From assembly GCA_030649055.1 (NCBI GenBank), contig JAUSGH010000001.1, positions 10,907 through 74,906 on the forward strand: a DNA stretch of 64,000 nt, in the 5' to 3' direction. Shown here piece after piece: positions 1 through 64,000 of this stretch; within the stretch, counting starts at the first letter, position 1; the number at the start of each line of letters is the position of its first letter. This DNA is from a bacterium (GTDB taxonomy: Bacteria; Patescibacteriota; Minisyncoccia; UBA6257; JAUSGH01). Position numbers and translations under genes: made by a program. Below the pieces are notes generated by a model. It did no database searches. It saw only the letters and a program-made list of their open reading frames with translations, and had not been told where the DNA came from.

Positions 1-113
1 GCTTGATGCGGGGAACTCAGCCCTTCCAGACGTTCCCACGCTTGGGTGCTCAATCCCGGGCGACTTGATCCCAAGCAGAACGGTTGCCGAGTCGAAAGAC
101 AAGGTAACCGTTT

Positions 114-2597
114 CTATTTCCCATGACACTTCTTATATTTAATAGGATGTTCGCTCGCATCCTTCGCTCCGCACGGGCACGGGTCATTTCTCCCGATTTT
201 CTGACCAGGGTTGAGCGTATAGGGTTTAGCGTTTGGGATAACTGCAGGGCTCTGAATCTTTTTTTCTACTATACCCTCAACGCTAGACGCTAAACGCTCT
301 CTATTCGCACTCACCCACTCCTCAAACGTGGCGAGCAGCTGTTTGAACATAATGTGCCCCTCCCGTTTGTATTCAACAAGTGGGTCGTGCTGACCGTAGG
401 CACGGAGACGCACGGCGTCGCCCAATGCTTCCATGTCGGAGAGATGGTTCATCCAAATCATGTCCAGCATTGCCAACACGGTTGGCAATGCGGAATCAGG
501 AATTTTGAATAATGAATCAGGAGCCGCGGGCGTTTCGCTGTCGTGATTTATAATTCCTAATTCATGCTTCTCCAGCATCTCCTGCCTCTTCCTATATATA
601 GTAAGCCGCTGGCGGTTTAGGACGTCGTCGTACTCCAGCAAGTGTTTGCGGGAATCAAAGTGAAATCCTTCAACGCGGGATTGCGCCTCGCCGATGGCTC
701 GGGAGATAAGCCCTGCGCTGATGGGCATATCATCGGGAACGCTGAGGCGTTCCATAAGGCGCTTCAAGCGGTCGCCGGCAAAAATGCGCATCAGGTCATC
801 TTCCAGTGAAAGGAAAAATTGTGAGGAGCCCGGGTCCCCTTGCCGGCCGGCGCGTCCACGGAGCTGGTTATCAATGCGGCGCGCTTCGTGCCGTTCGGTG
901 CCGATGACGTGCAACCCCCCCGCGTCGCGCGCTTTCTGCGCTTCTAAAATCTCCGGCGGGTTTCCGCCCAGAATAATGTCCACACCACGGCCGGCCATGT
1001 TTGTTGCAACCGTAACTGCTCCGAGCCGTCCCGCTTGCGCGATGATGGCGCCCTCACGCTCGTTATTTTTGGCGTTCAGCATTTCGTGGCTAATGCCGGC
1101 GCGCTTCAGGCGGCGTGAGAGCTCCTCGTTCTTTTCAATGGAGACTGTGCCGATCAATACCGGCTGGCCTTTTTCGTGGCGCGCTTTGATGTCGGCGATA
1201 ATCGCATCGTGTTTCGCTTCAACGGTTTTGTAAATAAGGTCCGCCTCGTCATTGCGTATCATTTCGCGATTGGTCGGAATGGTGACCACTTCCAGTTTAT
1301 ACACCTTATCAAATTCTTCGGCGGATGTTTGTGCGGTACCGGTCATGCCGCCGAGTTTGTTGTACAAACGGAAATAGTTTTGAATGGAAATCTGCGCATA
1401 GGTGCGTGATTCCTGGTTCACGCGTACGCCTTCCTTCGCCTCTATTGCCTGGTGCAATCCGCCGGAAAAACGCCGTCCTTGCATGAGCCGTCCGGTGAAC
1501 TGGTCAACGATGATAATTTCTCCGTCTTTTGAAACATAGTCACGGTCGCGAAGGTAAAGGCCGTACGCTTTTAAGCTTTCTTGCAAGTAGTGCGTGAGGC
1601 GGAGGTTTTCGGGCGCGTAGATATTTTTGATATTCATCACCTGCTCCACCTTGTCGATGCCGGCATCGGTGATGTCGGCGGAGTGCATTTTCTCGTCAAC
1701 AAGGTAGTCCACGCCTTTTTCGAGGCGTGCGACAACGCGCGCGAATGTTTTGTAAAGCTCGCTTGATTCGCTGTCGGGCGCGGAAATAATAAGCGGAGTG
1801 CGCGCCTCGTCAATTAAAATGCTGTCCACTTCGTCGATAATGGCGTAGTGCCAGCCGCGCTGCACCTGCCGCAAAAGGTTGTTTTCCAGATTATCGCGGA
1901 GATAGTCAAAACCGAATTCGTGGTTGGTGCCGTAGGTAATGTCGGCGGCATATGCTTCACGCCGTGAAATCGGCCGGAGATATGCCTCTTGCACCAAGTA
2001 CGCGCCGGTTACGTCGCGTTCTTTATCTAACAAGGCCGACTCCGCGTGTTCGTGTTTCTGATCATTTGAATTTGTTTCGGATTTCGGATTTCGGATTTCG
2101 GATTTTGCGTGCAAATATGTGGGGTCGTATATCACGGCGCCTTCGTGAATAAGACACGCGACACTCATTCCGAGCGCACGATAAATCTGTCCCATCCAAA
2201 CGGCGTCGCGTTTTGCGAGGTATTCGTTGACGGTAACGACATGCACGCCCTCCCCTTTTAGCGCGTGCAGATACGCGGGTGCGGTTGCGGCCAAAGTTTT
2301 TCCTTCACCGGTGCGCATCTCAACAATTTTTCCCTGGGCAAGCGCGATGCCGCCCATGAGCTGCGCGTCATAATGGCGCTGTTTCAATGCGCGCTTTGCG
2401 GTTTCGCGCACAAGCGCGAACGCGCGGGGTAGAAGTGCCTCTATGGGTTCTCCTTTCCGGGCGCGTTCTCGAAGTTTTTTGCTTTCATTCAACAGAAACT
2501 CATCACCGAGCGGAGCGATCTCCGCTTCCAGCGCGTTGATTTCCGCAACGGTTTTTTTGAGTTTTTTTATTGGGCTAAACAAACCAAAAAAGTTCAT
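114..2597 (-). CDS. secA: Preprotein translocase ATPase SecA
   Basis: 827 aa translation has the SecA DEAD-motor motifs (MGGIALAQGKIVEMRTGEGKT, TVNEYLAKRD) and a C-terminal CPCG zinc-binding tail. Confidence 0.95.
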   Translation of the reverse strand: MNFFGLFSPIKKLKKTVAEINALEAEIAPLGDEFLLNESKKLRERARKGEPIEALLPRAFALVRETAKRALKQRHYDAQLMGGIALAQGKIVEMRTGEGKTLAATAPAYLHALKGEGVHVVTVNEYLAKRDAVWMGQIYRALGMSVACLIHEGAVIYDPTYLHAKSEIRNPKSETNSNDQKHEHAESALLDKERDVTGAYLVQEAYLRPISRREAYAADITYGTNHEFGFDYLRDNLENNLLRQVQRGWHYAIIDEVDSILIDEARTPLIISAPDSESSELYKTFARVVARLEKGVDYLVDEKMHSADITDAGIDKVEQVMNIKNIYAPENLRLTHYLQESLKAYGLYLRDRDYVSKDGEIIIVDQFTGRLMQGRRFSGGLHQAIEAKEGVRVNQESRTYAQISIQNYFRLYNKLGGMTGTAQTSAEEFDKVYKLEVVTIPTNREMIRNDEADLIYKTVEAKHDAIIADIKARHEKGQPVLIGTVSIEKNEELSRRLKRAGISHEMLNAKNNEREGAIIAQAGRLGAVTVATNMAGRGVDIILGGNPPEILEAQKARDAGGLHVIGTERHEARRIDNQLRGRAGRQGDPGSSQFFLSLEDDLMRIFAGDRLKRLMERLSVPDDMPISAGLISRAIGEAQSRVEGFHFDSRKHLLEYDDVLNRQRLTIYRKRQEMLEKHELGIINHDSETPAAPDSLFKIPDSALPTVLAMLDMIWMNHLSDMEALGDAVRLRAYGQHDPLVEYKREGHIMFKQLLATFEEWVSANRERLASSVEGIVEKKIQSPAVIPNAKPYTLNPGQKIGRNDPCPCGAKDASEHPIKYKKCHGK

Positions 2598-2695
2598 AGC
2601 ACGAGCTTAACACTAAAAAGGCGATTTTGCTATTGACGGTGAGGTTTTGTTGGTATAATATGTTCCTTAGTATTGGCTATGTTCGGGAGGACATC

Positions 2696-3274
2696 ATGGC
2701 AGAGGAAACACCTATGACGCCGGAAGGCGCGGTGACACAACCGGAGGAGATGGCCATGACGCGGCCGAAGCTGGACGAGCCGCCGCGGCTCGTGAAGGTC
2801 AACGGTGAAGACCGCTCGCGCCCGGGGTGTGGACTCTACGGAGAGTGGGGCGAATACGGCCTGAAGCATGCCATTGTCTATTTTCTGGACAACTTGCTCG
2901 CCGGCAACTTCGACGAGCTCCCCGCTCCGCACATCGTCTTCGGCCCTATCACGTTGAAGCTGCGTCGGCACGTGGGATGTGATGGCGAGTACATCGCCTA
3001 CGGTGAGCCGATGAACGACGAACGGCCGGATTGGTTCGTGGGTAGGACGCGGAAGCTGAGATTTGAGGTTGAGCTTCTGTCTTCTTCTGGCGTCGACGTG
3101 CTGGAATACAACCTCCGGAAGTTCGCGCTGAATAAGAGCTGGCGGGTGCTCGCGGTGTTCTTCGGTCCTGCCCGCACGCTGCGGATCTGGAAGAAGGAAG
3201 ACGGAGGGTATGGTCTGGAGACCTACGGCCTTCCGAAGACCGAGGAAGAATGGAACTGGCATCCGCACAGTTAG
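2696..3274 (+). CDS. Hypothetical protein (GC-rich orphan)
   Basis: ATG at 2696 sits 4 nt after a GGAGG RBS. The opposite-strand ORF 2630..3295 is Arg-rich and looks like a shadow ORF. A convergent terminator hairpin follows. Confidence 0.55.
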   Translation: MAEETPMTPEGAVTQPEEMAMTRPKLDEPPRLVKVNGEDRSRPGCGLYGEWGEYGLKHAIVYFLDNLLAGNFDELPAPHIVFGPITLKLRRHVGCDGEYIAYGEPMNDERPDWFVGRTRKLRFEVELLSSSGVDVLEYNLRKFALNKSWRVLAVFFGPARTLRIWKKEDGGYGLETYGLPKTEEEWNWHPHS

Positions 3275-3305
3275 CGCCCCTGTCAGACGGGGCAAGAAAC
3301 TGAAA

Positions 3306-3336
3306 CGGGAGTGGTCGCCTCAGGCGACCACTCCCG
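3306..3336. terminator. Bidirectional intrinsic terminator hairpin
   Basis: Perfect 14-bp inverted repeat cgggagtggtcgcc-tca-ggcgaccactcccg between convergent genes. Confidence 0.7.
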
Positions 3337-3366
3337 TTACTCATTTTCGCGTAATCCCCTACGGGA

Positions 3367-3675
3367 TTATTTCTGTTTAGAAAGTATATTTTTCAACTTA
3401 TCCTTTACTTCGGTGACCGCGACACGGATGTCCCAATCTTCATGCTCGGCGCGCGCGATGTTTTTACTCGTCGCGTCCAGATTCACCTCCGCGCGATACA
3501 CCGGGCCCTTCGTGTGATGTTTTGTGGTGCGCGCGATTTCAACAATCGCAATCACGCTCGTGCCGTTGCGCTCGTGCCGTTGCACGAACTTATCAAGCGA
3601 CCCGATTTTTTCGTTGATGTACTCGATCATCGCGGGCGTGAGGTCAAGGTTGGTTGCTTTGATGTTTATTTTCAT
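3367..3675 (-). CDS. hpf: Ribosome hibernation promoting factor (RaiA/YfiA family)
   Basis: MKINIKATNLDLTPAMIEYINEKIGSLDKF...VEIARTTKHHTKGPVYRAEVNLD is typical of HPF. I placed the start at the internal ATG giving about 103 aa. Confidence 0.85.
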   Translation of the reverse strand: MKINIKATNLDLTPAMIEYINEKIGSLDKFVQRHERNGTSVIAIVEIARTTKHHTKGPVYRAEVNLDATSKNIARAEHEDWDIRVAVTEVKDKLKNILSKQK

Positions 3676-3736
3676 GGAGTGGTGGGTGCTTTTATTCGCG
3701 TTATTTTTATCGTCCAATTCGCGATATTCGCGAACA

Positions 3737-4717
3737 CTATACGTAAATGACTTCTTCCTCAAGAACTATACCAAATTTTTTCTTTACTTGCGACTTTACA
3801 AGTTTAATCAGCGACTTCACATCGCTTGCCGAAGCGTCCAGCACGTTCACGATAAAGTTCGGATGTTTGGGTGAAATCATCGCGCCGCCATAGCTTACGC
3901 CTTTGACGCCGCTGGCTGCAATGAGATACGCGGCAGGTACTACAGGAAACGGATCATTCTTTACTGGAATCGCCGACCCACGCAGACTAAACGCTGACTT
4001 ACGCAGAGCTTCCGCGTAGTTCCGCGTGCGTTCCGCGTAAATCTGCGTCACTGGGACATTTTTGAATATACTGCCGATGTTCGGATAATCCATCGGATGC
4101 CGCTCTTCGCGGTAGCGGATTTTTTCGGCAACTGTCCTTGCGATGACAGCCGGGTCCCCCGTCTTCATTTGCAGCGTTGCTTCCAAAATTATTTCTTCGC
4201 CGTCGTTAATTTTGAAGATGCTGTTGCGGTAGCCAAAGGCACATTCATTTGCCATGCGGTTCATGAGGCGCGGTTCTTTTTTTGCAATGTTCAAACTCGC
4301 GACTTCAAACACCGCATCTTTTGTTTCCCCGCCAAATGCGCCGGCGTTTCCTCGGATGGCGCCGCCAACGGTGCCGGGAAGCCCGCCCGCCCACTCCAAC
4401 CCGGCGAGTCCGTGGATGGCAGCGAAGTCTACAAGTTCGCGCATGAGGACACCCGCGCCGACACGGATTTTTGTTTCATCGGCGGAGATGTGCCCAACGG
4501 CGGGCTTGATGACCAAGCCATCGAATCCTCCGTCATTGATGAGCAGGTTTGTTCCCCCACCGAGGATAAAAATGTCGCGTTTTTTTCTCTTGATTTTTCT
4601 CCATTCTTTGAGCGCGGCAATAATTTCATCGGCCGATGCCGGTTCACAAAAGTACCGCGCGATGCCGCCGATTTTGTAATTACTATAGAGGCTTAATTTT
4701 ACGTCGTGACGGAACAT
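3737..4717 (-). CDS. murB: UDP-N-acetylenolpyruvoylglucosamine reductase MurB
   Basis: FAD-binding GGGTNLL motif, GLAGLEWAGGLPGTVGGAIRGNAGAFGGE and SYGGAMISPKHPNFIVN motifs. Confidence 0.9.
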   Translation of the reverse strand: MFRHDVKLSLYSNYKIGGIARYFCEPASADEIIAALKEWRKIKRKKRDIFILGGGTNLLINDGGFDGLVIKPAVGHISADETKIRVGAGVLMRELVDFAAIHGLAGLEWAGGLPGTVGGAIRGNAGAFGGETKDAVFEVASLNIAKKEPRLMNRMANECAFGYRNSIFKINDGEEIILEATLQMKTGDPAVIARTVAEKIRYREERHPMDYPNIGSIFKNVPVTQIYAERTRNYAEALRKSAFSLRGSAIPVKNDPFPVVPAAYLIAASGVKGVSYGGAMISPKHPNFIVNVLDASASDVKSLIKLVKSQVKKKFGIVLEEEVIYV

Positions 4718-4931
4718 GATTGAAATAAAAAAGAAAAAGAAGCACTGGCTTCCTTCGTGCGACAGTTACAATGTACGCGCGTTGATTCTATGCCCTGAGC
4801 GACTGCCAGTGGTGACCTCCAATTCTATTTGTGTTGAACGAGTGCGCAGCCGGCAATCGCTCGGGAGACGGAATCAAGAACGCAATGCGTTCATTTATAT
4901 TATAATGCACGAACACCGTGCGAAGCAAACT

Positions 4932-4958
4932 AAAAACCTGTCTTGCGACAGGTTTTTA
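4932..4958. terminator. Bidirectional terminator hairpin
   Basis: aaaaacctgtc-ttgc-gacaggttttt, with an A-run before and a T-run after. Confidence 0.7.
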
Positions 4959-5058
4959 GCCAAATAGATTGGTGCGATTCCCGAGTTGATATCATCGCCT
5001 GGGAACACGACACTCATTCAAAAGTACTATAGCAGAGGAAGGGGTGCATTGTCAATAG

Positions 5059-5448
5059 CTAGAAAATATTCTCGTAATAATTTATTAGAAAATTATTTCC
5101 CAACTCTGTCAAGTACTCCGGAAAAAGCTGAACAGCGGCGACGTCCGCCCTCCATCCCCTCTCCCCTACTTGCTCCGGGTACTTTAATGCGTAGAATTCC
5201 GCGATCTTTTTGAACTTCTTTACCTTCGCCGAGGTCATATTGTCCTCCGGCTTTAACGCGGCTCCCCCGCCAGTAAGCAAGGTCTTTACCTCTATAAATA
5301 GAAGCAACCCATCTTTCGCCTTTGCAACGATGTCGATTTCACCGAATTTTTGCCGGTAGTTTCTTGCGATGATTTTGCAGCCACTTTTTACGAGGTGCTC
5401 TACGGCAAGCTCCTCGCCGAGATCACCGATGGTTTTGGTTGATGTCAT
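5059..5448 (-). CDS. yraN: YraN/UPF0102 family endonuclease
   Basis: GDLGEELAVEHLVKSGCKIIARNYRQKFGEIDIVA...LLFIEVKT matches UPF0102. Start trimmed to the internal ATG (MTSTKTIG). Confidence 0.75.
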   Translation of the reverse strand: MTSTKTIGDLGEELAVEHLVKSGCKIIARNYRQKFGEIDIVAKAKDGLLLFIEVKTLLTGGGAALKPEDNMTSAKVKKFKKIAEFYALKYPEQVGERGWRADVAAVQLFPEYLTELGNNFLINYYENIF

Positions 5449-5504
5449 ATGCGTTACAGTGTTTGACGGCAAACACTCGTACAATCCTTCGACAAGCTCA
5501 GGAT

Positions 5505-6015
5505 AAATAAAACAATAAAGCAATGAATCAAAAAAGCAACACAATGTTTACCGTCAAACAATGTTTACCGTCAAACATTGTTTCAGGCGAGGATGTTTGC
5601 CGGCAAACATTTGAAATGTATCAAAAGCCACTAAAAATACGGCAAGAGTACTGTTAATACGGCAAAACATGCTACTTTGCCGTATTTGTTTTATATTTTC
5701 GGTGAAATTGTTTCACGTCAAACACGCAGACAAGAAAACAATAAAGCAATAAATCAAAGAAGCGACAGATGTTTGCCGTCAAACAATTGTTTGACGGTAA
5801 ACAATTGTCTTGGGTGGAGGACATCGAAAAAACGTGATAAAGTGTTTGCCGTCAAACAATTGTTTTGGTAAAAATGACAAAAGTGTAGGTTTAATCAACC
5901 GATTGGATTATGGAGAAATTGCCTAGAAAGTAGGCTATAAAATGTTTAACAGATTGTTTAACGCCATGTAAATAAGTCAATCGGATAGGTTTAATCAACC
6001 GATTGGATTAAAAAA
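5505..6015. repeat. Cluster of iteron-like or operator-like direct and palindromic repeats in a 650-bp non-coding gap
   Basis: tgtttaccgtcaaaca is repeated in tandem three times at 5548-5598. Two roughly 70-bp imperfect direct repeats lie at 5507-5578 and 5737-5808. A perfect 22-bp palindrome ccgtcaaacaattgtttgacgg lies at 5777-5798. aggtttaatcaaccgattggatta occurs at both 5887 and 5988. Confidence 0.6.
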
Positions 6016-6112
6016 CACCCGTGAAACAAATTATACTGTAAAACAATATTGTGCGACAGATATGTAAAGTGTAACGGCCAGCTCGAGGTTGTCGGGCTGG
6101 CCGTCGTGTAGA

Positions 6113-6661
6113 TCACTTCTTGCTGTTCGCGATGCGGTGCTGCTCGAGCCGTTCGGCGGCAGCAAGGATGGAAAGCCAATACTGCATGAGTTCCGCGGTA
6201 TCGTCGCTGCCGCCGGGCCGGCAGTCCAGGATGCGCTTTAACGCGGCGATGAGCTCTCGGCGTGTTTCGCCGTCAAACTCTTCGACGGCGATCGTTTTGA
6301 CGCGTAGCGCTCCGGCAATCATATCTGCGACAACGCTCGCATCCTTTTCGTCTACACCGCCATAGGCACAGATGGATGATTCCAGCATCGTGCCGATGCG
6401 CAGATTGTGGACACACGCAATCGCGTCAAGGTCTCCCTGCAGCTGCGCGCCTTTGAGGAGGACATCCGGCGGCGACATGATATTTCCGACGTACGCATGA
6501 AGTTCCTCGTGTGTCATGTGCTGGAGCGAATTCTGCCGTTTGTACAGCCACCAGTGAGCGCGTTGGCACCAGTAGTAGATACCGCTCATCGCGAGCACGA
6601 GCAGTGCGAGCCCGACGACCGTCTGTCCGAACGGTGTGAGGAGCCGATACAAGGTATCCAT
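6113..6661 (-). CDS. Hypothetical membrane-anchored protein (N-terminal TM helix)
   Basis: 182 aa ORF with a hydrophobic N-terminal helix (VVGLALLVLAMSGIYYW). Last gene of a GC-rich three-gene minus-strand cassette. Confidence 0.5.
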   Translation of the reverse strand: MDTLYRLLTPFGQTVVGLALLVLAMSGIYYWCQRAHWWLYKRQNSLQHMTHEELHAYVGNIMSPPDVLLKGAQLQGDLDAIACVHNLRIGTMLESSICAYGGVDEKDASVVADMIAGALRVKTIAVEEFDGETRRELIAALKRILDCRPGGSDDTAELMQYWLSILAAAERLEQHRIANSKK

Positions 6662-6714
6662 GTGACCTCCGTAATGGAATGGCGGTGAATAACTGATTAC
6701 AGTATAACGCTATT

Positions 6715-6760
6715 ATTTAAAAAAAGAAAATCGCCGGCTCCCGGGAAGGGGAGTCGGCGA
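6715..6760 (-). terminator. Intrinsic terminator for the minus-strand cassette gene
   Basis: Hairpin cgccggctccc / ggggagtcggcg followed on the minus strand by a T-run (plus-strand ttaaaaaaagaaaat). Confidence 0.55.
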
Positions 6761-6779
6761 TCGGTGCGTTCGTGGGGTG

Positions 6780-7064
6780 CTAGCGTCCGCTGGGCGACCA
6801 CTTCGTCAGCGGCTCCAGCTTGTAGATGACGATGGCGCCATCCGCGGGATGGAAGCAGGGGAGGAACCCTTTCTCCACAAGCCACGCGGCGCGCTCCTGG
6901 AACTTGCACTGGGCAAGGAGCGCCCTGCTGCACTGACCGGGAGGGAGGTTGAACCGCTCGTGCTCCACGAGCGTCAGCCCGTCCTTCAGACGCTCCCGTA
7001 CTCCGCGCCAGGTGAAGATGCTCTGGCCGATCTTGGTCGGGTTAGGAACGGCGTTTCTGGGCAT
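6780..7064 (-). CDS. Hypothetical protein (94 aa)
   Basis: ATG at 7064 is preceded by a GGAGA RBS. Trimmed from the longer ORF 6780..7325. GC-rich. Confidence 0.45.
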   Translation of the reverse strand: MPRNAVPNPTKIGQSIFTWRGVRERLKDGLTLVEHERFNLPPGQCSRALLAQCKFQERAAWLVEKGFLPCFHPADGAIVIYKLEPLTKWSPSGR

Positions 7065-7129
7065 CCCATTTCTCCTTCTGACAAACCGAATGGCGGAGGA
7101 CTCCGGACAGTTCTGTTTACTCCTTTCTG

Positions 7130-7531
7130 TTAGGCGACCGCAGTAACATCCGGCGCCACGAGGTTCACGATGCTCTCGGCATCCTTGAGGAAGCCGTAGA
7201 CATTCTCCAGTGCGAATGGGATGTCGAAGCGCACTTCGTTGAAGCTCCAGTCGGCGCTGAGGTTTTCGTTCAGGTCGTGGAAGACCCTCAGGAGCAGCTG
7301 CCATGCCTCCCGAGTTGCGTCCCACGCCAGCTTCTCACTGAGCGTAGTGGGATTTACCCCAACGACGTCAAGGTAGAGTACGCACCGGTGTGCATCACCG
7401 CGGTGACGTTCCACGGTGAACGTGCGCCGCAGGATGCCCTTCGTTGCGTGGTGCTGCGGCCCATTGTCGGTCACCACATCCCTGTTGAGCTGTACGCAAA
7501 TCGCGACAGCTCCGGTAATCCGTTGCATCAT
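7130..7531 (-). CDS. Hypothetical protein (133 aa)
   Basis: ATG preceded by an AGGGGA RBS. First gene of the GC-rich cassette, divergent from the dksA-like gene. Confidence 0.45.
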   Translation of the reverse strand: MMQRITGAVAICVQLNRDVVTDNGPQHHATKGILRRTFTVERHRGDAHRCVLYLDVVGVNPTTLSEKLAWDATREAWQLLLRVFHDLNENLSADWSFNEVRFDIPFALENVYGFLKDAESIVNLVAPDVTAVA

Positions 7532-7632
7532 CGCGATTCCCCTGAAATGAGAACCTGCTGTTTATAGTCAGCTTACACAAGCCAACCGATTACTAGGAAG
7601 TAGTATAGCAATTCATTAGCATTTTGTCAATA

Positions 7633-7661
7633 TTGACTTCGCTTGGCGTGGACAATAATAT
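7633..7661 (+). promoter_or_regulatory. Sigma70-like promoter for the dksA-like gene (leaderless-type spacing)
   Basis: TTGACT at 7633-7638, 17-nt spacer, TAATAT at 7656-7661. The ATG at 7671 is about 10 nt downstream and has no RBS. Confidence 0.5.
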
Positions 7662-7670
7662 AAACGATAT

Positions 7671-8015
7671 ATGGCATTCACTAAAGAACAATTTGCAATT
7701 TTACGGTTGAAGTTGGAGGAGACGCTTGCCGATATTAAAGACGAGCTGAAAGGCGTTGATGGGAAAGTGACGGATATGGGCAGTGACAACGATCATCTTG
7801 AAGAAGAAGAGGATGAGGCCGAGGAGTTTTCCGTAAACGTTGCGATTGCGGGTGGATTAAAGGATCGTCGCGAGAATGTTGAAGTCGCGCTCCAGAAAAT
7901 GGCTGAAGGGAAATATGGGAAATGCGAGAAGTGTGGCATGGACATCGGCATGGACGTGCTCATGGCCGACCCTGAATCGCGACTTTGCAAGCATTGTAAG
8001 GAGGGCGCGAAATAG
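7671..8015 (+). CDS. DksA/TraR family C4-type zinc-finger protein
   Basis: C-terminal CEKCGMDI...CKHC zinc finger, acidic coiled-coil N-terminal region, 114 aa. Confidence 0.75.
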   Translation: MAFTKEQFAILRLKLEETLADIKDELKGVDGKVTDMGSDNDHLEEEEDEAEEFSVNVAIAGGLKDRRENVEVALQKMAEGKYGKCEKCGMDIGMDVLMADPESRLCKHCKEGAK

Positions 8016-8046
8016 CTTTAAAAATTATAGGAGAAAACGAAAGGTG

Positions 8047-8076
8047 CAAAACGCCTTTCGTTTTTTCTATACAAGA
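8047..8076 (+). terminator. Intrinsic terminator
   Basis: cgaaaggtg-caaaa-cgcctttcg followed by TTTTTT. Confidence 0.7.
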
Positions 8077-8078
8077 AG

Positions 8079-9629
8079 ATGAAAAACTTTTCAAAACTGT
8101 ATTCCGCGGAACTTGACGGCATTGACGCGCGGCTGATTGAAGTGGAGACAGACGTGAATGTGGGGCTCCATAGTTTTGCCATCGTCGGACTCGCGGATAA
8201 ATCCATTTCTGAGGCAAAAGAGCGTGTGAACTCCGCGTTAAAAAATATCGGTGCCAAAGCTCCGAACCGCGAAAATCGGAAAATCGTTGTGAACCTCGCG
8301 CCGGCGGATGTAAAAAAAGTCGGTTCGCACTACGACCTTGCGATCGCCCTTGGGTATCTTTTGGCTACCGGTCAGATTGCGCCCGTTGATACGAAGAGCA
8401 AACTTTTTCTTGGCGAACTTTCACTTGAAGGAAATCTTCGGCCGGTCGGCGGGGTGCTGAACATGGTGCGCGCGGCAGCAGCGAAAGGGTTTGATGAAGT
8501 TTTTGTGCCAAGCGCGAATGCCCGCGAAGCGGCGATTGTGGAAGGCATCGCCGTGTACCCTGTTGTTGCCTTGCGCGAGCTCGTTTCGCATCTTGAAGGG
8601 AAGGCGGGGATTGAGGCGCAGCCGAAAACCGAAATCATGGACGCGACCACGGGTATGGTGGACTTCGCGGAAATTAAAGGCCAAGCGTACGGTAAGCGCG
8701 CGTTGACCATTGCCGCGGCCGGTGGACACAATATTTTTATGGTCGGCGCTCCCGGTGGGGGAAAGACCATGCTCGCGGAAGCGTTCGCCGGAATTTTGCC
8801 TCCGCTCACGACCGAGGAGGCGCTGGAGGTGACGCAAATATACAGCGCCGCCGGCATGCTTCGTGAGGCGCCATACATTTCCGCGCGGCCGTTCCGCTCG
8901 CCGCATCACACGGCATCTCCCGTGGCTGTCATCGGCGGGGGAACGAACCCACGCCCGGGTGAAATCAGCTTGGCGCATCGCGGCGTGCTTTTTCTTGATG
9001 AGATTCCGGAGTTCCGCCGTGACTTGTTGGAGGCATTGCGCCAGCCGCTGGAATCCGGAAAAGCGCATATTGCCCGCGCCAACGGCAACACCGTGTTTCC
9101 GGCGCGGTTCACGCTTGCCGCGGCAATGAACCCATGTCCTTGCGGCTACCATGGCGACGAAGAAAAGGCGTGTACTTGCGGCGCGCATGAAGTGCTCCGC
9201 TATCAGAAAAAAGTATCCGGTCCATTGCTTGACCGCATTGACATCCAAATCCGCGTGCCGAGAGTGAAACCGGAGGAGCTGCGCGCAAAACTTGTGTCCG
9301 GCGAAACAAGCGCGGAGGTCCGCGCAAAAGTCATTGCCGCGCGCGGAGTGCAAGCTGAACGGTTTGCGCGGCTGGCAGTGAAGGCAAAACACCGCCCTCG
9401 CGTGAACGCGGAGATGACTTCAAAACAGTGCGACGACTATATTGTATTTACCGCCGAAGCGGAAAAGTTTTTAAACACCGCGCTCAAAGGCGCCCAGCTT
9501 TCCGCCCGGGGATATTTCCGCGTGCTGAAGGTGGCGCAAACCATCGCGGACTTGGAAAACGCTGAGAAAGTTTCCGATGCACACCTCGCGGAGGCATTCG
9601 GGTACCGGCTACGGAATCAGGAGATGTAA
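8079..9629 (+). CDS. comM: Mg-chelatase-like AAA+ ATPase, YifB/ComM family
   Basis: Lon-protease-like N-domain, Walker A GAPGGGKT, CPCGYHGDEEKACTCG zinc motif. 516 aa. Confidence 0.85.
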   Translation: MKNFSKLYSAELDGIDARLIEVETDVNVGLHSFAIVGLADKSISEAKERVNSALKNIGAKAPNRENRKIVVNLAPADVKKVGSHYDLAIALGYLLATGQIAPVDTKSKLFLGELSLEGNLRPVGGVLNMVRAAAAKGFDEVFVPSANAREAAIVEGIAVYPVVALRELVSHLEGKAGIEAQPKTEIMDATTGMVDFAEIKGQAYGKRALTIAAAGGHNIFMVGAPGGGKTMLAEAFAGILPPLTTEEALEVTQIYSAAGMLREAPYISARPFRSPHHTASPVAVIGGGTNPRPGEISLAHRGVLFLDEIPEFRRDLLEALRQPLESGKAHIARANGNTVFPARFTLAAAMNPCPCGYHGDEEKACTCGAHEVLRYQKKVSGPLLDRIDIQIRVPRVKPEELRAKLVSGETSAEVRAKVIAARGVQAERFARLAVKAKHRPRVNAEMTSKQCDDYIVFTAEAEKFLNTALKGAQLSARGYFRVLKVAQTIADLENAEKVSDAHLAEAFGYRLRNQEM

Positions 9630-9632
9630 TCA

Positions 9633-9668
9633 AAAAGCCCCCGATGTTTTATCGGGGGCTTTTTGATT
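9633..9668. terminator. Bidirectional terminator
   Basis: aaagcccccgat-gtttt-atcgggggcttt followed by a T-run, between convergent genes. Confidence 0.7.
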
Positions 9669-9684
9669 TGATGTATAACATTAC

Positions 9685-10809
9685 CTACATTCCCAAAAAC
9701 GGCAGAATTGCTTTCAGTCCGTTGAATGATGTGGAGATGATGAGGTAGTTGCCGAAGATGCCGTAGTTGAATGACGCTCCGGGTTTTGTGAATGTTGCAT
9801 AGCGCGTAGGAACACCATTTACTTGCCCGGCCTTGAATTCGCCTTTCGCGCCCGGATCTTCAATGTAGAAAGGAGCAAGGTTAGCCGATTCAAGCCGGGC
9901 AAAGGTGGTTTGCGCGTCGCTCGGGATTGCCGAGGGCTTCAGCGCGGCAACGTACCCCGGCCAATGGCCGTTGTTGTCAAAATACGCGAAGCCGGAGAAA
10001 TCGTCGGCGATAAGATCTTTGATGGTGTTGGCGGCAAGTTCGGGTACGAGCGCGTTCAAGAAATCACCGAACGGAACTTGGCCGCCATTTGAAAAAACAG
10101 CGAGTTCGTCCATCACGTGCGGTGCGGTGTGATTCGTCACCTCGCGGACTGTCGCCGCCATAATTGCCTCGGCGGTTATTGAAGGAAGGTCGAGCTGTGC
10201 TTGTGATGGTAGCGGATTGGGAAAAAGGGAAACATGCGGCAGCGGTTGTGGCGCTGAAACCCTCGGCGTCACAACGGGCTCGGGTTCCGGCGCTTGCGGA
10301 GTGAATATAAGCGGGTAGACGACGTAATAACCCAAGAGTCCCAGCACGACGACGCCAACAATACTTCCGCCGATAATGGCGATAAGTTTTCCGGATGGGT
10401 TCCCTGAGATCGCAACGCCATCGGGAAGTTGACCAATGGTTCCCGGCGCAAACACGGGCGTTTCATCGTCCAGGTCTTCCAATCGGATTTTTTTTGCTTC
10501 AGCTCCGGCACCTCCTGATGCCGAAAGCGTTTCCGCGTCCGAGGTGAGCGAACGAATGCGTACTTCCGGTCCCGGCGGGGGAGGGGTTTTCATTTCAGAC
10601 GGCGCCATCGGCGTCGGAACAGTTGAAGGCATTCCGGACGGGGCAACGGGTGCCACGTGCTGAAAGTCGCGCGTCATCGGCGGCGGCGGAGGCGGAGTGG
10701 GTCGCGGAGGAACCAGCGGAGGCGGAATAGGACGAGGCGGGAAAGACGGCTGATTATTTGCTAATGACTTCGGCGGAAGATTATTAAGATTTGATGGGAG
10801 GTTGTCCAT
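9685..10809 (-). CDS. Hypothetical single-pass membrane protein with a Pro-rich N-terminus and an extracytoplasmic domain
   Basis: 374 aa. PPRPIPPPLVPPRPTPPPPPP tract, one TM helix (IAIIGGSIVGVVVLGLLGYYVV), C-terminal domain with no recognised motif. Confidence 0.6.
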   Translation of the reverse strand: MDNLPSNLNNLPPKSLANNQPSFPPRPIPPPLVPPRPTPPPPPPMTRDFQHVAPVAPSGMPSTVPTPMAPSEMKTPPPPGPEVRIRSLTSDAETLSASGGAGAEAKKIRLEDLDDETPVFAPGTIGQLPDGVAISGNPSGKLIAIIGGSIVGVVVLGLLGYYVVYPLIFTPQAPEPEPVVTPRVSAPQPLPHVSLFPNPLPSQAQLDLPSITAEAIMAATVREVTNHTAPHVMDELAVFSNGGQVPFGDFLNALVPELAANTIKDLIADDFSGFAYFDNNGHWPGYVAALKPSAIPSDAQTTFARLESANLAPFYIEDPGAKGEFKAGQVNGVPTRYATFTKPGASFNYGIFGNYLIISTSFNGLKAILPFLGM

Positions 10810-10810
10810 A

Positions 10811-10938
10811 CCCTGTGCTACAACTTCGATTTACCCTGTGCCACAACTTACATACGCAATTTTTGGAAGATACCTTACCTATTGAGGCGTTCGCAATGGC
10901 CATTTCCTCAATCACGTATGATTTGTTGTGGCACAGGG
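10811..10938 (-). promoter_or_regulatory. Structured 5' UTR element with mutually exclusive pairings at the start codon
   Basis: Three copies of a 14-mer. ccctgtgctacaac at 10811-10824 abuts the ATG. ccctgtgccacaac at 10834-10847 and its reverse complement gttgtggcacaggg at 10925-10938 can form alternative hairpins. A nested hairpin attgagg/cctcaat lies at 10881-10913. Confidence 0.5.
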
Positions 10939-11053
10939 TTTAAGTTTGTAATATACTTCAAGCATTTTTGAGATATCAACGCTTTGTTATAAATCCCAAA
11001 ATATCGCCTTGGCGTGCCCTACGATCGAAGTTGTCGCACGGGGCATATTTTTT

Positions 11054-11336
11054 ATTGTAACATAGAACCCATCTCAAAATATGCCTGGCCGCGATACTGG
11101 TCAATTTCGCCCGTCGCAAGGAGCGAGGACGAGAGTGTATCCACTGTGATACTCCGAGTCCGTTGCGACACTGCGACGGGCGAAATTGGCCGTATCCCGA
11201 AGGGTTGCGGTAGTTTTTGCACGATGCGGCGTTACTCCTCGGAGTTGTAGCGCTGGGGCTACAAACTCCTTCGTCGCGCCTTGCATCGTGCAAAAACTCC
11301 TCGCAACGCGGCTCAGGGATATTTTGAGATGGGTTC
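11054..11336. mobile_element. MITE-like element with 18-bp terminal inverted repeats and flanking TA
   Basis: TIR gaacccatctcaaaatat at 11054-11071 versus atattttgagatgggttc at 11319-11336. Flanked by TA on both sides (11052-53 and 11337-38). The interior holds nested inverted repeats (11093-11107/11162-11176; 11211-11226/11283-11296). No credible ORF. Confidence 0.45.
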
Positions 11337-11402
11337 TAATTGACGCCAACCCTCTATTCCTTTATATTATTATGCAGTGCAGGCAGCAACGGGAGGTGAG
11401 CG

Positions 11403-11747
11403 ATGACGTGGGAAGAATTTCTGAAGCCGGATCTCAAAGGGCGCGAGGCCGAGATCCGATGGGGTGTCGGGTCTGGCGAACGCGGGTGCATCGACAACAT
11501 CATCTACTACGCCAGGACCGGGGTCGTCTCTGTGTACTGGCGCCTCACCGCTATGCGCTGGGACGTGACAGCGCCGTGGCGGAAGGTGGGCGAGGAAAGG
11601 GGCGGTAACCTGGACGACCCCATCTTCCAGGTCGTCGGCGACCCGGAGAAGAAGGAAGACGGATCGGTGCTATTTCATTTTGGTGGTGGTGAGGTGGAGA
11701 TCTCTCCTCCTGAAGCCGACCGCCAGGCGAAGATCCTCTGTCCGTAG
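11403..11747 (+). CDS. Hypothetical protein (114 aa, GC-rich)
   Basis: Strong GGGAGG RBS 8 nt before the ATG. Confidence 0.5.
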   Translation: MTWEEFLKPDLKGREAEIRWGVGSGERGCIDNIIYYARTGVVSVYWRLTAMRWDVTAPWRKVGEERGGNLDDPIFQVVGDPEKKEDGSVLFHFGGGEVEISPPEADRQAKILCP

Positions 11748-11775
11748 GCAGCCGACGGTTGGTAGTAGTACAACG

Positions 11776-11830
11776 CGAAAACGCAAAGGCCCCGGTGGTA
11801 AATCCATCGAGGCCTTCTACGTTTTACGGA
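11776..11830. terminator. Imperfect long hairpin between convergent genes (candidate terminator)
   Basis: gaaaacgcaaaggcc ... ggccttctacgttttac imperfect inverted repeat. Confidence 0.35.
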
Positions 11831-11854
11831 TCAACTAGGGCTGTCATCCACGCG

Positions 11855-13966
11855 CTATCCCCGCGATTTCTCTTCCTGCCCCATGGCTTTCAAGGATAAC
11901 CCGATCTTCCCATGTTCGGAGCGGACAACTTTCACGCGCACGTGGTCGCCAAGTTTCAATACCTCCGTCACTGTTTTCACGAACCCCTCTTTCAATTCGG
12001 AGACGTGAATCATGCCGTCCTGGTCACCACCCAAATCCACAATCGCGCCGAATTCCAGAATCCGCACCACGTTGCCTTCCACGATATCACCGACTTTATA
12101 TTCCTTGGTGATGCCTTCAATTTCGCGCTTCGCGGCTTCGGCGATTTCGCTGGAAGCACCAGTGATGTACACGAATCCGGTCTGGTCAATGTCAATAGAC
12201 ATGACGCCGGTCTTGGCGATGATGCCGTTAATCATTTTGCCGCCAGGCCCTATGATGAGCCCGAACTTCTCCGGATCCATCGGCATGATGATGATTGCCG
12301 GCGCGTACTTGGAAAGCGTGGCGCGTGGCGCCGCAATTGTCTTCTCCATCGCGCTTAAGATGTGCAAGCGCGCGGCTTTTGCTTGCGCCAAGGTCTTCGC
12401 CGCCATCTCCACCGTGAGTCCCTGGATTTTCACATCAAGCTGAATGGCGTTCACGCCGTCGCGTGTACCAGCGATTTTGAAATCCATGTCGCCATAGTGG
12501 TCCTCCGGCCCCTGGATGTCCGTCAGCACTTTATATTCGCCGTTCGCTCCGGTCATGAGTCCCATCGCGATACCCGCCGCGAGTTTTTTCATCGGCACAC
12601 CCGCGTCCATTAAGGCCATTGAGCCGGCGCAGACCGTTGCCATGGACGATGAGCCGTTGGACGAAAGAATTTCCGAAACCAAACGGATGGCGTACGGAAA
12701 TGTTTCCTTTGACGGAAGCAAATTCACGATGGCTTTTTCCGCCAACGCGGCGTGCCCGATTTCGCGCCGTCCAGGTCCGCGCATGGGGCCCGTTTCGCCG
12801 ACGGAATATTTCGGGAAGTTGTAGTGCAAAAGGAAGCGCTTCTTTCCGGAGAAATCCATCGTCTCAACAAGCTGCTCGCCGGACGGCGGCGCAAGCGTCA
12901 CAACCGCCAATGCCTGTGTGTTGCCGCGGATGAAGAGCGCGCTACCGTGGAGGCGTTCAAGCACGTGTGTCTCGGTGTAGAGTTCGCGCACCTCGTCCAG
13001 TTTGCGGCCGTCCGGACGGCGCTCTTTGGTCAAAATCTGTTCATGGACAAGTACATCAACCATGTCCTCAAACAAGTGCTCCGCCATGCCGAGCGCCGCA
13101 GCGTCCGCCTCGCCTTCTTTCAAATGCTCCATGAGTCCGTCGTGCACAGTCGCCATTTGCTCCTGGCGGGCAACCTTTTCTTTGGTGTATACCGCGGTTT
13201 CAATTTTATCTTTCAGGTATGCCGCGACTTTCTTTTTCAACTCCTCGTCCGGTTCCACGAGCGGAAGCGCCGCTTTCGGTTTGCCGATTTCTTTCACCAT
13301 TTTTTCCTGCAGCGCGACAAGCTTCGCGATTTCTTTTTGCGCGAGGGTGAATCCTTCCACGGTCGCGTCTTCCGATGCTTCGCGGCCTTCAAGCTCAATC
13401 ATGTTGATGCGGTCTTTCGTTCCCGCAACAAATGCATCAAATTCCGGCTCAATCACGTCGGGGAGCTTTGGGTTGACCTGCAAGGCGCCGCCAAGACGCG
13501 CGATGTTTACTCCCGCGACCGGTCCGCCCCACGGAATATCCGAAATGGCGAGCGCGGCAGACGCGGCCATGAGCGCCGCGAAGGGATGGTCGTTTTCTCC
13601 GTCAAAAGAAAGCACGGTGAGAATCACCTGGATTTCACGGCGGATACGTTGGTCAAACAACGGGCGGATAGTGCGGTCAACGAGACGGCCGGCCAAAATG
13701 GCATCGTCCGGCGCCCTGCCTTCGCGGCGCATAAAGCGGCTACCGAGAATTTTCCCGACGGCATAAAAACGCTGTTCGTAGTCAACGGTGAGCGGCAAAT
13801 AATCTCCTTTTGAGGAATTTTTACTCATAACAGCGGTCGCCAAAACGGCGGTGTCGCCATAGTGGCAAATGACCGCGGCGTTTGTCTGCTCCGCGAGCCG
13901 TGAAACTTCAAGCGTGAGCGGTCGGCCCTGAAAATCTATCGTGAACGATTTTTTATTGAGATCCAT
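11855..13966 (-). CDS. pnp: Polynucleotide phosphorylase (polyribonucleotide nucleotidyltransferase)
   Basis: Two RNase PH domains, a KH domain and a C-terminal S1 domain (GDIVEGNVVRILEFGAIVDL). Start set at MDLNKKSF. Confidence 0.93.
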   Translation of the reverse strand: MDLNKKSFTIDFQGRPLTLEVSRLAEQTNAAVICHYGDTAVLATAVMSKNSSKGDYLPLTVDYEQRFYAVGKILGSRFMRREGRAPDDAILAGRLVDRTIRPLFDQRIRREIQVILTVLSFDGENDHPFAALMAASAALAISDIPWGGPVAGVNIARLGGALQVNPKLPDVIEPEFDAFVAGTKDRINMIELEGREASEDATVEGFTLAQKEIAKLVALQEKMVKEIGKPKAALPLVEPDEELKKKVAAYLKDKIETAVYTKEKVARQEQMATVHDGLMEHLKEGEADAAALGMAEHLFEDMVDVLVHEQILTKERRPDGRKLDEVRELYTETHVLERLHGSALFIRGNTQALAVVTLAPPSGEQLVETMDFSGKKRFLLHYNFPKYSVGETGPMRGPGRREIGHAALAEKAIVNLLPSKETFPYAIRLVSEILSSNGSSSMATVCAGSMALMDAGVPMKKLAAGIAMGLMTGANGEYKVLTDIQGPEDHYGDMDFKIAGTRDGVNAIQLDVKIQGLTVEMAAKTLAQAKAARLHILSAMEKTIAAPRATLSKYAPAIIIMPMDPEKFGLIIGPGGKMINGIIAKTGVMSIDIDQTGFVYITGASSEIAEAAKREIEGITKEYKVGDIVEGNVVRILEFGAIVDLGGDQDGMIHVSELKEGFVKTVTEVLKLGDHVRVKVVRSEHGKIGLSLKAMGQEEKSRG

Positions 13967-14118
13967 GGTTTGAGCGCGTTGGCGTCTCACCGGATCTCGC
14001 AGGTCAAGAATCAAGAATAAAGAATCAATTCACAATCGATTACTTATTCCTGGCTCCGACCGTTGCTATCTCGGCAATTCCGCTCGCGCAGTTATTTTTT
14101 AATTTTTTAATGTATGAC

Positions 14119-14697
14119 CTATACCTGACCTTTTTTTAATAATATCTTCGGAATGTCCTCAAGGGCGATAAACTCATCCGCTACCTCTTTTATTCTCGCA
14201 TTTGTACTGCGGCTGAATGCGGCAACCTCCACCGTGCGTCCTTTGCCCCACTTTAAGTATTCCACGAGCGGCACAAAATCGCCATCACCGGTCACAAGCA
14301 CCACTGCGTCCAAAAATTCCGCCATGCGAATGGCATCCACCGCCATGCCAACGTCCCAATCCGCTTTTTTCGCGCCGGAGGCAAAAATTTGGATGTCTTT
14401 CATGCGCAGCTCAATGCCCACACGGCGGAGCGCGTCAAAAAACGACGCCTCGGGGGTGAGTCCGGAGCTGCCTCGTCCCTCCGCTGGAGCTTGCACGGGA
14501 TGCGAGTCGTGTCCGCCTTCCACGTCGGATTTCACCACGTAGGCGATGGCGCGGATGAGTTTCCGCCCGGCAAGCAGCGTCTTTAAGAGCTCCTTATAAT
14601 TCACGCGTGAGCTGTAAAGATTCTTCGCCGAGTGATAAAGGTTCTGGATATCAATAAAGATTCCGACGCGCTGCTCTTTATTTTTGATTGCTGCCAT
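14119..14697 (-). CDS. NYN-domain (LabA-like) protein
   Basis: GIFIDIQNLYHS...VLVTGDGDFVPLV matches LabA/NYN PIN-like nucleases. Lies between rpsO and pnp. Confidence 0.7.
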   Translation of the reverse strand: MAAIKNKEQRVGIFIDIQNLYHSAKNLYSSRVNYKELLKTLLAGRKLIRAIAYVVKSDVEGGHDSHPVQAPAEGRGSSGLTPEASFFDALRRVGIELRMKDIQIFASGAKKADWDVGMAVDAIRMAEFLDAVVLVTGDGDFVPLVEYLKWGKGRTVEVAAFSRSTNARIKEVADEFIALEDIPKILLKKGQV

Positions 14698-14733
14698 AAA
14701 ATTTCTTACGTCCTACTTCTTACGTCTTATTTC

Positions 14734-14997
14734 TTATTTAAGCCCCAGCTTCTTTACTGTCGCAGTGTGCGCTTTGGCATCATTTTTTGCGAGATAGGCC
14801 AAAAGGCGGCGGCGCTTGCCGACCATCTGCAGGAGTCCGCGGCGGGAGGTGTTATCTTTCGGATTCTTTTTCAAGTGCGCCACGAGTTCGTCAATACGGC
14901 GGGAGAGAATGCCGATCTGCACGCCGGAAGAACCGGTATCAGTGTCGTGTATGGCATGCTCTTTTACGATGATTTTCTTTTTTCTTGGAGTTAACAT
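14734..14997 (-). CDS. rpsO: 30S ribosomal protein S15
   Basis: TGSSGVQIGILSRRIDELVAHLKKNPKDNTSRRGLLQMVGKRRRLLAYL. Confidence 0.93.
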   Translation of the reverse strand: MLTPRKKKIIVKEHAIHDTDTGSSGVQIGILSRRIDELVAHLKKNPKDNTSRRGLLQMVGKRRRLLAYLAKNDAKAHTATVKKLGLK

Positions 14998-15012
14998 ATG
15001 AGTTTTGGTAAT

Positions 15013-15064
15013 GGTTCGACTGTGCTCACCAAATAAATATTTCCTGAGCTTGTCGAAGGAATAC
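15013..15064 (+). repeat. Hairpin-plus-RBS intergenic repeat, copy A
   Basis: ttcgac-tgtgctca-ccaaataaatatttcc-tgagc-ttgtcgaa-ggaatac. Shares the core ataaatatttcctgag...tcgaaggaatac with copies at 16169-16220 (reverse) and 18833-18884. Confidence 0.6.
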
Positions 15065-15065
15065 T

Positions 15066-16160
15066 CTACTTTTTAAGTTTAAGAATAATGCGTTTCTCGG
15101 CGGGTTTCACTGTTGCAATATGGAACGTGTACGACTTGCCCAATTCAAGTTGCTTTTTCATTTCATCAACGCCTCCGAACTCCGACACGTGGATAAGGCC
15201 CTGGATATCCGCATCCAGCGCAACAAACGCGCCGAACGGATTGAACTTCGTGACGGTGCCTTGCACATCGGTGTCATCTTTGTATTTCTCCGGCACCTTG
15301 AGCCACGGGTCTTCCTGAAGGGCTTTGAGTGAAAGCGAAACGCGGCCGTCCTTGATTTCAAGGATTTTCGCTTTGATGGAATCATTCACTTTCACGATTT
15401 CTTTCGGGTTTTCAATGAGGCGATGGCTTAATTCCGAAATGTGGATAAGGCCTTCAATGTCCGGGTTGTCCGCGAAGCGTACAAACGCGCCGAAGTCCGC
15501 GACTCCCGAAACAATGCCTTCCACCATGTCGCCCACCTTATACTTCTCCAAAAGCTCCTTCACATTCGTGCTCATAGTCTCGCGCTCGGAGATGATGAGC
15601 TTGTTGGTGCGGGGATTGAGGTCAATGATTTTCACCTTCAATTCCTGACCGATGAATTTTTTGAGTTCCTCAAGAATCTTGCCTTTGTCGCCGTCCTCAA
15701 TGTGCGGATAGTGGTCCGGGGTCAATTGCGACACCGGCAAAAACGCTTTGACGTCGCCGATGGGGGCAATGAGTCCGCCGGAATTCGCCGCCGTAATTTT
15801 GACGGTAACAATTTCCCCGCGCTCCAACAGATTCTTGATGTCCTGCCACGCGCGTTGCTTGCCGGCTTCGGCGAGCGAGAGTTCGATATAGCCGTCGTCA
15901 TTTTCCGGATCAACGACCTTCGCGCTGACTTTATCGCCCGGCTTCAGTGCTTTCACGGCTTCCGCGGCGTTGGAATATTCGGCGCCGTACACAATGCCGG
16001 TGCCGAACCTGCCGAGATCAAAATAGGCGGACTTGGTTCCTTTGCTTAAAAATACTGCTTCAACGAGGTCGCCGTGCTTTAATGTAGCGAGCAGGCCAGA
16101 ATCGCCTTTCAAGAGCTGCGTAATGGGCGAATTCAACTTCTTCGGAATGGTAATGGGCAT
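15066..16160 (-). CDS. rpsA: 30S ribosomal protein S1 (four S1 domains)
   Basis: Repeated S1 motifs (GDMVEGIVSGVADFGAFVRF, GTVTKFNPFGAFVALD). 364 aa. Confidence 0.9.
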   Translation of the reverse strand: MPITIPKKLNSPITQLLKGDSGLLATLKHGDLVEAVFLSKGTKSAYFDLGRFGTGIVYGAEYSNAAEAVKALKPGDKVSAKVVDPENDDGYIELSLAEAGKQRAWQDIKNLLERGEIVTVKITAANSGGLIAPIGDVKAFLPVSQLTPDHYPHIEDGDKGKILEELKKFIGQELKVKIIDLNPRTNKLIISERETMSTNVKELLEKYKVGDMVEGIVSGVADFGAFVRFADNPDIEGLIHISELSHRLIENPKEIVKVNDSIKAKILEIKDGRVSLSLKALQEDPWLKVPEKYKDDTDVQGTVTKFNPFGAFVALDADIQGLIHVSEFGGVDEMKKQLELGKSYTFHIATVKPAEKRIILKLKK

Positions 16161-16168
16161 ATATATAT

Positions 16169-16220
16169 GTAGTCCTTCGACTTTGCTCAGGAACTATATA
16201 GTTGGTGAGCTTGTCGAACC
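16169..16220 (-). repeat. Hairpin-plus-RBS intergenic repeat, copy B (rpsA leader)
   Basis: The reverse complement reads ggttcgacaagctcaccaactatatagttcctgagcaaagtcgaaggactac and ends 9 nt before the rpsA ATG. The GAAGGA segment serves as the RBS. Confidence 0.6.
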
Positions 16221-16410
16221 ACTACAACCGTGAGGATGAAATTTACTTATAATGTCGCTTTTCGGCGCATCCCCGGCAGCCGATCCGCAATTACTCCAAA
16301 TGATAGCGGAGTCCGCTCAAAAATGCAAGCGCGTACTCTGTCATTGCGAAGGGCCGATAGCCATCGGCCCTGTGGCAATCTTACATTATAAAAACCCTAA
16401 AAATGGATTA

Positions 16411-16441
16411 GGGGCGGGTGAGCATTATACTCACCCGCCCC
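16411..16441. terminator. Strong GC hairpin terminator
   Basis: ggggcgggtgag-cattata-ctcacccgcccc, immediately downstream of the minus-strand gene 16452..17063. Confidence 0.65.
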
Positions 16442-16451
16442 CGTTGCTGTT

Positions 16452-17063
16452 CTACTGGCCGTTGTTGCCGGACTCACCGTTCCCGCCGCTCGTCGCCGCG
16501 GTCACGGGCTCGAGTGCCGGCTCGGTCGTCGCCAGAGCCGGTTCCGCCGCCGGCGTGGTCGTGGGCGGCTGCGTTGCCGCCGCGATCTGCGCCTGGAGCG
16601 CCTTGATGGTCTTCTGCGCGTTCGCCGCGCGTCCGTTCGCCTCGGCGAGCTTCCTGCGCGCCTCGCTGAGGTTGTTCTTCAAGTCGTCCTCCGCTCGCAA
16701 GTTCGTGTCCTTCAGCGCCTGAATCGTCTGCTGCGCTTTCAGCCGCTGGTCGTCCTTGCCGTGCTGGTAGGCCTCGTCCATGACGTCCCACAGGCTCTGC
16801 ATGGCCGGGACCTCTCCCGTGTTGGTGTTGATCGTCTGGCTCATGAGCCAGGAGAGGAGACCGTTGTAGTCGCCGACCTGGCGGATGACCTTCGCCTTCT
16901 TCCCGTCGAGCATCGTGATCTCGCTCCCCGGCACGTACTTGTGCGCGGGATTCTCGATGGTCATCGTGGGCACAAACTGCAGCAACCGGCCGCCCTCGTA
17001 CTGCTTGTGGGCCTCGCACCAGCCCGTCTCCACCACTAGGAACCGTCCAACCAAACTCTTCAT
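16452..17063 (-). CDS. Hypothetical coiled-coil protein with a Thr/Pro/Ala-rich C-terminal tail (GC-rich)
   Basis: AAGGAG RBS 9 nt before the ATG (MKSLVGRF). Central heptad-like region (LKAQQTIQALKDTNLRAEDDLKNNLSEARRKLAEANGRAANAQKTIKALQAQI). Confidence 0.5.
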   Translation of the reverse strand: MKSLVGRFLVVETGWCEAHKQYEGGRLLQFVPTMTIENPAHKYVPGSEITMLDGKKAKVIRQVGDYNGLLSWLMSQTINTNTGEVPAMQSLWDVMDEAYQHGKDDQRLKAQQTIQALKDTNLRAEDDLKNNLSEARRKLAEANGRAANAQKTIKALQAQIAAATQPPTTTPAAEPALATTEPALEPVTAATSGGNGESGNNGQ

Positions 17064-17309
17064 CACGACCCGCTCCTTTCCACCAAAATGGGTGAAACCA
17101 GATCTTTCGCGCAACCCGCCGAACGACGGATACTAACGCGAAATTAGATACAGTATACTCTTTCGCCGGAAAAAGTCAAGCCCCCATAGGCGTCGCGCTA
17201 ACGGCTCAACGGCGTATGCCCCGTTGAGCCGTTAAAAATTGAGGAACTAAGCGGCTTCTTAGTGTACCTTTTGCCCCACAAGCGGCAGGGTCGGCATCAG
17301 AAAGGAATC

Positions 17310-17353
17310 GTATATAAAAGGAAGCGGCCGCAGGTTTCAGGAACCTGCGGCCA
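17310..17353 (-). terminator. Intrinsic terminator for the Cys-rich gene
   Basis: gcggccgcaggtt-tcaggaa-cctgcggcc followed on the minus strand by a T-rich run. Confidence 0.55.
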
Positions 17354-17380
17354 CGGTGCTTGCGTCGTGCGCGTTGCGCA

Positions 17381-17992
17381 CTATGACTGCGCGTTGCCGA
17401 CGATCTTCTCGATCATCTGTGTGGTGATGATGCCCTTCGCTCCCTCGACGGCATCCAAGAGCTGATCGAGGCTACCCTTGTGCTGGTCGCAGCCGCCGAT
17501 CTTCGCTTGTATGCGGTCGGGTTCGTAACTGCGGTAGTCCAGCCGGGCACCGCTCTTGAACATCGCGACGACGCGTTCGCCCGCCGCCTTGCACTGGACG
17601 AACGCGGCGATGTTGTTGTAGAGGTTTTCCGGTCCGCCGCAGACGAAGCAACCCGGGGTCTGGTCGAGGCCGATGCCTCTCACCCAGAAGAACTCGCCTT
17701 CGCCATCCGGCCGCTTGTCCGGCTTGCCGTGGGAAGGGGTGCCGCGACGCGGATGCGGCTGGAGTTCGGGGTAGATTGTCTTTTCGGCGTCGTTGCCGAA
17801 TCCGATGGGCGACTTCGTGATGCCTTCCCCCAGAATGACACAACCCTTCTCGCACTCCCCGCAGTTCCACGTTGCCGCGCCACCGCCGGACGCCATGCTG
17901 TAGCCGGAACGGTAGCCGCAGTAGGGACAGCCGAACTCTTTCATCTCAGCGAAGCTGACTGCGATGATGTCAGCGGATTTGTTCTCACTCAT
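17381..17992 (-). CDS. Hypothetical Cys-rich (zinc-ribbon-like) protein, GC-rich
   Basis: GAGGAG RBS. CPYCGY...CGECEKGC and CFVCGG...C motifs. 203 aa. Confidence 0.5.
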   Translation of the reverse strand: MSENKSADIIAVSFAEMKEFGCPYCGYRSGYSMASGGGAATWNCGECEKGCVILGEGITKSPIGFGNDAEKTIYPELQPHPRRGTPSHGKPDKRPDGEGEFFWVRGIGLDQTPGCFVCGGPENLYNNIAAFVQCKAAGERVVAMFKSGARLDYRSYEPDRIQAKIGGCDQHKGSLDQLLDAVEGAKGIITTQMIEKIVGNAQS

Positions 17993-18192
17993 CGCCAGAT
18001 CTCCTCAAAAGAGGGTCTTCCCAAATGCGCCTCGTTAGAACATCTAACGATGCTGGCATAATAGCACGCAATATATTGATTTGTCAAGCGCCGTGAAATC
18101 TCGCATTGCGTGCGTTGCTTAATCGAAAAAATTTTGCTACTCTTCCATATATACTAGTGGCTAAACCCTAGTCGCTAGTGGCTTCTATATAT

Positions 18193-18786
18193 ATGGTCAT
18201 CAACTGGTACGGTGAAGGATGTTTCAAGGTTGCGAGCGGCCCGCTGACGCTGGTTTCCGATCCCTTTGAATCCGGTAACGGATTAACACCGCCGCGGTTT
18301 AAGACCGACTTGGTGTTGAAGACCGGCGGCTACGGCGCGTACGCGTCGGAAAAAGACGCGGAAGCACGGTTGGTTTCAGGCCCTGGCGAATACGAGGTGA
18401 AGGGGATTGAGGTTTCCGGCTACCCATCAGGGGTGGGCGCAGTATATATGGTACGCATGGAAGAAATGCGCCTTGTGTTTCTTGGTGGACTGTCAGCCGA
18501 ACTTACCGCCGACGTCCAGGAGCAGCTCATCGGCGCGCATATACTATTTGTTCCCGCGGGAGGTTCTCCGCAGCTGGAAGCGAAGGATGTCGCGACGCTC
18601 ATCAAAAAACTTGAGCCGAAAATCGTCATCGCGTCATTTTTCAGGATTCCGGAGTTAAAGCGCAAGGCCGAAGATTTGAAAGAGCTTGAAAAATCGATGG
18701 GGCAAAAATTTGAAATTGTTGATAAGCTGACCATCAAAGCGAAAGAAATCGGCGAGGGGTTGCGGCTCATTGCTATGAAGCTATAG
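18193..18786 (+). CDS. MBL-fold metal-dependent hydrolase (UPF0173-like)
   Basis: MVINWYGEGCFKV N-terminus and HILFVPAGG motif are typical of the small beta-lactamase-fold hydrolase family. ATG at 18193 preferred over the GTG at 18178. Confidence 0.6.
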   Translation: MVINWYGEGCFKVASGPLTLVSDPFESGNGLTPPRFKTDLVLKTGGYGAYASEKDAEARLVSGPGEYEVKGIEVSGYPSGVGAVYMVRMEEMRLVFLGGLSAELTADVQEQLIGAHILFVPAGGSPQLEAKDVATLIKKLEPKIVIASFFRIPELKRKAEDLKELEKSMGQKFEIVDKLTIKAKEIGEGLRLIAMKL

Positions 18787-18832
18787 CAATGAAATGTCTA
18801 ATTCCTAATAACTAATTTCTAATTACGGTAGC

Positions 18833-18884
18833 GCTTCGACGGGCTCAGCACATAAATATTTCCTGAGTGGAATCGAAGGAATAC
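18833..18884 (+). repeat. Hairpin-plus-RBS intergenic repeat, copy C
   Basis: cttcgacgggctcagcacataaatatttcctgagtggaatcgaaggaatac. Its AAGGA lies 10 nt before the ATG at 18891. Confidence 0.6.
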
Positions 18885-18890
18885 AATAAC

Positions 18891-19289
18891 ATGAGGCGTT
18901 GGATAGAAGACATAAGAAATTCCGATGAGGCGACAAAGCAGCGCTGGGTTATTGGGTTTACGGTTGCGACATCAAGCATCGTTGTGGCATTGTGGATGGG
19001 ATACGTTGCCTTGCAAGTTCCGGACATCACGCAACCGAAAGCGAGATTACTTGCGAACGCGGGAATAGCGGCGCGGACAATAACCGCCCCGCCTAAAACA
19101 GCGGGCGTCACGGAAACATTTACGGCGGGAGCGGGTGCCATCGCGGACGGCATCGGTTTGCGGTTGAGTCGCGGCATCGCGATGGTGAAAGGGATTCTTG
19201 GTCCCTCAAACACCATCGAGGTGCGCGGAGTAAAACAAGATTTTATACTGAAAGGCGTGGAAGCTGTGCCGGAGACGGAGTTTCCGTAA
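18891..19289 (+). CDS. Small membrane protein (hypothetical)
   Basis: MRRWIEDIRNS... followed by a TM helix (WVIGFTVATSSIVVALWMGYVAL). RBS provided by repeat copy C. Confidence 0.5.
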   Translation: MRRWIEDIRNSDEATKQRWVIGFTVATSSIVVALWMGYVALQVPDITQPKARLLANAGIAARTITAPPKTAGVTETFTAGAGAIADGIGLRLSRGIAMVKGILGPSNTIEVRGVKQDFILKGVEAVPETEFP

Positions 19290-19385
19290 TGTCCGTAGTC
19301 GGACGTCCGAAGACCGGCAGCCGAGTCAGCCGCCTCGTCTTCGGTCAAGCGCAGCGATCGAACATCCGTCATCCAACTTAAACTC

Positions 19386-21809
19386 ATGGACAACGTAGAA
19401 AAACGAGAAATAACCCAGGAGCTTCGCGATTCGTATTTGGATTACGCGATGTCGGTCATTGTGTCGCGCGCGCTGCCGGATGTGCGCGACGGTTTGAAGC
19501 CCGTACAGCGGCGTATTTTGTACACCATGCACGAGCTGGGACTTACCTCCACCGCGAAGTTCAGAAAGTGCGCGAAAATCAGCGGCGACACGACCGGCAA
19601 CTACCACCCGCACGGCACGGTCGCGGTCTACGACGCCTTGGCGCGCATGGCGCAGGATTTTTCGCTGCGTTACCCGCTGATTATCGGCCAGGGAAATTTT
19701 GGATCGATCGACGGCGATCCGCCGGCGGCTGAACGTTACACTGAGGCGAAACTTTCCAAAATCGCGGACGAATTGCTTACCGATATTGATAAAGAAACCG
19801 TGGACTGGCAGCAAAACTATGACGGCGTGCGCATGGAGCCGAAATATTTTCCGGCGAGATTGCCGAACATGCTGTTAAACGGCGCCGTTGGTATTGCCGT
19901 CGGCATGGCAACCAACATCCCCCCGCACAATTTGACGGAAGTGGTGGACGCGACGCTGCACACGATTGATAATCCCGATGCCACCGCTGAAGACCTGATG
20001 AACTTTGTGAAAGGGCCGGATTTTCCGACGGGCGGAATTATTTACGACCGCAAAGCAATCACCGCCGCTTACATCGCCGGCCGGGGTGCCATGACCATCC
20101 GCGCGCTTGCGGAAGTAAAGGAGCGCAAAGGCGCGAAAGGCGAGCAGTACAACATTGAAATCACGGAGATTCCGTACCAGGTGAATAAATCCGAGCTTAT
20201 CGTAAAGATGGCGGAACTCGTGACTGAGAAAAAAATTGACGGTATCCGCGACATCCGCGACGAGTCCGACAAGGACGGTATGTCCATTATTGTTGAATTG
20301 AAAAACGACGTACCTCCGCAAAAGGTATTAAACCAGCTCTATCAATACACCGACCTGCAAAAAGATTTCCATTTGAACCTCTTGGCCTTAGCGGACGGCC
20401 TGCAACCGCGGGTCATGTCCATCAAGGACGTCATCGCGGCATACATTGCTCACCGGAAAAACATGGTGCGCCGCCGCGCGGAGTTTGATTTGCGGAAAGC
20501 CGAGGAGCGCGCGCATATTTTGACCGGTCTCGTGAAGGCGTTGGACGACATTGACGCGGTGATTAACACCATCAAGAAATCCGAAGATCGGAACGCCGCG
20601 CACGCGAACCTGATGAAAAAGTTTAAGTTTTCAGAGATTCAGGCGAACGCGATTTTGGAAATGCGTTTGCAGACGCTGGCCGCGTTGGAACGGGAAAAAC
20701 TTGATGCCGAACTGAAAGAAAAGAAAGCGCTTATCGCGGAACTGCAACTTCTCCTAAAAAGCGCGGCAAAAATTTTGGGCGTCATTAAAAAAGAATTGAC
20801 CGAGTTGAGGGAAAAATACGGCGACGAACGGCGCACGAAAGTGGTGGTCGGGGGACTCAAAGAATTCCGTCAGGAAGACCTCGTGCCGCAGGAAGACGTG
20901 GTGATTACGCTTTCTCATGGCGGCTACATCAAGCGCGTGCTGCCGGAGGCGTTTAAGAGCCAGCACCGCGGGGGCAAGGGACTCATCGGATCGGACGTTG
21001 CCGAGGAAGATTTCCTCCAGCATTTTATTTCCGCGAACACGCACGACAACATGCTCTTTTTCACGGATCGCGGAAGAGTATTTCAGACAAAAGCGTATGA
21101 AATTCCTGAGGGTTCGCGCACGTCAAAGGGAAAGTCCGTGCATAACTTTTTGGAAATTTCTCCGGAAGAAAAAATCAGCGCGGTCATCAGTTACACCAAC
21201 GACGACAAGGGCTACCTGGTAATGGCGACGAAAAACGGCATGGTCAAAAAGACCGCGCTTACTGATTTCGGCAATGTCCGCCGCACCGGCATCATCGCGA
21301 TTCGCCTCAAAAAAGGCGATGAGTTGAATTGGGTTATGCTTTCGTCGGGTGGTGATGAGTTGCTGATCACAACCGCGAATGGTCAGGGTATTCGTTTCAA
21401 AGAATCACAAACCCGGCCGATGAGCCGTACGGCAAGCGGCGTTCGCGGTATCCGCCTCAAGGGGAGCGACCACGTGAGCGGATTGGAAATTGTGAAGAAA
21501 GAAACAAAAGACGCGCGTCTCTTAACCGTCATGGCAAACGGCTATGGCAAGCAAACGGAGGTGAAGGAATATAAAACGCAGAATCGCGGAGGATCGGGTG
21601 TCCGCGCCGCGAAAATTACGGCAAAAACCGGACCGCTGATTTCCGCGCATCTTGTTTCAGACGAAACGGAACTTTTAGTACTTTCAGCAAAAGGACAAAT
21701 CATTCGCACGTCATTGGAAAGCGTCCGCCAAGCCGGCCGCGCCACGCAAGGCGTCCGGATTATGAGCTTGAACGCGGGAGATCATTTGATAGGAGTCATC
21801 TGCCTTTAG
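19386..21809 (+). CDS. gyrA: DNA gyrase subunit A
   Basis: [31 protein letters not shown] and the active-site Tyr region, plus C-terminal beta-pinwheel repeats. 807 aa. Confidence 0.93.
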
Positions 21810-21827
21810 TTGTGGTAATATTGTAGT

Positions 21828-23117
21828 ATGTCTCGTCGGCTTTTGATTACATTGGGAGTTTTGGCGCTCATCGTCGTCCTTTTTGTATTGGTGTTTACCG
21901 GAGTCATCCCCGGTCTCCGAAAGGACATCACCGCGAATAAAGTCGCGCTTTCCATGTGGGGCGTGTTTGACGCGCCGGATGCATTCAGCGCGGTAATAAA
22001 CGCGTATAAAGCGCAAGCGCCGAATGTGTCAATCGCGTACAAGCAATTTGCTCCGGAGGATTATGAGCGTGAACTGGTGAATGCGTTGGCGGCGGGGAAG
22101 GGGCCGGATATGTTCATGGCGCATAACACCTGGCTCCCGAAACACTATGACAAAATGCTTCCGCTGACCGGCGAATCGCTACCCATCGCGACATTTCGGA
22201 ATCTGTTCCCGCGTGTCGTGGAGCAGGACTTCGCGCCGGACGGCCTCATCTATGCCCTTCCTTTATATGTAGACTCTCTGGCGCTCTTCTATAATAAGGA
22301 CGCGTTTGATAACGCGGGCCGTGCCGTGCCGCCGAAAAATTGGGAACAAGTAAATGCCTTGATTCCCAAACTCCGCGCCATTGACCGGAGCGGAAAAATT
22401 ACGAAAGCCGCGGTTGCTATCGGCGGTTCGCCTAAGAGCATCAACCGCGCGACGGATCTGCTTTCGCTTATTATGATGCAGGGCGGCGCGCCGATGGTCT
22501 CCGAGGGTTTCGGCGGCGCGCAGTTTGCCGTGAAAGGGGCGGCTGGGTTGGATTTCTATACGCAGTTTGTTGATCCAAAAAGCCCGCTCTACACATGGAA
22601 TGACCAACTGCACTATTCACTGGACGCATTCGCGGAGGGGAGCGTGGCGATGATGTTTAACTATCAGTACAACATCGCCGCGTTGAAGCAGAAAAATCCG
22701 TTTTTGATGTTCGGCGTCGCCGGAATGCCGCAGCCACGCACCGCCGCGAATCGCGTTGATTACGCGAACTACTTTGGGCTTGCGGTTTCGGGACGTAGCC
22801 GCAACGCAGCCGCGGCGTGGGATTTCATCAAGTTTTTGACGACAAACGAAAATGTTTCCGCGGCGTATCTTCGGGCAAACGGCCATGCGCCGGCGCTTCG
22901 TGTGCTTATTGACGCGCAGAGCGATGAGTCCGACGCCGGCGTGTTCGCGAGGCAGGCATTGACCGCGCGGTCATATCCGCAAATTGACAATACCGAAGTG
23001 GAGCGCGTCATGGGCGAGTTGATTGAGAACGCCATTTACGGAAAACTTCCGAAGGACCGGGCTTTGCGGCAGGCAGAGGATGCGATAACGACGCTGATTA
23101 GGGAACGGGCGAAGTAA
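21828..23117 (+). CDS. Extracellular solute-binding protein (ABC family-1, sugar type), orphan
   Basis: N-terminal TM/signal anchor and a fold typical of maltose/oligosaccharide-binding proteins. No permease or ATPase genes adjacent. Confidence 0.65.
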   Translation: MSRRLLITLGVLALIVVLFVLVFTGVIPGLRKDITANKVALSMWGVFDAPDAFSAVINAYKAQAPNVSIAYKQFAPEDYERELVNALAAGKGPDMFMAHNTWLPKHYDKMLPLTGESLPIATFRNLFPRVVEQDFAPDGLIYALPLYVDSLALFYNKDAFDNAGRAVPPKNWEQVNALIPKLRAIDRSGKITKAAVAIGGSPKSINRATDLLSLIMMQGGAPMVSEGFGGAQFAVKGAAGLDFYTQFVDPKSPLYTWNDQLHYSLDAFAEGSVAMMFNYQYNIAALKQKNPFLMFGVAGMPQPRTAANRVDYANYFGLAVSGRSRNAAAAWDFIKFLTTNENVSAAYLRANGHAPALRVLIDAQSDESDAGVFARQALTARSYPQIDNTEVERVMGELIENAIYGKLPKDRALRQAEDAITTLIRERAK

Positions 23118-23195
23118 TCCCCTTGTCATTCTGAAGCCGATAGCCATCGGCTGAAGAATCTCAGAGATCCTTCGCTCCGCTCAGGATGACACAGC

Positions 23196-23738
23196 ATGCG
23201 TATATTTATGAAAAAATTTTTTATCACATCAAGCATCGCCTTTCTCGCAAACACGTCAATCGTGTCCGCTGCCGGAATCGTTCCGCAGTGCGAAGGCGTC
23301 ACCTGCTCCATCTGCGATCTCATTAAGCTCGCGCATAACGTGATTCAGTATGCTATTCAACTTTCGTTCGCGCTCGCCGTGGGAATGGTGGTGCTTGGTG
23401 GCTATTATCTGATTACCGCCGGCGGTTCGGAAGAAAAAGTGACGCAAGGGAGAAAAATTGTATGGTACGCGGTAGTGGGACTGGGCATCGTGCTCTCGGG
23501 TTGGGTGCTTATCAATACCATGTTTCAGATTCTCATTAAGTCGCCGTCACCGCGGCCATGGAATGATATTCCCGATGATTGCGGATTGCCCGGAGTAGTG
23601 AATACGATGTCGGCGCCGCCGGTGGTTGGGGCGTCCGGCGCGTTGGAGCCTCAGGGTCCATCGAGCGATCTCATGACTAACCCGAACGACGAAATCAATC
23701 AGCGTTTTCGCGCGCCCGGGGGCGGCGGGAGTTTGTAA
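23196..23738 (+). CDS. Pilin-like small membrane protein, paralog 1 (TrbC/VirB2-like architecture)
   Basis: Signal peptide, CxxC, then two TM helices bracketing a LITAGGSEEKV...GRKIVWYAVVGLGIV motif, and a Gly/Pro-rich tail. The start could be the ATG at 23208. Confidence 0.5.
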   Translation: MRIFMKKFFITSSIAFLANTSIVSAAGIVPQCEGVTCSICDLIKLAHNVIQYAIQLSFALAVGMVVLGGYYLITAGGSEEKVTQGRKIVWYAVVGLGIVLSGWVLINTMFQILIKSPSPRPWNDIPDDCGLPGVVNTMSAPPVVGASGALEPQGPSSDLMTNPNDEINQRFRAPGGGGSL

Positions 23739-23792
23739 AGCCCGCACGCTTGCTTAACGGCGGCAGAACAATGTGTTAGGGTAAAATAAATC

Positions 23793-24227
23793 ATGCTTAA
23801 TCTTCTCGTCAAAACTGCGCACGCGATTACTATCGCTAACCCGTTGGGATACAATACGATTTCCGATCTTATTTGCGGCATCGCTGCCGCGTTGGCGGTG
23901 ATTGCCGGAGCTATAGCGGTGATTATGGTGCTCTACGGCGCGTTCCAGATTTTGACCGCCGGAGGAGAACCAAAAAAGTTCGAGGAAGGCAGGCACACCA
24001 TTATTTACGCCGCGATCGGTCTCGCGGTGGTACTTCTTGCGAGCGGCATTGTTTCGCTGGTAGGAAATATTTTAGGTGACGCCGGAATACAAACGGGAAT
24101 CTTCAGCTGCGGACGGGGCGCGCCGACACAAAATATCCCCGTTCCCATCGTTCCGGAACGTAATCCGTTGTGGGGTAATGACTTCCCAATACCGTCATTA
24201 GATGAGCGTTCTACATTGCGTTTATAA
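23793..24227 (+). CDS. Pilin-like small membrane protein, paralog 2
   Basis: ISDLICGIAAALAVIAGAIAVIMVLYGAFQILTAGGEPKKFEEGRHTIIYAAIGLAVVLL shares the architecture of paralog 1. Confidence 0.5.
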   Translation: MLNLLVKTAHAITIANPLGYNTISDLICGIAAALAVIAGAIAVIMVLYGAFQILTAGGEPKKFEEGRHTIIYAAIGLAVVLLASGIVSLVGNILGDAGIQTGIFSCGRGAPTQNIPVPIVPERNPLWGNDFPIPSLDERSTLRL

Positions 24228-24322
24228 CGCATCCCGGGCACTTTCGCTGTTTTTTAGAAACGGATATGTTATATTGAAACCATAGCATTTTACCGAAAGG
24301 TCGATTATTCACAACATTCAAC

Positions 24323-24694
24323 ATGAAAAATACATTAAATAAATTGGCTGTCGCGGGGGTGGTGGTGATGGCGCTTGCTCCGCTCGCGAGCTTCGCGATT
24401 GTCGGCGTCAACCCGACGCTCCCGTCGGCTGATCTCACTCTCGGAAAGGTAACGACTCTCATTGGCACGATTGCCAACTGGATATTCGCCATTTTCCTTG
24501 CCGTCGCGGTGGTGTACATTCTCTACGCGGCGTATTTGTACTTGAAAGGAGAAGAGGCGGAAATTGAAGAGGCGAAAAAGCGTCTTATCGCGGCAGCGAT
24601 TGCCATCGCAATCGCGTTACTCGCAAAAGGTATTCAACCGTTGGTGGAGAACTTGCTCGGAAGCCAAGGGCAAGGAGGCGCAGGAATCCTTTAG
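24323..24694 (+). CDS. Pilin-like small membrane protein, paralog 3
   Basis: Signal peptide, two TM helices and a LYLKGEEAEIEEAKKRL linker. Same family layout as the two upstream genes. Confidence 0.5.
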   Translation: MKNTLNKLAVAGVVVMALAPLASFAIVGVNPTLPSADLTLGKVTTLIGTIANWIFAIFLAVAVVYILYAAYLYLKGEEAEIEEAKKRLIAAAIAIAIALLAKGIQPLVENLLGSQGQGGAGIL

Positions 24695-24712
24695 TAGCAA
24701 GTGTTGCAAATC

Positions 24713-24750
24713 AAAAACTCCCTTGATGTTCATCGGGGGAGTTTTTGATT
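24713..24750 (+). terminator. Intrinsic terminator
   Basis: aaaaactccc-loop-gggagttttt. Confidence 0.6.
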
Positions 24751-24785
24751 TTAGTGATATTATGTTATGATGGCGGGGAAAGCAT

Positions 24786-24871
24786 GCCCTCGTGGTGCAA
24801 CTGGCAGACACGCAGCGCTTAGGACGCTGTCCCCTAAAGGGTTGGAGGTTCAAATCCTCCCGAGGGCACCA
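24786..24871 (+). tRNA. tRNA-Leu (anticodon TAG), class II with long variable arm, CCA encoded
   Basis: Acceptor gccctcg/cgagggc, anticodon stem cagcg/cgctg with loop cttagga, T-arm ggagg-ttcaaat-cctcc, 3' acca. Confidence 0.75.
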
Positions 24872-24895
24872 ATAAACCAAGAACACGTTCGTTAT

Positions 24896-26668
24896 ATGAA
24901 CATCCCATTGATTTATCTTTTTAGAAAAATGTGGCGATACGCCGAAGATAACCGGCGCAACGTGGTGTTGTATATCTCCATGTTTGTGCTGGCGAATCTT
25001 ATAAGCGCTCTTGAACCGCTTATCGTCGGCGTATTTCTGAATGCCGTTCAGTCGGAGGGAGTGCGCGCGGAGAATGTCCCACACCTTTTTCTTCTCCTTT
25101 GCTTGCTCCCGCTTCTTGAAGTAACATTCTGGTCTTTGCACGGACCGGCGAGAACGATTGAGAATAGGAACGCCTTCATTGTTCGCGCGAATTATAAAAA
25201 CTATCTTTTGCGCGGCGTCATCGCTCTGCCCATTGAGTGGCATACCGACCATCATTCCGGAGATACGATTGATAAGATTGATAAAGGAACTGAGGCGCTA
25301 TTCGGTTTTTCAGAACGGACGTTTGAAGTGCTGCAAACGATTATTATGTTAATCGTTTCGTTTGGCGTGCTGTTCTTCTACGACCGCGTCGCGGGAATTG
25401 TGGCGCTCACGATTAGTGCGCTGACGTTTTATATCATTGCACTTTTTGACAGGAAACTTGTGCCGGGATACAAACGCGTGAACCGTATGGGGAACACTAT
25501 TTCCGAGAAAGTTTTTGATGTCTTGAGTAACGTGACGACCGTGATTATCCTTCGCGTCGAATCGCTTGTCCTCGCATCCATCGACACATTCATCCGGAAA
25601 CCGTTCGCGCAGTATAATATCAACAGCAAATTGAACGAATGGAAATGGTTTTCCGCGGCATTCCTCGGGCGGATGGCGGTTGTTGTAGTGGTCGGTCTGT
25701 ATCTCTTTTCGCGTCTCGGGACGGGGAGCATTCTTATCGGCACGATTTACATTCTCTATGGTTATGCAAATCAGATACGCGAGGCATTCTTCAAATTTTC
25801 ATTTCTCTATAACGACATTGTCCGTTATCGGACATCGGTCAGTAACGCCGAAGAGCTTTCGGAAAATTTTCGCGACGCCGGCGTGTCCGCGGGAAGACAA
25901 CTTCCTGGAGAATGGTCGGTTATCGCGGTCGACGGATTATCGTTCTCATACCATGCGGAAGATGGCGCAACCCTTCACTTGGATAACGTCTCCTTGAGTG
26001 TGCGCAAGGGAGAACGCATTGCGTTTATCGGTGAAAGCGGCGGAGGAAAAAGTACGTTCCTCAAGGTCATGCGCGACCTTTACCACCCGAGGACGCTTGC
26101 GCTAACGGTGGATGGAACACCGATGCCCGAAGGGTTTCTCGCGATTAGCGACTCAATCTCCCTTATTCCGCAAGATCCGGAAATATTCGCAACCACCATA
26201 CGGGAAAATATTACGTTGGGCGTTGATTACACGGATGAACACGTCGGCGCGTTCACCGACATGGCCGCATTTACTGACGTGGTCAGGCGTCTTCCGAAAG
26301 GGCTGGAGTCGTCAATCGTGGAGAAGGGGGTGAACTTGTCCGGAGGTGAGAAACAGCGCCTTGCACTGACGCGCGGACTTTTGGCGTCCGTTGACAAAGA
26401 TATTGTGCTGCTGGATGAACCGACGAGCAGCGTTGATTTTCATAATGAGCTCCAAATCTACGAGAACATATTTAGCGCGTTCCCAAATAAAACGATTATT
26501 TCCTCCGTGCATCGCCTGCATTTGCTGTCGCTTTTCAACTCCGTCTACTTTTTGCGGGACGGAAAAATCATCGCTGCGGGTTCATTTGAGGAGCTGAAAA
26601 AATCATCGCTCGAGTTTCAGGAGTTGTGGGAACAATACATCCGTACGAGAGATGCCTCGGTGTTGTAG
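24896..26668 (+). CDS. ABC transporter permease/ATP-binding fusion protein (MsbA-like exporter)
   Basis: Six-TM N-domain plus NBD with Walker A GESGGGKST, signature LSGGEKQRLALTRGL and Walker B ILLDEPTSSVD. Start trimmed to the ATG at 24896 because the longer ORF overlaps tRNA-Leu. Confidence 0.85.
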   Translation: MNIPLIYLFRKMWRYAEDNRRNVVLYISMFVLANLISALEPLIVGVFLNAVQSEGVRAENVPHLFLLLCLLPLLEVTFWSLHGPARTIENRNAFIVRANYKNYLLRGVIALPIEWHTDHHSGDTIDKIDKGTEALFGFSERTFEVLQTIIMLIVSFGVLFFYDRVAGIVALTISALTFYIIALFDRKLVPGYKRVNRMGNTISEKVFDVLSNVTTVIILRVESLVLASIDTFIRKPFAQYNINSKLNEWKWFSAAFLGRMAVVVVVGLYLFSRLGTGSILIGTIYILYGYANQIREAFFKFSFLYNDIVRYRTSVSNAEELSENFRDAGVSAGRQLPGEWSVIAVDGLSFSYHAEDGATLHLDNVSLSVRKGERIAFIGESGGGKSTFLKVMRDLYHPRTLALTVDGTPMPEGFLAISDSISLIPQDPEIFATTIRENITLGVDYTDEHVGAFTDMAAFTDVVRRLPKGLESSIVEKGVNLSGGEKQRLALTRGLLASVDKDIVLLDEPTSSVDFHNELQIYENIFSAFPNKTIISSVHRLHLLSLFNSVYFLRDGKIIAAGSFEELKKSSLEFQELWEQYIRTRDASVL

Positions 26669-26673
26669 GCGCC

Positions 26674-27582
26674 TTATCTCCGTCTTCCGTGAAAACTTTT
26701 ATGAATTTCTTTCAGTTCTTTGTTGGTGAGGTGGGTATACACTTGCGTCGTTGAAACATTGCTGTGTCCGAGGAGTTCCTGCACCGAGCGGAGATCCGCG
26801 CCGTTCACGAGGAGGTCGGTGGCAAAAAGATGGCGCAAGCCATGCGGAGTGAGTCGCTTCCCGACAATGCCGGCTTTCTTGCCATAGTAATGAATAAGCC
26901 GCTGCACGGTGCGCGGAATGATGCGCCCCAACACCTTCGGCTGCTTCGCTTTGCTCATGCTGACAAACAGCGCTTCGTCGGCATCACCGCGCCCGGCGAG
27001 ATATGTGTCAACGGCTTTCCTTGCGCGGTCGGAGATAAACACTACGCGTAGCTTGTCTCCTTTGCCGCGCACGGTGATTTCACCTTGCTTGAAGTTAAGG
27101 TAGCGGCTTAATTTGCAAAGTTCCGAAACGCGCAGTCCCGTGGAGAAAAGCATTTCAAGAATTGCGCGATCGCGGAGCGCGCGGAGATCGGTGCCCGAAG
27201 GCGCGGCAAGCAGGCGTTCCAGTTCGGCATATTCAATAATTTCAATTTGCCGGTCGCCGAGCTTTGGGAGTTCTATTTTTTCGGGAGAGGGAACAACGTA
27301 ATCCTGCTTCGCGAGATATTTCAGAAAATTGCGGATAGCGATGACGTAGTAGCTTTGGGTGCTTTTCTTGAGCGGCTCGCCGGATGGGGCGCTGGTGCGG
27401 GCGAGCGCGAGGCGAAAATCCTTTATTTTATCAAGGGTGAAATTACGCAACGTCGTGACGCCGGACTGCTTGATGAAATGACGCAAATAGCGCTCGTAAT
27501 TCTCGCGCGTTTTTGGCGAGCGGTTTTTCTCAACTTCAAGGTAGTCCAGATATTCTTTTAAAAGTTTTTCAATCTCGATCAT
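26674..27582 (-). CDS. Tyrosine site-specific recombinase XerC/XerD family
   Basis: C-terminal catalytic region HGLRHLFATDLLVNGADLRSVQELLGHSNVSTTQVYTHL with R..HxxR..Y. Start set at MIEIEKLLKEYLDYL. Confidence 0.8.
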   Translation of the reverse strand: MIEIEKLLKEYLDYLEVEKNRSPKTRENYERYLRHFIKQSGVTTLRNFTLDKIKDFRLALARTSAPSGEPLKKSTQSYYVIAIRNFLKYLAKQDYVVPSPEKIELPKLGDRQIEIIEYAELERLLAAPSGTDLRALRDRAILEMLFSTGLRVSELCKLSRYLNFKQGEITVRGKGDKLRVVFISDRARKAVDTYLAGRGDADEALFVSMSKAKQPKVLGRIIPRTVQRLIHYYGKKAGIVGKRLTPHGLRHLFATDLLVNGADLRSVQELLGHSNVSTTQVYTHLTNKELKEIHKSFHGRRR

Positions 27583-27721
27583 TATCTTCAGTATACATTG
27601 TGCGACACATGGGGAACATGTATTGAGTATCGAGTATTGAGAAGTGAGTATGGGATGCATACGCTCAGCATTTGTTTGGCATACTGTCTTCTCTATACTC
27701 AATACAGCATACTTCGCAAAG

Positions 27722-27749
27722 TTGCATCTTTTTGCGTATCGCGTATAAT
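27722..27749 (+). promoter_or_regulatory. Sigma70-like promoter upstream of ftsH
   Basis: TTGCAT, 16-nt spacer, TATAAT. A second extended -10 TGTATAAT lies at 27773-27780, only 10 nt before the ATG. Confidence 0.5.
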
Positions 27750-27790
27750 TTACGGAATACCGCAAGCACGTTGTATAATGAAGTCATCGT

Positions 27791-29626
27791 ATGAATTCAC
27801 TCTATAAAAACATCTTCTGGTCCATTACCACCCTCTTGACGGTCGCGATCGTTTTTTCGCTTTTCGCGGAAACAGGAAAAAAGTCGGACGCGTGGAGTAT
27901 GGATCAGCTTGTGGCGAAGCTCAACGCCGGCGCGGTGGAGAAGGTGACCGTGAACGGGCAAGATATTGCTGTTGATTTAAAAGACGGAGGCAAAGCGACG
28001 GCGCGCAAAGAAGATGAAGCGGGACTCACGGAAACACTCAAGAACTTCGGGCTTGATCCGCGCTCACTCCAGGGTGTGTCGTTCGCGGTGCAGGAAGAAT
28101 CCGGCACGCGTTTTTGGCTGGGCATTTTGATCCCGACACTCCTCCCCGTCATCATTATCGCGTTTATTTTTTGGTATATGTTCCGCCAGGCGAAAGGGGG
28201 AGCAAGCCAGGCGTTCACCTTCGGGCGCGCGAATTTGCGGTTATCTTCGCCGTTCAAAAATCGCGTGACGTTTAAGGATGTCGCGGGTTTGAAAGAGGCA
28301 AAGCAGGAGCTGGAGGAAGTCGTGGATTTTTTGAAGAATCCGAAAAAGTTTTTGGATATTGGCGCGCGGATTCCGAGAGGAGTCTTGCTTATGGGCCCTC
28401 CAGGCACAGGAAAAACGTTGCTTGCGCGCGCGGTGAGCGGCGAGGCTGGTGTGCCGTTCTTTCATATTTCCGCCTCGGAATTTGTGGAGATGTTTGTTGG
28501 CGTAGGCGCCGCGCGTACGCGTGACGCGTTTGAAACGGCGAAAAAAGCCGCGCCGTCCATTTTGTTTATTGATGAAATTGATGCCATTGGGCGCGAACGC
28601 GGCGCGGGCGTGGGCGGAGGGCACGACGAGCGCGAGCAGACACTCAATCAGATTCTTGTGGAAATGGACGGTTTTGACCGAGACACAAAAGTCATTGTGC
28701 TTGCGGCAACCAACCGGCCTGACGTGCTGGACTCGGCCCTGCTTCGTCCGGGTAGATTTGACCGGCGCGTGGTGCTGGACTTGCCGGACATCGCCGACCG
28801 CGAACAGATTTTGAAAATCCATTCAAATAACAAGCCGATGGATCGCATGGTGGATTTGCGGAAAATCGCCGTCCGCACGCCGGGATTTTCGGGGGCGGAC
28901 CTCGCGAACTTGGTGAACGAAGCCGCGATTTCCACGGCACGGAAAAATAAGCGCATCATCGGGCAGGACGAACTGTATAATTCCATTGAAAAAGTGATGC
29001 TGGGGCCTGAACGGCGTGGGCGAGTTATTTCTGCAAAAGAAAAAGAGATTACGGCATATCACGAAGCGGGTCATGCCCTTGTCGCCGCGAGTTTGAAAGA
29101 TTCCGACCCGGTGCATAAAGTGTCTGTCGTGAGCCGCGGGAATGCCGGCGGATATACATTGAAGTTGCCGTTGGAGGAAGTGCATTTGCGCACGAGGACT
29201 CAGTTTTTGACGGATATCGCGATGATGATGGGAGGTTATGCCGCCGAGGAACTGATGTTCGGCGAGATGTCCACCGGCGCATCTAGTGACCTGCGGCAGG
29301 CGTCGGAACTCGCGCGGCGGCTCGTGATGCAGTATGGCATGAGCGAAAAGCTCGGGCCACAGACCTTCGGAGATATGCAGGAGCTGATATTCTTGGGACG
29401 TGAAATCTCTTCCACGAAAAATTATTCCGAAGCCGTCGCGGAAAAAATCGACGATGAGGTGAGCGCGTTTATTTCGCGCGCGTATAAATCCGCGCAAAAG
29501 ATTCTCTCCTCGCGCCGGAAAGTGCTGGAAGCAATCGCGAAGCGGCTGTTGGAAAAGGAAATTTTGGAACAGGAGGATTTCTACGCATTGCTTAAGCCTT
29601 TTAACTTGAAGCCGGTGACGGTGTAG
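27791..29626 (+). CDS. ftsH: ATP-dependent zinc metalloprotease FtsH
   Basis: Two N-terminal TM helices, AAA+ Walker [17 protein letters not shown] zinc site. Confidence 0.95.
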
Positions 29627-29635
29627 TGCGCGTTT

Positions 29636-29722
29636 TGTCATTCCGGACCTGATCCGGAATCCAGCTCGCTAGGCTCTGGATTCCCGCTGGAGTTTATCCG
29701 CCTTTGGCGGGCGGGAATGACA
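29636..29722. mobile_element. MITE-like palindromic intergenic repeat, copy 1 (TGTCATTCC...GGAATGACA)
   Basis: 87 bp. Its reverse complement is about 90% identical to the copy at 37481-37566. Compound palindrome with internal hairpins. Lies directly after the ftsH stop. Confidence 0.6.
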
Positions 29723-29810
29723 CATAATCGATGGCTCGCTTGTTTTCCGCAACGCATTGCGTTACTTTTGATATGGTTCTTCTCGGGTGGTTTTTGTACG
29801 GAGGTAACCC

Positions 29811-30551
29811 GTGGGTCCGCATCGTCGGAGATTGCTTCGTCGCGCGGTGCGGCAGGCAAAGATTATCTCGTTTGATGCCGACGGAACACTGGTGGATTCG
29901 CGCATAACCGCGGTTCCGATCCACGCGGAGCTTGCGTCGAAGTATGGCCTCGCGACACCGGCGCCGTATGACGGGTGCTCCATTCCGGCTTGGCTTACAG
30001 CGCAAGGGCTAACGCCCCGCGCGCGCCGGCAGTACCTCAATGAGTGTCGGAAGATGGAGGAGGAGCGGCGTCCGCGGATATTCCCTGGCGTGAACGAACT
30101 CGTGCGGAAACTTAAGGACGCGGGGAAGTGCGTCGGAGTGATGACAAACCGTCCGGCGGAGGTACGGGGTTTCCGGATGTTCTGGAATTCCGGGCTCGAC
30201 CTGAACCTTTTTGATTTCTTCGCGACCTACGATCCGCATCCGCGGCGCGTTATGTGGATGAAGCGCTTGTGGCTCATGCGGAACATGCCCGATCATCACG
30301 TATCCGCTGCGTTCCCGAAGCCGGATAAGCGGGCATTTGATCCGATTTACCCGTGGATCGCGAAACTTGGTGCGAGTCCGGGTGAAGTCATCCATGTCGG
30401 CGATTCCATTCCGGATATCGTGGCGGCTCGCGAGAACTACTTCATGCCCATCGGCGTCCTCACGGGCGCGGTGCGGCACAAGAGCATCTTCTTTGAGCAC
30501 GGGGCGCAGTTTGTGCTCCCGTGTGTCACTGATGCGTTGAACGATCTCTAA
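29811..30551 (+). CDS. HAD-superfamily hydrolase (GC-rich)
   Basis: FDADGTLVDS (motif I) and GDSIPDI (motif IV). GTG start 6 nt after GGAGG. Confidence 0.65.
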   Translation: MGPHRRRLLRRAVRQAKIISFDADGTLVDSRITAVPIHAELASKYGLATPAPYDGCSIPAWLTAQGLTPRARRQYLNECRKMEEERRPRIFPGVNELVRKLKDAGKCVGVMTNRPAEVRGFRMFWNSGLDLNLFDFFATYDPHPRRVMWMKRLWLMRNMPDHHVSAAFPKPDKRAFDPIYPWIAKLGASPGEVIHVGDSIPDIVAARENYFMPIGVLTGAVRHKSIFFEHGAQFVLPCVTDALNDL

Positions 30552-30629
30552 TGGACCCGGTTTGCTTAGGCATCCGGGTCCGCTCTATTTGAAAATATGT
30601 CGGCGAAGCAGTATGATATGAATGCAAAT

Positions 30630-30771
30630 GCGCCCGTAGCTCAATGGTTAGAGCACCGAGCTTCCAATCGGCAGCGAGGATGGAGTAAAGTTGTGGCAAT
30701 GCGCCTGTAGCTCAATGGTTAGAGCACCGAGCTTCCAATCGGCAGCGAGGATGGAGTAAAGTTGTGGCGTT
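30630..30771 (+). pseudogene. Two tandem 71-bp units, each a tRNA 5' half plus a 37-nt spacer
   Basis: Unit 1 at 30630-30700 has acceptor gcgcccg, and unit 2 at 30701-30771 has acceptor gcgcctg. Both read ..gtagctcaatggttagagcaccgagctt + ccaatcggcagcgaggatggagtaaagttgtggc and lack an anticodon loop 3' side, T-arm and 3' acceptor. Confidence 0.7.
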
Positions 30772-30844
30772 GGGCGTGTAGCTCAATGGTTAGAGCACCG
30801 AGCTTATACCTCGGTGGTTCCTGGTTCGAGTCCAGGCACGCCCA
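30772..30844 (+). tRNA. tRNA-Ile (anticodon TAT)
   Basis: Acceptor gggcgtg/cacgccc, D-arm gctc-aatggtta-gagc, anticodon stem ccgag/ctcgg with loop cttatac, T-arm cctgg-ttcgagt-ccagg. No CCA encoded. Confidence 0.7.
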
Positions 30845-30890
30845 CAAATTTATTACATCCGAGCGAACCGATTGCATGCTAAAGGCATGG

Positions 30891-30927
30891 ACCTCGGTGG
30901 TTCCTGGTTCGAGTCCAGGCAGGCGCA
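30891..30927 (+). pseudogene. Orphan tRNA 3' half (anticodon-stem 3' strand, T-arm, acceptor caggcgc)
   Basis: acctcggtggttcctggttcgagtccaggcaggcgca. Its acceptor strand is complementary to the gcgcctg of 5'-half unit 2, implying a tRNA split by about 150 bp that contains the intact tRNA-Ile. A third 3'-end copy (tccaggcacgcccacaaatttta) lies at 31361-31385. Confidence 0.65.
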
Positions 30928-31639
30928 CAAATTTTATAATCAGCTTAATTGTTGATTATAAAATTTTGCGCCCGGACTCGAATGGGAAAGGGGTCGGGAA
31001 AACGGGAGTTTTCCCGTGGAGGAAGTGGACCCTATCGCAATTCTTGCTCTCGGCGCGTTGCGCTCCGCGCGCGTGAGCACAAGAAGCGACGACGAGGTTG
31101 TATGCTCTTGCATACGCCGAGGAGGAGCGACGCCGTGATTCGCGCGCGTGGTGCGCAACCCTTCGGGAAGCCGCATCTTGCCGCACATCGCAACGTTGCT
31201 CGTCGATTCATGTATCCCAGGGGATACACTTCACTCCTCGCGCCTTGCGCTGCGCCTAGCAATCTGCGGCTTCGCGCCAGAGATAAGAATTGCGATAGGG
31301 TCCGAACCGCTGGGTTTCAAAGCGCAAGCCCCGCAATGCGGGGCTGAGCAGTGAGATGTCCAGGCACGCCCACAAATTTTAAAACCAGAAGGAGGCGCGC
31401 TGTGGAAAACCCTCTTGCGCCTATGTGTCGCGATTTGTTATATATAAATGGTATGAAAAATGGTCGGCAACAGTTTACGTATGTCATGATTACGACGTCG
31501 CTTACGCGGAGGTCGCTTTCTCTTCATTCGTAACGCAGCCGATTCATACGAACGAAACAAGAAAGAGGCCTTCGCGAAACCGGAGGCCTTTTTCGTTTCG
31601 GGGCAGATTTTGTGGTTCTTTGACAATTCGGAGGTCGTC

Positions 31640-32068
31640 ATGCGTTTCACCGACGGGGATAAACATGCCGTTGCGGTGCTTCGGCAGTTTGCCCAGGACT
31701 TTTTGGAGCCGGGCGGGCTCCATGGGCCGATCTACTATCTTGGACAAGATACGCGGCTCTATGTGCTTGGCATCGTGAAAGATGCGAGCAGAGCGGGTTA
31801 CCCGGAGCGGCAGGTGCTCATATTGGGGAGCGATCCGTTGCCAAAGGAGAAATTTCCCGACATTCCCCAAGGGTGCGAGTTGCGGCTCTGCACGTTCGCG
31901 GTGTTGAAGCGCCCGCCGACTCCCGAAGAGCGCGAGGCGGACAAGCGGGAAGGGAGTGGGGGCGAGGACGGCTTCACCTACGAGCTCCTGGAGTTCAAGG
32001 GATGGAGCGACCACACGGTGTTCTTCGCCGGAACGACGATTCGTTCCCGATCCGCGGGGTTTCTTTGA
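31640..32068 (+). CDS. Hypothetical protein (142 aa, GC-rich)
   Basis: GGAGG RBS 5 nt before the ATG. The opposite-strand ORF 31544..32092 is Arg/Pro-rich and looks like a shadow ORF. Confidence 0.5.
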   Translation: MRFTDGDKHAVAVLRQFAQDFLEPGGLHGPIYYLGQDTRLYVLGIVKDASRAGYPERQVLILGSDPLPKEKFPDIPQGCELRLCTFAVLKRPPTPEEREADKREGSGGEDGFTYELLEFKGWSDHTVFFAGTTIRSRSAGFL

Positions 32069-32083
32069 CACGGTAGTCGCGTG

Positions 32084-32123
32084 ACCCAGCACTCGCCAAA
32101 GGCGAGCGCTGGGTTGCTTTTTT
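32084..32123 (+). terminator. Intrinsic terminator
   Basis: acccagcactcgcc-aaa-ggcgagcgctgggt followed by a T-run. Confidence 0.65.
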
Positions 32124-32207
32124 AGAAAAATGTTACGCTATGCAGTTGGCATGAGCTGTATGCGCGGTATAATTAGATATTAGACATTAGGAATTAGGAA
32201 TTGAACC

Positions 32208-33359
32208 ATGTCCCTCATTGAACAAAAAGATACGTTCGGTCCCGAGTTGGTGCTCCGTGTATATGATGCCGCAATCGGCATGGAAGGATTTTTAGTAATT
32301 GATAACACTGCTATCGGTCCCGGAAAGGGAGGCATCCGAATGACGCCGGATGTAACAGTAGAAGAAGTGTTTCGTCTTGCGCGGACAATGACGTGGAAAA
32401 ACGCGCTTGCTGACATTCCGTTCGGCGGCGCGAAGGGCGGGATTGTTTGGCCGGGTGGTTCCGACGAACTCAAAAAACAATTCATTCAAAGTTTTGCGCG
32501 CGCATTAAAGCCCTTTATGCCGAAGCGGTACATTGCGGGGCCGGACGTGAACACCGGCGAGCGCGAAATGCAGTGGTTTGTGGAGGCAACCGGCAACTGG
32601 CGCACGGCAACGGGGAAGCCGGCAAATTATTGTATGACGGTCTTCGGGAAGAAAGGAGAAAAGTGCGGCATTCCGCACGAGTTCGGCAGTACCGGATTCG
32701 GTGTGGTGCACGCGACGCGCGTGGCGGCGGATCTCGCGGGCTTGGATATCAAAAAAGCGAGCGTTGCGATTGAAGGATTCGGCAACGTGGGGAGTTTTGC
32801 GTTTCAGTACTTGAAAGAACTCGGCGCGAACGTGGTCGCGGTTTCCGATAAGGACGGCGCAATCTATAACCCAAAGGGCTTGGACGGCGCGAAACTCATG
32901 GCGCTCAAAAACGCGGGGAAGTCCGTCGCCGCCTACGGCAACGGCGAAAAAATTTCGCATGACGAAATCTTCGGATTGCCGGTGGATATTTTGATTCCCG
33001 CGGCGGTAACCGATGTCATCAACGACAAAAATAAAAACTCCGTCAAAGCGAAAATCATCGTGGAAGGCGCGAATATTCCAATGCAGGAACGCATTGAAGA
33101 AGAATTATTTAACAAAGGCGTCATGATTGTTCCGGATTTTGTGGCAAATGCGGGCGGGGTTATTTCTTCATACGCCGAGTACCGCGGCTATAACCCGAAG
33201 CGTATGTTTGAGTTGGTGGAACGAAAAATTGTGAAGTCCGCAAAAGTAGTACTTGGCAAGAGCTTGAAAGAGCACCGTCCGGCGCGTGCCATCGGCGTGG
33301 AGCTCGCAATGGCGAAAGTGGAGGCGGCGGGAAAGAAACGTAAAATGACGTTCCGGTAA
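32208..33359 (+). CDS. Glu/Leu/Phe/Val dehydrogenase family protein (glutamate dehydrogenase-like)
   Basis: GPGKGGIRM...IPFGGAKGG substrate-domain motifs and a GFGNVG Rossmann motif. Confidence 0.8.
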   Translation: MSLIEQKDTFGPELVLRVYDAAIGMEGFLVIDNTAIGPGKGGIRMTPDVTVEEVFRLARTMTWKNALADIPFGGAKGGIVWPGGSDELKKQFIQSFARALKPFMPKRYIAGPDVNTGEREMQWFVEATGNWRTATGKPANYCMTVFGKKGEKCGIPHEFGSTGFGVVHATRVAADLAGLDIKKASVAIEGFGNVGSFAFQYLKELGANVVAVSDKDGAIYNPKGLDGAKLMALKNAGKSVAAYGNGEKISHDEIFGLPVDILIPAAVTDVINDKNKNSVKAKIIVEGANIPMQERIEEELFNKGVMIVPDFVANAGGVISSYAEYRGYNPKRMFELVERKIVKSAKVVLGKSLKEHRPARAIGVELAMAKVEAAGKKRKMTFR

Positions 33360-33370
33360 TATTGGTCATC

Positions 33371-33437
33371 TGTCATTCCCGCGGAAGCGGGAATCTAGAA
33401 TTTGTGGACTAGATTCCGGATCGAGTCCGGAATGACA
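33371..33437. mobile_element. MITE-like palindromic intergenic repeat, copy 2 (short variant)
   Basis: tgtcattcccgcggaagcgggaatctagaatttgtggactagattccggatcgagtccggaatgaca. Same termini as the other copies. A related mini-palindrome gtcatccgaggatgac follows. Confidence 0.6.
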
Positions 33438-33485
33438 AGTCATCCGAGGATGACAAGCAGGGAGTGGTGCTATAATGAAAATACA

Positions 33486-36400
33486 ATGACGCTATATTTT
33501 GGTCCGTCAAAATTCTTGCTTCTTTGCTTTCTTGCTTCTTTGCTTTTATTTTCCTCTGCGCACGCCCAGACCGCCGGCACGTGGGACTCGCGCGCGGCGG
33601 TTTCGGCAAGCGTGAGTCAATCCGCGAGCCTTCTCGCATACCCGGGTAGCGGCAATCTTATCTATCAGCGCCGTGGCGACGATAATACGTTCAATAGTTA
33701 CAGCATCTCCGGAGATTCGTGGTCGGCGCTTACCTCCGACAACTGCGGCGCAGGCATCGGCAACGGCTCATTTTTAGTGCGCGGCGATAGCGGATTTTTG
33801 TACGCCGCGTGTCCCGGCGGGAACGACACAACGGACTTCGTGCGCTATGATATCTCTGGCGCCGATTGGGAGGAGCGCGCAACCTCGCCTTCTGGTTTTG
33901 GAAACGGTGCTGCGGCGGTATGGGACGGCAGCGACTATATATACGCGCTTCCTGGCGATGCAATGGCTGCTTTTTATCGCTACACCATTTCTACTAATGT
34001 GTGGGACTCCATGACTGCCTCGCCGACGGGTGTTACCGGTGGCGGCTCACTTGCATATCCCGGGAGCGGCAACTTTATTTACGCTTTCCGTGGTAGTGAC
34101 CTCACAACATTCTACCGCTACCACATCACCGAAAACGACTGGTCACCCATAACCGCCGCGCCAGATACCGTTGGTGGCGGCGGCTCGCTTGTTGCTATCG
34201 ACACGTCAACAATCTACGCCTTGCGCGGTGAAGGGGGCGGTACGCCACGAACGGATTTCTGGAGCTACGGCATCTCCGGCGACAGCTGGACGGTGCTCAC
34301 CGTCGCCCCAGCGGCTGTCGGCGCAGGTGGATCTCTTGCCTATGTGTCCAATTCATCGGGAACATTTCTCTATCAGCTCCGCGGTAATGCGACTACGGAT
34401 TTCAATCGGTATACCATTTCCGTCGTAGCGGCGAGTACCGGCAGTTCGGCCGGCAGCTTCCTTCTTGCCGCTCGGCAAGACGGGGGACTTTCGCTTGCTC
34501 GCGCAACGCCACCCGCCTCGCCGACAAATGTCGTGGTGACGCCATTGCCGTGCAACGGCACCTGCGGCGCGACAATCGCGCTTTCATACGCCGCGCTTTC
34601 CGTGCATCGTGGGCGCCCGATGACGTTCGCGTTTATCGATGAATCCGGGAAAACATTGGGAAGCATCTACGAGCCGTACGCGAACGGAAAGTCATACACT
34701 ATGGAGCTCAAAAATCTTCCGCAAAACAGCCCATTAAACGGACGGCTTTGCGCGCAGTTCAGTCCTGGTGAGGGTTGCGCGAATGTCCAAAGCTGGACGC
34801 TCTGGTCGCTTGACGCCGCAAAAGTGAAATTAAGCGCCGCGCCTGAGGGTGACCGGTATCGTGTGCGCGTGGCAGTCCCTCCGTTTATGAATGAGGGGGT
34901 GGATGCGAGCGGCGTGCGTGTTGCGATAGAGGAGAACGGCGCGGTAAAACCCATGAGCATGAAAAACGGCCGCGTGCCGGCCGCGACGCTTGCGCAAGTC
35001 GTTACAACAATCGGTACGCACGAGACAATAACGCAGGTTGCGCCGTTCATAAACACCGCGATTACCCCCCCAGCGCCTTCCGGTGGACTTTCCGTGCCCC
35101 GTACTACGCTTGATGTTATTTCTATACTTCCCGTCATACAGGCGGCGCCGAAAACAGGGAGTGGCGGAATCTCCGTGCCGTCAAAAGCAGCTCCGTCGCC
35201 GGTGCCGGTGAAGGAGAGTTTGCCCGGAACATTACTCCAAAGATCCGGCGAGTGGGCAACCATGCTTGCGCCTGGCGAATATCGCATGGTCTTGACTCCC
35301 ATAAACGGCAAAGGCGTGCTCGGTGTTCCGCTTACACTGCCGCTGTCACTCAAACCCTTTGGCGAAGCGATGACACTTACGGCCGGCATGGAGGCGGAGG
35401 ATGGCACGCTCCGGACAATAATCGATGCGACCTCGAATCGTCTTGGGAATACCGGCATAGACATCATTGCGGAGCGTAAAGGAAGCGCCTTCGCGTTTCG
35501 CTCGACGGAGAAATCCGTTGAGGTACGCGTGTCACTTGTCGCGGCGCTCGCGAAAGCTGAAGAACATTTTGATTTTGTTTTTGCGTGCGCGCCCGGGGGA
35601 GGTAACTGCGCGGTAAAAAGCGTTGCCGCGCAAAAAGGGAATATTATCAACCGAGCGGCCATTGCGAAAAACAGCAACGGATTTGTGACGGTGAAAACGG
35701 AAGATGCGATTGCGACGGTGCGCGTAACCGAAGGGATAACGCAGATAAGCATTTCCGCGACCGGGGAGTTGAAGCGGCTGAGGAGCGAAGAATACGTCGC
35801 GTTAAACGCGCTTCGCGGCGGCACCGCGACATTTTCCGTTTCAGCGGCCGATGTACTTGGAAATACCGCGGCGATCCGCGACGTGCCGGTGAACATTCCG
35901 GGGAGCGAGGCGGCGATTGCCGCGTTTACCGTTACGTCCGCGGGCGATGAGGGTGACGTGGAAGCGCGTGGAGTTATTGATTATTCGAATTTCACCGCGC
36001 GCGGATTGCTACTTAATCTTTCGTTCGCCGAGGAAGGATTGAGCGTCGAGGGTACAGTGGCAAGTATTCCGCAGTTGGTGCAGTTGCTCGTCGCGCGCGA
36101 TGACGGGACGGGCGTACAATTCGCGCTTTCGTGCGAAGCCTCGCCACAGGCGGGCGAAGCCTCGCCGCAGGTAGGCGAAAAAACTTGCGGTATTGTCGCG
36201 ATCGCGGCGCCTCAAGGAACGCCGCTTGAAGTAGTGCCTGAAGAAAATCCGGACGGCACAATGCGCGCGGAGGCGGGCGGCATCACGCTGACGTATGATA
36301 CGCAAAACGCATTGCCGATGCTTGTCGGGGCGGATGCGGCGGGATTTTCCAATATTGAAATCCGCGCGCGCTACCCGTCATTCGGTCTCGGTAATTTCAC

Positions 36401-36689
36401 GGGAGTTATGATCGCGAATGAAGCGCGCGCCAGCGCGGCATTTTTTGGAGTCGGAAAATATTTAAATCTTTTTCCGGAGGTGATTGAAAAGGTTATTTTG
36501 GACCTTGCTCCGCTTATCATTAACTACATCGCGCCGCAAAACGCCGCTCCGATTATAGAAAGTGTAGAGGGATCGCGCATGGTGTCCCAGTCGCGTCCGG
36601 TACAGATTTTGCGGCAAGCATCCGAGGTTGGCGCGCCGGTGAGTCCGTTGCTCAACGCCATCCGTAATCTTTTCGGCGGCGAGCAGTAG
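33486..36689 (+). CDS. Large secreted protein with an N-terminal six-blade Kelch-like repeat region and a long Ala/Gly/Thr/Val-rich C-terminal region
   Basis: Signal peptide (LLLCFLASLLLFSSAHA). Six repeats of about 50 aa with Y[AQ][LF]RG...TDF.RY.IS...W, consistent with a beta-propeller. Start trimmed to the ATG at 33486 downstream of the MITE-like copy. Confidence 0.6.
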   Translation: MTLYFGPSKFLLLCFLASLLLFSSAHAQTAGTWDSRAAVSASVSQSASLLAYPGSGNLIYQRRGDDNTFNSYSISGDSWSALTSDNCGAGIGNGSFLVRGDSGFLYAACPGGNDTTDFVRYDISGADWEERATSPSGFGNGAAAVWDGSDYIYALPGDAMAAFYRYTISTNVWDSMTASPTGVTGGGSLAYPGSGNFIYAFRGSDLTTFYRYHITENDWSPITAAPDTVGGGGSLVAIDTSTIYALRGEGGGTPRTDFWSYGISGDSWTVLTVAPAAVGAGGSLAYVSNSSGTFLYQLRGNATTDFNRYTISVVAASTGSSAGSFLLAARQDGGLSLARATPPASPTNVVVTPLPCNGTCGATIALSYAALSVHRGRPMTFAFIDESGKTLGSIYEPYANGKSYTMELKNLPQNSPLNGRLCAQFSPGEGCANVQSWTLWSLDAAKVKLSAAPEGDRYRVRVAVPPFMNEGVDASGVRVAIEENGAVKPMSMKNGRVPAATLAQVVTTIGTHETITQVAPFINTAITPPAPSGGLSVPRTTLDVISILPVIQAAPKTGSGGISVPSKAAPSPVPVKESLPGTLLQRSGEWATMLAPGEYRMVLTPINGKGVLGVPLTLPLSLKPFGEAMTLTAGMEAEDGTLRTIIDATSNRLGNTGIDIIAERKGSAFAFRSTEKSVEVRVSLVAALAKAEEHFDFVFACAPGGGNCAVKSVAAQKGNIINRAAIAKNSNGFVTVKTEDAIATVRVTEGITQISISATGELKRLRSEEYVALNALRGGTATFSVSAADVLGNTAAIRDVPVNIPGSEAAIAAFTVTSAGDEGDVEARGVIDYSNFTARGLLLNLSFAEEGLSVEGTVASIPQLVQLLVARDDGTGVQFALSCEASPQAGEASPQVGEKTCGIVAIAAPQGTPLEVVPEENPDGTMRAEAGGITLTYDTQNALPMLVGADAAGFSNIEIRARYPSFGLGNFTGVMIANEARASAAFFGVGKYLNLFPEVIEKVILDLAPLIINYIAPQNAAPIIESVEGSRMVSQSRPVQILRQASEVGAPVSPLLNAIRNLFGGEQ

Positions 36690-36745
36690 CGATAGCGGCG
36701 AAAGGTCAGCTTGTATTCTGATGCGAAATAGATATTATAGAGGCT

Positions 36746-37471
36746 ATGAAACGCCATCGTTTTTTTATTGATCCGCGCGCCATTCAAGGACGCTTTGCGT
36801 ATATTGAGGACGCAAGTGTTTGCGGGCAGATAAGCAAAGTATTGCGGCTCCGCGCGGGGGATGAAGTGATCCTGCTCGACGGGCTTGGTTTTGAATACGC
36901 CGCGCGCCTCGTTGAGGTGAACGCGCGGAAAGCGCAGGCAGAAATTTTGCATCGGCAGATGAATAAAAATGAAGCGGAGCTCAAAATTACTTTATATCAG
37001 GCGTTGGTCAAGAAGGATAAATTTGAATGGGTGCTCCAAAAATGCACCGAAGTCGGTGTTACGCATTTTGTGGCCGTGCAAGCCGCGCGCAGTGAAAAAA
37101 CGGGCTTGAACGAGGAGCGCGCGAAAAAAGTGCTGAAAGAAGCCGCGGAACAGTCCGAGCGCGCGATCATCCCAGAACTTTCGGAAATAAAAACATTTGA
37201 GAGCGCGCTGCGCAAAGCTGTAACGCCGGATACGCCGACGATGATTCTTGACGCAAGCGGTGAATCGATCGTAAGCTCAAAAATGGCGCGCACGCGGTAC
37301 ACGCTGAACGTTTTTGTCGGCCCCGAAGGGGGATGGGATGAGGCAGAGCTTGAGGCGGTTCGAGGACTGATGCGCGAGGGGTATCCGTTGGAAATTGTGA
37401 ATCTTGGTCCACGCGTGCTTCGCGCGGAAACCGCGGGACTTGTGGCGGCGGGGATAGTGCTCAACCGATAA
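36746..37471 (+). CDS. rsmE: 16S rRNA (uracil1498-N3)-methyltransferase RsmE
   Basis: RsmE-type N-terminal PUA-like domain and C-terminal SPOUT motifs (VFVGPEGGW, LGPRVLRAETA). Confidence 0.8.
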   Translation: MKRHRFFIDPRAIQGRFAYIEDASVCGQISKVLRLRAGDEVILLDGLGFEYAARLVEVNARKAQAEILHRQMNKNEAELKITLYQALVKKDKFEWVLQKCTEVGVTHFVAVQAARSEKTGLNEERAKKVLKEAAEQSERAIIPELSEIKTFESALRKAVTPDTPTMILDASGESIVSSKMARTRYTLNVFVGPEGGWDEAELEAVRGLMREGYPLEIVNLGPRVLRAETAGLVAAGIVLNR

Positions 37472-37480
37472 AACGTTAAG

Positions 37481-37566
37481 TGTCATTCCCGCCCGCCGAA
37501 GGCGGATAAACTCCAGCGGGAATCCAGAGTTGGCGTGCTGGATTCCGGATCAAGTCCGGAATGACA
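37481..37566. mobile_element. MITE-like palindromic intergenic repeat, copy 3
   Basis: tgtcattcccgcccgccgaaggcggataaactccagcgggaatccagagttggcgtgctggattccggatcaagtccggaatgaca. Lies directly after the rsmE stop. Confidence 0.6.
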
Positions 37567-37576
37567 GATTAATCTC

Positions 37577-37606
37577 TTGACGTCCACGAAGCACCAGTGC
37601 TATATT
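37577..37606 (+). promoter_or_regulatory. Sigma70-like promoter for the tRNA cluster
   Basis: TTGACG, 18-nt spacer, TATATT. Gives a roughly 60-nt leader with the hairpin ggatgg..ccatcc before the first tRNA. Confidence 0.5.
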
Positions 37607-37675
37607 CGTACCTAGTATAAAGCATATAGGGGATGGTGGTGCAATTCCATCCGGATCCATGACCGTCCTACTTGG

Positions 37676-37747
37676 AGCGCATATGGTGCAACGGTAGCAT
37701 CTCCCTTCCTGACGGGGAGAGATGGAGGTTCGAATCCTCCTATGCGT
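37676..37747 (+). tRNA. tRNA, anticodon region ambiguous (CCT-Arg or CTG-Gln depending on the stem register)
   Basis: Acceptor gcgcata/tatgcgt (G1-U72), D-arm gtgc-aacggta-gcat, T-arm ggagg-ttcgaat-cctcc. The anticodon stem can be drawn as tccct/gggga with loop tcctgac, or as ctccc/cgggg with loop ttcctga. Confidence 0.55.
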
Positions 37748-37754
37748 TTTCTGC

Positions 37755-37865
37755 CGCGGGCGTAGTTCAATTGGTAGAACCTGAGCGTCTTCCTTCTTCG
37801 TTTGTAGCTAAGACCTGGAGAAGGTAATGATACCCAGATATGTCGGTTCAAGACCGACCGCCCGC
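37755..37865 (+). tRNA. tRNA-like gene with an insertion of about 40 nt in the anticodon region (candidate intron-containing or non-canonical tRNA)
   Basis: Canonical acceptor gcgggcg/cgcccgc, D-arm gttc-aattggta-gaac and T-arm gtcgg-ttcaaga-ccgac. About 60 nt lie between the D-arm and T-arm. They hold an 8-bp helix (37791-37798 paired with 37816-37823) nested inside a 5-bp helix ctgag/cccag. Confidence 0.5.
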
Positions 37866-37935
37866 TTTCCGCGATATCGCCCGGGACCTCACGGTTTCCG
37901 GGCGATGATCTTTTTGGTAACAAGCAAGGAGGCGA

Positions 37936-38445
37936 ATGATGTTCTGCCCTCGTTGTGGACACCGGATGGAAAGCCGCGAAAGGGTGTTTCTGGGTGGCGT
38001 CGTATTCTCCGAGTTCGGCTGTGTGCGATGCAACCGGGCATTCCTCACGAACACGCCACGCGTAAAGACGATGGATGATCGGTTCAAGCTCGGCGAGTCC
38101 ATGTGTACGTGGAAGGAAACGCTGAAGAGCCCGGTGATGCCATTGGGAGAGGCGAAGCGTCGCAGGGATGTGTGGACGGGCAAACGGATGCGTCGGCGTT
38201 GTGTGCCGCGCTTTTGCCCGAAGTGCGGCGCGCTGCTCGAGATGCTGCGCGAGTGCTACGAGCGTGGTCGTCCGCGCGCGGTCTACGGATGTCCGAGTCG
38301 CCGGAGTTGCGGCATGATCTACGTCCAGCCAGCCAAGTACTTCATGGAGCTCTCCGAAGTGGGCCGTGACTGGACGGAGTACAAGCGGTGGTGTATCCGG
38401 AAGAACCGGCAATTGTGCCGGGAAAAGGCGTCGAGACGGATCTAG
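37936..38445 (+). CDS. Hypothetical Cys-rich zinc-ribbon protein (GC-rich)
   Basis: AAGGAGG RBS. CPRCGH..CVRC and CPKCGALL..YGCPSRRSCG motifs. 169 aa. The opposite-strand ORF looks like a shadow ORF. Confidence 0.5.
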   Translation: MMFCPRCGHRMESRERVFLGGVVFSEFGCVRCNRAFLTNTPRVKTMDDRFKLGESMCTWKETLKSPVMPLGEAKRRRDVWTGKRMRRRCVPRFCPKCGALLEMLRECYERGRPRAVYGCPSRRSCGMIYVQPAKYFMELSEVGRDWTEYKRWCIRKNRQLCREKASRRI

Positions 38446-38452
38446 TGCGAGT

Positions 38453-38491
38453 ACGGGTCGGTTGCTTCAGGCGACCGACCCGTATCCTTTT
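38453..38491 (+). terminator. Intrinsic terminator
   Basis: acgggtcggt-tgcttcaggcg-accgacccgt followed by a T-rich run. Confidence 0.65.
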
Positions 38492-38515
38492 CGTGGTAGA
38501 ATAAGATAATAGGGT

Positions 38516-39532
38516 ATGCAAAAGATTATCTCATTTATTCTATCCGAAGCGCCAAATTTGAGGGGTGGCGAAGTGCTCGCGGTGCCGCAAAGTGAGAGCG
38601 CGCCGCACTATTTCGGCGCCTCGGTGCCGAAGCAGGTCCTTTTTGATAAAGAAGAACATGAAGTTGAGGGGCAAAAGGTGATGTTTGAGGTGAAGGCATA
38701 TCGTCCGGACGTGTTGCTGGTGGAAGGACAAGCCGAAGTTGAGGACATTTTCAGCGAAGAGGCGTTTAAACTCCGCGAGCGTCTCATTGATACGTGCCAC
38801 GCTATCACGAAGCGCCGTGGGGGAAAATTTGAATTCAGCGAAGAGTATTCGGTCGCAGTGGTGGGCGGTTACACCGGCGACCCTGAGCAATTTTTTACGC
38901 ACGCCGATAAGATTGCCGGATTTTTGAAATCCGAGCGGCTCCCACTGGACGAAAAAGAAGTTGCCTACACGCTTTCTTCGCAAATGAAATACGCGAAAGA
39001 CGACTTAGTCATCGTGGACTGGGACGGCGCGTTTATTTTTGATCCGAACGGAGAATACGAATCGGTCGTGGAGCTTTTGCAAATCGCCAACTTGCAGCTA
39101 TTGCGGTACCGCATTCTGGATTCGGATTTGGACGCGCGTCTTCAGAAAATTGGGAAGTTTATGCAGGCGACCATTGGAAAAAAGACGATGTTCCGCAATC
39201 GCGAACTGTCACAGGCGTTTCGCGACGTTATTGCCGTGCGTTCGCGCTCCGTCGCGGAATTTGAGGGCATCGATCGCGAAATCAAACTCATCGGCGACTG
39301 GTATTCGGCGCGCCTGTACGATTTCGTCGGGAAAAAGTTTAAGCTGGATACCTGGAAGGCGGATATTAAAGAAAAACTTGATTCGCTGGAAGACGTGTAT
39401 TCCATCGTCGCGGAAAATTTTAGTATCACGCGCCATCAACTCTTGGAGCTCATCCAAATTATTTTATTTTTCGTCTTGCAGGTCGGGTGGTTTGGACTAC
39501 TCATCCTCGAGTTTTTATACTTTACGAGGTAA
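38516..39532 (+). CDS. Hypothetical protein with a C-terminal TM helix (possibly DUF155/RMD1-like; family uncertain)
   Basis: 338 aa soluble domain followed by a hydrophobic tail (LIQIILFFVLQVGWFGLLILEFLYF). Confidence 0.45.
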   Translation: MQKIISFILSEAPNLRGGEVLAVPQSESAPHYFGASVPKQVLFDKEEHEVEGQKVMFEVKAYRPDVLLVEGQAEVEDIFSEEAFKLRERLIDTCHAITKRRGGKFEFSEEYSVAVVGGYTGDPEQFFTHADKIAGFLKSERLPLDEKEVAYTLSSQMKYAKDDLVIVDWDGAFIFDPNGEYESVVELLQIANLQLLRYRILDSDLDARLQKIGKFMQATIGKKTMFRNRELSQAFRDVIAVRSRSVAEFEGIDREIKLIGDWYSARLYDFVGKKFKLDTWKADIKEKLDSLEDVYSIVAENFSITRHQLLELIQIILFFVLQVGWFGLLILEFLYFTR

Positions 39533-39612
39533 TAGAAAGCGATACGTCTCCGTATGTGTTGGAAATTAAATACCGCCCAGCTCTCCTTTTTGGGAAAACC
39601 GGGCGGGCGTGT

Positions 39613-40938
39613 TTATTGCTGCGTTTCCGCGTCACAGAGTACGAGTAGCTGATCGAGCGTCACGATCGCTTTGCACAGTTGCGGCGTACTGATCACGAGT
39701 GGCGGCGCGATAACGATGAGGTTGCCGCGAACGGCGAACGATACGCCGAGCTTGCGGCCTTCGGCAACAAGCGTCTTCAGCGCCGGCGCGATTTTCGGCC
39801 AAGTCGACAGAGGTTCCTTGGTTTCGCGGTTCTTTACCAGTTCAAGAATTGCGAAAAGCCCTTCTCCGCGAACGTCGCCGATGGAACAGTGCTTCGTGGC
39901 AAGTGAGCGCAGGGCTTCGTGCATCTTGGCGCCAAGCGCGCGCGAACGAGTGATGAGTTGTTCGTCACGGTACGCGTCTATCGCCGCGACTCCTGCCGCG
40001 CACGCAAGCGGATGCCCGCTGTAGGTGAGTCCGGTTTGGAGCTTGCGGAAATCAAAGTACGCGGCGACTTCCTTGGAAACGATAACGGCGCCTAGCGGAA
40101 CATGTGCTCCGGTCAGACCCTTCGCAATCGTCATGATGTCGGGCCGTCCGGCCTCTCCATGCTTCTGCCACGCGAACCATTCGCCGACACGGCCGAATCC
40201 GCTCATCACCTCGTCGGCAATGAGCAGGACGCCGTACCGCGATGTGATTTCGCGCAGTTTCGGCCAGTACTCCGGAGGTGCCGCGATGCCATTTGTTCCT
40301 GCGGCCGGCTCCATGAGCACCGCCGTAACTTTAGACGACCCTTCTTGTGCGATGATTTCATCGATCGTCTCGGCGCAGAGGATGCCGCACGAATTGTACC
40401 GCGCGTGGAAAGGACAACGGTAGCAGTAGGGCGGCAGTACGTGGACAACCCTTAGGCCACCAGGAGGATATTCCGCTCCGCGGTCGTCGCCGGAAAGCTC
40501 CATCGTCGCGAATGATGCCCCGTGATAGGAGCGGTACCGCGTGATGATTTTCCCGGAAGTCTTTCCCGAAGCCCAGAGCGCCATTTTCACCGCGTTTTCA
40601 TTTGCGTCGGCTCCGCCGGTGGTAAAGAAGACGCGACCTCCCGCAAACCCCGAAACTTCCAGTAGTTTTGCGGCGAGTTCCGCGCGCGGATCAGACCCCC
40701 ACGCGGAGGTGACAAAGCACATTTTGTCGGCCTGTCGCTTGATGGCGGCAACCACTGCCGGATGCTGATGGCCGAGGTTGGAACATTCCGCCATGCTGGA
40801 CATGTCAATGTAGCGCTTGTTGTTCGTGTCCCAAAACACGGCGCCACTCCCCCCGACAATTGTCGGCCCGTTCCATTGCTCCTGCGCGGTCCATGTATGC
40901 ATCACCGATGCGCGTTCGATATCATTCCACTTATTCAT
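39613..40938 (-). CDS. Class-III PLP-dependent aminotransferase (GC-rich)
   Basis: Lysine motif TIAKGLTGAHVPLGAVIV and an ADEVMSGFGRVG segment are typical of the omega-aminotransferase/BioA family. Confidence 0.8.
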   Translation of the reverse strand: MNKWNDIERASVMHTWTAQEQWNGPTIVGGSGAVFWDTNNKRYIDMSSMAECSNLGHQHPAVVAAIKRQADKMCFVTSAWGSDPRAELAAKLLEVSGFAGGRVFFTTGGADANENAVKMALWASGKTSGKIITRYRSYHGASFATMELSGDDRGAEYPPGGLRVVHVLPPYCYRCPFHARYNSCGILCAETIDEIIAQEGSSKVTAVLMEPAAGTNGIAAPPEYWPKLREITSRYGVLLIADEVMSGFGRVGEWFAWQKHGEAGRPDIMTIAKGLTGAHVPLGAVIVSKEVAAYFDFRKLQTGLTYSGHPLACAAGVAAIDAYRDEQLITRSRALGAKMHEALRSLATKHCSIGDVRGEGLFAILELVKNRETKEPLSTWPKIAPALKTLVAEGRKLGVSFAVRGNLIVIAPPLVISTPQLCKAIVTLDQLLVLCDAETQQ

Positions 40939-41011
40939 CTATTCCTCCAATCTGTATTCGCTTGCGTTTCAGAACTGCTACCATGGTAACGGGTTCCATG
41001 GGGTGCGTCAA

Positions 41012-41052
41012 TCAATAAAAATAACCCCACAAAGCGGGGTTATTTTTATTGA
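41012..41052. terminator. 17-bp perfect hairpin terminator
   Basis: tcaataaaaataacccc-acaaagc-ggggttatttttattga. Confidence 0.7.
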
Positions 41053-41065
41053 TCCGGTATCCGGA

Positions 41066-41704
41066 TTATCGCGGAGTGGTGGTGGCAACCGTGGTTGTAC
41101 TAGTAGCAACTGTTGTTGTTGCCGGCGGAGTGTAGGTGATGACGGTTGCGATGCGGCTGAGCCGCGCTCCGTTAGTTCCAACTGAAATCACGGCGCCTAT
41201 TTGAATCACGCTTGAAGAATTTTTTACCAGCGACAATCCGTTAAATGTCGTTGGGGCAAGTTGAGTCGGGGTGAGGCCTGCAAGGTTATAATTCCACGCG
41301 ACGGTGCTATCCATATTGTTATAGCGGTAGAAGACGCCGAGTGTTGTTGTGCTACTCCCGTAGTTGTTGTTCTTTGATGCGCAGGGAGTGATAGTGATTG
41401 CTGTGATTGTGGAACCGTTCGGAACTGCGGCAAGACTTATGCCATATGATTCGCGACTTCCCGCGGCATTCGTGTAGTTGTAACTAGCCAGCCCATCGCA
41501 CGTCAGCTCATTGACGTTGTTGAAATGCCCTCTCCGCGCCGTGCTTATGCTTGGCATCCATCGAAGATATGTTCCGTCGGATGAAGGAAGGAGTGCATTG
41601 GTCGTGTCTGCGAATACCGAATAAACCGAAAAGAGGGAGGCAATACCTAAAAGTGCGATGCCGCTGATTAAGATTTTGTGTTTGACGTTATAGGTCGTTG
41701 TCAT
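41066..41704 (-). CDS. Hypothetical secreted or anchored protein with a Thr-rich C-terminal tail
   Basis: N-terminal TM/signal (ILISGIALLGIASLFSVYSVFA), C-terminal TTTVATSTTTVATTTPR. Confidence 0.5.
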   Translation of the reverse strand: MTTTYNVKHKILISGIALLGIASLFSVYSVFADTTNALLPSSDGTYLRWMPSISTARRGHFNNVNELTCDGLASYNYTNAAGSRESYGISLAAVPNGSTITAITITPCASKNNNYGSSTTTLGVFYRYNNMDSTVAWNYNLAGLTPTQLAPTTFNGLSLVKNSSSVIQIGAVISVGTNGARLSRIATVITYTPPATTTVATSTTTVATTTPR

Positions 41705-41886
41705 AAAAGTTTATTTTTTTATTAGTATTTCTTTCGTTGTGGAATTAATCGACCATATGTGAGATCCACGATTTAATTTGTGTAGTTGGAAGTATCCCTA
41801 TGCGTAACGCATCGGATGCGGAAAGTCTAACTTGTAAATTTTGGGATATGCTTGCATTCCGCCTCGGCAACCCCACAGACAAACTT

Positions 41887-41958
41887 GTGGACCCAGGGAG
41901 AATCGAACTCCCACCTCGGCAATGCGAATGCCGCGTAATACCATTTTACTATGGGCCC
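41887..41958 (-). tRNA. tRNA-Ala (anticodon CGC)
   Basis: The reverse complement gives acceptor gggccca/tgggtcc with a G3-U70 wobble (the Ala identity element), anticodon stem cggca/tgccg with loop ttcgcat, and T-arm gggag-ttcgatt-ctccc. Confidence 0.7.
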
Positions 41959-42021
41959 ATTAAGGACATACTAAGGGAAAGCAGCGTGACTGACAAGGTC
42001 TTGCCAACAGTTATAATCTGC

Positions 42022-42339
42022 ATGAAAGAAATCAGCCACATCGTAAAAAGTTTGCTACACGCCTCGGGTGTATTTTTATACATCCTTGGGATTGTGGGAT
42101 TACTCTCCAACGCGAAAGGAATGTTTGGTCCCACGGACCCGCCTTTCCCTCTTGCGCCGCTCTTTATGCTGTTGCTCTTCATTATATCGGCAACCATTAC
42201 CGGATCGTTGGTGCTCGGGAAACCAATCTATTTGTATCTGGAACACCGGAAAAAAGAAGCGTTTATTTTTCTTTGCTCCACGTTAGTATGGCTCACGTTC
42301 TTTCTCGCGGTGGTTGCGGCGGCGATGCTGGCATTTTAG
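42022..42339 (+). CDS. Small multi-TM membrane protein (hypothetical)
   Basis: 105 aa with three hydrophobic helices. Trimmed from ORF 41800..42339, whose N-terminus overlaps tRNA-Ala. The start is uncertain. Confidence 0.4.
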   Translation: MKEISHIVKSLLHASGVFLYILGIVGLLSNAKGMFGPTDPPFPLAPLFMLLLFIISATITGSLVLGKPIYLYLEHRKKEAFIFLCSTLVWLTFFLAVVAAAMLAF

Positions 42340-42430
42340 TTCAGTCCCCGGCCGCGCCACGAAGTTTTTGCGATGTGGTAATTGCGCGTCCGGCCGGCGC
42401 GTTCTATATTGGTGATGAACGTATATCTGT

Positions 42431-43528
42431 ATGAGTTCTGAGAATCCAAAACAAGAAAACGACGCGGAGAACACAGAAGAAGGGCATGGAGCAGCAGCGA
42501 AAGGCGCGGAGCGCAGTTTTTTTGATCTCGAAAACGTTGATCATGAGATCGTAAAAAAGTTTAAGCCGGAATTTATCGCGATGGGCGGCGAGCATATCGT
42601 TTATAGCATTCCGGAACATCCCGACGTTGTGGCAAAAGTGAACATTCTATCGGTGCGCAGGATTTTACACGAGAATCGGCGGGCGCTACAGCGCCCCGAC
42701 GCGCTCACTGATGGCGCGAAGCGATACATGGATAATTTTCTTCATGAAGAAGCGGAGAAGTATCAAGGAGTTAGGGCCTATTTTGGCGCTGAACACGCGC
42801 CGAATCAGAAAAAGTTTTTATTGAAGATTCCGATAACTAAAAACATATTGAAGGCTATCGGGGAAGAATCTTCCGGTGAGCTTGCAGAGGTTTGGGGCGT
42901 GGTGATGATTCAGAAGCGCGCCGAGCTGGAGGGGCCGGATCACTTCAGTTTGGCGACAAACGGATATCCGGAGCAAAGGGATATACCCGGCGGAGTTTAT
43001 CAGGCCGCGACCATGTGTTTGCTGTATGGCGACGAGTATTCGGGATTGTCGGGAAAAGAAGCATTGCTGGAATTGCTGGGAGAGGGTGGCGGAGACCTCA
43101 AGAACTTAATCGCGGCCGCGGAACAGGACGCCAAGCTTCGCGTGATGCTCAAGGATCTCGTCGAAAAACTTATTGTTTATTTTGAAAAAACCGGAGCGAT
43201 ATTTGACGTCGTCGGGAAGGATAACATCGCGATAATGAAGGAGGGAGGGGTTTGGACGTATAAGTTTGTAGACGCGATTTATCCCGAGGGGGTGGATGTT
43301 AGCGCTGACGCACGGAATGCTATTGTCAAGCTTGCGCGCAAGGAAGAGATTACGGACGTGGAGCGGAATGAGGTGTTGAATACCATAAACTTTGTCCGCA
43401 CCATGAACGGACTCGCCGAGTTTTTGGGTTCCGAGAAGCGGATAAATATTATTCCCGATGAGGTGTGGGATGGCGAGTCTAACTTTTCATACGTTGATTT
43501 CCAAAAAACCCTTAAAGAAGAGGATTAA
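42431..43528 (+). CDS. Hypothetical protein with protein-kinase-like motifs (atypical kinase fold?)
   Basis: Gly-rich loop plus VAK-like segment (MGGEHIVYSIPEHPDVVAKV), a catalytic-loop-like VVGKDNIAI and a DFG-like VDAIYPEG. By inference only. Confidence 0.4.
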   Translation: MSSENPKQENDAENTEEGHGAAAKGAERSFFDLENVDHEIVKKFKPEFIAMGGEHIVYSIPEHPDVVAKVNILSVRRILHENRRALQRPDALTDGAKRYMDNFLHEEAEKYQGVRAYFGAEHAPNQKKFLLKIPITKNILKAIGEESSGELAEVWGVVMIQKRAELEGPDHFSLATNGYPEQRDIPGGVYQAATMCLLYGDEYSGLSGKEALLELLGEGGGDLKNLIAAAEQDAKLRVMLKDLVEKLIVYFEKTGAIFDVVGKDNIAIMKEGGVWTYKFVDAIYPEGVDVSADARNAIVKLARKEEITDVERNEVLNTINFVRTMNGLAEFLGSEKRINIIPDEVWDGESNFSYVDFQKTLKEED

Positions 43529-43529
43529 T

Positions 43530-43981
43530 ATGTCTCAACCCAATGTCACTATCGGGTGCAGTATTATGTTGGAGCGGGACGGCAAGCTCTTGCTCATTAA
43601 AGAGGCTCGCCCGAACGTGCGCGGGAAATGGAATACTCCCGCGGGCACCTTGAGGGTGTAGAGACTCCTATTGAATGTGCGTTAAGAGAGGCAAAGGAAG
43701 AATCGGGTTACGACGTGGAGCTCACCGGCATACAAGCGGTGTATCACCGGCCGAGCGCGGACGAGTATATCATTGACTACTGTTTTTTGGCGCGTCCAAA
43801 GAGTTTGGTGACGTCGCCGCTCGCGGACGATGTGCTTGAAGCAAAATGGTTCACGCGCGAAGAAACTGAAAAATTACCGCGCGAATCGTTGCGTTCGGCG
43901 CGGAGCGCAAAGCGGTTGGAGGATTGGCTTGCCGGTGTGCGCCATCCGATTAGTGTTGTTGCGCAGCCCCCGCTTTCATAA
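43530..43981 (+). pseudogene. NUDIX hydrolase interrupted by a frameshift
   Basis: The N-terminal frame (MSQPNVTIGCSIMLERDGKLLLIKEARPNVRGKWNTPAG) ends with TAG at 43659-43661. The Nudix box GHLEGVETPIECALREAKEESGYDVEL continues in a second frame from about 43640. One base appears missing near gcgggcacc. Confidence 0.65.
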
Positions 43982-44010
43982 TCCTCTCGTGGGTTGTTGC
44001 GCCGGCAAAG

Positions 44011-44058
44011 TGTTTACATTATTAAAGCTTAAGCGCTGAAGATGTAAACATTTTTTTG
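44011..44058 (+). terminator. Intrinsic terminator
   Basis: gtttacat-22 nt loop-atgtaaac followed by TTTTTTT. Confidence 0.55.
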
Positions 44059-44151
44059 CGGTTGTTTTTCTTCTTCTTGCGTTTTTTCCGTTGCCGCGTA
44101 ATACTTTGTGCAGCACGACTCGGAATGTTCTATGTAAGGAAGGAGAACATC

Positions 44152-44751
44152 ATGGAGGAAACTTACCTCACGATTCTGCGCGACAAGGAGACAAAGACGG
44201 CGGAGTTCCGCTGGGCGGCTCACGGGTTGGCAAGACTGCTGATCCCGAAGGTGGTGGCGAAGCTTCCTATGAAGTCTCGCGCCATTGAGACGCCGATTGG
44301 CGCCGCGCAAGGCGCGTACGTCACCGACGACGTCATGGGGGTGCCTATCCTTCGCGCTGGCACCGCGTTCGTTCCCGCGTTGATGGATGTGTTGCCCGGG
44401 GTGCCGATCGGGTACCTGGGGATGGCGCGTGACGAGAAGACCGCAGAGGCAAGCGTGTACTGCGAGAAGCTGCCGCCGGAGCTTTATCACTACGCCGTCA
44501 TCATGGACCCGATGCTCGCGACCGGCGGAAGCGTCTGTCTGACGGTGGAGATCCTGAAGCACGCGGGCTATGACGAGAAGAACGTTTTCTTTGTCGGTAT
44601 GTTCGCGGCGCAGGTGGGGTTCGACAGGCTGAAGAACGTAATCCCCGAGGGGAACATCGTGGTGGCGTCAAACGGCGCGCAGCTCGATGAGCGGTTTTAC
44701 ATCATCGGTGGCTGCGGCGACTTCGGCGACCGGTACTGCGGGACAATGTAG
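44152..44751 (+). CDS. upp: Uracil phosphoribosyltransferase
   Basis: AAGGAAGGAG RBS. GAAQGAYVTDDVMGVPILRAGTAF, VIMDPMLATGGS and IIGGCGDFGDRYCGT motifs. Confidence 0.85.
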   Translation: MEETYLTILRDKETKTAEFRWAAHGLARLLIPKVVAKLPMKSRAIETPIGAAQGAYVTDDVMGVPILRAGTAFVPALMDVLPGVPIGYLGMARDEKTAEASVYCEKLPPELYHYAVIMDPMLATGGSVCLTVEILKHAGYDEKNVFFVGMFAAQVGFDRLKNVIPEGNIVVASNGAQLDERFYIIGGCGDFGDRYCGTM

Positions 44752-44761
44752 GGAGGACAGC

Positions 44762-44959
44762 ATGAACGCATTCACTTTGTGCCTCGCCATGACGGGGAAG
44801 CTCAGTCCCAAGAGGAGGAAGCAGATGGCTCGGATAGAGAAGCCGCGGTTGGGCAAGGTTACCACCACGCAGGATGGCGACCTCACTCGCTACAAGGTGG
44901 AGCTGAATCCGCCGAGGCCGCGGAAGCTGGTGATCAACTCGAAGCCGCGCAATAGATAG
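44762..44959 (+). CDS. Small basic hypothetical protein (65 aa)
   Basis: GGGAGG RBS 5 nt before the ATG. Lys/Arg-rich. Followed by a strong terminator. Confidence 0.45.
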   Translation: MNAFTLCLAMTGKLSPKRRKQMARIEKPRLGKVTTTQDGDLTRYKVELNPPRPRKLVINSKPRNR

Positions 44960-44975
44960 CGCGGAAGCAAGTGGT

Positions 44976-45010
44976 GGGGCAGGGAACGGCGAACGTTCCC
45001 TGCCCCTTTC
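44976..45010 (+). terminator. Intrinsic terminator
   Basis: ggggcagggaacg-gcgaa-cgttccctgcccc-ttt. Confidence 0.7.
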
Positions 45011-45075
45011 CATTTGTAGATTTCTATACTATGTTATGTGCAGTGCGTGGTTGGACATTCCTTGAAGGAGGACTT

Positions 45076-45651
45076 ATGTTCGCGGGAAATTGGTTGCTGC
45101 TCTCGGTCATCGCTGACCAGAAAATCGGGCAGGCGCACATGGTCTATGTGCGGCATGATTCGGACGGAAAGTACGCAGCAGGGAAGGAATACGTATTGCC
45201 GGACGGGAGGCGCTGCACGGTGCGGTGTACTATTCCTGGCGATACATATGCCGGCGAACTTCTCGGCCGCATCTACGCGATGAAGATCGATGGCGAGGGT
45301 GGCGTGTGGCACGATCTCGAATGGCTGCTGCTCAACGTTCGCGAGTTGGGCGTGGAAGACGGGAAAGCGCAGGCGGAGCATGAGCGCACCATAAAGGCGG
45401 CGCGAGACAAGGAGGTGATGAAGGCGGTGGGCGCCGGAATTGTCGCGTTGGAACAGAAGGTAGATGCTTTCAGGCGCGACAGCGAGGAGCGTGAAGCCGC
45501 GTACAAGGCGAAGCTCAAGGAGCTCAACTGGACGATCTATTGCCTGCGGCACAAGTCGCAGCCGAAGGTGTCAAAGGAAGTGCGCCGGGAACTCGGCAAG
45601 GCGGCTACCCAGATCTACGAAGGCAGGCGCAACAAGAAGAACAAGAAGTAG
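45076..45651 (+). CDS. Hypothetical protein (191 aa)
   Basis: AAGGAGG RBS. Start trimmed so the ORF no longer overlaps the upstream terminator. Confidence 0.5.
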   Translation: MFAGNWLLLSVIADQKIGQAHMVYVRHDSDGKYAAGKEYVLPDGRRCTVRCTIPGDTYAGELLGRIYAMKIDGEGGVWHDLEWLLLNVRELGVEDGKAQAEHERTIKAARDKEVMKAVGAGIVALEQKVDAFRRDSEEREAAYKAKLKELNWTIYCLRHKSQPKVSKEVRRELGKAATQIYEGRRNKKNKK

Positions 45652-45667
45652 AAGTGAACACGGGATA

Positions 45668-45696
45668 GTCACGCAATGCGTGACTATCCCGATCCA
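45668..45696 (+). terminator. Intrinsic terminator
   Basis: gggatagtcacgc-aat-gcgtgactatccc. Confidence 0.7.
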
Positions 45697-45807
45697 TTTT
45701 GTTATCCACAGCCAATAATGAGTAGGCGCCTGTTATAATAGAAAAGTACGGGGAAAACCCGTAAAGGTCGAGGATTTTTAGGTAATAATTTTCTTCAACT
45801 ACTATAT

Positions 45808-46488
45808 ATGTATGTACAAGGATGGGTTGATGTAATTGTGGTGTCGCTCCAGAACCTTTGGGCGTTGGTTATCGGATTCCTTCCGAACATGCTCGGCGCA
45901 TTGTTGGTCCTTCTTATCGGACTCATTGTCGCCGCCGGCCTTGAGCGTTTGGTAGAGCGATTGGTCTTCTATCTCCGCATTGACGCGCTTCTAGAGAAGA
46001 TGGGCGTCGGTGCGTACTTGCAGCGCGCGAATCTCCAGCTGAACGTCGGACACTTCTTGGGTAAGATTGTGTATTGGTTTATGGTTGTCGCTTTCTTATT
46101 GGCGGCATCAGACATCTTGAGCTTCACGGCATTGTCCGGATTCTTGCAGGATGTGCTCCTCTACATTCCGAACGTTCTGATCGCGGCGCTCATTCTGCTC
46201 GTTGCGGTGGTGGCAGCGAATTTCTTGAAAGGACTGGTGCTTGCATCAGTGCTTGGCGCGAAACTCCACGCGGCGAAATTCTTGGGAACAGCGACATGGT
46301 GGGTGGTGATGATCTTTGGACTTCTCACCTCTGCTGCGCAATTAAACATTGCGGTGGCGATCATCAATACGCTTATCACGGGAATGATCGCGATGCTGGC
46401 GCTTGCCGGAGGTCTTGCATTTGGCCTTGGCGGCAGAGACTCGGCCTCGCGTTGGATTGCGAAGATGGAAAACGAAGTGCGCCATTAA
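45808..46488 (+). CDS. Integral membrane protein with repeated TM helices (hypothetical; conserved-TM-helix-repeat type)
   Basis: Five to six hydrophobic helices. Repeated LxxLLVLLIGLIVAAGL-like segments. Confidence 0.5.
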   Translation: MYVQGWVDVIVVSLQNLWALVIGFLPNMLGALLVLLIGLIVAAGLERLVERLVFYLRIDALLEKMGVGAYLQRANLQLNVGHFLGKIVYWFMVVAFLLAASDILSFTALSGFLQDVLLYIPNVLIAALILLVAVVAANFLKGLVLASVLGAKLHAAKFLGTATWWVVMIFGLLTSAAQLNIAVAIINTLITGMIAMLALAGGLAFGLGGRDSASRWIAKMENEVRH

Positions 46489-46552
46489 AATGGTGCTTGC
46501 ATTGTTTGTGCATGCTGCGCTGTGAGGGTGCGGCACGCGCAAACGATTGAAC

Positions 46553-46585
46553 AAAAACACTCGCCTAGGCGAGTGTTTTTGTTTG
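46553..46585 (+). terminator. Intrinsic terminator
   Basis: aaaaacactcgcc-tag-gcgagtgttttt. Confidence 0.7.
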
Positions 46586-46629
46586 TCCCACCTTGCGGGG
46601 TTATGCACACCTTATACATGTCACCCCTA

Positions 46630-46657
46630 TTGACAGATTTTCATTGGTGGCTATACT
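46630..46657 (+). promoter_or_regulatory. Sigma70-like promoter for the 23S-5S rRNA unit
   Basis: TTGACA, 16-nt spacer, TATACT, about 340 nt upstream of the 23S 5' end. Confidence 0.55.
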
Positions 46658-47552
46658 AATGATTACACTGAAATGTTGACCTTAAAGCATAACCCCTGCG
46701 GCTCCTAGTCCTCCATAAAGAGGACAATTTCCAGAGCCGCGCACAGCGGCTTTTGTCGTTGTAAGGGGACCGGTGCTGACTGAAACGAACGGACATTGAT
46801 AAACAGGATCTGACAGAAAATTCTTTTTTGTCGGGTGCTCATAAGTAAATCAATGCAAATGAAAACGCAATTTCAAGAGTATTATCGAAAGCATTCAATG
46901 CTTCGATGATCGGTTTTACTGCTCAATATCTGCATGATGGCGGAGTATTGAGTACGCCTCGTTAAGTCGCCTCAGGCGACCGCGAGGTTGCACGCGTTGA
47001 ATTCAGAGCGTGTATAAGGGCGTATGGTGGATGCCTAGACACAAAATGGCGATGAAGGACGCAGCATAACTGCGATAAGCTTCGGGGAGGTGTGTAGCAA
47101 CCTTTGATCCGGAGATTTCCGAATGGGGAAACCCTGCGCGGTAAACCCGCGTAACGCATGCGATTAAACGCGCATGTGAGCAGACCCGCTGAAGTGAAAC
47201 ATCTCAGTAAGCGGAGGAATAAAAATAGATTAGATTCCCCAAGTAGCGGCGAGCGAAAAGGGAACAGCCTAAACTTTAGTGTGTGCAGCAATGTATACGC
47301 TGGAGGGTTGCAAGGGTAAGACATTTTTGCGTATCGCAAAGCTCTCGTTAAACAGGGCTGTGCGATTCGCGGAAGATTGGTTACAAATTGCTTCGTTAGC
47401 TGAAGCTTCTGGAAAGAAGCGCCAAAGTGAGTGATAGCCTCGTAAGCGAAAACAAAGCAACCAATTCGTTTTATTTCTTAAGTACCTCGAGACCACAACA
47501 TCTCGAGGGAATCCGCCAGTACTATCTGGTAAGGCTAAATACATTTTGTGAT

Positions 47553-47589
<37 letters not shown>

Positions 47590-49458
47590 CAGCCCGGCGA
47601 GGGCGCTGAAATAGTACCTGAAACCATATGTCTACAAGGACTAGAAGTCCAACCACTGAGCAATCAGTGGCGGACAACTAGGTGCCTATTGAAGAATGAG
47701 CCAACGACTTTACGTTTACTGCTTGTCTAAGTCGCTTCATGCGACGGAGGCATAGGGAAACCGAGTGTTAATAGCGCGTTCTCTTATTTATGACCGAGTA
47801 GCTGGTATGCTTCCAGCGTTCGGTCATAGATGAGAAGGCAGTAAGTGTAAGACCCGAAGCCAAGGCGAGCTTGCCCTGACCAGGATGAACCCGAGCGAAA
47901 GCGAGGGGGAGGTCCGAACCAGTTGATTGTGCAAAATCTTTGGATGAGTTGGGGTAAGAAGTGAAAAGCTAATCGAGCTTGGTAATAGCTGGTTCTCTCC
48001 GAAATAGTTTTAGGACTAGCGTTCCGCAAAAACCGTATGGGGGTAGAGCACTGGTTGATTCGTATTGGGGGAAACCTCGGCGCATCAGTCAAACTCCGAA
48101 TACCATACGGGACGCGGGATAGTCAGACTGTGGGGGCAAAGCTCCATGGTCGCGAGGGGAATAGCCCAGACCGTCGTCTAAGGTCCCTAAATTCTTGCTA
48201 AGTGTAAAAGGTAGTCATGCCCCAGAGACAGATAGGAGGTTGGCTTAGAGGTAGCCATCCTTTAAAGAGTGTGTAACAACTCACTATTCGATGGGTCGTG
48301 GCGCCAAAAATGTACCGGGGCTAAGCAAGATACCGACGACACGGGTGTCCATGACTTCGGTCGTGGACGCGGTAGGAGAGCATTCTGATTGCTGTGAAGG
48401 TTCATCCGTGAGGAGGACTGGAGCGTTCAGGAGTGAGAATGTTGGCATGAGTAACCATCAAATCCGATGAGAAATCGGATCCCCGAAAATCCAAGGTTTC
48501 CGTGGCAATGGCAATCAACCACGGGTTAGGCGATCCTAAGGCAATGGCGAAAACCGTAGCCGATGGGTAGCCGGTTAATATTCCGGCCCGCGCTTATTTG
48601 TGCGATGGGGTGACGGAGGAAAAAAGGTTGAGCGTCTCAATGGTTTGACGTCGCTGATGATAAGGAATGTGTTCTTGGCAAATCCGGAGCACTGTGTTTA
48701 ATCGCGAATTCCGCGCGTCGGCGTAAGGCCAAGTTTTACTTGGCTAATTCAACTGAAGAGCCTTCCAAGAAAAACCTCTAAGTTTAGGATAAGCGCATCG
48801 TACCGTAAACCGACACAGGTGGGTGAGGCGAGACGCCTCAGGGGAACGAGTGAGTCTTGGTCAAGGAACTAGGCAAAAAAGCGGCCGTACCTTCGGTATA
48901 AGGCCTGCCCGTCACGCCGCAAGGTGTGCATGGGCTGCAACAAAAGTACATTTGGCGACTGTTTATCAAAAACACAGCTTCCTGCTAACTCGTAAGAGGA
49001 TGTATAGGAGGTGACACTTGACCGATGCGAGAAGGTTAACGGTGGGTGTGTATTCGAAAGCAATTTTGGATATGCTCACTGCCCGAAGCCCTCGTCAATG
49101 TCAGCGGTAACTATAACCGTTCTAAGGTAGCGCAATTCCTTTCCGGGTAAGTTCCGGAGCGCATGAATAGTGTAACGATCGAATGACTGTCTCGACCAAG
49201 AGCTCGGTGAAATTGCGATTCCCGTGAAGACGCGGGATACCTGTAACGGGACGAAAAGACCCCGGGAGCTTTACTGTAGTTTGATATTGGCTTTAACGTT
49301 TTTCTGCGTAGCGTAGTGGCGAGGGTATGAAACCTGGTTTTCGGATCAGGTGGACCCGACAATGAAACAGCCATCTGGAAAATGTTAAAATCTAACCTTT
49401 ACGGCAAAAACGTATTGGGACAGTGTCTGATGGGCAGTTTTAATGGGGCGTTATCCTC

Positions 49459-49793
49459 AACAAAACGATTGACATCCGTTCAATCGAGGGGGTTAACGTA
49501 ATAAAAAATTCAGCTATATGCTGGGACATCCGTGCATCTTCAAGTACTCGGGCGCTTCGCGCTCAGTGAAAATCTTGAAGTGGCATCCGCCAGGTGGCGG
49601 ATCGACGGACAATCAGCAGGCAACCTCCGACGGACATCGGAGAGAGTCCTCAACGACTATACGCTGAACATCGTGATGTCACTCGCGATGAAGATATAGT
49701 CTGACCTCTGTGGCGACACAGAGAGTTGTGGTAGAAATGCCGCGCCGATCACCGGCAACTAAATTTTAGAGTTGCTGGCGATGTGTAACAAAT
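49459..49793 (+). other. ORF-less insertion of about 335 nt in 23S next to the P-loop region (candidate group I intron)
   Basis: Flanking sequence reads ...ggcgttatcctc | insertion | ctaaaaagtaacggaggag. The flanks together restore the conserved GGTCTCCTCCTAAAGAGTAACGGAGGAG. Boundaries +/- 2 nt. Confidence 0.55.
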
Positions 49794-50127
49794 GCCTAAA
49801 AAGTAACGGAGGAGTTTATTAAGGTTGGCTTAGCGCGAATGGAAACCGCGCTGGACGTGTAAACGCAAAAGCCAGCTTGACGGCAAGACCTACAAGTCGC
49901 GCCGGTGCGAAAGCAGAAGTTAGTGACCCGATGATCCGTCATAGAATGGTCAGAGACATCGGCTAAAAGTTACCCCGGGGATAACAGGCTAGTCTGGTCC
50001 GAGAGTTCCTATCGACGACCAGGCTCGGCACCTCGATGTCGGCTCGCCCTAGCGCGGAGGTGGAGAAGCTTCCAAGCGTATGGCTGTTCGCCATTTAAAA
50101 GGGCACGTGAGCTGGGTTCAAACCGTC

Positions 50128-50401
50128 AACGAAAAAGAACCTAGAGAAGACATCAACAAACGGCGGCGCTTTGCCGTAAGGCAAAGCTGAGAAGTTGACT
50201 CATATCGGTGAAGTCCTACAAAATCTTTAACCTGGGTTTTGAGGATAACCCCGAGGGAAGGTCCGATGAACGTCGGACCCCCGTAGAGACTTGATCGTAA
50301 GGGATCGGAATCCGGTTTTATAATCGGGTTAATACGTCAACCCTCCGATGAATATCGGAGTGATGGTATAGTCCAAACAATTAGTAATAATTGAGTATTG
50401 C
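50128..50401 (+). other. ORF-less insertion of about 274 nt in 23S at the I-CreI-type homing site (candidate group I intron)
   Basis: Flanks aaccgtc | insertion | gtgagacaggttagtc restore the conserved AACGTCGTGAGACAGTTCGG. Boundaries +/- 2 nt. Confidence 0.55.
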
Positions 50402-50826
50402 GTGAGACAGGTTAGTCTCTACCTGTTACAGGCGTGTGATGCTTGAGGGCAGTCGACCCTAGTACGAGAGGACCGGGTTGAACGAACCTCTGGTCTACCA
50501 GCTTTAGTACCAACTGAATCGCTGGGTAGCTAAGTTCGGAAGGGATAAGCGCTGAAAGCATATAAGCGCGAAGCCTAGCCCAAGATAAGGCATCTTTCCG
50601 CAAGGAAGCAGTCCGTAGAAGATTACTACGTTGATAGGTCGCAGGTGTAAGATCAGTAATGATTTCAGCCGAGCGATACTAATAGACTGTCACACGCTCT
50701 GAATTGAGCGCATGAAAGTAGCGTTCTCTGTAGAAATATAGAGGGCGCCAGTAAAACCGATCATCAAAGCATTGAACCCCCGCCTTTCGGCGGGGGGAAA
50801 GGGTTAGAAAAAACAACCTTTTTGTT

Positions 50827-50943
50827 TGCTGGTGTTTTGTTTCGATGTGTCCCACCTCTTCCCATTCCGAACAGAGTCGTGAAAGCATCGTGAGCCGATG
50901 ATACTAGCTGCTTCGGCGGCCGGGAAAGTAGGATATGCCAGCA
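50827..50943 (+). rRNA. rrf: 5S ribosomal RNA
   Basis: tgctggtg...cccacctcttcccattccgaacagag...ccgatgatact...gggaaagtaggatatgccagca. Confidence 0.85.
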
Positions 50944-50972
50944 ATCAAAAGGGTTGTTTTTGTAAAAAGATC

Positions 50973-51008
50973 AACGGCCTCGCTCTTTAATTAGAGCGAG
51001 GCCGTTGC
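50973..51008. terminator. Bidirectional terminator after 5S
   Basis: caacggcctcgctct-ttaatt-agagcgaggccgttg, a perfect 15-bp stem. Confidence 0.75.
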
Positions 51009-51027
51009 GCGTTGGCTGTGTTCGGCG

Positions 51028-51561
51028 TTACTTCTTTTCGTTCTTGTCCTTGTCCTCCCGATCCTTCTCCGCGGCGTCTTCTTTCTCCATTTCGTCCGTC
51101 GCCGCCTTCCACTCGTCGCCGGTGAGTGCGGTGAGCAGGAACCTCCATTCGGTGTTGAACTTCATCGCACACCACGCGAGTCTTGCGACGGTGTCGCGGC
51201 ATTCGGCGAGCTTGTCCTCTTCGTTCATGAGGTTGGGATTGCACAGGAGTCCGTAGGCGTGCACCCAGTGACGCTCGGTGCGCATGTAGAATTTCTCACA
51301 GTCGCGCAGTGCCGCCTTCGCCTCGTCCGTGAAGCGCGCGGGGTCCGCCTGCTTCTGGATGATGAGGAGGCACAGCACTTCCTCGCATGCCTCAGGAAGG
51401 CTCAGCCGGGCAGTCGAGGATATTCGCTGGAGCTCTGTGAATTCCTTGTACTGCGGAGACTTGGGGTTGTTCCGCTGGTCGCGCTTCTGCTCCTCTCCGA
51501 ACGCGGTCGCAGTGAGCATGGTGAGGGCGAGAACGAAACCGATGAGGGTACGTGCGCTCAT
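51028..51561 (-). CDS. Hypothetical secreted protein with an acidic/Lys-rich C-terminal tail (GC-rich)
   Basis: GGAGGA RBS. Signal peptide MSARTLIGFVLALTMLTATAFG. C-terminal EKEDAAEKDREDKDKNEKK. Confidence 0.5.
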   Translation of the reverse strand: MSARTLIGFVLALTMLTATAFGEEQKRDQRNNPKSPQYKEFTELQRISSTARLSLPEACEEVLCLLIIQKQADPARFTDEAKAALRDCEKFYMRTERHWVHAYGLLCNPNLMNEEDKLAECRDTVARLAWCAMKFNTEWRFLLTALTGDEWKAATDEMEKEDAAEKDREDKDKNEKK

Positions 51562-51678
51562 GGCGCATCCTCCGAAGGGAGACAATCAAAACACTAATCA
51601 GAACCATAACGGAACTCGTCGCCTTTGTCGAGCGTCTTTTGTTTTCTTGTTTTTTTGATTTCTTGGTAGAGTGAATGT

Positions 51679-52446
51679 ATGTCCAATCGCATCGTCAAAC
51701 AATTTCTCTACGGCATGTTCTATCTCCTCTCGCTCACGCTTATCGGCGGAAGCGTGTATTTGGGATATTTCAAACCCGCGGCGTCGTGTGTTGATAAGGT
51801 GCAAAATCAGGGAGAGGAAGAGGCGGACTGCGGGGGCCCATGTGTTGCCTGCGCCGTCCGGAAACTGCGGCCCATCAAGGTGTTGCCGTTGCAGTTGTTT
51901 GATATCGGCAACAACGCAAGCTCGGTGCTTGTGGAGCTTGAAAATCCGAACTTGAACTACGGAGCATCGCACATTGCTTATACCGTGACGCTGTATGACG
52001 CGCAAAACGCGGCGCTCACTTCATTCAACGGCGATACGTTCATTCACGCAGGCGAGGTAAAACTTATCGTATTTCCGGCGCTTGAGGTGCCATTCCGCGC
52101 TATCATGAGAGGCGATTTTGTGGTGCGCGATTCCGCGTGGCTCGCGGCGGGTGAGTTTCCGCGGCCGAATGTGGAAGTGCGTGAAGTGGTGACAAAACGT
52201 GAAGGAAAAACCGCAATCGTGGAAGGAGTGGTGCAAAATAATAATTCGTATGGCTTAAGACAGGCGGTGGTGAGCGCTGTTGCGATGAACCACGCGGGGC
52301 TTTTTGCGGACGCCTCACGCACGGTTCTCTTGGATATCCAGCCGTTTGAAGAACGCTTTTTTAAGATCGTAATCCCGCTGCTTGACGCTGATGCCGCAAC
52401 CCTTGATACTGCCCGTACGCGCGTGGTCGTGGATACGCGTCGATAA
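51679..52446 (+). CDS. Hypothetical membrane-anchored protein
   Basis: N-terminal TM helix (FLYGMFYLLSLTLIGGSVYLGYF), then CGGPCVAC, then an extracytoplasmic domain. Confidence 0.55.
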   Translation: MSNRIVKQFLYGMFYLLSLTLIGGSVYLGYFKPAASCVDKVQNQGEEEADCGGPCVACAVRKLRPIKVLPLQLFDIGNNASSVLVELENPNLNYGASHIAYTVTLYDAQNAALTSFNGDTFIHAGEVKLIVFPALEVPFRAIMRGDFVVRDSAWLAAGEFPRPNVEVREVVTKREGKTAIVEGVVQNNNSYGLRQAVVSAVAMNHAGLFADASRTVLLDIQPFEERFFKIVIPLLDADAATLDTARTRVVVDTRR

Positions 52447-52447
52447 C

Positions 52448-53524
52448 ATGCTTTCATATTTCAAGCGTCTTGATTGGGGCGTCACCGTTCCTGTGCTGGT
52501 GATGACCGCGGTGAGTTTGACTATGGTCGCGAGTATTGCTCCGCGGCTTTTTCCGATGCAGCTTGCGTGGTTCGGGATTGGCATTGCTGTGGCGGTATTG
52601 CTTGGCGTGAGCGACATACGTTCGCTCACCAATCATCGCGCCGTTGTCTACGGTTTATATATGTTGGCAATCGGGCTGCTGCTCGCCACGGCGCTTTTCG
52701 CGCCCACGATCCGCGGGTCGCGGAGCTGGTTAAGCTTCGGCCACGCGCAGTTTCAGGCATCCGAATTCGCGAAAGTGGCGCTTATTGTTCTTTTTTCATA
52801 TTTTTTTGCGAAGGGACACGCGCGCATCGCGCACGGCTCAACCATCCTTGTTTCATTTTTGTATCTTGCCTTGCCTGCGGCATTTGTCATGAAGCAACCG
52901 GACTTGGGATCGGCGCTGATCATGGGCGGTGTGTGGATCGGATATCTGTTTGCTTCAGGTATCAAGCCACGGCACGTGGGGTTGGGGCTTATTGTTGCCG
53001 TCGTCGGATTCATCATCGCGTGGAACGGATTTTTGAAACCATATCAGAAAGAACGCATTGTTGGACTTTTTGTGCCCGATCGCGACCCGCTGGGGGTAAA
53101 TTACAACGTTATTCAGGCAAAAATTGCCATCGGGTCCGGCGGATTTTTTGGCAAAGGATTTCGGCAGGGAACGCAGGTACAGCTGGGGTTTTTGCCGGAG
53201 GCGCAGACGGATTTTATTTTAGCCGCGCTTATTGAGGAGTGGGGACTAGTCGGGGCAATTATTCTGTTCGGCGCGTTTTTGTCGCTCATGCTCCGCATTA
53301 TTTGGATTGCGTTGGAATCGCCGAATAATTTTTCACGCCTCTTGTGTCTTGGGGCGATCATTTTATACCTTTTGCATTTTGTGGTGAATGTCGGTTCAAA
53401 TGTGGGACTGTTGCCCGTCATCGGAGTTTCGTTCCCATTTTTGAGCTATGGCGGCTCTAACCTGCTTGCAAATTTTATGCTTATCGGCATTATTCAAAGC
53501 ATCGCGGCGCGGAAGTCATTCTAA
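52448..53524 (+). CDS. SEDS-family peptidoglycan glycosyltransferase (RodA/FtsW)
   Basis: Ten-TM layout with conserved segments FQASEFAKVALIVLFSYF, GSGGFFGKGF, GFLPEAQTDFI and SYGGSNLLANF. Confidence 0.85.
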   Translation: MLSYFKRLDWGVTVPVLVMTAVSLTMVASIAPRLFPMQLAWFGIGIAVAVLLGVSDIRSLTNHRAVVYGLYMLAIGLLLATALFAPTIRGSRSWLSFGHAQFQASEFAKVALIVLFSYFFAKGHARIAHGSTILVSFLYLALPAAFVMKQPDLGSALIMGGVWIGYLFASGIKPRHVGLGLIVAVVGFIIAWNGFLKPYQKERIVGLFVPDRDPLGVNYNVIQAKIAIGSGGFFGKGFRQGTQVQLGFLPEAQTDFILAALIEEWGLVGAIILFGAFLSLMLRIIWIALESPNNFSRLLCLGAIILYLLHFVVNVGSNVGLLPVIGVSFPFLSYGGSNLLANFMLIGIIQSIAARKSF

Positions 53525-53525
53525 T

Positions 53526-54527
53526 ATGGGTTCTTTCTTGCGATATTGTTTTATTGCTATCACTGCGGCGTTTGTGCTTGCCAGTGCTGTATTTGTGCGC
53601 AGTTTGGCGGCGCCGGCTCGCGAAAACAAAGCGCAAATTTTCACCGTACTCCCGGGCGAGGGTTTGCGGGACCTCTCCGATCGTCTAGAGACCGAAGGAT
53701 TTATCCGCTCCGCGGGAAGTTTTCGCTTCTACGCGGTGCTTGTCGGTTCCGCGCACGCGCTGAAGCCCGGCACGTATGAAGTCACGTCCTCCGAAAGTGT
53801 TCCCGATATTGTGGAGCGGTTTGCCGAGGGGCCGCAAGACATCACGGTCACCATTCAAGAGGGAGGCACCCTCAAAGACGTTGACCGCATACTCGGCGAC
53901 CGCGGCATACTTACCGAAGGTGCCATTGTACAATTATCAGTGGCCGAATTCCGCGACCGTTACCCGTTCCTTAAAAATGTAAAATCGCTTGAAGGATTTT
54001 TATTTCCCGATACGTACAAATTCGCGCCGGGTTCGTTAGCGCGGGTAGTTACAGAAAAAATGCTGGATGTATTCGCGGTAAAGGCGTATCCCGAACTCGC
54101 GGCCTCCGGAAACGATTGGTACAAACATCTCATCATCGCCTCGCTCGTGGAAAAAGAAGTGCCCGACGTTGCGGAGGATCGGGCTATCGTCTCCGGCATC
54201 ATCGCGCGGCGGCTCAATATCGGCATGGGACTCCAAATTGACGCGACAATTGCGTACGCAAAATGCGGCGGAGCGCTTTTAACCTGCGGAGATATTCGCC
54301 TGGTGCGCGATGACTATGCCATTGCCTCGCCATATAATACCTATGCCCACGCCGGACTTCCGCCGACGCCGATTGCAAACCCGGGCGTTAATGCCATCCG
54401 CGCGGCCATAAACCCCAAGAAAACCGACTATCTGTTCTACCTTTCCGACCCAAAAACCAAACGCACCATTTTTAGCAAGGATTTTGAAGAACACAACGAA
54501 CAACGGGCGAAGTATCTTGGGCTATAA
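53526..54527 (+). CDS. mltG: Endolytic murein transglycosylase MltG (YceG-like)
   Basis: N-terminal TM helix, YceG-like domain with EGFLFPDTYKF and GLPPTPIANPG motifs. Confidence 0.8.
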   Translation: MGSFLRYCFIAITAAFVLASAVFVRSLAAPARENKAQIFTVLPGEGLRDLSDRLETEGFIRSAGSFRFYAVLVGSAHALKPGTYEVTSSESVPDIVERFAEGPQDITVTIQEGGTLKDVDRILGDRGILTEGAIVQLSVAEFRDRYPFLKNVKSLEGFLFPDTYKFAPGSLARVVTEKMLDVFAVKAYPELAASGNDWYKHLIIASLVEKEVPDVAEDRAIVSGIIARRLNIGMGLQIDATIAYAKCGGALLTCGDIRLVRDDYAIASPYNTYAHAGLPPTPIANPGVNAIRAAINPKKTDYLFYLSDPKTKRTIFSKDFEEHNEQRAKYLGL

Positions 54528-54550
54528 ATGGTACAATAAAGAACATATAT

Positions 54551-56134
54551 ATGACGACATTATCGGCACCAATGCAAAAACTGCTCACGGCGTTCCGCGT
54601 GTGGCGCGAGGTGACGCCAGTGGAAGAGGTCCCGAAAATCCACGTTGATGAAATCGCGGCGAAAATTGCCGCCTTTTACGAGAAGGTTCGGAACATCGTG
54701 GATTATCACGATGAGCACCTACTGCGGAAGCGGTTTATTTTGCGCGCGTTGAAACGCCGTCTCATTATGCAGCGTTCGGACGACATGGCCGAGGCGCTCA
54801 TCAAGGAAATTATCCGTTCGGGGCATTTGCCCAACGACACGATTCCACAGGGAAAGATTCCGGAAGTCCAGCAGTTGATTGACGGCATGCGCGTCGTAAC
54901 CGACCGCTTGCGAGGCCAAAATCCGCGCGAAGCCAGAGCGCTAGAAGAATGGCTTATTGAAATTGCCGCGAACTCCATTGAAGAAAATCTGGTGCCGCCC
55001 GCGAAAGACGCCATCCTTTTTGAACTTGCCTTCGCGACGGTGCGGAAAGATTGCGCGGTGACGGGGGCGGCATTAAGCGAGGATGAAATCGCGTTGCACC
55101 TCTTTGTCGCGCTCCAGCGGTCGCTGTTTCGCGTGGACGACGATCAGTTGTGCTATCGCTTATTCGCGTTTATTGCTCCGCAGTGGAAGCTGCTGCCAGG
55201 CATGGACGCCGAGCGCATTGCCATGGAACTTCCGGCATTGAAGAACAGCATCAACGCCGCGATGAAAAGCCGGCATATCGGCGCGTTTGAAAAACTGTGC
55301 AACCGATACAACACCGCCTTTTTTCTTATCGGAGACATTATTGAAGAGTACCAGACCATTGACGCGTTTACAGGCCTTTTGCAGGACGAAGCGGCGCTCA
55401 AAAGCGCAATCGCGCGGATGTACGCGCGCCGGTTTGAACGTGAGAGGCATCGCCTGCACCGCCTGGCATTCTTCAGTGTTCTTTCGTTTTTGCTTTCTAA
55501 AATCACCATCGCGCTAGCCGTGGAAATCCCGATTGAAACATACCTCACGCATAGCTTTTCCCTTACCAACACCATTTTAAACATCCTTTTCCCGCCGTTT
55601 TTGATGCTGATGATTGTCGCCGGTATCCGCATGCCGGGGAAGAAGAACGCGGAGCTTGCTACCGCCGCGGTTGCCGAAATCGTATACGAAGAAAAACCCC
55701 GCCGGTACTTTATCGTGATTCCGAAGCGCCACGGTATTGTTGTCGGGGCGTTTATGTACGGCACTTACCTCGCGCTCTTCGCGCTGTCCTTCAACGCGCT
55801 CTACCGTGTGCTCACGGCATTGCATTTCAACATCGCAAACATCATCGTTTTCGCGCTCTTTGTCTCACTGGTCTTGGCGGCCGGCGTGCGGATTAAAAAC
55901 CGCGCGCGCGACTTGAGCGTCGCGCCATTGAAGGCGACAGTCGCGTCGTTTATCCTTGATCTCTTTATTTTCCCGTTCATCACCGTTGGCCAATGGATTA
56001 TCTCCGGACTTGCGAAATTTAACGTGCTCGTGCTCGCGATGAACGCGGTCATTGAACTCCCGTTCCAATTTTTGGTTGAGTTTTTGGAAAACCTCCGCGG
56101 ATTTATTGAAAGCAAAAAAGACAAGTTGCGATAA
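54551..56134 (+). CDS. Hypothetical membrane protein (soluble N-domain of about 300 aa plus a C-terminal multi-TM domain)
   Basis: 527 aa. Several hydrophobic helices after residue 300. No recognised motif. Confidence 0.55.
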   Translation: MTTLSAPMQKLLTAFRVWREVTPVEEVPKIHVDEIAAKIAAFYEKVRNIVDYHDEHLLRKRFILRALKRRLIMQRSDDMAEALIKEIIRSGHLPNDTIPQGKIPEVQQLIDGMRVVTDRLRGQNPREARALEEWLIEIAANSIEENLVPPAKDAILFELAFATVRKDCAVTGAALSEDEIALHLFVALQRSLFRVDDDQLCYRLFAFIAPQWKLLPGMDAERIAMELPALKNSINAAMKSRHIGAFEKLCNRYNTAFFLIGDIIEEYQTIDAFTGLLQDEAALKSAIARMYARRFERERHRLHRLAFFSVLSFLLSKITIALAVEIPIETYLTHSFSLTNTILNILFPPFLMLMIVAGIRMPGKKNAELATAAVAEIVYEEKPRRYFIVIPKRHGIVVGAFMYGTYLALFALSFNALYRVLTALHFNIANIIVFALFVSLVLAAGVRIKNRARDLSVAPLKATVASFILDLFIFPFITVGQWIISGLAKFNVLVLAMNAVIELPFQFLVEFLENLRGFIESKKDKLR

Positions 56135-56225
56135 GTGGGATCACAAAGCGCAAATTGCCGAGTGCGTGTGTTATAATAAAGAAATGTGGCGCGGAAAGTG
56201 GGTCTTGACAAAAGTTTTAGGGCTA

Positions 56226-56255
56226 TTGACAAAACTTGACCCTTTCGCATATAAT
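56226..56255 (+). promoter_or_regulatory. Sigma70-like promoter upstream of rpoB with a roughly 190-nt leader
   Basis: TTGACA at 56226-56231, 18-nt spacer, TATAAT at 56250-56255. A second TTGACA lies at 56205. Confidence 0.5.
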
Positions 56256-56448
56256 TACTTTCATATTGTGAGTCACCAAAAATAAACGAAACTTTCCCGT
56301 TTGGGTGGGTTTTGTTTTGTGTAATACGGACAGTTTCTTATTCATGCAATAATAGCCGCTTTGCGGCCAGGGGACACCGCGGGTAAAATTCACCGCGCGC
56401 ATTGAGTGCAGTATTACCATTAAGACGTGACGCGTTCGTAGGGCTTTT

Positions 56449-59400
56449 ATGATTAAACAACTCCCCACGAAGGTTTTCTCAGCGCACAAAGGAGCTCTAG
56501 TGAAGCAGCCGAATTTGGTTGAGGTTCAGACAAATTCGTATCGCTGGTTTTTAGAAAAAGGCATCCGTGAATTGCTTGATGAGGTCTCTCCCATCAAGGA
56601 CTACTCGGGCAAAGAGCTTGAGTTGCATTTTACCGACTTCGCTTTTGACGAGCCGAAGTACGACGAGGCGTATTCACGTTTCAAAGATTTGACGTACGAG
56701 GCGACGTTAAGAGTGAAGGCGAAGCTCACAAACAACCGCACGAAAGGCGAACATGAGCAAGAAGTGTACTTCGGGGATTTTCCGATCATGACCGATCGCG
56801 GTACGTTTATCATCAACGGCGTGGAGCGCGTGGTGGTCTCCCAGCTCATCCGTTCGTCGGGCGTGTATTTCACCGCGAACGTGTGGCGTGGCCGGAAGCT
56901 GTTCGGCGCGAAAGTTATTCCGAACCGCGGCGCGTGGCTTGAATTTGAAACCGACGCGGACGGATTTATCGGAGTGAAGATTGACCGCCGTCGCAAGGCG
57001 CCGGTTACTGACTTGCTCCGCATTTTCGGAAACGTTTCAAACGAGGAAATTTTGAAGGCGTTTGCCGACGCGGACACCGGACCGATTAAGCACATTGCTC
57101 AAACACTGAAAAAAGACAGCGCGGAATCCGCGGACGACGCGTATTTGGAAATATATAAGCGTATCCGTCCGGGCGATTTGGCCGCGCCGGAAAACGCAAA
57201 GAGCTTGATTGACGCGATGTTTAACCGCAACGACCGCTACGATTTGTCGCTGGTTGGCCGGTTTAAGCTCAATGAGCGGCTGAAGTCATATGTTGGCGAC
57301 AAGATCCCCATGGGAGCGGAAGGCACTGCCTCGGGCAAAAAGGACGCGAATTCGCGTCTTTTGGGCTACGACGATTTGGTCCGCATCATTAAAGAAGTCA
57401 TCCGTTTGAATAACGACCAGAGCAATGAGCCGGATGATATTGACCATTTGGGGAACCGCCGCGTGCGTCCAGTGGGGGAATTGTTGCAGAACAAACTCCG
57501 CGTGGGACTCGCGCGCATGCGCCGCATTGTGCAGGACAGAATGTCCACGCTGGAGATTGACACCCTGACCTCCGTACAGCTCGTGAACGCGCGGCCGCTG
57601 ATTTCGGTGGTGAAAGAATTCTTCTCGTCCTCACAGCTTTCGCAGTTCATGGACCAAGTGAACCCGTTGGCTGAGGTGGAACACAAGCGTCGCATCTCCG
57701 CGATGGGTCCGGGCGGTTTGACTCGTGAACGCGCCGGATTTGAGGTGCGCGACGTGCACCGCTCCCATTATGGCCGCATTTGCCCGATTCAAACGCCGGA
57801 AGGCGCGAACATCGGTTTGGTGAATCACTTGTCAAACTATGCTCGTTTGAATGAATTCGGATTTTTGGAAACGCCATACGCGGTGGTCAAAAAAGGGAAA
57901 ATTACCACCGAGATCGTTTGGCTGAACGCGCTTGACGAAGAGAAAAAGAAAATCGCGCATGCCGGCGTGCCGGTGAACGATAAAGGAGAGATAGTGGGCG
58001 AAATTATTGAAGCGCGCGTGAACGGCGAGCCGGGTATTTGCCATCGTGACGAAGTGGACTTGATTGACGTGGCGCCGCAGCAATCCATCAGCGTCGCGAC
58101 CGCGCTTATTCCGTTTTTGGAGCACGACGACGCGAACCGCGCCTTGATGGGTTCTAACATGCAGCGGCAGGCGGTAGTTTCCGTTCGCGCCGACGCGCCG
58201 TATGTCGGCACCGGCATGGAGGACAAGGCCGCGCACGATTCGGGACACTTGGTGCTCGCGGAAGGCGACGGCGAAATTATGGAGGTTGATGCGACAAAAA
58301 TCGTGTTAAAGACGGCGAAGGGCATCACAACGACGCTCCTCAACAAGTTTAAGCGTTCCAACCAGTTCACCTGCATTTCGCAGCGCCCGCTGGTGCAGAA
58401 AGGGGAGTATGTGAAGAAAGGCGCGCTCTTGGCGGACGGTCCTTCCATTGAGAACGGGACCCTCGCCTTGGGACAAAACCTCCTCGTGTCATTTGTGCCG
58501 TGGGATGGAGGCAACTTTGAGGACGCCATCATTTTGTCTGAGCGCGTGGTGCAAAACGACCAGTTCACTTCCATTCATATTGAAGATTTTTATTGTGATG
58601 TCCGGGACACGAAACTTGGGCCCGAAATGACAACCCCTGACATACCGAACGTTTCCGAGGAAAAACTCCGTAATTTGGATGAAGACGGAGTGGTGCGCGT
58701 CGGCGCGGAAGTGAAATCCGGAGATATTTTGGTCGGCAAAATTTCTCCGAAAGGTGAAAGCGAGCTCACTGCCGAGGAGCGTCTGCTCCGGGCGATTTTC
58801 GGTGAAAAAGCGCGTGACGTGAAAGACACCTCGCTTACCATGCCGCATGGCAAATATGGACGCATTGTGGGCATCAAGATCTTCTCGCGTGAGCACGGCG
58901 ATAAGCTTGAGCCGGGTATCATCAAACGGGTGCAGGTGGAAATTGCACAGCTCCGCAAAGTCATGGCGGGCGATAAGCTCGCCGGACGCCACGGCAACAA
59001 GGGTGTTATCTCGCAGGTGCGTCCGGTGGAGGATATGCCGTATCTTGCCGACGGTACACCGGTGGATATCGTGTTAAACCCGCTTGGCGTTGCCTCGCGT
59101 ATGAACCTCGGGCAGATTTTGGAAACGCATTTGGGTTGGGCGGCGAAGACCTTGGGCTACCGCGCGGTGACCCCGGCGCTCTCGGGAGCGACCGACGCGG
59201 ATATTAAAGTGGAACTTAAAAAAGCAGGATTGCCCGAAAGCGGGAAAGTGACGGTGTACGATGGTCGTACCGGAAAACCGTTCAGCCAGCCGGTGACCGT
59301 GGGCATCATCTATATGATGAAGCTCAACCACTTGGTGGAAGACAAGATCCACATGCGCTCCATTGGTCCTTATTCGCTTATTACGCAGCAGCCGTTGGGA

Positions 59401-59691
59401 GGCAAGGCGCAATTCGGCGGTCAGCGCTTCGGCGAAATGGAAGTATGGGCGCTGGAAGGGTATGGCGCTGCGGCGACATTGCAGGAAATGTTGACCATTA
59501 AGTCCGACGACGTGGTTGGCCGTTCCGCCGCATACGAAGCCATCATCAAGGGCGAAAAGATTAAAGCTCCAAACATTCCCGCGTCATTCAATGTGCTCGT
59601 GTCTGAACTGAAAGCGCTTGGCTTAAACGTCGAATTATTGCGGCGCGAACTGACGGCTGAAGAAGAGGCCGCGCGCATGGAACAGAAATAA
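56449..59691 (+). CDS. rpoB: DNA-directed RNA polymerase subunit beta
   Basis: 1080 aa with conserved RpoB blocks ([35 protein letters not shown]). Confidence 0.97.
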
Positions 59692-59703
59692 AGCACTAAA
59701 TCT

Positions 59704-63300
<3,597 letters not shown>

Positions 63301-63331
63301 GGGATAGAGCATGGGAAGCAATGAAACAAAA

Positions 63332-63366
63332 AAGCATGGAAGCATATGGCGCCATGCTTTTTTGTT
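63332..63366 (+). terminator. Intrinsic terminator after rpoC
   Basis: aagcatgg-loop-ccatgctt followed by ttttgtttg. Confidence 0.6.
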
Positions 63367-64000
63367 TGCTATGTTTTGTTATACTTAAAGTAATATGCAA
63401 TTCCAGAATCAAAGAAGCAACCACCTTCCCAATTTATTGCTTTATTGCTTTATTGCTTTATTTCCCTGCCGCCGCTCATGCCTTCAACGGTCCGCCGCCG
63501 GGAAATCCGCCAACCGGTAACGGCTCCATTGTTACGGATGCCTCAAACCGCGTTGGGATTGGAACAGCATCACCCGACCAACTACTCACCGTTAAAAACG
63601 GAATGGTGCATGTCGCGAACGGCGCGACGCTTACGACAACTCCGGGAAGCACCGCTGGATATGGTCTTTTTATCGGCACCGATAACGCAACGGGCGAGTC
63701 GCGCATTCAAACCTATTGGAATACAGGCACGTCATTTTTGACTTTTCATACAAATACCGGCGGACTTGCAAGCGTGGAACGTGCGCGTATTGACGCAAAT
63801 GGCTTGACGACCACCGGCTTCAAACTTACCACCGGACCGGCAATCGGCTACGTTTTGACAAGCGACGCGACAGGTGTTGGCACATGGCAAGCAACGGCGG
63901 GTGATATCACCGGAGTTACGGCCGGAACGGGACTCACAGGAGGAGGAGTTTCAGGCACGGTTACGTTAAATCTTTCTACCCCCGTGACAGTCGCGAATGG
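63354..64000 (+). CDS. Secreted Gly/Thr-rich repeat protein, 5' partial (runs off the window); start uncertain
   Basis: This frame encodes a signal peptide ending AAAHA followed by NGPPPGNPPTGNGSIVTDASNRVGIGTASPDQLLTVKNG..., a fibre or adhesin-like low-complexity protein. The only in-frame ATG upstream of the signal peptide is at 63354, inside the rpoC terminator. Confidence 0.45.
   Translation, partial: MLFCLLCFVILKVICNSRIKEATTFPIYCFIALLLYFPAAAHAFNGPPPGNPPTGNGSIVTDASNRVGIGTASPDQLLTVKNGMVHVANGATLTTTPGSTAGYGLFIGTDNATGESRIQTYWNTGTSFLTFHTNTGGLASVERARIDANGLTTTGFKLTTGPAIGYVLTSDATGVGTWQATAGDITGVTAGTGLTGGGVSGTVTLNLSTPVTVAN

Follow-up and report, generated by a model that had tools for sequence, protein, structure and literature searches.

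The closest described counterparts of the locus reported here are the chromosomal ParABS centromeres, such as those bound by Spo0J of B. subtilis and ParB of Caulobacter, where several copies of a 16-bp dyad with TGTTT/AAACA arms and a central CG lie in one chromosomal neighbourhood. The canonical parS is TGTTNCACGTGAAACA, and Myxococcus xanthus has an origin-proximal cluster of 22 parS sites with the consensus variant TGTTCCACGTGGAACG (review PMC7022226, Table 1 for the latter). The same 16-bp architecture is found in NBS (TATTTCCCGGGAAATA), the site of Noc, which belongs to a paralogue system of ParB. The Myxococcus cluster adjoins parAB, and we know of no reported link between it and yraN; Noc is, to our knowledge, confined to Bacillota. 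ParB-family proteins may also act on promoters: KorB of plasmid RK2 is both a centromere binder and a repressor at OB operators. In S. pneumoniae, ParB spreading from parS represses the competence genes comCDE (PMC4488948). The locus described below contains eight parS-type sites, and with a probability of roughly 0.7 we regard it as a chromosomal centromere, an array for ParB loading that also covers the leader of yraN.

The window, i.e. the whole 64-kb stretch of DNA that was analysed, is ordinary chromosomal DNA from a CPR bacterium of the Parcubacteria type rather than an episome, and carries the core chromosomal genes secA, murB, gyrA, rpoBC, ftsW and ftsH together with 23S and 5S rRNA. 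Exact-protein look-ups returned a single 10-kb Logan contig for YraN and no match for RpoC and SecA. The array occupies a 664-bp gap (5449-6112) between yraN and an ORF of 182 aa (6113-6661), both on the minus strand (Table 1). The first-pass annotation had described a gap packed with repeats of the TGTTT-N6-AAACA family, which was borne out by eight exact sites; the range it gave, 5505-6015, was too narrow and omitted the site at 5460-5475 and a conserved element at 6046-6057. A recent insertion of the GC-rich three-gene cassette that borders the gap was considered and rejected, because its three ORFs are conserved in close relatives.

Table 1. Positions of the sites, motifs and genes in and around the gap upstream of yraN (coordinates of the window).
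Feature	Position	Strand	Remarks
yraN	5059-5448	-	UPF0102, PD-(D/E)xK nuclease; PF02021, E=3.6e-19
S0, parS-like TGTTTGACGGCAAACA	5460-5475	.	ends 11 bp from yraN start codon; position kept in L114 and L118
Segmental duplication	5506-5803	+	72-bp units 5506-5577 and 5732-5803, 71% identical
S1, parS-like TGTTTACCGTCAAACA	5545-5560	.	aligned L118 site is canonical TGTTTCACGTGAAACA
S2, parS-like TGTTTACCGTCAAACA	5562-5577	.	centre-to-centre 17 bp from S1
S3, parS-like TGTTTGCCGGCAAACA	5594-5609	.	perfect 16-bp palindrome
AATACGGCAA, three copies	5636-5686	.	two direct (5636, 5656), one inverted (5677-5686); conserved in L114 and L118
S4, parS-like TGTTTCACGTCAAACA	5709-5724	.	15/16 to canonical parS
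S5, parS-like TGTTTGCCGTCAAACA	5770-5785	.
S6, parS-like TGTTTGACGGTAAACA	5788-5803	.	with S5 makes 22-bp perfect palindrome 5776-5797
S7, parS-like TGTTTGCCGTCAAACA	5843-5858	.	position kept in L114 and L118; centre GCCGTC / GACGGC / CACGTC
25-mer TAGGTTTAATCAACCGATTGGATTA, copy 1	5886-5910	+	conserved in close relatives
Two direct degenerate half-sites TGTTTAAC	5943-5962	+	in both relatives canonical half-site, GTGAAACA on yraN strand
TTGACT	5975-5980	-	conserved; candidate -35 element (for yraN)
25-mer, copy 2	5986-6010	+	exactly 100 bp from copy 1
Lone canonical parS half-site GTGAAACA	6021-6028	+	invariant in relatives
ATATTGTGCGAC edge element	6046-6057	+	unchanged in L114 and L118; also an edge feature of arrays in distant CPR loci
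GC-rich hairpin	6074-6104	-	3' of 182-aa ORF; distal end of module
Three ORFs (182 aa, 181/94 aa, 133 aa)	6113-7531	-	no Pfam family; between array and dksA-comM
dksA/traR-type zinc-finger gene	7671-8015	+	usual partner, far side of CPR arrays
comM/yifB	8079-9629	+	usual partner, far side of CPR arrays

The eight exact copies of TGTTT-N6-AAACA all fall within 400 bp of the gap, and the rest of the 64-kb window holds none; in shuffles of the 64 kb, the number expected by chance averaged 0.06 and never exceeded 2. When two mismatches were tolerated, extra matches outside the gap appeared at chance level only. The motif is thus unique to the gap within 64 kb and is not a global regulator site. 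Each copy takes the form of a 16-bp inverted repeat, TGTTT-NN-CG-NN-AAACA, and the distances from one site to the next are irregular (85, 17, 32, 115, 61, 18, and 55 bp). Several repeats pointed out beforehand were confirmed: the 16-bp perfect palindrome is S3, the 22-bp perfect palindrome is the junction of two adjacent sites, and the pair of imperfect direct repeats of about 70 bp is a segmental duplication of 72-bp units, the second of which lies about 5 bp from where it had been placed. The duplication shows how the array grows, each unit consisting of an A-rich box and two adjacent sites; the box itself is not conserved in relatives and, although looked for in all loci, was found only in this lineage. 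A 17-mer said to occur three times in tandem did not hold up, there being one exact copy, a second with two mismatches, and a third that is cut short (Tandem Repeats Finder: period 17, 2.5 copies).

Compared with canonical parS, the outer arms and the central CG match TGTTTCACGTGAAACA, and only half-site positions 6-7 differ. All 16 half-sites keep TGTTT and the C of the central CG, while positions 6-7 plus this C read GAC in seven, GCC in five, ACC in three, and CAC in one, i.e. 12/16 half-sites have G(A/C) in place of CA. A tolerance of at most one mismatch is reportedly the usual parS search criterion, going back to Livny et al. in 2007; with TGTTNCACGTGAAACA as the consensus, it admits only the site at 5709-5724, and the other seven sites have three to four mismatches to canonical parS, all at positions 6, 7, 10, and 11, a point against the centromere reading, in which the ParB of this lineage would have to accept G at position 6 or C at position 7. 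The frame of parS, a 16-bp inverted repeat with its arms and central CG, is nevertheless complete in this array, and its arms and CG show no variation either here or among the relatives. Across 42 arrays, the central CG was found in 245 of the 259 sites. Variants of this kind also stand next to partition genes: the 16-mer of S4, TGTTTCACGTCAAACA, occurs twice, 19 bp upstream of soj-spo0J, in the non-CPR locus L002, and upstream of the same gene pair there are three copies of TGTTTGACGTCAAACA in L011 and two of TGTTTATCGACAAACA in L006.

The array therefore resembles the centromeres of B. subtilis and Caulobacter in its dyad, arms, central CG, and multiple neighbouring copies, one of them identical to parS at 15/16 positions, and differs from them in that its eight sites are packed into 400 bp and are not beside parAB but fixed upstream of yraN. 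With the M. xanthus cluster it shares dense chromosomal packing and a lineage-specific consensus variant; there, however, the variation is in the arms (position 5/12), whereas here it is at positions 6-7. As for NBS, the C typical of these sites at half-site position 7 ('position 6' in the numbering of the corresponding paper) is present in 8/16 half-sites, but position 2 is G, as in parS, in all 16 and never A, and position 6 is mostly G, which is found in neither parS nor NBS.

The array is a local sequence variant of one that many Patescibacteria keep directly upstream of yraN. A motif-only scan of 185,579 species genomes yielded 32 loci, 29 of which were CPR MAGs with 2-13 sites; yraN was directly beside 24 of these 29 arrays, and two more were cut at the array. 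In a scan that relied on YraN only, an alignment of this protein was searched against metagenomes and 78 loci were obtained: in 14 of them, the arm of a 5-N6-5 palindrome recurs at least three times upstream of yraN, and this arm is always TGTTT, while no array was present upstream of yraN in the other 64, which weighs against the centromere reading. In eight of the loci with arrays (L069, L070, L074, L077, L078, L080, L084, and L085), the sites mostly agree fully with canonical parS, of which each array has 3-8 copies. The gene linked to the array throughout CPR is yraN, and the end of the proximal site is a median of 29 bp from its ATG (39 arrays). Two close relatives, L114 and L118 (YraN identity 85% and 72%), have the same synteny and, respectively, eight and seven sites, all in the gap; arms, CG, and site positions are kept and the centres drift, L118 having one canonical parS and several half-canonical sites. 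In two named Harrisonbacteria relatives, reached via ComM, no complete array was found, only dispersed or split half-sites. These comparisons establish the family to which the sites belong, their clustering, their conserved position, and their orthology to canonical parS arrays, and they demonstrate purifying selection on the site arms and the central CG.

The gap had first been interpreted as a plasmid or phage replication origin with iterons, or else as a dense operator array. Short repeats are indeed crowded in a non-coding gap beside a small AT-rich patch, as in iteron-type origins; the AT-rich stretch exists, but it is short and overlaps the inverted pair of AATACGGCAA. Iterons, however, are direct repeats in the same orientation that are bound by a cis-encoded Rep, whereas the repeats here are palindromes, and no Rep, ParA, or ParB gene is present in the window. 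The surrounding chromosome carries housekeeping genes whose synteny is kept in relatives, and searches of phage genomes, PLSDB plasmids, and 2.9 million viral contigs matched nothing similar to the array. Iterons of an integrated or episomal element are hence hardly credible. In its general sense the initial interpretation stands, these being clustered sites, most probably for a dimeric DNA-binding protein with a part in replicon maintenance, but they are palindromes of the parS family.

We give as little credence to a transcribed repeat array, either a TIGR- or CRISPR-like guide array or another ncRNA, or to selfish repeats of the REP/MITE type. TIGR arrays do occur in CPR with a period of about 36 nt (PMC12045711), many CPR arrays of the present family have a spacing of 35-37 or 41-45 bp, and the palindromes are able to fold as hairpins. 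Yet there is no Nop-domain Tas or cas gene nearby, the spacing in the window is irregular, the inter-site DNA that would correspond to spacers is conserved between relatives rather than variable, and the element is present in one copy, at one and the same locus throughout. No Rfam family reached the gathering threshold, and the gap gave only sub-threshold hairpin artefacts. A TIGR-Tas array in particular was rejected because neither a tas gene nor regular units of ~36 nt were found.

A parS-type centromere calls for a partition system, with ParA and a ParB (N-terminal ParBc domain plus HTH) encoded in the same genome. The window and the related loci were searched by tblastn with Spo0J, Soj, and DnaA sequences and with a ParB HMM built from the three ParB genes of L002, L006, and L011; neither a ParB nor a ParA gene turned up in the 64 kb analysed or near the CPR arrays of the roughly 120 related loci. 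The cultivated CPR species Southlakia epibionticum encodes ParAB, SEML1_0183/0184 (K03496/K03497, PF02195 and PF17762), scored GD/ES/ES in Tn-seq (PMC10633639 supplement). From established ParABS biology, the following course of events may be proposed: chromosomal ParB dimers, assumed to be encoded elsewhere in the genome, would nucleate on each site, close into CTP-bound clamps, slide onto flanking DNA, and together build one large partition complex, which ParA would move and which would load SMC. Since the proximal site is 11 bp from the yraN start and the whole leader is inside the array, ParB occupancy would be expected to throttle yraN transcription as well.

Such an effect would touch natural transformation, in which the YraN nuclease works together with the ComM helicase (bioRxiv 10.1101/2024.02.06.579203). 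By analogy with parS and comCDE of S. pneumoniae, parS-nucleated ParB might here cover a gene of the transformation pathway; in S. pneumoniae, though, one parS exerts its effect on regulatory com genes across a distance of several kb, whereas the present array abuts the start codon of a gene for the recombination step, and its effect on expression is a prediction. KorB and its OB operators are similar in principle, as a ParB-family protein on palindromic sites serves both partition and promoter control, but the palindrome is different and is scattered over the plasmid that encodes KorB, and nothing here is plasmid-borne. YraN itself was rejected as the palindrome binder, since in Legionella it is a nickase that works as a monomer and is relaxed in its specificity.

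The same position invites another explanation, in which a dedicated transcription factor other than ParB would use the gap as an operator array and control the divergent transformation genes yraN and dksA-comM. The sites overlap the leader or promoter region of yraN in nearly all arrays, yraN functions together with comM in transformation (bioRxiv 10.1101/2024.02.06.579203), and half-site 'dialects' (A/C versus T/G at position 7) are lineage-specific, all of which would suit an operator. It would, however, have 7-13 sites, far more than an operator needs, orthologous arrays are made of perfect canonical parS, the same variant 16-mers stand at soj-spo0J of non-CPR genomes, and no regulator gene is conserved beside the arrays. 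ParB itself is a simpler account of any regulatory effect, and we consider a dedicated operator improbable.

The very close association with yraN and the additional conserved motifs make it plain that the module as a whole is not explained by segregation alone. AATACGGCAA is the local form of AATNCGGCAA, a motif that accompanies CPR parS arrays (60 copies near versus 11 far, p=3e-39, 42 arrays), and ATATTGTGCGAC has 20 copies near arrays and 2 far from them (p=3e-15). These are two new conserved DNA motifs in CPR arrays, and the three AATNCGGCAA copies and the ATATTGTGCGAC element conserved in the gap imply that at least one further DNA-binding protein would act there. A wider reading can be offered tentatively, as possible rather than likely: CPR would possess a composite module (parS array, AATNCGGCAA repeats, TT(G/T)TGCGAC edge element, and often DnaA boxes) locked to yraN/comM, in which ParB would be both centromere protein and gatekeeper of the gene for a relaxed-specificity nuclease. 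The specificity of CPR ParB would have diversified at positions 6-7, those separating ParB from Noc, giving the position-7 dialects, and AATNCGGCAA would mark an origin- or centromere-associated protein.

The extra motifs bear on a further alternative, compatible with ParB binding, that the gap is a chromosomal replication origin or part of one, with origin function being primary and the palindromes, AATNCGGCAA repeats, 25-mers, and ATATTGTGCGAC element serving as origin-organising sites. Several such conserved non-parS motifs are present in the arrays, and DnaA boxes are strongly enriched beside the orthologous ones: there are 17 perfect boxes near arrays and 8 far from them (0.33 versus 0.026 per kb, 12-fold within 500 bp, p=2e-9), and 15/42 arrays have one within 500 bp. 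Clusters such as TTGTCCACA...TTATCCACA lie beside the arrays of L003, L014, L027, and L032, and in some CPR lineages dnaA is about 2.5-8 kb from the array (dnaA-dnaN at 2.5-4 kb in L084 and L085, ~5 kb in L073). Gene orientation is divergent about the region in the window, in L114 and L118, and in the first locus set; in the window, the point of divergence is ~2 kb from the gap, at 7531/7671.

Against an origin, the absence of a DnaA box from the gap, noted in the first-pass annotation, was confirmed at a tolerance of one mismatch for the window, L114, and L118; in the window there is also none within 500 bp, the nearest being at 6871. The best candidate, TAATCCAAT, which is contained in the 25-mer, matches 6/9 positions, and the gap lacks the oriC combination of a DnaA-box cluster (TTATCCACA-like) and an AT-rich unwinding element. 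The 64-kb window yielded no dnaA, and neither did the 20-kb loci of L114 and L118 (10 kb on either side of yraN); in L084 the DnaA boxes are at dnaA-dnaN, away from the array. GC skew is about +0.08 towards comM and falls to about 0 towards yraN, with no sign reversal at the gap, and gene orientation is mixed in the second locus set; skew and orientation taken as an origin test decide neither for nor against. The missing DnaA boxes, dnaA, and skew reversal also weigh against the centromere reading, for which an origin-proximal position would be expected. A primary origin function is unlikely, though less so than any of the other alternatives weighed above, and a centromere remains our preferred reading.

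To the best of our knowledge, chromosome replication and segregation in CPR are essentially unstudied, despite the large share of bacterial diversity that this group represents. A literature search combining ParB/parS with CPR names found no paper on the subject, a looser search that included oriC and DnaA box gave none among the matches listed, and a 2024 perspective on Patescibacteria is without mention of ParB, parS, oriC, or DnaA box; in the literature searched, we thus found no description of the yraN-linked parS-type array of CPR. In CPR MAGs, the arrays would serve as a landmark of defined sequence that marks the centromere and, in many cases, the origin region, of use in orienting assemblies and in replication-rate estimates. 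They also constitute a natural experiment in ParB-parS specificity, as the parS centre, nearly invariant elsewhere, differs between lineages at the positions of ParB/Noc specificity, and offer a testable link between segregation and natural transformation, via yraN/comM, in organisms shown to be naturally competent.

Some smaller features of the gap may be added. The sequence reported to recur 100 bp apart is a 24/25-mer, found twice at exactly this distance; it was searched for in all loci and occurs only in this lineage. The hairpin at the distal end of the gap is probably the terminator of the 182-aa ORF.

The palindrome TGTTT-N6-AAACA occurs eight times in the non-coding gap upstream of yraN, the UPF0102 nuclease gene, and has no match in the rest of the 64 kb. 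Dinucleotide-preserving shuffles gave a chance expectation of 0.06 (maximum 2), and allowing two mismatches added matches elsewhere in the window only at chance level. The sites are irregularly spaced, and duplication of the array is visible within the window as repeat family D3. The first-pass annotation had described the gap as packed with repeats; its 16-bp and 22-bp palindromes, its two direct repeats of about 72 bp and its 25-mer present twice, exactly 100 bp apart, were all found in the gap sequence, and the supposed triple 17-mer turned out to be a 17-bp period of 2.5 copies with one exact copy. The range it assigned omitted the site nearest the yraN start codon, which ends 11 bp from it, and the conserved element at 6046-6057.

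Coordinates of features in the window and in loci fetched from other genomes and metagenomes (L numbers)
Feature	Locus	Position	Remark
yraN	window	5059-5448, minus	PF02021, E=3.6e-19
Non-coding gap	window	5449-6112	664 bp; bounded by two minus-strand genes, yraN and the 182-aa ORF
parS-like sites (starts)	window	5460, 5545, 5562, 5594, 5709, 5770, 5788, 5843	
AATACGGCAA, three copies	window	5636-5686	invariant in L114 and L118
25-mer, two copies	window	5886-5910, 5986-6010	both kept in L114 and L118
-35-like TTGACT	window	5975-5980, minus	conserved
ATATTGTGCGAC, one copy	window	6046-6057	invariant in L114 and L118
Three ORFs (182 aa, 181/94 aa, 133 aa)	window	6113-7531	no Pfam family
Three tandem small genes, T4SS_pilin domain (PF18895)	window	23196-24694	
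tRNA-Ile, anticodon TAT (UAU)	window	30772-30845	
23S rRNA gene and the 5S that follows it	window	47004-50943	23S spans 3700 nt vs 2925-nt model
Group I intron	window	49461-49723	inside 23S gene
LexA-type repressor gene	L114	4194-4832	LexA_DNA_bind + Peptidase_S24
yraN inside canonical parS array	L070	9562-10462	seven sites upstream, three just downstream
Split parS elements	L084	~9390-9440, ~9910-9960	
Split parS element	L124	~16480-16560	
Homing-endonuclease ORF	L033	755-1216, minus	LVDGEGCF motif
Homing-endonuclease ORF	L124	16658-17167, minus	precomputed Pfam LAGLIDADG_1 match

Canonical chromosomal parS, the ParB-binding site, is TGTTNCACGTGAAACA (PMC7022226). All 16 half-sites of the gap retain TGTTT and the C of the central CG, and vary only at positions 6 and 7, counted from the outer arm inward (positions 6-8 read GAC in seven, GCC in five, ACC in three and CAC in one); the site at 5709-5724 (TGTTTCACGTCAAACA) is identical to parS at 15 of 16 positions. 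Centre variants were also found upstream of soj-spo0J (parA-parB) in three loci outside the CPR (Patescibacteriota), with two copies of the TGTTTCACGTCAAACA 16-mer 19 bp upstream in L002, three of TGTTTGACGTCAAACA in L011 and two of TGTTTATCGACAAACA in L006, and such variants therefore serve genuine par loci. The window array is best read as a parS centromere array of variant sequence that is linked to yraN; parS arrays occupy the same place in many CPR genomes, and it is therefore a sequence variant of these.

Two close relatives, L114 and L118, reached via YraN homologues of 85% and 72% identity, share the synteny of the window (comM, dksA, three ORFs, a gap of ~650 bp, yraN, murB, hpf, secA) and carry eight and seven parS-like sites, respectively, none of them outside the gap. 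When the three loci are aligned, neither the arms nor the central CG vary and positions 6-7 and 10-11 change, the centre of one aligned site reading GACGGC in the window, GCCGTC in L114 and CACGTC in L118. One site of L118 is a canonical parS, and several others are half-canonical. Fixed arms and CG with a drifting centre is the pattern expected of a selected protein-binding site, the centre of which would be read loosely in this lineage. The gap feature is real, non-random and evolutionarily constrained. The LexA-type gene of L114 lies two genes past comM and adjoins a type II restriction-modification fusion (N6_Mtase/Eco57I); the matching stretch of the window differs.

A motif-only scan of 185,579 species-representative genomes, which required two variant sites no more than 30 bp apart, returned 32 loci, three of them non-CPR (L002, L006 and L011) and 29 from CPR MAGs, including Saccharibacteria, Parcubacteria, Liptonbacteria, Paceibacterota and Colwellbacteria. 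The CPR arrays hold 2-13 sites each, and a yraN homologue starts directly beside the array in 24 of the 29 loci (two are cut at the array and three are without yraN); the far flank often carries a dksA-type gene and comM, like the window, and no par or dnaA genes were found within these 8-kb loci. Because the scan demanded a non-canonical centre, this locus set is enriched for variants. As an unbiased control, a protein-only scan of metagenomes with an alignment of CPR YraN (A1) gave 80 loci, 78 with usable upstream DNA. In 14 of the 78, the kilobase preceding yraN contained at least three occurrences of the arm of some 5-N6-5 palindrome, and in all 14 this arm was TGTTT. Perfect canonical TGTTTCACGTGAAACA formed the majority of sites in eight loci (L069, L070, L074, L077, L078, L080, L084 and L085), at 3-8 canonical copies per array. 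A dedicated regulator other than ParB possibly binds the sites, but it is unnecessary, the orthologous arrays being canonical parS. Site spacing over the arrays peaks at 35-37 and 41-45 bp.

Several unusual arrangements accompany the arrays. A split parS, TGTTTCAC-N9-GTGAAACA, is found at the array edge or replaces the array in L084 and L124, with an N17 version at the yraN-proximal edge of L084; everted half-sites, GACAAACA-N4-TGTTTGTC, occur in L003, L007, L021 and L030. The homing-endonuclease ORFs of L033 and L124, two unrelated CPR genomes, are of LAGLIDADG type and lie between the parS region and yraN.

Strong lineage structure is seen at positions 6 and 7 across 41 non-redundant arrays (L003-L118 and the window), the within-array entropies of 0.83 and 0.96 bits, versus 1.45 and 1.74 bits when shuffled, being reached in none of 2000 shuffles. 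Position 7 splits the arrays roughly into an A/C group (CAC, GCC, GAC, ACC, TAC) and a T/G group (GTC, AGC, GGC, ATC); it is the 'position 6' of Jalal et al., at which parS has A and the Noc site C, read via residue 201 (PMC7383237). These lineage dialects may have arisen because ParB specificity diversified in CPR. Some of the within-array homogeneity could come from duplication as arrays grow, and ParB-parS co-diversification is therefore offered as a hypothesis, not a result.

With full sites masked, DNA within ~450-500 bp of the arrays was compared with the remainder of the same loci. Isolated half-sites were over-represented near arrays, as were AATNCGGCAA (60 copies within 500 bp vs 11 far, p=3e-39), frequently in the palindromic form CGGCAATTGCCG, and TTTGCGACA / TTGTGCGAC (20 copies near vs 2 far). 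To our knowledge, AATNCGGCAA resembles no known binding site; it was seen in the window at 5636-5686 and in L003, L005, L010, L017, L021, L025, L030, L033, L053, L061 and others. ATATT(G/T)TGCGAC, at 6046-6057 in the window, marks parS-array edges in very distant CPR lineages (L008, L009, L020, L026, L084), in reverse orientation in L014, L027 and L063; in L084 two copies flank the array, and the motif lies within a ~50-nt palindrome that includes a split parS.

Arrays are often origin-adjacent in CPR: the perfect DnaA box TTATCCACA has 17 copies near arrays vs 8 far (p=2e-9) and lies within 500 bp of 15 of 42 arrays, and L084 and L085 have dnaA-dnaN at 2.5-4 kb from the array, L073 at about 5 kb. 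That this gap is itself oriC appears somewhat improbable. As the first-pass annotation had noted, it contains no DnaA box, even with one mismatch allowed; GC skew in the window lineage is about +0.08 towards comM, changes to about 0 towards yraN and does not reverse, and separating coding-strand from replication effects gave no support for an origin at the gap. In one locus set the genes around arrays run divergently; in the other their orientation is mixed. The 25-mer, not found in any locus examined beyond the window, L114 and L118, includes TAATCCAAT, a 6/9 match to the DnaA box, and may be a lineage-specific variant of it. TAATCCACA occurs beside the array in L033.

The proposal of an iteron origin of an episome was rejected, as the repeats are palindromic, the synteny is chromosomal and a rep gene is absent; nothing similar turned up in viral, plasmid or phage collections. 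A TIGR- or CRISPR-like array was ruled out by the absence of a tas or cas gene, the irregular spacing and the conserved inter-site DNA, and no Rfam family reached threshold in the gap. YraN itself is unlikely to bind the palindromes, the Legionella enzyme being a monomeric nickase of relaxed specificity.

ParB is known to nucleate at parS and then to spread in the form of a CTP-dependent clamp (PMC7022226); genes for ParA and ParB are present in a cultivated CPR species and have a Tn-seq fitness or essentiality phenotype (PMC10633639). No ParB was seen alongside a CPR array, the loci being fragments of up to ~20 kb; the DnaA, Soj and Spo0J queries recovered the expected genes in control loci. 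ParB encoded elsewhere in the genome would load onto the eight sites and form a partition complex. Over 39 arrays, the median distance from the end of the proximal site to the yraN ATG is 29 bp (11 bp in the window), which would place the yraN promoter or leader under this complex, and yraN expression would probably be damped. TTGACT, if it served as the -35 element, would put the entire array in the yraN leader. As a nuclease, YraN works with the ComM helicase to resolve the transformation D-loop, and 34% of the genomes that have both genes carry them co-localised (bioRxiv 10.1101/2024.02.06.579203); in S. pneumoniae, competence genes are repressed by ParB spreading from parS (PMC4488948). 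A regulatory role of the array is possible.

The window is core chromosome, with secA, hpf, murB, PNPase, ribosomal protein S1, gyrA, ftsH, ftsW, rpoB, rpoC, a xerC/D-type recombinase, 23S and 5S rRNA and four tRNAs; rep, parA, parB and dnaA genes were not detectable in its 64 kb. All named top homologues of its ComM are from Patescibacteria, the closest from Candidatus Harrisonbacteria (79% identity) and the next from Wolfebacteria, Paceibacterota and others; the deposited protein 'MAG: YraN family protein [bacterium]', encoded on a 75-kb contig, is identical to the YraN of the window. The three ORFs between the array and dksA-comM are kept in the relatives with 72-85% YraN identity; the first (182 aa) shows a weak match to a transmembrane region and nothing else. 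The T4SS_pilin cluster is also present near comM in Harrisonbacteria loci (L122-L124). Beyond its intron, the 23S gene has ~500 nt of insertion left over; 5S lies downstream, and no 16S gene is present anywhere in the window, which makes the rRNA genes unlinked. The window also encodes tRNA-Ile(UAU), which is uncommon in bacteria, where AUA is usually decoded by a lysidine-modified CAU tRNA.

Follow-up and report, generated by a model that had tools for sequence, protein, structure and literature searches.

Three small minus-strand genes of a bacterial genome, here called g1, g2 and g3, far outpace the genes around them in both divergence and recombination. All three, and separately the C-terminal domain of g3, occur as deeply diverged allele classes, and these classes have been reassorted between lineages by homologous recombination at conserved linkers. 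The locus is confined to one narrow clade of the Paceibacterota, which are ultra-small bacteria of the CPR. The small genomes of the CPR (Patescibacteria) carry a great many genes without annotation, and picking out those that merit an experiment is seldom straightforward. We tentatively infer a vertically fixed locus whose diverged allele classes are reshuffled by recombination and whose function is probably intracellular conflict or recognition, a reading that is quite possible if somewhat short of likely.

The preliminary description of this DNA had proposed three co-oriented minus-strand genes, and their coordinates are borne out by open reading frames (ORFs) in the window, that is, in the whole 64-kb stretch that was analysed:

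7130-7531, minus strand: g1, an acidic cytoplasmic alpha+beta protein of 133 aa, pI about 5.7 (ORF and homologues)
6780-7064, minus strand: g2, a strongly basic protein of 94 aa, pI 9.7-11, with an Arg/Lys-rich tail (ORF and relatives)
6113-6661, minus strand: g3, a bitopic membrane protein of 182 aa, with a conserved N-terminal transmembrane (TM) anchor (motif SGIYYW) and a hypervariable acidic helical C-terminal domain

These are real genes, as ORFs, ribosome-binding sites (RBSs), promoter and terminators are kept in 11-12 lineages. The g2 ORF can be extended upstream to a GTG at 7325 but would then overlap g1, and g2 of the relatives starts at the same MPR/MSR, with an AGGAG RBS. Each gene had been credited with a good RBS; this is correct for g2 (AAGGAGA) and g3 (GGAGG), but g1 has a weaker GGGGA in the window and GGAGG in the relatives. 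The locus consists of two transcription units, one running from the promoter P1 through g1 and g2 to the terminator T1 and the next from P2 through g3 to T2:

7602-7630, minus strand: P1, sigma-70-type promoter of g1-g2, TTGACA-17-TATACT with an upstream TG (11/12 consensus matches)
6719-6762, minus strand: T1, intrinsic terminator closing the g1-g2 unit, a 13-pair hairpin around one internal mismatch, then UUUUCUUUUUUU
6662-6710, minus strand: P2 and 5' UTR of g3, with a -10-like TATACT at 6701-6706, a conserved CAGTT box and the GGAGG RBS (8 aligned loci)
6074-6104, minus strand: T2, hairpin directly downstream of g3, ACGGCCAGC...GCTGGCCGT, terminator-like with a weak T tract

P1 stands back to back with the promoter of the dksA-like gene; its TTGACA is invariant in 8/8 aligned loci, and its -10 hexamer varies by single bases (TATACT, TAGACT, TGTACT and TATGCT). 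Only 65 nt separate g1 from g2, between the conserved P1 and T1. The T1 hairpin (-22.7 kcal/mol, z = -4.4, equally stable shuffles 0/200) is conserved in the relatives, and the intrinsic terminator of the preliminary description is therefore real, but because T1 lies between g2 and g3 it is not the end of the cassette. The idea of one cassette with its own terminator has to be given up, as g3 has a -10-like element and a hairpin of its own. P2 was not called in the window by a consensus promoter scan because its -35 element is weak; in L001 and L011, TCGACA is also present 17 nt upstream of the -10-like hexamer. Compensatory double changes were found in 6 of the 11 pairs of T2 across 7 lineages.

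The locus has a fixed place among housekeeping genes. It is flanked by the dksA-like gene and comM on one side and by a parS-like palindrome array, then yraN and murB, on the other, and the synteny around it is identical in L001-L005. No lineage seen lacks g1 or g3, and g3 comes after g1 in all 10 lineages with contigs long enough, so the possibility that the genes are scattered in relatives, raised beforehand as a refutation, does not hold. Neither an integrase nor a tRNA adjoins the locus, the housekeeping neighbours being the same in all long contigs. In the nearest GTDB relatives (comM 60-63% identical), dksA-comM is kept and the locus is absent. Paralogues of the locus genes were not found within the window, nor were repeats of at least 40 nt involving 6113-7531 anywhere in it, such a template/variable repeat pair being half of the diversity-generating retroelement feature. 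A permissive Rfam search of 5300-7700 returned only chance miRNA/sRNA matches, inside palindromes.

The GC content of g1, g2 and g3 (0.59, 0.65 and 0.59) exceeds that of yraN (0.47) and the dksA-like gene (0.49), as had been noticed; measured against the 27 genes of the window (0.538 +/- 0.040), however, only g2 is a clear outlier (>2 SD), and comM (0.570), x215 (0.582) and a gene of 441 aa (0.591) are close to g1 and g3. The GC content of g1 is 0.585-0.592 in the relatives, whatever the local GC. Equal in the relatives, the GC excess is a long-standing trait of the locus and gives no sign of recent import. The gene x215 (2627-3274) is a nearby orphan of similar GC, with a dN/dS of 0.30 and no obvious conflict role.

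Sequence turnover at the locus is extreme. Six housekeeping genes of the flanks encode proteins that are 81-96% identical between the window and L001, compared with 65% for g1, 26-27% for g2 and 36-39% for g3; nucleotide identity is 81-93% for the flanks, 44-49% for g2 and 37-45% for the g3 C-terminal domain. The genes of one locus do not share one history. The g2 proteins of L097 and L011 are 95% identical and those of L007 and L011 86% identical, whereas g1 is 38% identical in both pairs; g3 of the window and L009 is 63% identical, with g1 at 46%. In one genome pair, L007-L011, dS is 0.26 for g2 versus 1.37-1.46 for g1 and g3. Sharp breakpoints are seen in the sliding-window identity profile, and three linkers serve as sites of recombination: the promoter, the palindrome array and, between them, the stretch from the terminator through P2 to the 5' part of g3 that encodes the TM segment. 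The breakpoint within g3 lies just past the TM region.

Purifying selection acts on the proteins within a class, while the differences between classes come up to the neutral divergence of the flanks. The dN/dS ratio is 0.17-0.39 in within-class comparisons or for the better-conserved genes, and gene-wide dN/dS never exceeds 1; dS is 0.69-0.87 for 4/6 flank genes. There are two deeply diverged allele classes of g2, with a dN/dS of 0.26 within a class and a dN of 0.89 between classes. Because most relatives are contigs of 1-2 kb without the housekeeping flanks, species divergence can be calibrated only for the window, L001 and L005.

The best-conserved gene of the locus is g1, with 8 homologues; a search of 1.84 billion proteins yielded no more than 6 representatives. 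Its profile matched nothing among GTDB species representatives or viral contigs and one sequence in JGI metagenomes, from the same species as L001. A search for related folds with the AF2 model (pLDDT 79.8, pTM 0.72) gave no significant match. The dN/dS of g1 is about 0.3, and in L008 the gene has a 24-aa internal deletion. By comparison, g2 is absent, with no remnant left, from 5/12 lineages (L005, L009, L013, L095 and L096). The N-terminal TM segment ascribed to g3 is confirmed by a Kyte-Doolittle maximum of 1.92 at residues 7-25 and by a helix at residues 10-45 in the AF2 model, which is otherwise all-helical and, at a low-confidence pLDDT of 55, unusable. An N-out/C-in topology with a cytoplasmic C-terminal domain is predicted for g3 from its charge distribution by the positive-inside rule. 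Two tandem g3-type genes occur in L096. Matches of g3 to PepSY_TM were weak (E about 2e-3, under the cut-off) and reflected only the TM motif SGxxxW, and a PDB match to Spo0J at E = 1 was noise.

The view that the three proteins have no recognizable motif and no known function has stood up. In the window, g1, g2 and g3 gave no significant match to Pfam, NCBIfam, PADLOC or PHROGs, and members of the g2 and g3 families gave nothing significant in Pfam, with no toxin-antitoxin (TA) or defence domain. PDB sequence profiles yielded nothing under E = 0.3 for the three families, and for g1 and g2 nothing under E = 0.5. Homology to housekeeping families, which would have spoken against the earlier view, was not found for any of them. 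The proposed PADLOC check was negative: 23 members of the three families matched no system among the 5027 models of PADLOC-DB v2 (E<=0.1), giving two isolated chance-level matches (E = 0.015 and 0.06), one member each. The search of phage and plasmid records with g2 and g3 (tblastn) returned no match.

How might the diversity of the locus be maintained? All three products seem to work in the cytoplasm or on its side of the membrane: hydropathy and charge show no signal peptide in g1 or g2, and the C-terminal domain of g3 is predicted to face inwards. If so, the likeliest source of the selection that keeps the locus diverse would be a partner inside the cell, such as a phage or mobile-element protein or a partner in self-recognition. 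We can speculate that g2 and the g3 C-terminal domain are the fast-changing specificity parts and g1 the more constant core, with g3 providing the link to the membrane. Several results weigh against a role in conflict or recognition. Gene-wide dN/dS is nowhere above 1; the fast evolution, the loss of g2 and the deletion in g1 of L008 also fit weak constraint; x215 behaves alike and has no obvious conflict role; and g1 and g3 are found in every lineage, unlike typical defence genes, which are patchy.

The same results can be read another way, namely that the genes are weakly constrained, young, lineage-specific orphans with a minor or condition-specific role, the mosaic being the outcome of ordinary homologous recombination among related populations. 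We consider this rather unlikely, though a serious competitor. It agrees with dN/dS values of 0.2-0.5, always below 1, with the loss of g2 in 5/12 lineages and the shortened g1 of L008, with the similar behaviour of the neighbour orphan x215, and with the fact that neither a conserved catalytic motif nor a known domain was found. However, the ORFs of g1 and g3 are intact, and promoter, RBSs and covarying terminators are present in all lineages despite near-saturated synonymous sites. Streamlined CPR genomes shed useless DNA, a general tendency that also argues against orphans of little use. Moreover, the dN of g2 between classes is about equal to the dS of the flanks, yet its dN/dS within a class is low; maintained allele classes would leave such a pattern, whereas uniform drift under relaxed constraint would not. 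A bolder form of the conflict or recognition reading, in which the locus is a new CPR-specific intracellular immunity or recognition system, fixed next to the array and not mobile, with g2 and the g3 C-terminal domain swapped as allele cassettes around g1 as a constant core, is in our judgement improbable.

Polymorphic loci of other bacteria offer partial parallels. The CdiA-CT/CdiI modules of CDI, Rhs-CT and the Bacillus comQXP pherotype loci have polymorphic, swappable C-terminal domains and variable partner genes. The locus is similar in pattern only, with conserved flanks and, in g3, a TM anchor, a breakpoint and then a highly diverged C-terminal module; here too, allele classes have been shuffled among lineages, and small genes alongside are present in some and missing in others. 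In contrast to those systems, g3 is only about 180 aa long, the prediction puts its variable domain in the cytoplasm, its alleles align as one helical family, and the locus lacks secretion, toxin or immunity domains. Small anti-phage systems with TM effectors (PADLOC/DefenseFinder) likewise combine two to three small genes, including one for a TM protein, with rapid evolution and variable content, but the present locus matches none of the PADLOC models, lies outside any defence island, is not patchy in its clade and is absent from phage and plasmid records.

Next to the locus, and outside its genes, lies the palindrome array:

5460-5858, no strand: eight 16-bp parS-like palindromes, TGTTTNNCGNNAAACA, in the 667-bp AT-rich spacer before yraN

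These eight are the only palindrome matches in the 64 kb (chance expectation 0.23). Clustered and non-random, they fit the parS consensus TGTTNCACGTGAAACA (PMC7022226); single copies match 13-15/16 positions, and most copies depart from the consensus at inner positions. In their outer arms, TGTT(T)...AAACA, and their central CG, the palindromes resemble the chromosomal parS of ParABS, but the array packs 8 copies into 400 bp, a density nearer to that of plasmid centromeres such as sopC, its inner positions are degenerate, and the 64-kb window contains no ParA or ParB homologue. The relatives that reach that far have 7-9 palindromes directly after g3, and neither array nor locus is present in 83 other loci, which include L014 and L015, two 15-kb stretches around comM. 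A literature search on parS in Patescibacteria was uninformative. As a dense parS-like cluster, the array can help to locate the centromere of these genomes and perhaps also the region of the origin.

Could the genes themselves form a centromere or origin module, with g3 tethering the array (or a ParB complex) to the membrane and g2 and g1 acting as DNA- or partner-binding adaptors? ZipA and EzrA are N-out/C-in membrane tethers, and the predicted topology of g3 is like theirs; the points of resemblance to these tethers of cytoplasmic machinery, and to the origin/centromere tethers RacA-DivIVA and Noc, are the single N-terminal anchor of g3, its helical domain with a predicted cytoplasmic location, and the parS-like array beside the locus. 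The basic g2 with its Arg/Lys tail, the adjacency of locus and array in every relative reaching far enough, the better conservation of the spacer compared with the three genes, and a weak shift in GC skew at the array, from about 0 to +0.076, would also be consistent with such a module. On the other side, locus and array may be neighbours simply by inherited synteny, the array is kept where g2 is missing (for example, in L005), the palindromes resemble canonical parS bound by ordinary ParB, and the skew rests on only 5.4 kb on one side. Furthermore, no DNA-binding domain was detected, g3 has neither sequence similarity nor confident structural similarity to the known tethers, and extreme allele divergence is not expected of segregation machinery. 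We regard a role of this kind as very unlikely.

The preliminary description had likened the cassette to TA or small defence islands, and a horizontally acquired island, with g1-g2 as cognate antitoxin and toxin (or sensor) and g3 as an effector that disrupts membranes, does share with type II TA operons a small co-transcribed pair with acidic (pI about 5.7) and basic (pI about 10) products, a strong promoter and a tight terminator of its own, followed here by a protein with a TM segment, at a hypervariable locus with presence/absence variation and a GC content above that of its immediate neighbours; but it is highly doubtful, as the pair has neither TA family homology nor a DNA-binding antitoxin domain, PADLOC, Pfam, NCBIfam and PHROGs give no support, the g1 profile is absent from viral contigs and g2 and g3 from phage and plasmid records, g3 is transcriptionally separate, the locus is core-genome and not mobile, held in strict synteny among housekeeping genes with no adjoining mobility gene or tRNA, the locus and its GC excess, identical and hence ancient, are found at the same site in all clade relatives, and, arguing against a cognate pair, the alleles of g2 do not change in step with those of g1 (86-95% versus 38%) and g2 is lost while g1 is kept. 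Its hypervariability and module shuffling are compatible with the earlier intuition of some conflict function.

In summary, roughly 1.5 kb of this genome, fixed in position and with expression signals that are clean and conserved, show sharply bounded allele swapping, and such swapping between similar flanks usually marks genes of conflict or recognition. Should the conflict or recognition reading fail, the locus would be a set of ordinary lineage-specific orphan genes. If it is true, three new protein families would join the defence and recognition repertoire of an uncultivated phylum, and the locus would provide a compact marker for population structure at the strain level.

The main new result of this analysis is the evolutionary behaviour of a locus of three small orphan genes (g1, g2 and g3, in transcription order) in the chromosomal DNA of a CPR/Patescibacteria-type organism, in a window whose housekeeping genes include secA, hpf, murB, yraN, a dksA-like gene, comM and PNPase. 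The ORF calls match exactly the three minus-strand reading frames of the preliminary description, which was largely correct in what it observed and mis-read the layout. NCBI annotates the same genes as hypothetical proteins (Q7R85_00105, Q7R85_00100 and Q7R85_00095, respectively). The locus comprises:

7630-7602, minus strand: g1 promoter, near-consensus TTGACA-17-TATACT with TG upstream
7130-7531, minus strand: g1, ORF of 133 aa
6780-7064, minus strand: g2, ORF of 94 aa
6719-6762, minus strand: strong intrinsic terminator directly after g2 (-22.7 kcal/mol, z = -4.4)
6113-6661, minus strand: g3, ORF of 182 aa
5460-5858, no strand: parS-like array, eight copies of the 16-bp palindrome TGTTTNNCGNNAAACA within 400 bp

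The terminator had been taken as the end of a single cassette. It is conserved in relatives, including those without g2, and lies between g1-g2 (separated by 65 nt) and g3; therefore, it does not end the cassette. The g3 leader has, in all relatives, a -10-like hexamer (TATACT, TACACT or TATAAT), a CAGTTTTCC box and a GGAGG ribosome-binding site, with TCGACA at -35 in some of them, and the hairpin 3' of g3 carries compensatory double changes in 6 of its 11 pairs across seven lineages. The locus therefore consists of two transcription units, g1-g2 and then g3. At the g1 promoter the -35 is invariant and the -10 conserved (8/8 aligned loci), and this promoter stands back to back with that of the dksA-like gene, the two divergent -35 hexamers forming the palindrome GTCAATATTGAC at 7620-7645. 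Because this arrangement is kept in relatives, it suggests a compact bidirectional control region.

The same gene order (comM, dksA-like gene, divergently g1, (g2), g3, a spacer of about 650 bp, yraN, murB, hpf, an orphan gene, secA) was found in long contigs of two other species-level lineages (L001-L004 with L094, and L005), and short contigs contribute eight further lineages. By comM, the closest species representative in GTDB, a Candidatus Paceibacterota MAG, shares only 63% identity. In every lineage g1 comes first, and g3 follows it in each of the 10 lineages whose sequence reaches sufficiently far, so that the genes are linked rather than scattered; g2 is present in 7 lineages and absent without remnant in 5. 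The more distant loci L014 and L015 keep dksA-comM with unrelated genes upstream. Therefore, the locus is a fixed feature of one narrow clade and not an island. Its GC excess, noted previously, is real but modest (g1 0.59, g2 0.65, g3 0.59 versus a gene mean of 0.538 +/- 0.040; only g2 exceeds 2 SD) and is identical in relatives, independent of local GC. One relative, L096 (680-1638), shows gene-content turnover: behind g1, without g2, stand two tandem g3-type genes, of which the first encodes a divergent protein of 190 aa (TM plus helical) and the second is a typical g3. On the far side of comM, as seen from the locus, the L001 lineage (1971-4950) has a gene resembling type IIG restriction-modification genes (N6_Mtase/Eco57I) as well as a LexA-like gene, both of which the window lacks at the corresponding position; this side of comM is thus variable.

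The three genes are new orphan families restricted to one clade. The window proteins gave no significant match in Pfam, NCBIfam, PHROGs, PADLOC or profile searches of PDB sequences, in agreement with the earlier impression that they bear no recognisable motif. PADLOC, a check that the preliminary description had proposed, also matched no other family member of any of the three genes, nor did Pfam match other g2 or g3 members. With the g1 profile, an exhaustive HMM search through 1.84 billion representative proteins recovered no more than six; the profile had no match among GTDB representatives and viral contigs, nor did g2 and g3 by tblastn against phage and plasmid records.

In six flanking housekeeping proteins the window and L001 share 81-96% identity at a dN/dS of 0.02-0.12, versus 65% for g1, 26-27% for g2 and 36-39% for g3. 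In nucleotide terms, identity falls from 81-93% over the flanks to 44-49% for g2 and 37-45% for the g3 C-domain, the low values being essentially unalignable, while the TM-coding 5' end of g3 and the proximal spacer still reach 65-84%. The histories of the genes are discordant: g2, g3 and g1 are 86%, 51% and 38% identical between loci L007 and L011, g2 and g1 are 95% and 38% between L097 and L011, and g3 and g1 are 63% and 46% between the window and L009 and 49% and 31% between L005 and L013. Synonymous divergence in the single pair L007-L011 is 0.26 for g2 and 1.37-1.46 for g1 and g3, and a sliding-window profile changes sharply at g1/g2 and just past the TM-coding part of g3. Within an allele class dN/dS is 0.22-0.26, indicating purifying selection, and between classes dN is 0.59-0.89, near the flank dS. 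This pattern is characteristic of diverged allele classes swapped by homologous recombination at conserved linkers, and differs from what uniform drift or a recent horizontal import would leave.

The g1 product is acidic (pI about 5.7), shows no hydrophobic segment in a hydropathy scan and has a reasonably confident AF2 model (pLDDT 79.8, pTM 0.72): a three-stranded long beta-meander, helix, strand, helix and strand. The g2 product is strongly basic, at pI 9.7-11, and its C-terminal tail is rich in Arg/Lys. As first described, g3 has one N-terminal TM helix, which carries the conserved motif SGIYYW; because positive charges follow this helix, the positive-inside rule predicts a cytoplasmic location for the acidic, helical C-domain. 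The AF2 model of g3 is unreliable (pLDDT 55).

The AT-rich spacer between g3 and yraN (5446-6112, 667 bp) holds all eight copies of TGTTTNNCGNNAAACA in the 64 kb (0.23 expected). Wherever the sequence of a relative reaches that far, g3 is followed by the same array in 7-9 copies, which occurs in 0/83 other fetched loci. At 13-15 of its 16 positions the palindrome agrees with the chromosomal parS consensus TGTTNCACGTGAAACA (PMC7022226). The array is probably the centromere array of the chromosome, with an unusually high density for a chromosomal one. Neither parA nor parB was found within the window, and the GC-skew shift at the array is too weak for an origin call. Spacer blocks are invariant in five lineages and better conserved than the g1, g2 and g3 proteins. 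Also invariant in these are both copies (5886-5910 and 5986-6010) of a motif of about 25 nt (TAGGTTTAATCAACCGATTGGATTA on the plus strand, CCAATCGGTTGATTAAACCTA on the minus strand), the first able to pair with a downstream CCGATTG; its AAACCTA core may resemble the Thermotoga DnaA box. Inside the array, the hairpin AATACGGCAAA...TTTGCCGTATT (about 5633-5686), followed by a second TTGCCGTATTTTT, is likewise invariant and was flagged in part as terminator-like; it could represent the 3' end of a small RNA or an alternative pairing as in an attenuator. The short motif GAGCTTGTCGAAGG, at intergenic positions about 5485-5500, 15050-15064 and 16210-16225 and as the variant GAGCTTGTCGAAC in the L011 spacer, may be a dispersed small repeat.

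Two further features of the window are:

2627-3274, plus strand: x215, orphan gene of 215 aa without Pfam match, at a conserved position between secA and hpf
47004-50943: 23S rRNA with a group I intron at 49461-49723, followed by 5S

The gene x215 is GC-rich (GC 0.58, GC3 0.74) and evolves fast, with 54-63% identity between the window and L001 versus 81-91% for its neighbours and a dN/dS of 0.30. No 16S rRNA lies in the 47 kb upstream of the 23S; therefore, the rRNA operon is unlinked, a situation frequently described in CPR bacteria. In the region 30627-30934, two tandem 71-nt copies (99% identical) of a sequence resembling a tRNA 5' half precede a tRNA-Ile with the rare anticodon TAT (30772-30845), whose own 3' end recurs behind it as a 95% copy (30891-30934); these repeats look like att-site-type or duplication scars. 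A 54-nt inverted repeat (29674-29727 and 37476-37529, 96% complementary) encloses 7.7 kb, including the tRNA cluster and a 1095-aa ORF; the enclosed stretch may be an invertible or mobile segment.

As to function, we tentatively infer a conflict or recognition role directed at an intracellular partner. The main rival, that these are young orphan genes under weak constraint, agrees with a dN/dS below 1, the loss of g2 in some lineages, a deletion in the g1 of L008 and the similar behaviour of x215, and we consider it rather unlikely. A toxin-antitoxin system or defence island, which the preliminary description took the layout to resemble, is improbable: there is no family match and no mobile context, and g1 and g2 neither co-vary nor consistently co-occur. 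No direct test supports a defence or toxin-antitoxin function, although some kind of conflict role would fit the way the locus evolves. A role tied to the adjacent centromere-like array is likewise improbable; it draws only on the proximity of the array, the basic g2 product and the topology predicted for g3.

In summary, this orphan locus comprises two units and is vertically fixed yet hypervariable; its alleles are exchanged in modular fashion and its gene content varies, a behaviour that belongs to a known class of fixed hypervariable loci. Since the three products appear to act on the cytoplasmic side, an intracellular partner would be the most likely driver of this diversity, and in the proposed conflict or recognition function g2 and the g3 C-domain may serve as the specificity parts.

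Follow-up and report, generated by a model that had tools for sequence, protein, structure and literature searches.

A TA-flanked non-coding repeat with a conserved four-way junction interior and ends shared with IS5-family insertion sequences

The window, the stretch of 64,000 nt (64 kb) analysed here, contains at positions 11063-11338 a small non-coding element that we assign to the MITEs of the IS5 family, with the duplication behaviour of the IS427/IS1301 group; we hold this assignment at a probability of about 0.8. The interior of the element is a four-way junction unrelated to insertion sequences (IS) and under selection for structure. MITEs are usually seen as decayed, lineage-restricted IS shells in which only the ends are constrained. 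In the family described here, the interior is the most conserved part, from the CPR (Patescibacteria) to Proteobacteria and Acidobacteriota. On this reading, the element would be an IS5-family MITE with a structurally conserved cargo that crosses phyla.

Extent of the element and its insertion site

With both TAs the element measures 276 nt, without them 272 nt. The 18-mer GAACCCATCTCAAAATAT is found at exactly two places in the 64 kb, where 0.04 occurrences are expected by chance, namely at 11065-11082 on the plus strand and as its reverse complement at 11319-11336. An earlier note, made from the letters of this DNA, had described a 283-bp element with perfect 18-bp terminal repeats. The repeat and its right arm were correctly seen; the left arm, however, had been placed at 11054-11071, 11 nt to the left of its true site, and the size has to be reduced to the values given above. 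The terminal inverted repeat reaches 25 nt at 96% complementarity (11063-11087 with 11314-11338). Its left copy (11065-11092, plus strand) forms the 5′ strand of the basal stem P1. The outer ~20 nt of this copy, with 17-19 nt of identity to the ends of IS5-family IS, are the presumed transposase-binding end, and the inner part is a conserved GCCGC. The right terminal inverted repeat (11308-11336, plus strand), delimited by repeat search, fold and IS end identity, forms the 3′ strand of P1. TA flanks as such had already been seen in the earlier note; the TAs at 11063-11064 and 11337-11338 are the two copies of the target-site duplication, as judged from an empty site in a relative and from the TA rule that holds throughout the family. 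The insertion context in the window reads ATTGTAACA-TA-[element]-TA-ATTGACG, and the element's own target is A-TA-A. Its coding capacity is limited to short, overlapping ORFs rich in Arg and Ser, in line with their earlier dismissal as artefacts.

The genome behind the window is a metagenome assembly from the CPR (Patescibacteria), close to Candidatus Harrisonbacteria. For the comparison of empty sites, which the earlier note had proposed, we used contigs of relatives that carry the window's flanking genes. In one of them (L061), the site reads ATTGTAGCATAATTGAC, that is, ATTGTAGCA-TA-ATTGAC, exactly the window sequence minus the element and one TA. The element is also absent from L064, a relative at 82% protein identity, where the site reads GCATATTCATTGACG, 3 nt off the prediction, and from L060, where 35 unrelated nt occupy the site. 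Since the sites of the relatives are empty, the element is an insertion with TA duplication and not a conserved gene.

The insertion lies between two genes, and the promoter-like sequences next to it are outside the element. To the right, a promoter-like site of a 114-aa gene (TTGACG-17-TATATT, 11340-11368, plus strand) begins 2 nt past the element and is kept in the relatives without it. To the left, an extended -10-like motif of a 374-aa gene (TGTTACAAT, 11054-11062, minus strand) abuts the element; it is conserved as TGCTACAAT just upstream of the ATG in L064 and L065 and is probably part of this gene's promoter. The 114-aa gene itself (11403-11747) had been called an orphan, which holds only in part: it has no Pfam match, and homologues at 79-81% identity are found in three related assemblies. 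In L061, a different gene of 165 aa stands in its place.

The same intergenic region carries other insertions. A second, unrelated element bounded by inverted repeats occupies window positions 10810-11044, between the ATG of the 374-aa gene and its extended -10-like motif. Its left end, ACCCTGTGCTACAACTTCGAT, and its right end, the reverse complement of 11023-11043, match at 18 of 20 positions. The 16-mer CCCTGTGCCACAACTT has two further copies inside this element, giving 4 matches in total where 0.25 are expected. The element is absent from L064 and present in L060; because its place is taken by a different inverted-repeat element in L061 and L062, we regard the intergenic site as an insertion hotspot. 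Moreover, at a site corresponding to about window position 11064 in a 74% relative (L062, positions 1-90, and L063, minus strand), the conserved ATTGTAGCACAT leads into a different GC-rich and structured stretch, TGACCCCGTTAGAAGTCGCC..., which runs off the contig. This sequence has no match to the MITE family profile and may be yet another element at the same TA.

The family and its probable source transposon

A search for additional copies, likewise suggested in the earlier note, revealed a second family member in the window at 31027-31303 on the minus strand and many near-identical copies in other genomes. The second window copy has 277 nt, a perfect terminal repeat of 19 nt, GGACCCTATCGCAATTCTT, that differs from that of the first copy, and the same four-way fold; it was detected by a weak internal BLAST match, and its TA flanks are missing. 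The two copies lie on opposite strands and are 69% identical, with compensatory differences in the stems, and the 15-mer TCCCGAAGGGTTGCG (11195-11209 in the first copy) is identical in both, on the opposite strand in the second. The family profile finds exactly these two members in the 64-kb window (E = 2e-50 and 1.9e-41). With 69% identity, a second copy without TA flanks and no matching transposase in 64 kb, the window copies look old, and both are probably immobile fossils.

The surroundings of the second copy (30620-31390) are a scrambled tRNA locus. In front of an intact tRNA-Ile(TAT) at 30772-30845 stand two 71-nt repeats (30629 and 30700), in both of which the 5′ half of a tRNA is joined to an identical stretch of 33 nt. 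Behind it come a displaced 3′ half of a tRNA (30891-30928) and, in inverted orientation, a tRNA 3′ end (30967-30982). The tRNA 3′ end also recurs as a 21-nt direct repeat (30831 and 31361), and the ~515 nt between the two repeats contain the second copy. The locus resembles what repeated rounds of integration at a tRNA gene would leave behind.

To describe the family beyond the window, we scanned one genome per species with the pattern CCCGAAGGGTTGCG-N(80-105)-CGCAACGCG. The scan returned at least 120 loci in about six phyla. Among the matches listed are Pseudomonadota, Acidobacteriota, Planctomycetota, Verrucomicrobiota/Lentisphaerae, Gemmatimonadota and Patescibacteria. The hosts listed comprise Lysobacterales (Dyella, Nevskia, Woeseiaceae, Steroidobacteraceae), Burkholderiales (Variovorax, Pelomonas, Pseudorhodoferax, Rhodoferax), Mariprofundaceae and, within Patescibacteria, Saccharibacteria, Harrisonbacteria and Paceibacterota. 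About 100 among the matches listed fold into the same architecture, mostly with a length of 266-285 nt. Four genomes were sampled with 6-15 copies each in unrelated flanks; one gammaproteobacterial assembly holds at least 13 copies and one acidobacterial assembly at least 15. Identity is 90-97% within one genome and 60-74% between lineages, i.e., 26-40% difference. Empty sites, the second copy, multicopy genomes and TA flanks thus bear out the general proposal of the earlier note, a non-coding mobile element with terminal inverted repeats and TA duplication.

Clustering of the 1,562 ORFs from the 120 listed loci gave no recurring neighbour gene, only generic families such as response regulators, ABC ATPases, an SDR and a sigma factor. 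No long repeats are common to the loci of one genome. A blastn search of PLSDB plasmids with a Burkholderiaceae copy as query gave no match, and the 58 matches of the core 15-mer in viral contigs are all due to chance, none fitting the two-copy profile. At the ends, a C precedes the left TA in 46 of the 64 clean-ended copies, and a G follows the right TA in 51 of them; from these counts, the preferred target is C-TA-G. Contexts other than CTAG, for example those of the window copy (A-TA...TA-A), L108, L112, L117 and L144, fit only a 2-bp duplication of TA.

Individual loci give some insight into the history of the copies. Two Dyella species (L154, 4274-6974, and L167, 5297-8000) share a 2.7-kb flank, 91% identical, beside a family copy at the same position, and some copies have hence been vertically inherited across species. 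In the Acidobacteriota MFD05684 (L073, L074, L107, L134, L161 and L183), several copies abut a repeat of ~180 nt that ends in ...AGTCCAGG at the same CTAG, which suggests that a second TA/CTAG-targeting element nests beside family copies there. We also looked for extra end matches in the 120 listed loci that could mark a partner element; they led only to an unrelated IS4-like insertion inside one copy, a transposase gene (389 aa) at 1416-2735 of the Burkholderiales locus L091 that sits in the right terminal repeat of the family member.

The origin of the ends became apparent from viral contigs scanned with the end sequence. These contain repeated elements with the ends TA|GAACCCATCTCAAAAA that run into coding sequence and not into the core. 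The end-matched autonomous elements are ~860 bp long and have two overlapping ORFs, DUF4096 and DDE_Tnp_1; fused, the two ORFs match the NCBIfam model NF033580, "IS5 family transposase", with 238.8 bits at a cut-off of 110. Eleven relatives of this IS were found in metagenomes, with full-length copies of 816-874 bp (four at 860-874 bp). Most of them have the ends TA|GAAGCCATCTCAAA, and their copies also fit a 2-bp TA duplication at CTAG/AYTAG-like targets. In BLAST comparisons, the ends of the window element align with both ends of the IS in L188, L190, L209 and L210 over 17-19 nt with 95-100% identity. The IS interior has no similarity to the MITE core in these comparisons, and the likeness is limited to the ends.

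Published IS427-group elements are 832-865 bp long, carry two ORFs related by a frameshift and duplicate 2 bp of their target (PMC3281130, Table 2); for IS1301, the target is AYTAG, of which the TA is duplicated (PMC2193550). The window element hence resembles IS427-group IS such as IS1301, IS1248 and ISPaes1 in the sequence type of its terminal repeats, the 2-bp TA duplication and, as a family, the preference for CTAG/AYTAG-like targets. In contrast, these IS are almost wholly coding at 830-875 bp, whereas the window element is non-coding at 276 nt and dissimilar in its interior. Lysobacterales copies show a second end type, CTAGGGAACCTCTGAACAAGT, which is also the end of a 1.2-kb IS5-group element (NF033581 at 349 bits); the L232 copy of the latter has CTAG on both sides, and 4-bp duplications are the rule in this IS5 group. 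The same core thus occurs with the ends of at least two IS5-family subgroups. The MITE copies fit 2 bp only, and the placement in the IS427 subgroup is tentative, with one end type matching a different IS5-group element.

The earlier note had proposed an IS630/Tc1 origin, i.e., a MITE of the IS630/Tc1-mariner type moved by an IS630-family transposase. A TA duplication together with a preference for CTAG is the classic IS630 signature, and both are found in the present family, along with terminal inverted repeats and the lack of an ORF. Nevertheless, we consider this origin very improbable, as every autonomous element found to carry these ends encodes an IS5-family transposase and none provides a link to IS630. 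Duplication of TA at CTAG-like sites, the feature shared with IS630/Tc1-mariner MITEs, is also the rule in the IS427 group (PMC3281130, PMC2193550). The search for an IS630-family transposase that the note had suggested was a weak test, a phmmer run with a mariner transposase sequence, and gave 0 matches in the window and the fetched loci.

As a MITE of the IS5 family, the element encodes nothing and would be moved in trans by a DDE transposase, probably of the IS427 type, that recognizes the terminal repeats of 20-25 bp and inserts the element at TA, preferably within C-TA-G, with duplication of the TA. No cognate transposase gene was found by tblastn in the 64-kb window or the 120 listed loci; mobilization by an IS5 enzyme hence rests on end identity with elements from other samples.

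Structure and conservation of the core

The element folds as a perfect four-way junction with zero unpaired bases at the junction. The terminal repeats form stem P1 (element positions 1-30 with 246-276). P2 and P4 are two hairpins of ~104 nt that enclose a central mini-hairpin P3. The P2 arm, or hairpin module M (11093-11196, element positions 31-134, plus strand), was delimited by fold and covariation. It consists of a variable but perfectly paired outer stem, a conserved purine-rich section of non-Watson-Crick character (CGCAAGGAGCGAGGAC versus GTCCGTTGCGAC) and an apical hairpin. P3, CC-GAA-GG (11197-11203, element positions 135-141, plus strand), lies inside the conserved 15-mer, between P2 and P4. 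The P4 arm (11204-11307, element positions 142-245, plus strand), with GTTGCG...CGCAAC at its base, was placed by fold, covariation and the symmetry of the profile. The nested internal inverted repeats that had been noticed before correspond to two long pairs, 11099-11118 with 11172-11191 (20 nt, 95%) and 11212-11227 with 11283-11298 (16 nt, 100%), and to the apical hairpins; that they make up a four-way junction conserved among phyla had escaped the earlier note.

As RNA, the plus strand folds with -174.9 kcal/mol (z = -17) and the minus strand with -161.1 kcal/mol (z = -15.5); as single-stranded DNA, the two strands reach -99.3 and -96.2 kcal/mol, both with z about -14 relative to shuffles. 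Only 3 of the 113 pairs in the window element are G·U. P4 repeats the conserved sections of P2 as their reverse complement, which makes the element two-fold symmetric, and the profile also matches at half-length on the opposite strand (E = 6e-16). The layout of the core is end, GCCGCG, M, CCC-GAA-GGG, M′ (the reverse-complemented module), CGCGGC, end. From this symmetry it follows that either strand presents M and then M′. The C-GAA-G at the centre is the core motif of d(GCGAAGC), a mini-hairpin of very high stability; the other strand reads cUUCGg.

Covariation was assessed on 56 dereplicated copies aligned on sequence alone, from which RNAalifold recovers P1, P2, P3 and P4. Standard pairs fill 88.1% of the cells, compared with 62.7% after shuffling and 33-41% when the partner is slid by 1-3 columns. 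Changes on both sides of a pair were counted in 756 cells, versus 252 in shuffled alignments and 205-271 with a slid partner. The covariation score amounts to 0.599, versus 0.158 for shuffled alignments, none of 500 of which reached the observed value, and 0.10-0.13 for slid partners. Part of the apparent invariance of the core stems from the search pattern, which imposes CCCGAAGGGTTGCG and CGCAACGCG. Independently of the pattern, conservation is found in the GCG of inner P1, in AAGGCGCGAGGAG paired with CGACGAGCAACG in P2 and in GCGTTGC...CTC paired with TCGTCGCGCCTTGC in P4. In 31-32 of the 56 lineages, module M has two tandem G·A/A·G mismatches enclosed by Watson-Crick pairs; the rest mostly have Watson-Crick pairs there. 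Across phyla, conservation is higher at unpaired and non-canonical positions than in the stems.

Hairpins may also become complementary without any function if their arms are homogenized by template switching or repair within hairpins, in which case the core would be a frozen accident. Pairing that is almost wholly Watson-Crick on both strands is indeed what is expected of arms that copy each other. Such an origin would leave unexplained why loops and non-canonical positions are more conserved across phyla than stems, why arm lengths and the total length (mostly 266-285 nt) are tightly kept, and why the same core occurs with at least two end classes; furthermore, the P2 and P4 stems differ within one element. 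Given the conservation of the loops and the differences between the arms of one element, we think homogenization without function improbable.

Neither strand of the element is preferred. Over 60 copies, the difference in fold energy between the strands has a mean of 0.86 kcal/mol (sd 7.8); one strand folds better in 29 copies and the other in 31, and G·U makes up ~5% of pairs on either strand. With respect to the flanking ORFs, 21 copies are co-directional, 20 opposite, 22 in a convergent and 26 in a divergent arrangement; for this tally the element was masked, since spurious ORFs inside GC-rich elements confound it. No T-tract or terminator-like site is predicted in the region of the window copy. 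The lack of a strand or orientation bias argues against a strand-specific RNA gene and fits a DNA structure or a direction-independent RNA.

A structured non-coding RNA gene that resides in the chromosome and does not move is accordingly hard to credit. The very strong covariation and the conserved loop sequences are what such a gene would show. However, orthologous sites in close relatives are empty, copies are flanked by TA duplications, single genomes hold many near-identical copies in unrelated contexts, and the ends are common to insertion sequences. The earlier note had reserved the RNA explanation for a single copy in conserved synteny, and what we find are empty sites and multiple copies; this pattern refutes an RNA gene as the sole explanation. 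In Rfam, no match was obtained at the gathering thresholds, and at permissive thresholds three family members and the window gave only chance matches to miRNA-like hairpins, those of the family members scoring far under the gathering cut-offs. Several known structured elements were rejected as well. A retron ncRNA disagrees with the absence of a reverse transcriptase gene beside either window copy and of any recurring neighbour, a hairpin or twister-sister ribozyme with the missing Rfam match and the equivalence of both strands. Integron attC sites, IS200/IS605 ends and replication origins do not account for inverted ends with a TA duplication, for dispersed copies or for ends identical to those of DDE IS.

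Possible roles of the core

We tentatively prefer to see the core as a DNA hinge or cruciform and not as a strand-specific RNA. The ~220-nt cargo between the ends is not derived from an IS, and either of its strands folds into the four-way junction. Extruded hairpin arms could form a compact, flexible junction that brings the ends, ~220 bp apart, into one synaptic complex; if the element were single-stranded, its two ends would anneal to each other as one duplex. The conserved loops fit a sequence-specific protein or RNA partner at least as well as a purely mechanical role.

Another possible, if doubtful, role of the IS5-family MITE lies at the RNA level, where the core would work on host read-through transcripts independently of orientation and lower the cost of insertion, for example as a 3′ stabilizer, as a terminator or insulator, or as an RNase III-type processing site. 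Effects of this kind on mRNA are known from other bacterial MITEs (Correia, ERIC, RUP). By its symmetry, the element gives M and then M′ on either strand, and the transcript would be nearly the same both ways; the RNA folds are extremely stable, and copies are intergenic in all gene arrangements. Such a role is at odds with the lack of a predicted T-tract terminator in the window copy region and with the rarity of G·U pairs and the absence of a strand preference, and both the tandem G·A pairs and the CGAAG mini-hairpin would suit DNA just as well.

Beyond the hinge that we favour, a broader and rather unlikely proposal would be that the ~220-nt core is a functional nucleic-acid module that different IS5-family transposons, in about six phyla, have carried along or have captured more than once between their ends. 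As such, it might be the true substrate of transposition in a folded, cruciform or single-stranded state, a structure-dependent mode that is not known for DDE transposons of the IS5 family, or it might bind a conserved protein of the host or transposon through the tandem G·A loops.

Small, non-coding, intergenic multicopy repeats bounded by inverted repeats are known from other bacteria, namely Correia/NEMIS in Neisseria, ERIC/IRU in enterobacteria, RUP in pneumococcus and RIME in rhizobia. Several of them are TA-flanked, and several fold stably on either strand. Each is confined to a genus or family and consists of a single hairpin or two simple palindromes. In contrast, the family of the window element spans about six phyla with more than one end class, and it keeps a four-way junction and conserved loops by compensatory change. 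We found no description of the core motif or of the family in the literature searched, which covered the topics MITE, IS630 and cruciform. A different architectural parallel is provided by the T- or Y-shaped DNA hairpins of parvovirus terminal repeats, Streptomyces telomeres and single-stranded phage origins, which include d(GCGAAGC) mini-hairpins. They are alike in having two palindromes inside an outer stem, in using sheared G·A pairs and a mini-hairpin of the type C-GAA-G, and in forming on either strand. These hairpins, however, are replication structures at genome ends or origins, whereas nothing ties the chromosomal, TA-flanked repeat to replication; the likeness is architectural only.

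If the core aids the transposition of very short elements, or if it offsets its own cost via an orientation-independent effect on transcripts, this would explain how a non-coding parasite persists in reduced genomes of ~1 Mb. In either case, the core would also lend itself to engineering as a compact module of natural origin. In the annotation of GC-rich genomes, family copies readily give rise to false calls of structured RNAs and of ORFs. The window also contains a group I intron at 49461-49723 in the 23S rRNA gene (47004-50703), identified with Rfam RF00028 at 75 bits; group I introns in 23S rRNA genes are typical of bacteria of the candidate phyla radiation.

Follow-up and report, generated by a model that had tools for sequence, protein, structure and literature searches.

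Three palindromes around rpsA as probable copies of a dispersed REP-like hairpin repeat

Palindromic elements in the window

The window, i.e., the whole 64-kb stretch of DNA analysed, carries the genes for ribosomal proteins S1 (rpsA) and S15 (rpsO) on its minus strand, the closest named homologs of this S1 being those of Candidatus Harrisonbacteria. Three near-palindromes, each about 52-58 nt long and designated copies A, B and C, lie beside these genes and beside a small ORF (Table 1). Copy A starts 1 nt past the rpsA stop (15066), its other end lying 10 nt ahead of the rpsO start codon (14997), and is reversed relative to both of these minus-strand genes; copy B ends 8 nt ahead of the rpsA ATG (16160); and copy C, located between a metallo-beta-lactamase-fold gene and the 132-aa ORF, stops 6 nt short of the ATG at 18891. 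Direct reading of the sequence bears out the three hairpin copies that a sequence-only reading had reported here, at its positions and matching its consensus, while the palindromes prove slightly longer (A from 15008, B to 16225 and C from about 18827). Likewise, copies B and C do lie before ATG codons, at spacings of 8 and 6 nt after the terminal TAC instead of the 9 and 7 nt given earlier.

Table 1. Hairpin copies, their component units and the adjacent genes in the window
Feature	Coordinates	Strand	Description and evidence
Copy A, inverted doublet	15008..15064	+	sequence, predicted fold, covariance model R1
Unit A1	15015-15028		core TTCGACTGTGCTCA; R1 14.3 bits
Unit A2	15038-15063		TAT-t-TCC TGAGCTTGTCGAA GGAATA; R1 50.9 bits
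Copy B, inverted doublet	16169..16225	-	rpsA 5' leader; sequence, predicted fold, R1
Unit B2	16170-16196		TAG-t-TCC TGAGCAAAGTCGAA GGACTA; R1 38.6 bits
Unit B1	16199-24		R1 21.7 bits
Copy C, inverted doublet	18827..18884	+	sequence, predicted fold, R1
Unit C2	18857-18883		TAT-t-TCC TGAGTGGAATCGAA GGAATA; R1 39.5 bits
Partner half of C2 in copy C			R1 19.3 bits
Copy D, single unit (half-copy)	5480-5506	-	TTATCC TGAGCTTGTCGAA GGATTGTA; R1 26.7 bits, E 5.5e-05
Copy E, degenerate single unit	23166-23188	-	ATCC TGAGCGGAGCGAA GGAT, without bulged T; assigned by eye
rpsO (S15, 87 aa)	14734..14997	-	directly downstream of copy A; PF00312 on orthologs
rpsA (S1, 364 aa)	15066..16160	-	PF00575 S1; between copies A and B
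132-aa ORF, one hydrophobic segment (membrane ORF)	18891..19289	+	directly downstream of copy C

Read as A(+), B(-) and C(+), the copies follow the order GG/GC-TTCGAC-N2-3-GCTCA-CC/GC-[12 nt AT-rich]-CC-TGAG-N4-5-TCGAA-GG-A(A/C)TAC. The pattern CCTGAG-N4-18-TCGAAGG occurs four times in the window against 0.06 in shuffled sequence, and TGAG-N4-5-TCGAA seven times against 1.18, while the 12-mer TCGAAGGAATAC alone, with two mismatches allowed, is not significant in the window. RNA folds predicted for the copies range from -14.6 to -23.7 kcal/mol (z-scores -1.6 to -4.3), that of copy B being -23.1 kcal/mol (z -3.4).

A covariance model, R1, built solely from metagenome units, recovered units A2, C2, B2 and D over the 64 kb, in descending order of score; its other matches are the partner halves and a weak, non-significant one at 14017-14049 (10.6 bits, E 4.6). 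A UPF0102/YraN-like gene starts (ATG 5448) 31 nt downstream of copy D, which adjoins a TGTTTGACGGCAAACA palindrome. Copy E, which read on the plus strand ends 8 nt before an ATG at 23196, is the weakest assignment, since R1 did not detect it and the call was made by eye. The copies are unevenly spread, three doublets falling inside 3.9 kb, and each of the five loci directly adjoins the start or stop of a gene.

Architecture and covariation of the hairpin unit

The basic unit is an imperfect hairpin of 27-30 nt, and copies A, B and C are inverted doublets of two such units. From 5' to 3' the unit comprises TA[N], a bulged T, YCC, T, a tandem G.A/A.G, G, Y, a 2-3 nt loop, R, an optional T, C, GA, A and GGR-[N']TA. 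Its invariant core, TGAGYNNRTCGAA, can be written TGAG-Y-(2-3 nt)-R-(T)CGAA and is closed by YCC/GGR, while the loop-closing pair is nearly always 5'-pyrimidine...purine-3' (CG 57, UA 20, GC 1). The complementarity of its two cores also allows a doublet to form a single long hairpin.

Among 92 distinct metagenome units, the two stem pairs left free by the search pattern covary, the outer pair occurring as GC (45), UA (12), GU (7) and AU (4), and the inner pair as CG (57), UA (20) and UG (6). These covariation values were reached by none of 500 shuffles, and they collapse in slid controls; the counts are drawn from repeat copies of shared ancestry and are therefore not independent events. In GC-rich doublets, the flank and apical-half positions form 5.66 versus 4.14 and 5.76 versus 4.86 pairs per eight, the flank-shuffled control being the lower. 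Nearest-neighbour energy models assign isolated AT-rich units, as DNA, just -1 to -3 kcal/mol, and the case for the unit hairpin thus rests on covariation, not on energetics.

The trailing GAAGGA of the doublets had been taken as a Shine-Dalgarno sequence for the downstream gene. GAAGG is an invariant piece of the core and base-pairs in every predicted fold. On its own (plus) strand, copy A is followed by no gene, so that the description as a trailing Shine-Dalgarno sequence cannot hold for it. Moreover, SD-like motifs precede eight of the 51 long ORFs in the window, equal to the 17% background, and the orthologous genes in relatives start without any such motif. The resemblance would be an accident of the conserved core.

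The same observations bear on the proposal of a mobile cassette, i.e., a repeat that spreads because its GAAGGA tail or AT-rich centre provides downstream genes with a ribosome binding site or promoter. Copies B, C, D and E are all upstream of start codons, B and C within 6-8 nt, and 20 of 182 metagenome units have a long-ORF start 5-15 nt past GGA. However, gene starts are nearly as common at the opposite end of the unit (40 versus 28), AGGA is placed 12 nt (B) and 10 nt (C) from the start codon, copy A faces antisense of rpsA, and a sigma-70 scan returned no promoter in any copy. Single units are, furthermore, unbiased for orientation relative to flanking genes (16 sense, 13 antisense). Together with the paired GAAGG and the lack of SD enrichment, these data make the cassette improbable.

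Distribution of the family and its neighbouring genes

A doublet pattern with 20 specified bases was run on genome contigs, where a calculation (596 Gb x 2 strands x 4 gap combinations / 4^20) puts the random expectation at about four loci; at least 120 were found. The matches listed come from more than ten phyla, including Nitrospinota, Nitrospirota, Acidobacteriota, Actinomycetota, Bacteroidota, Alphaproteobacteria, Desulfobacterota, Chloroflexota, Planctomycetota, Omnitrophota, Cyanobacteria and Patescibacteria. They share features that the pattern leaves free, i.e., 5' GG, inner CC/CC, C after TTCGA and G before CTCA, which the window copies also carry. A Patescibacteria-type unit pattern returned at least 120 metagenome loci, and about three quarters of these units are single, without a partner half. 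Family members occur as singles, inverted doublets and arrays (the latter in tandem in L236 and L227), about two thirds of the matches lying outside long ORFs; one Nitrospinota MAG has five loci, as does the window, and several other genomes are multi-locus. No match was found in viral contigs, phages or E. coli. Rfam likewise returned no match for the elements at gathering score or over 14900-19000 at E up to 10, nor at E up to 1 for family members in eight other loci, and a literature look-up by element sequence found no paper.

Among the matches listed, family copies flank more than 100 different unrelated genes in either orientation. Neighbour-gene clustering identified no neighbour family in more than two loci, no enrichment of rpsA, and no regulator or transposase gene linked to the copies. 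Doublets, like single units, are unbiased for orientation relative to genes (20 versus 18), and divergent spacers are depleted compared to convergent ones (6 versus 14 for doublets, 6 versus 10 for single units).

The copies also vary in presence between close relatives with shared gene order. The syntenic genome L195 (about 90% nucleotide identity) retains an ortholog of copy A with one substitution, lacks B and C, and carries an extra unit in its NYN-pnp spacer, whereas L002/L003 (S1 95% identical in amino acids), L246-248 (92%), L004/5, L249/50 and L251/2 are without elements. Upstream of rpsA, R1 found no match in L002-L005, L195 and L246-L252, the sequences of which were also read directly; the syntenic relatives without an rpsA-leader element have S1 amino-acid identities of 95%, 92%, 75%, 73% and 68%. 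The site of copy B is empty in L002, L195, L004 and L246-L252. Copy C is absent in L002 and L195, both of which possess an ortholog of the 132-aa ORF without the element. Alignments of the window with L002 and L195 revealed no target-site duplication or clean empty/filled pair because the spacers have diverged, those of the relatives containing unrelated sequence in place of the element instead of its precise absence.

Copy B ends 8 nt ahead of rpsA and copy A is 10 nt away from the rpsO start codon; in E. coli, S1 and S15 are both known to autoregulate. This arrangement is in keeping with a translational operator, suggested earlier for S1, to which S1 and/or S15 would bind in the rpsA and rpsO leaders to control their own synthesis. 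As in the E. coli rpsA and S15/rpsO leaders, a hairpin is placed immediately upstream of the start; unlike them, the window element is not conserved in orthologous leaders and has no Rfam match. The rpsA leader element is missing in every relative examined (S1 68-95%, one at about 90% nucleotide identity), and absence at that position in related genomes is what the sequence-only reading had itself named as counting against an operator. Moreover, copies A and B face opposite ways in the transcript, and the element also precedes the membrane ORF and the YraN-like gene in the window, as well as unrelated genes elsewhere. Being found beside unrelated genes and gained or lost between relatives, it is therefore not an S1-specific control element, and of all the explanations weighed here an operator is the most remote.

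Hardly more probable is a protein-binding DNA site, with the complementary 13-nt cores as half-sites for a dimeric regulator or nucleoid protein. The conserved 13-mer as an inverted repeat and its independence of orientation fit such a site, but the prevalence of single units, the tandem arrays and the lack of a linked regulator gene do not, nor would a duplex binding site call for the covariation seen in the flanking stem.

Copies may also be kept because the transcribed hairpin stabilises or processes mRNA, as REPs and Correia elements do, be it by protecting the 3' end behind rpsA, by stabilising rpsA from its 5' side or as an RNase III site. The predicted long-hairpin folds would be stable, copy A directly follows the rpsA stop, family members are scarce in divergent (promoter) spacers, and in the 3'-TCGAAGG orientation G.T-compatible stems outnumber A.C ones by 37 to 11. 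This excess is, however, equal in sense and antisense copies, orientation is unbiased relative to transcription, sites are empty in close relatives and no copy is followed by a U-tract. We consider a selected RNA hairpin unlikely, albeit less so than the cassette.

Relation to known repeats and a candidate mode of spread

The remaining possibility raised for these copies, a REP-like repeat, is supported by these properties: a short imperfect palindrome with dispersed, mostly intergenic and strain-variable copies that occur as singles, doublets and arrays and are scarce in divergent spacers. Copies A, B and C are thus probably members of a dispersed non-coding REP/BIME-like hairpin repeat, and whatever they do to rpsA, rpsO or the small ORF is best read as incidental. 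Counting against this reading are the uneven spread of the window copies and their positions at gene edges, the sharing of one core across phyla, the low energies of isolated units, and the fact that no mobilising enzyme, target-site duplication or clean empty/filled pair was found.

REP, BIME and REPIN sequences are extragenic palindromes of Enterobacteria and Pseudomonas, with GTAG- and CGTC-tagged superfamilies (PMC3733652). The present family resembles them in unit length (27-30 nt) and in forming a stem-loop, the pairs of which covary in the 92 distinct copies, with a conserved bulge or mismatch; in its mainly extragenic copies, single, in REPIN-like inverted doublets or in mosaic clusters; and in probably being co-transcribed with neighbours, avoiding divergent promoter spacers and varying between strains. 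It differs in that its core bears no relation to any of the REP consensus sequences in PMC3733652, and in that its unit has a tandem G.A motif and a loop of 2-3 nt and is without a general unpaired GTAG or CGTC tag; no RAYT gene was identified among the genes adjoining copies. GC-rich members are flanked by, e.g., CATGG...GGGTG. The reverse strand of the Patescibacteria-type unit begins GTA[G/T/A]; the variable base pairs and covaries, and is therefore not an unpaired tag, while TAC is fixed by the search pattern, so that its conservation is not independent evidence. A further difference is that one 13-nt core is common to more than ten phyla, which is unusual for REP-type repeats, these being normally lineage-specific; such conservation could point to a conserved cellular function.

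Like Correia/NEMIS, RUP, BOX, ERIC and MITE-like repeats, the element is small, non-autonomous, situated beside genes and probably transcribed into UTRs, where such repeats can change expression or processing. Correia/NEMIS, RUP, BOX and ERIC are 100-150 bp long, with terminal inverted repeats and target-site duplications, and are each known from a single genus, whereas the present unit is shorter than 30 nt and shows no duplication at those sites that were compared. Its extrahelical T recalls the subterminal hairpins of IS200/IS605 elements and of their derivatives associated with palindromes, which we take to be similarly small and imperfect and to be handled as single-stranded DNA by HUH/Y1 transposases; this likeness is a lead only. 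The unit could plausibly be recognised as single-stranded DNA in the same manner, although, unlike IS200/IS605-type elements, its copies adjoin no transposase and have no definable left-end/right-end layout or cleavage motif.

By analogy with REPs and their RAYT-type HUH transposases, the repeat would be multiplied as DNA, most plausibly in the form of a single-stranded hairpin on which an enzyme of the host or of a mobile element acts in trans; no mobilising enzyme was found among the genes beside copies. A copy inserted in a transcribed spacer would place a stable hairpin in the mRNA, B in the rpsA leader, A in the rpsA-rpsO spacer and C before the small ORF, where it could incidentally change the stability of the mRNA or the initiation of translation.

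The hairpin tips invite comparison with the mini-hairpin DNA GCGNAGC / GCGNNAGC (PMC13037366), as several units carry G-C-G-N-A-G-(t)-C at the tip, including copy E (GCGGAGC) and many metagenome copies (GCGAAGtC). The tips of A and D (C-TT-G) and of C (T-GGA-A) differ from it, and such tips are not captured by the energy model used.

More tentatively, and with the balance still against it, the elements may belong to an undescribed superfamily of tiny hairpin repeats whose 13-nt core (TGAG-Y-loop-R-TCGAA, with tandem G.A and mini-loop) extends from Patescibacteria to Actinomycetota, Nitrospirota and Bacteroidota. If so, there would have to be a widespread enzyme or host factor able to recognise the hairpin as a folded single strand and either mobilise it or use it. 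Sibling hairpin families of the window (e.g., GTCATTCTGA...GAAGAATC and GTCATTCCSG...GGAATGAC) may belong with this superfamily.

Copies in the window and the repeated unit

The three elements that the sequence-only reading had described as a hairpin plus ribosome-binding site are present where it placed them, and its consensus fits all of them; oriented as A (+), B (-) and C (+), they align across ~52 nt (see the table below). Copies A and B are palindromic almost throughout, the GG/GG and CC/CC mismatches that break the symmetry setting their orientation, and the RNA hairpins predicted for the copies range from -14.6 to -23.7 kcal/mol. The pattern CCTGAG-N4-18-TCGAAGG occurs four times in the window against 0.06 in shuffles, and TGAG-N4-5-TCGAA seven times against 1.18; the 12-mer TCGAAGGAATAC, with mismatches allowed, is not enriched in the window when taken alone. 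Copy A lies in the rpsA-rpsO spacer, reversed relative to both genes; no gene follows it on its own strand, so that the trailing Shine-Dalgarno described earlier does not apply to it.

A scan of the window with a covariance model built from metagenome units (R1) recovers the half-elements A2, C2, B2 and D as well as three partner halves, together with a weak, non-significant match (10.6 bits, E 4.6) in the NYN-pnp spacer, where the related locus L195 has an extra unit. As R1 finds in the window only the copies, their partner halves and this one weak match, the three doublets represent a local cluster.

Coordinates of repeats and other features in the window
Feature	Position	Strand	Remark
Copy A	15008-15064	+	inverted doublet
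Copy B	16169-16225	-	inverted doublet
Copy C	18827-18884	+	inverted doublet
Single half-element D	5480-5506	-	upstream of YraN-like gene
Degenerate element E	23166-23188	-	assigned by eye, not recovered by R1
Weak R1 match	14017-14049		NYN-pnp spacer
rpsA (S1 protein)	15066-16160	-	
GC-rich segment	16230-18170		60-68% GC vs ~50% in flanks
Cumulative GC skew minimum	~18000-18200		
23S rRNA gene	47004-50703		spans 3.7 kb
Group I intron	49461-49723		
Inverted repeats flanking 23S rRNA gene	46894-47013; 50692-50776		26-28 nt
tRNA-Ile(TAT)	30772-30845		
Tandem 71-nt copies and tRNA-Ile(TAT)	30627-30934		
Additional copies of tRNA-Ile(TAT) 3' part	30891-30934; 31336-31379		
Cluster of 16-nt palindromes	5450-6060		also 63316-63463
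Second hairpin family	29636-29727; 33386-33438; 37476-37566		
Third hairpin type	16336-16385; 23126-23162		
CTAAT-type repeat	18793-18825		just upstream of copy C
CTAAT-type repeat, inverted	32170-32202		just before ATG at 32208

The metagenome copies demonstrate that the repeated unit is only half of the element that the sequence-only reading had delimited. This unit has the form TA[N]-t-TCC-TGAG-Y-(N2-3)-R-(t)CGAA-GGA-[N']TA; among the matches listed, single units make up approximately three quarters of the metagenome copies and inverted doublets like A to C about a quarter, with tandem or alternating arrays in some cases. Covariation was measured in 92 distinct units (alignment A4), in which the search pattern left just two pairs free. 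Both of these covary, i.e., the N/N' pair (GC 45, UA 12, GU 7, AU 4) and the pair closing the tip (CG 57, UA 20, UG 6), to a degree that exceeds all 500 shuffles and collapses once the partner is slid. Because the free pairs covary, what had been called a 13-nt loop is more aptly taken as an extension of the stem, putatively composed of T-A, tandem G.A/A.G, G-C, a bulged T, Y-R and a loop of 2-3 nt. A single compensatory change of this kind separates half-element A2 from B2 (TAT...ATA versus TAG...CTA). Among GC-rich doublets, pairing of the flanks with the apical halves is far above that of a flank-shuffled control, so that each half can fold alone or the complementary cores can pair into one long hairpin.

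Nearly all tips are closed by a 5'-pyrimidine...purine-3' pair around a loop of 2 nt, and among the matches listed G.T-compatible stems outnumber A.C stems (37 versus 11), with the same excess in sense and antisense copies. Some unit tips also match the GCGNAGC DNA mini-hairpin motif (PMC13037366), and these three features hint that a folded single DNA strand may matter. As DNA, isolated units have weak folding energies, which are uninformative; the energy model does not capture motifs of the G.A/mini-loop type. Head-to-tail arrays of units are present on some metagenome contigs (e.g., five copies with a 35-nt period at 5420-5950 of L236), while other contigs (among L126, L180 and L227) carry alternating arrays joined by a conserved CATGTCGGA...GGTA[G/A]CCC spacer. 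Some of the metagenome cores designated L-type contain a GC-rich insertion of 12-15 nt (TTCGAC-TGCGCTGCTGCTTCG-CTCA).

Relatives, the rpsA leader and the apparent Shine-Dalgarno motif

The host genome belongs to the Patescibacteria (CPR), and the best named homologs of its S1 protein are from Candidatus Harrisonbacteria. The minus-strand gene order is rpsA-rpsO-NYN-pnp, divergent from which the plus strand carries an MBL-fold gene, a 132-aa membrane ORF and gyrA. The relative loci L002 and L003, whose S1 is 95% identical, have the same gene order as the window, and no element was found upstream of their rpsA, between rpsA and rpsO, or before the small ORF; their coding ends align with those of the window, whereas the spacers are unrelated sequence. 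L195 (~90% nucleotide identity) has kept copy A with one substitution, lacks B and C, and carries its additional unit in a spacer without such a unit in the window. No copy occurs in the loci whose S1 is 92%, 75%, 73% or 68% identical. Empty and filled sites and target duplications were sought against L002 and L195, and none was clear, the spacers being too diverged. Since the rpsA leaders of all the relatives examined are without the element, the proposal that it is a translational operator of S1 is refuted, and annotation as a conserved S1 or S15 leader regulator, tempting but wrong here, is now removed.

A motif, ACATTATAAGTAA, ~70 nt before the rpsA ATG is conserved between the window and L002, and a near-identical variant is located ~40 nt before the ATG in L195. 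From this conservation we infer an upstream promoter, by virtue of which copy B would be transcribed within the rpsA leader. Copy A would similarly lie in the rpsA-rpsO transcript and copy C ahead of the small ORF, and each could affect mRNA decay or initiation, by analogy with REPs and Correia elements elsewhere; close relatives manage without the copies.

The trailing GAAGG had been regarded as the Shine-Dalgarno sequence of the downstream gene. At B and C it lies 10-12 nt from the ATG, and its interpretation as an evolved ribosome-binding site is weak. GAAGG is invariant core of the repeat in all the phyla described below, and therefore did not evolve here for this purpose; it is paired in every predicted fold of the elements, and at copy A there is no gene for it to serve. 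Of the 51 long ORFs in the window, 8 have a Shine-Dalgarno-like motif upstream, which matches the 17% background, and no such motif precedes the starts of the orthologous genes in relatives. Among the metagenome matches listed, a gene start falls 5-15 nt after the unit in ~11% of copies, and the opposite side is nearly as common. Copies may occasionally be co-opted as ribosome-binding sites, but such use would not account for the element. What looks like a Shine-Dalgarno sequence arises as a by-product of the repeat, in a genome with no sign of reliance on such sequences.

Distribution of the family

The doublet pattern TTCGA-N3-4-CTCA-N16-TGAG-N4-5-TCGAAGG, searched for in a set with a single genome for each species, returned at least 120 genome stretches, compared to a calculated chance expectation of ~4. 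The matches listed derive from Nitrospinota, Nitrospirota, Acidobacteriota, Actinomycetota (including cultured Microbacteriaceae), Bacteroidota, Alphaproteobacteria, Desulfobacterota, Chloroflexota, Planctomycetota, Omnitrophota, one cyanobacterium and Patescibacteria, with several single genomes contributing multiple loci. The family is also carried by complete genomes, e.g., CP113000.1, OZ245798.1 and OZ244795.1. Their consensus is (CAT)GG-TTCGACAGGCTCA-CC-ATGACCGGTCAC-CC-TGAGCTTGTCGAA-GG(GTG), and the 5' GG, the inner CC/CC, the C after TTCGA and the G before CTCA, all outside the search pattern, are common to these doublets and the window copies. A second scan, of metagenome contigs, for an AT-rich subtype (TTCCTGAG-N4-5-TCGAAGGANTAC) returned at least 120 stretches. 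The doublet pattern has no match among 2.9 million viral contigs; the GC-rich consensus has none in the phage collection or in E. coli genomes, and in plasmids gave short partial matches only (six plasmids).

Translations of the repeat yield MVRQAHH..., ...PELVEG and ...LSLSKG, presumably a frequent cause of spurious small ORFs when metagenomes are annotated. Comparison with Rfam, whether at its gathering scores or at permissive thresholds, returned nothing at the window elements or at the other family members tested. The family was not found described in the searchable literature by core DNA, translated peptides or concept, and the unit core is absent from a REP catalogue (PMC3733652).

Clustering of the ORFs around the copies identified no recurrent partner gene, with only housekeeping families repeating (thiolases, response regulators, ABC ATPases), or none. 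Among the matches listed, copies show no orientation bias with respect to neighbouring genes (doublets 20 sense and 18 antisense; single units 16 and 13), and divergent spacers are under-represented compared to convergent ones (6 versus 14 for doublets, 6 versus 10 for single units). The lack of an Rfam match, a partner gene and an orientation bias, together with the scarcity of divergent spacers, speaks against the family existing for the sake of a strand-specific RNA function, and fits a DNA-level, REP-like repeat. The REP-like alternative of the sequence-only reading is probably right: the copies are dispersed, unbiased in orientation, beside unrelated genes and variable between relatives. 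The repeat is a member of a very widely distributed hairpin family, the same small hairpin occurring in more than 10 phyla among the matches listed, yet not in Rfam, E. coli or phage collections. A documented unit model would help mask spurious small ORFs, would bring out insertion polymorphisms between strains of uncultivated bacteria, and would provide a handle on whatever recognises so widely conserved a hairpin.

Other known element types were also considered. A sigma-70 promoter inside the palindrome (TTCGAC as -35, the AT-rich centre as -10) would have a spacing of 11-13 nt, which is too short, and a promoter scan finds none; as regards an intrinsic terminator, no copy in the window is followed by a T-tract. 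The known consensuses of attC, dif, parS and CIRCE-type palindromes differ from that of the unit, and its multi-copy spread does not suit them; these were rejected.

Other repeats and features of the region

The GC-rich segment between rpsA and the MBL-fold gene carries two minus-strand ORFs (220 and 203 aa), neither with a Pfam match and each followed by a strong terminator. In relatives this spacer holds a 71-aa ORF (L002), a Fic-domain gene (L246) or 142 nt only (L251), and since its cargo differs it looks like an insertion hot spot. The cumulative GC skew minimum, at the minus-to-plus gene strand switch beside gyrA, could mark a replication origin or be a mere effect of gene strand.

The dense cluster of 16-nt palindromes (TGTTTGCCGTCAAACA, TGTTTACCGTCAAACA and TGTTTCACGTCAAACA), the last of which is one mismatch off the parS consensus, occupies a non-coding stretch of ~650 nt, where AAGCAATAAA repeats and two copies of a GGTTTAATCAACCGATTGGATTA motif are interspersed with the palindromes; it could be a centromere-like or origin-proximal region. 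A second hairpin family (GTCATTCCGGA...TCCGGAATGACA and GGGAATCC...GTCATTCCCGCC...) recurs in both direct and inverted orientation at 85-96% identity, and similar sequence also occurs in the flanks of the metagenome loci L163 and L192. The two copies of a third hairpin type (GTCATTGCGAAGGGCCGATAGCCATCGGCCC...GGCAATC and GTCATTCTGAAGCCGATAGCCATCGGCTGAAGAATC) have the central palindrome GCCGATAGCCATCGGC in common and outer arms resembling the TGAG...CGAA core family; the second directly adjoins E.

Directly before tRNA-Ile(TAT) are two tandem 71-nt copies (99% identical) whose start resembles a tRNA 5' half; these and the additional 3' copies may be tRNA-fragment duplications or integration scars. 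The 23S rRNA gene is interrupted by a group I intron and flanked by inverted repeats. Finally, the AT-rich CTAAT-type motif (AATGTCTAATTCCTAATAACTAATTTCTAATTA) precedes the unit in 6 of 124 metagenome copies among the matches listed (e.g., L168, L203, L238 and L241).
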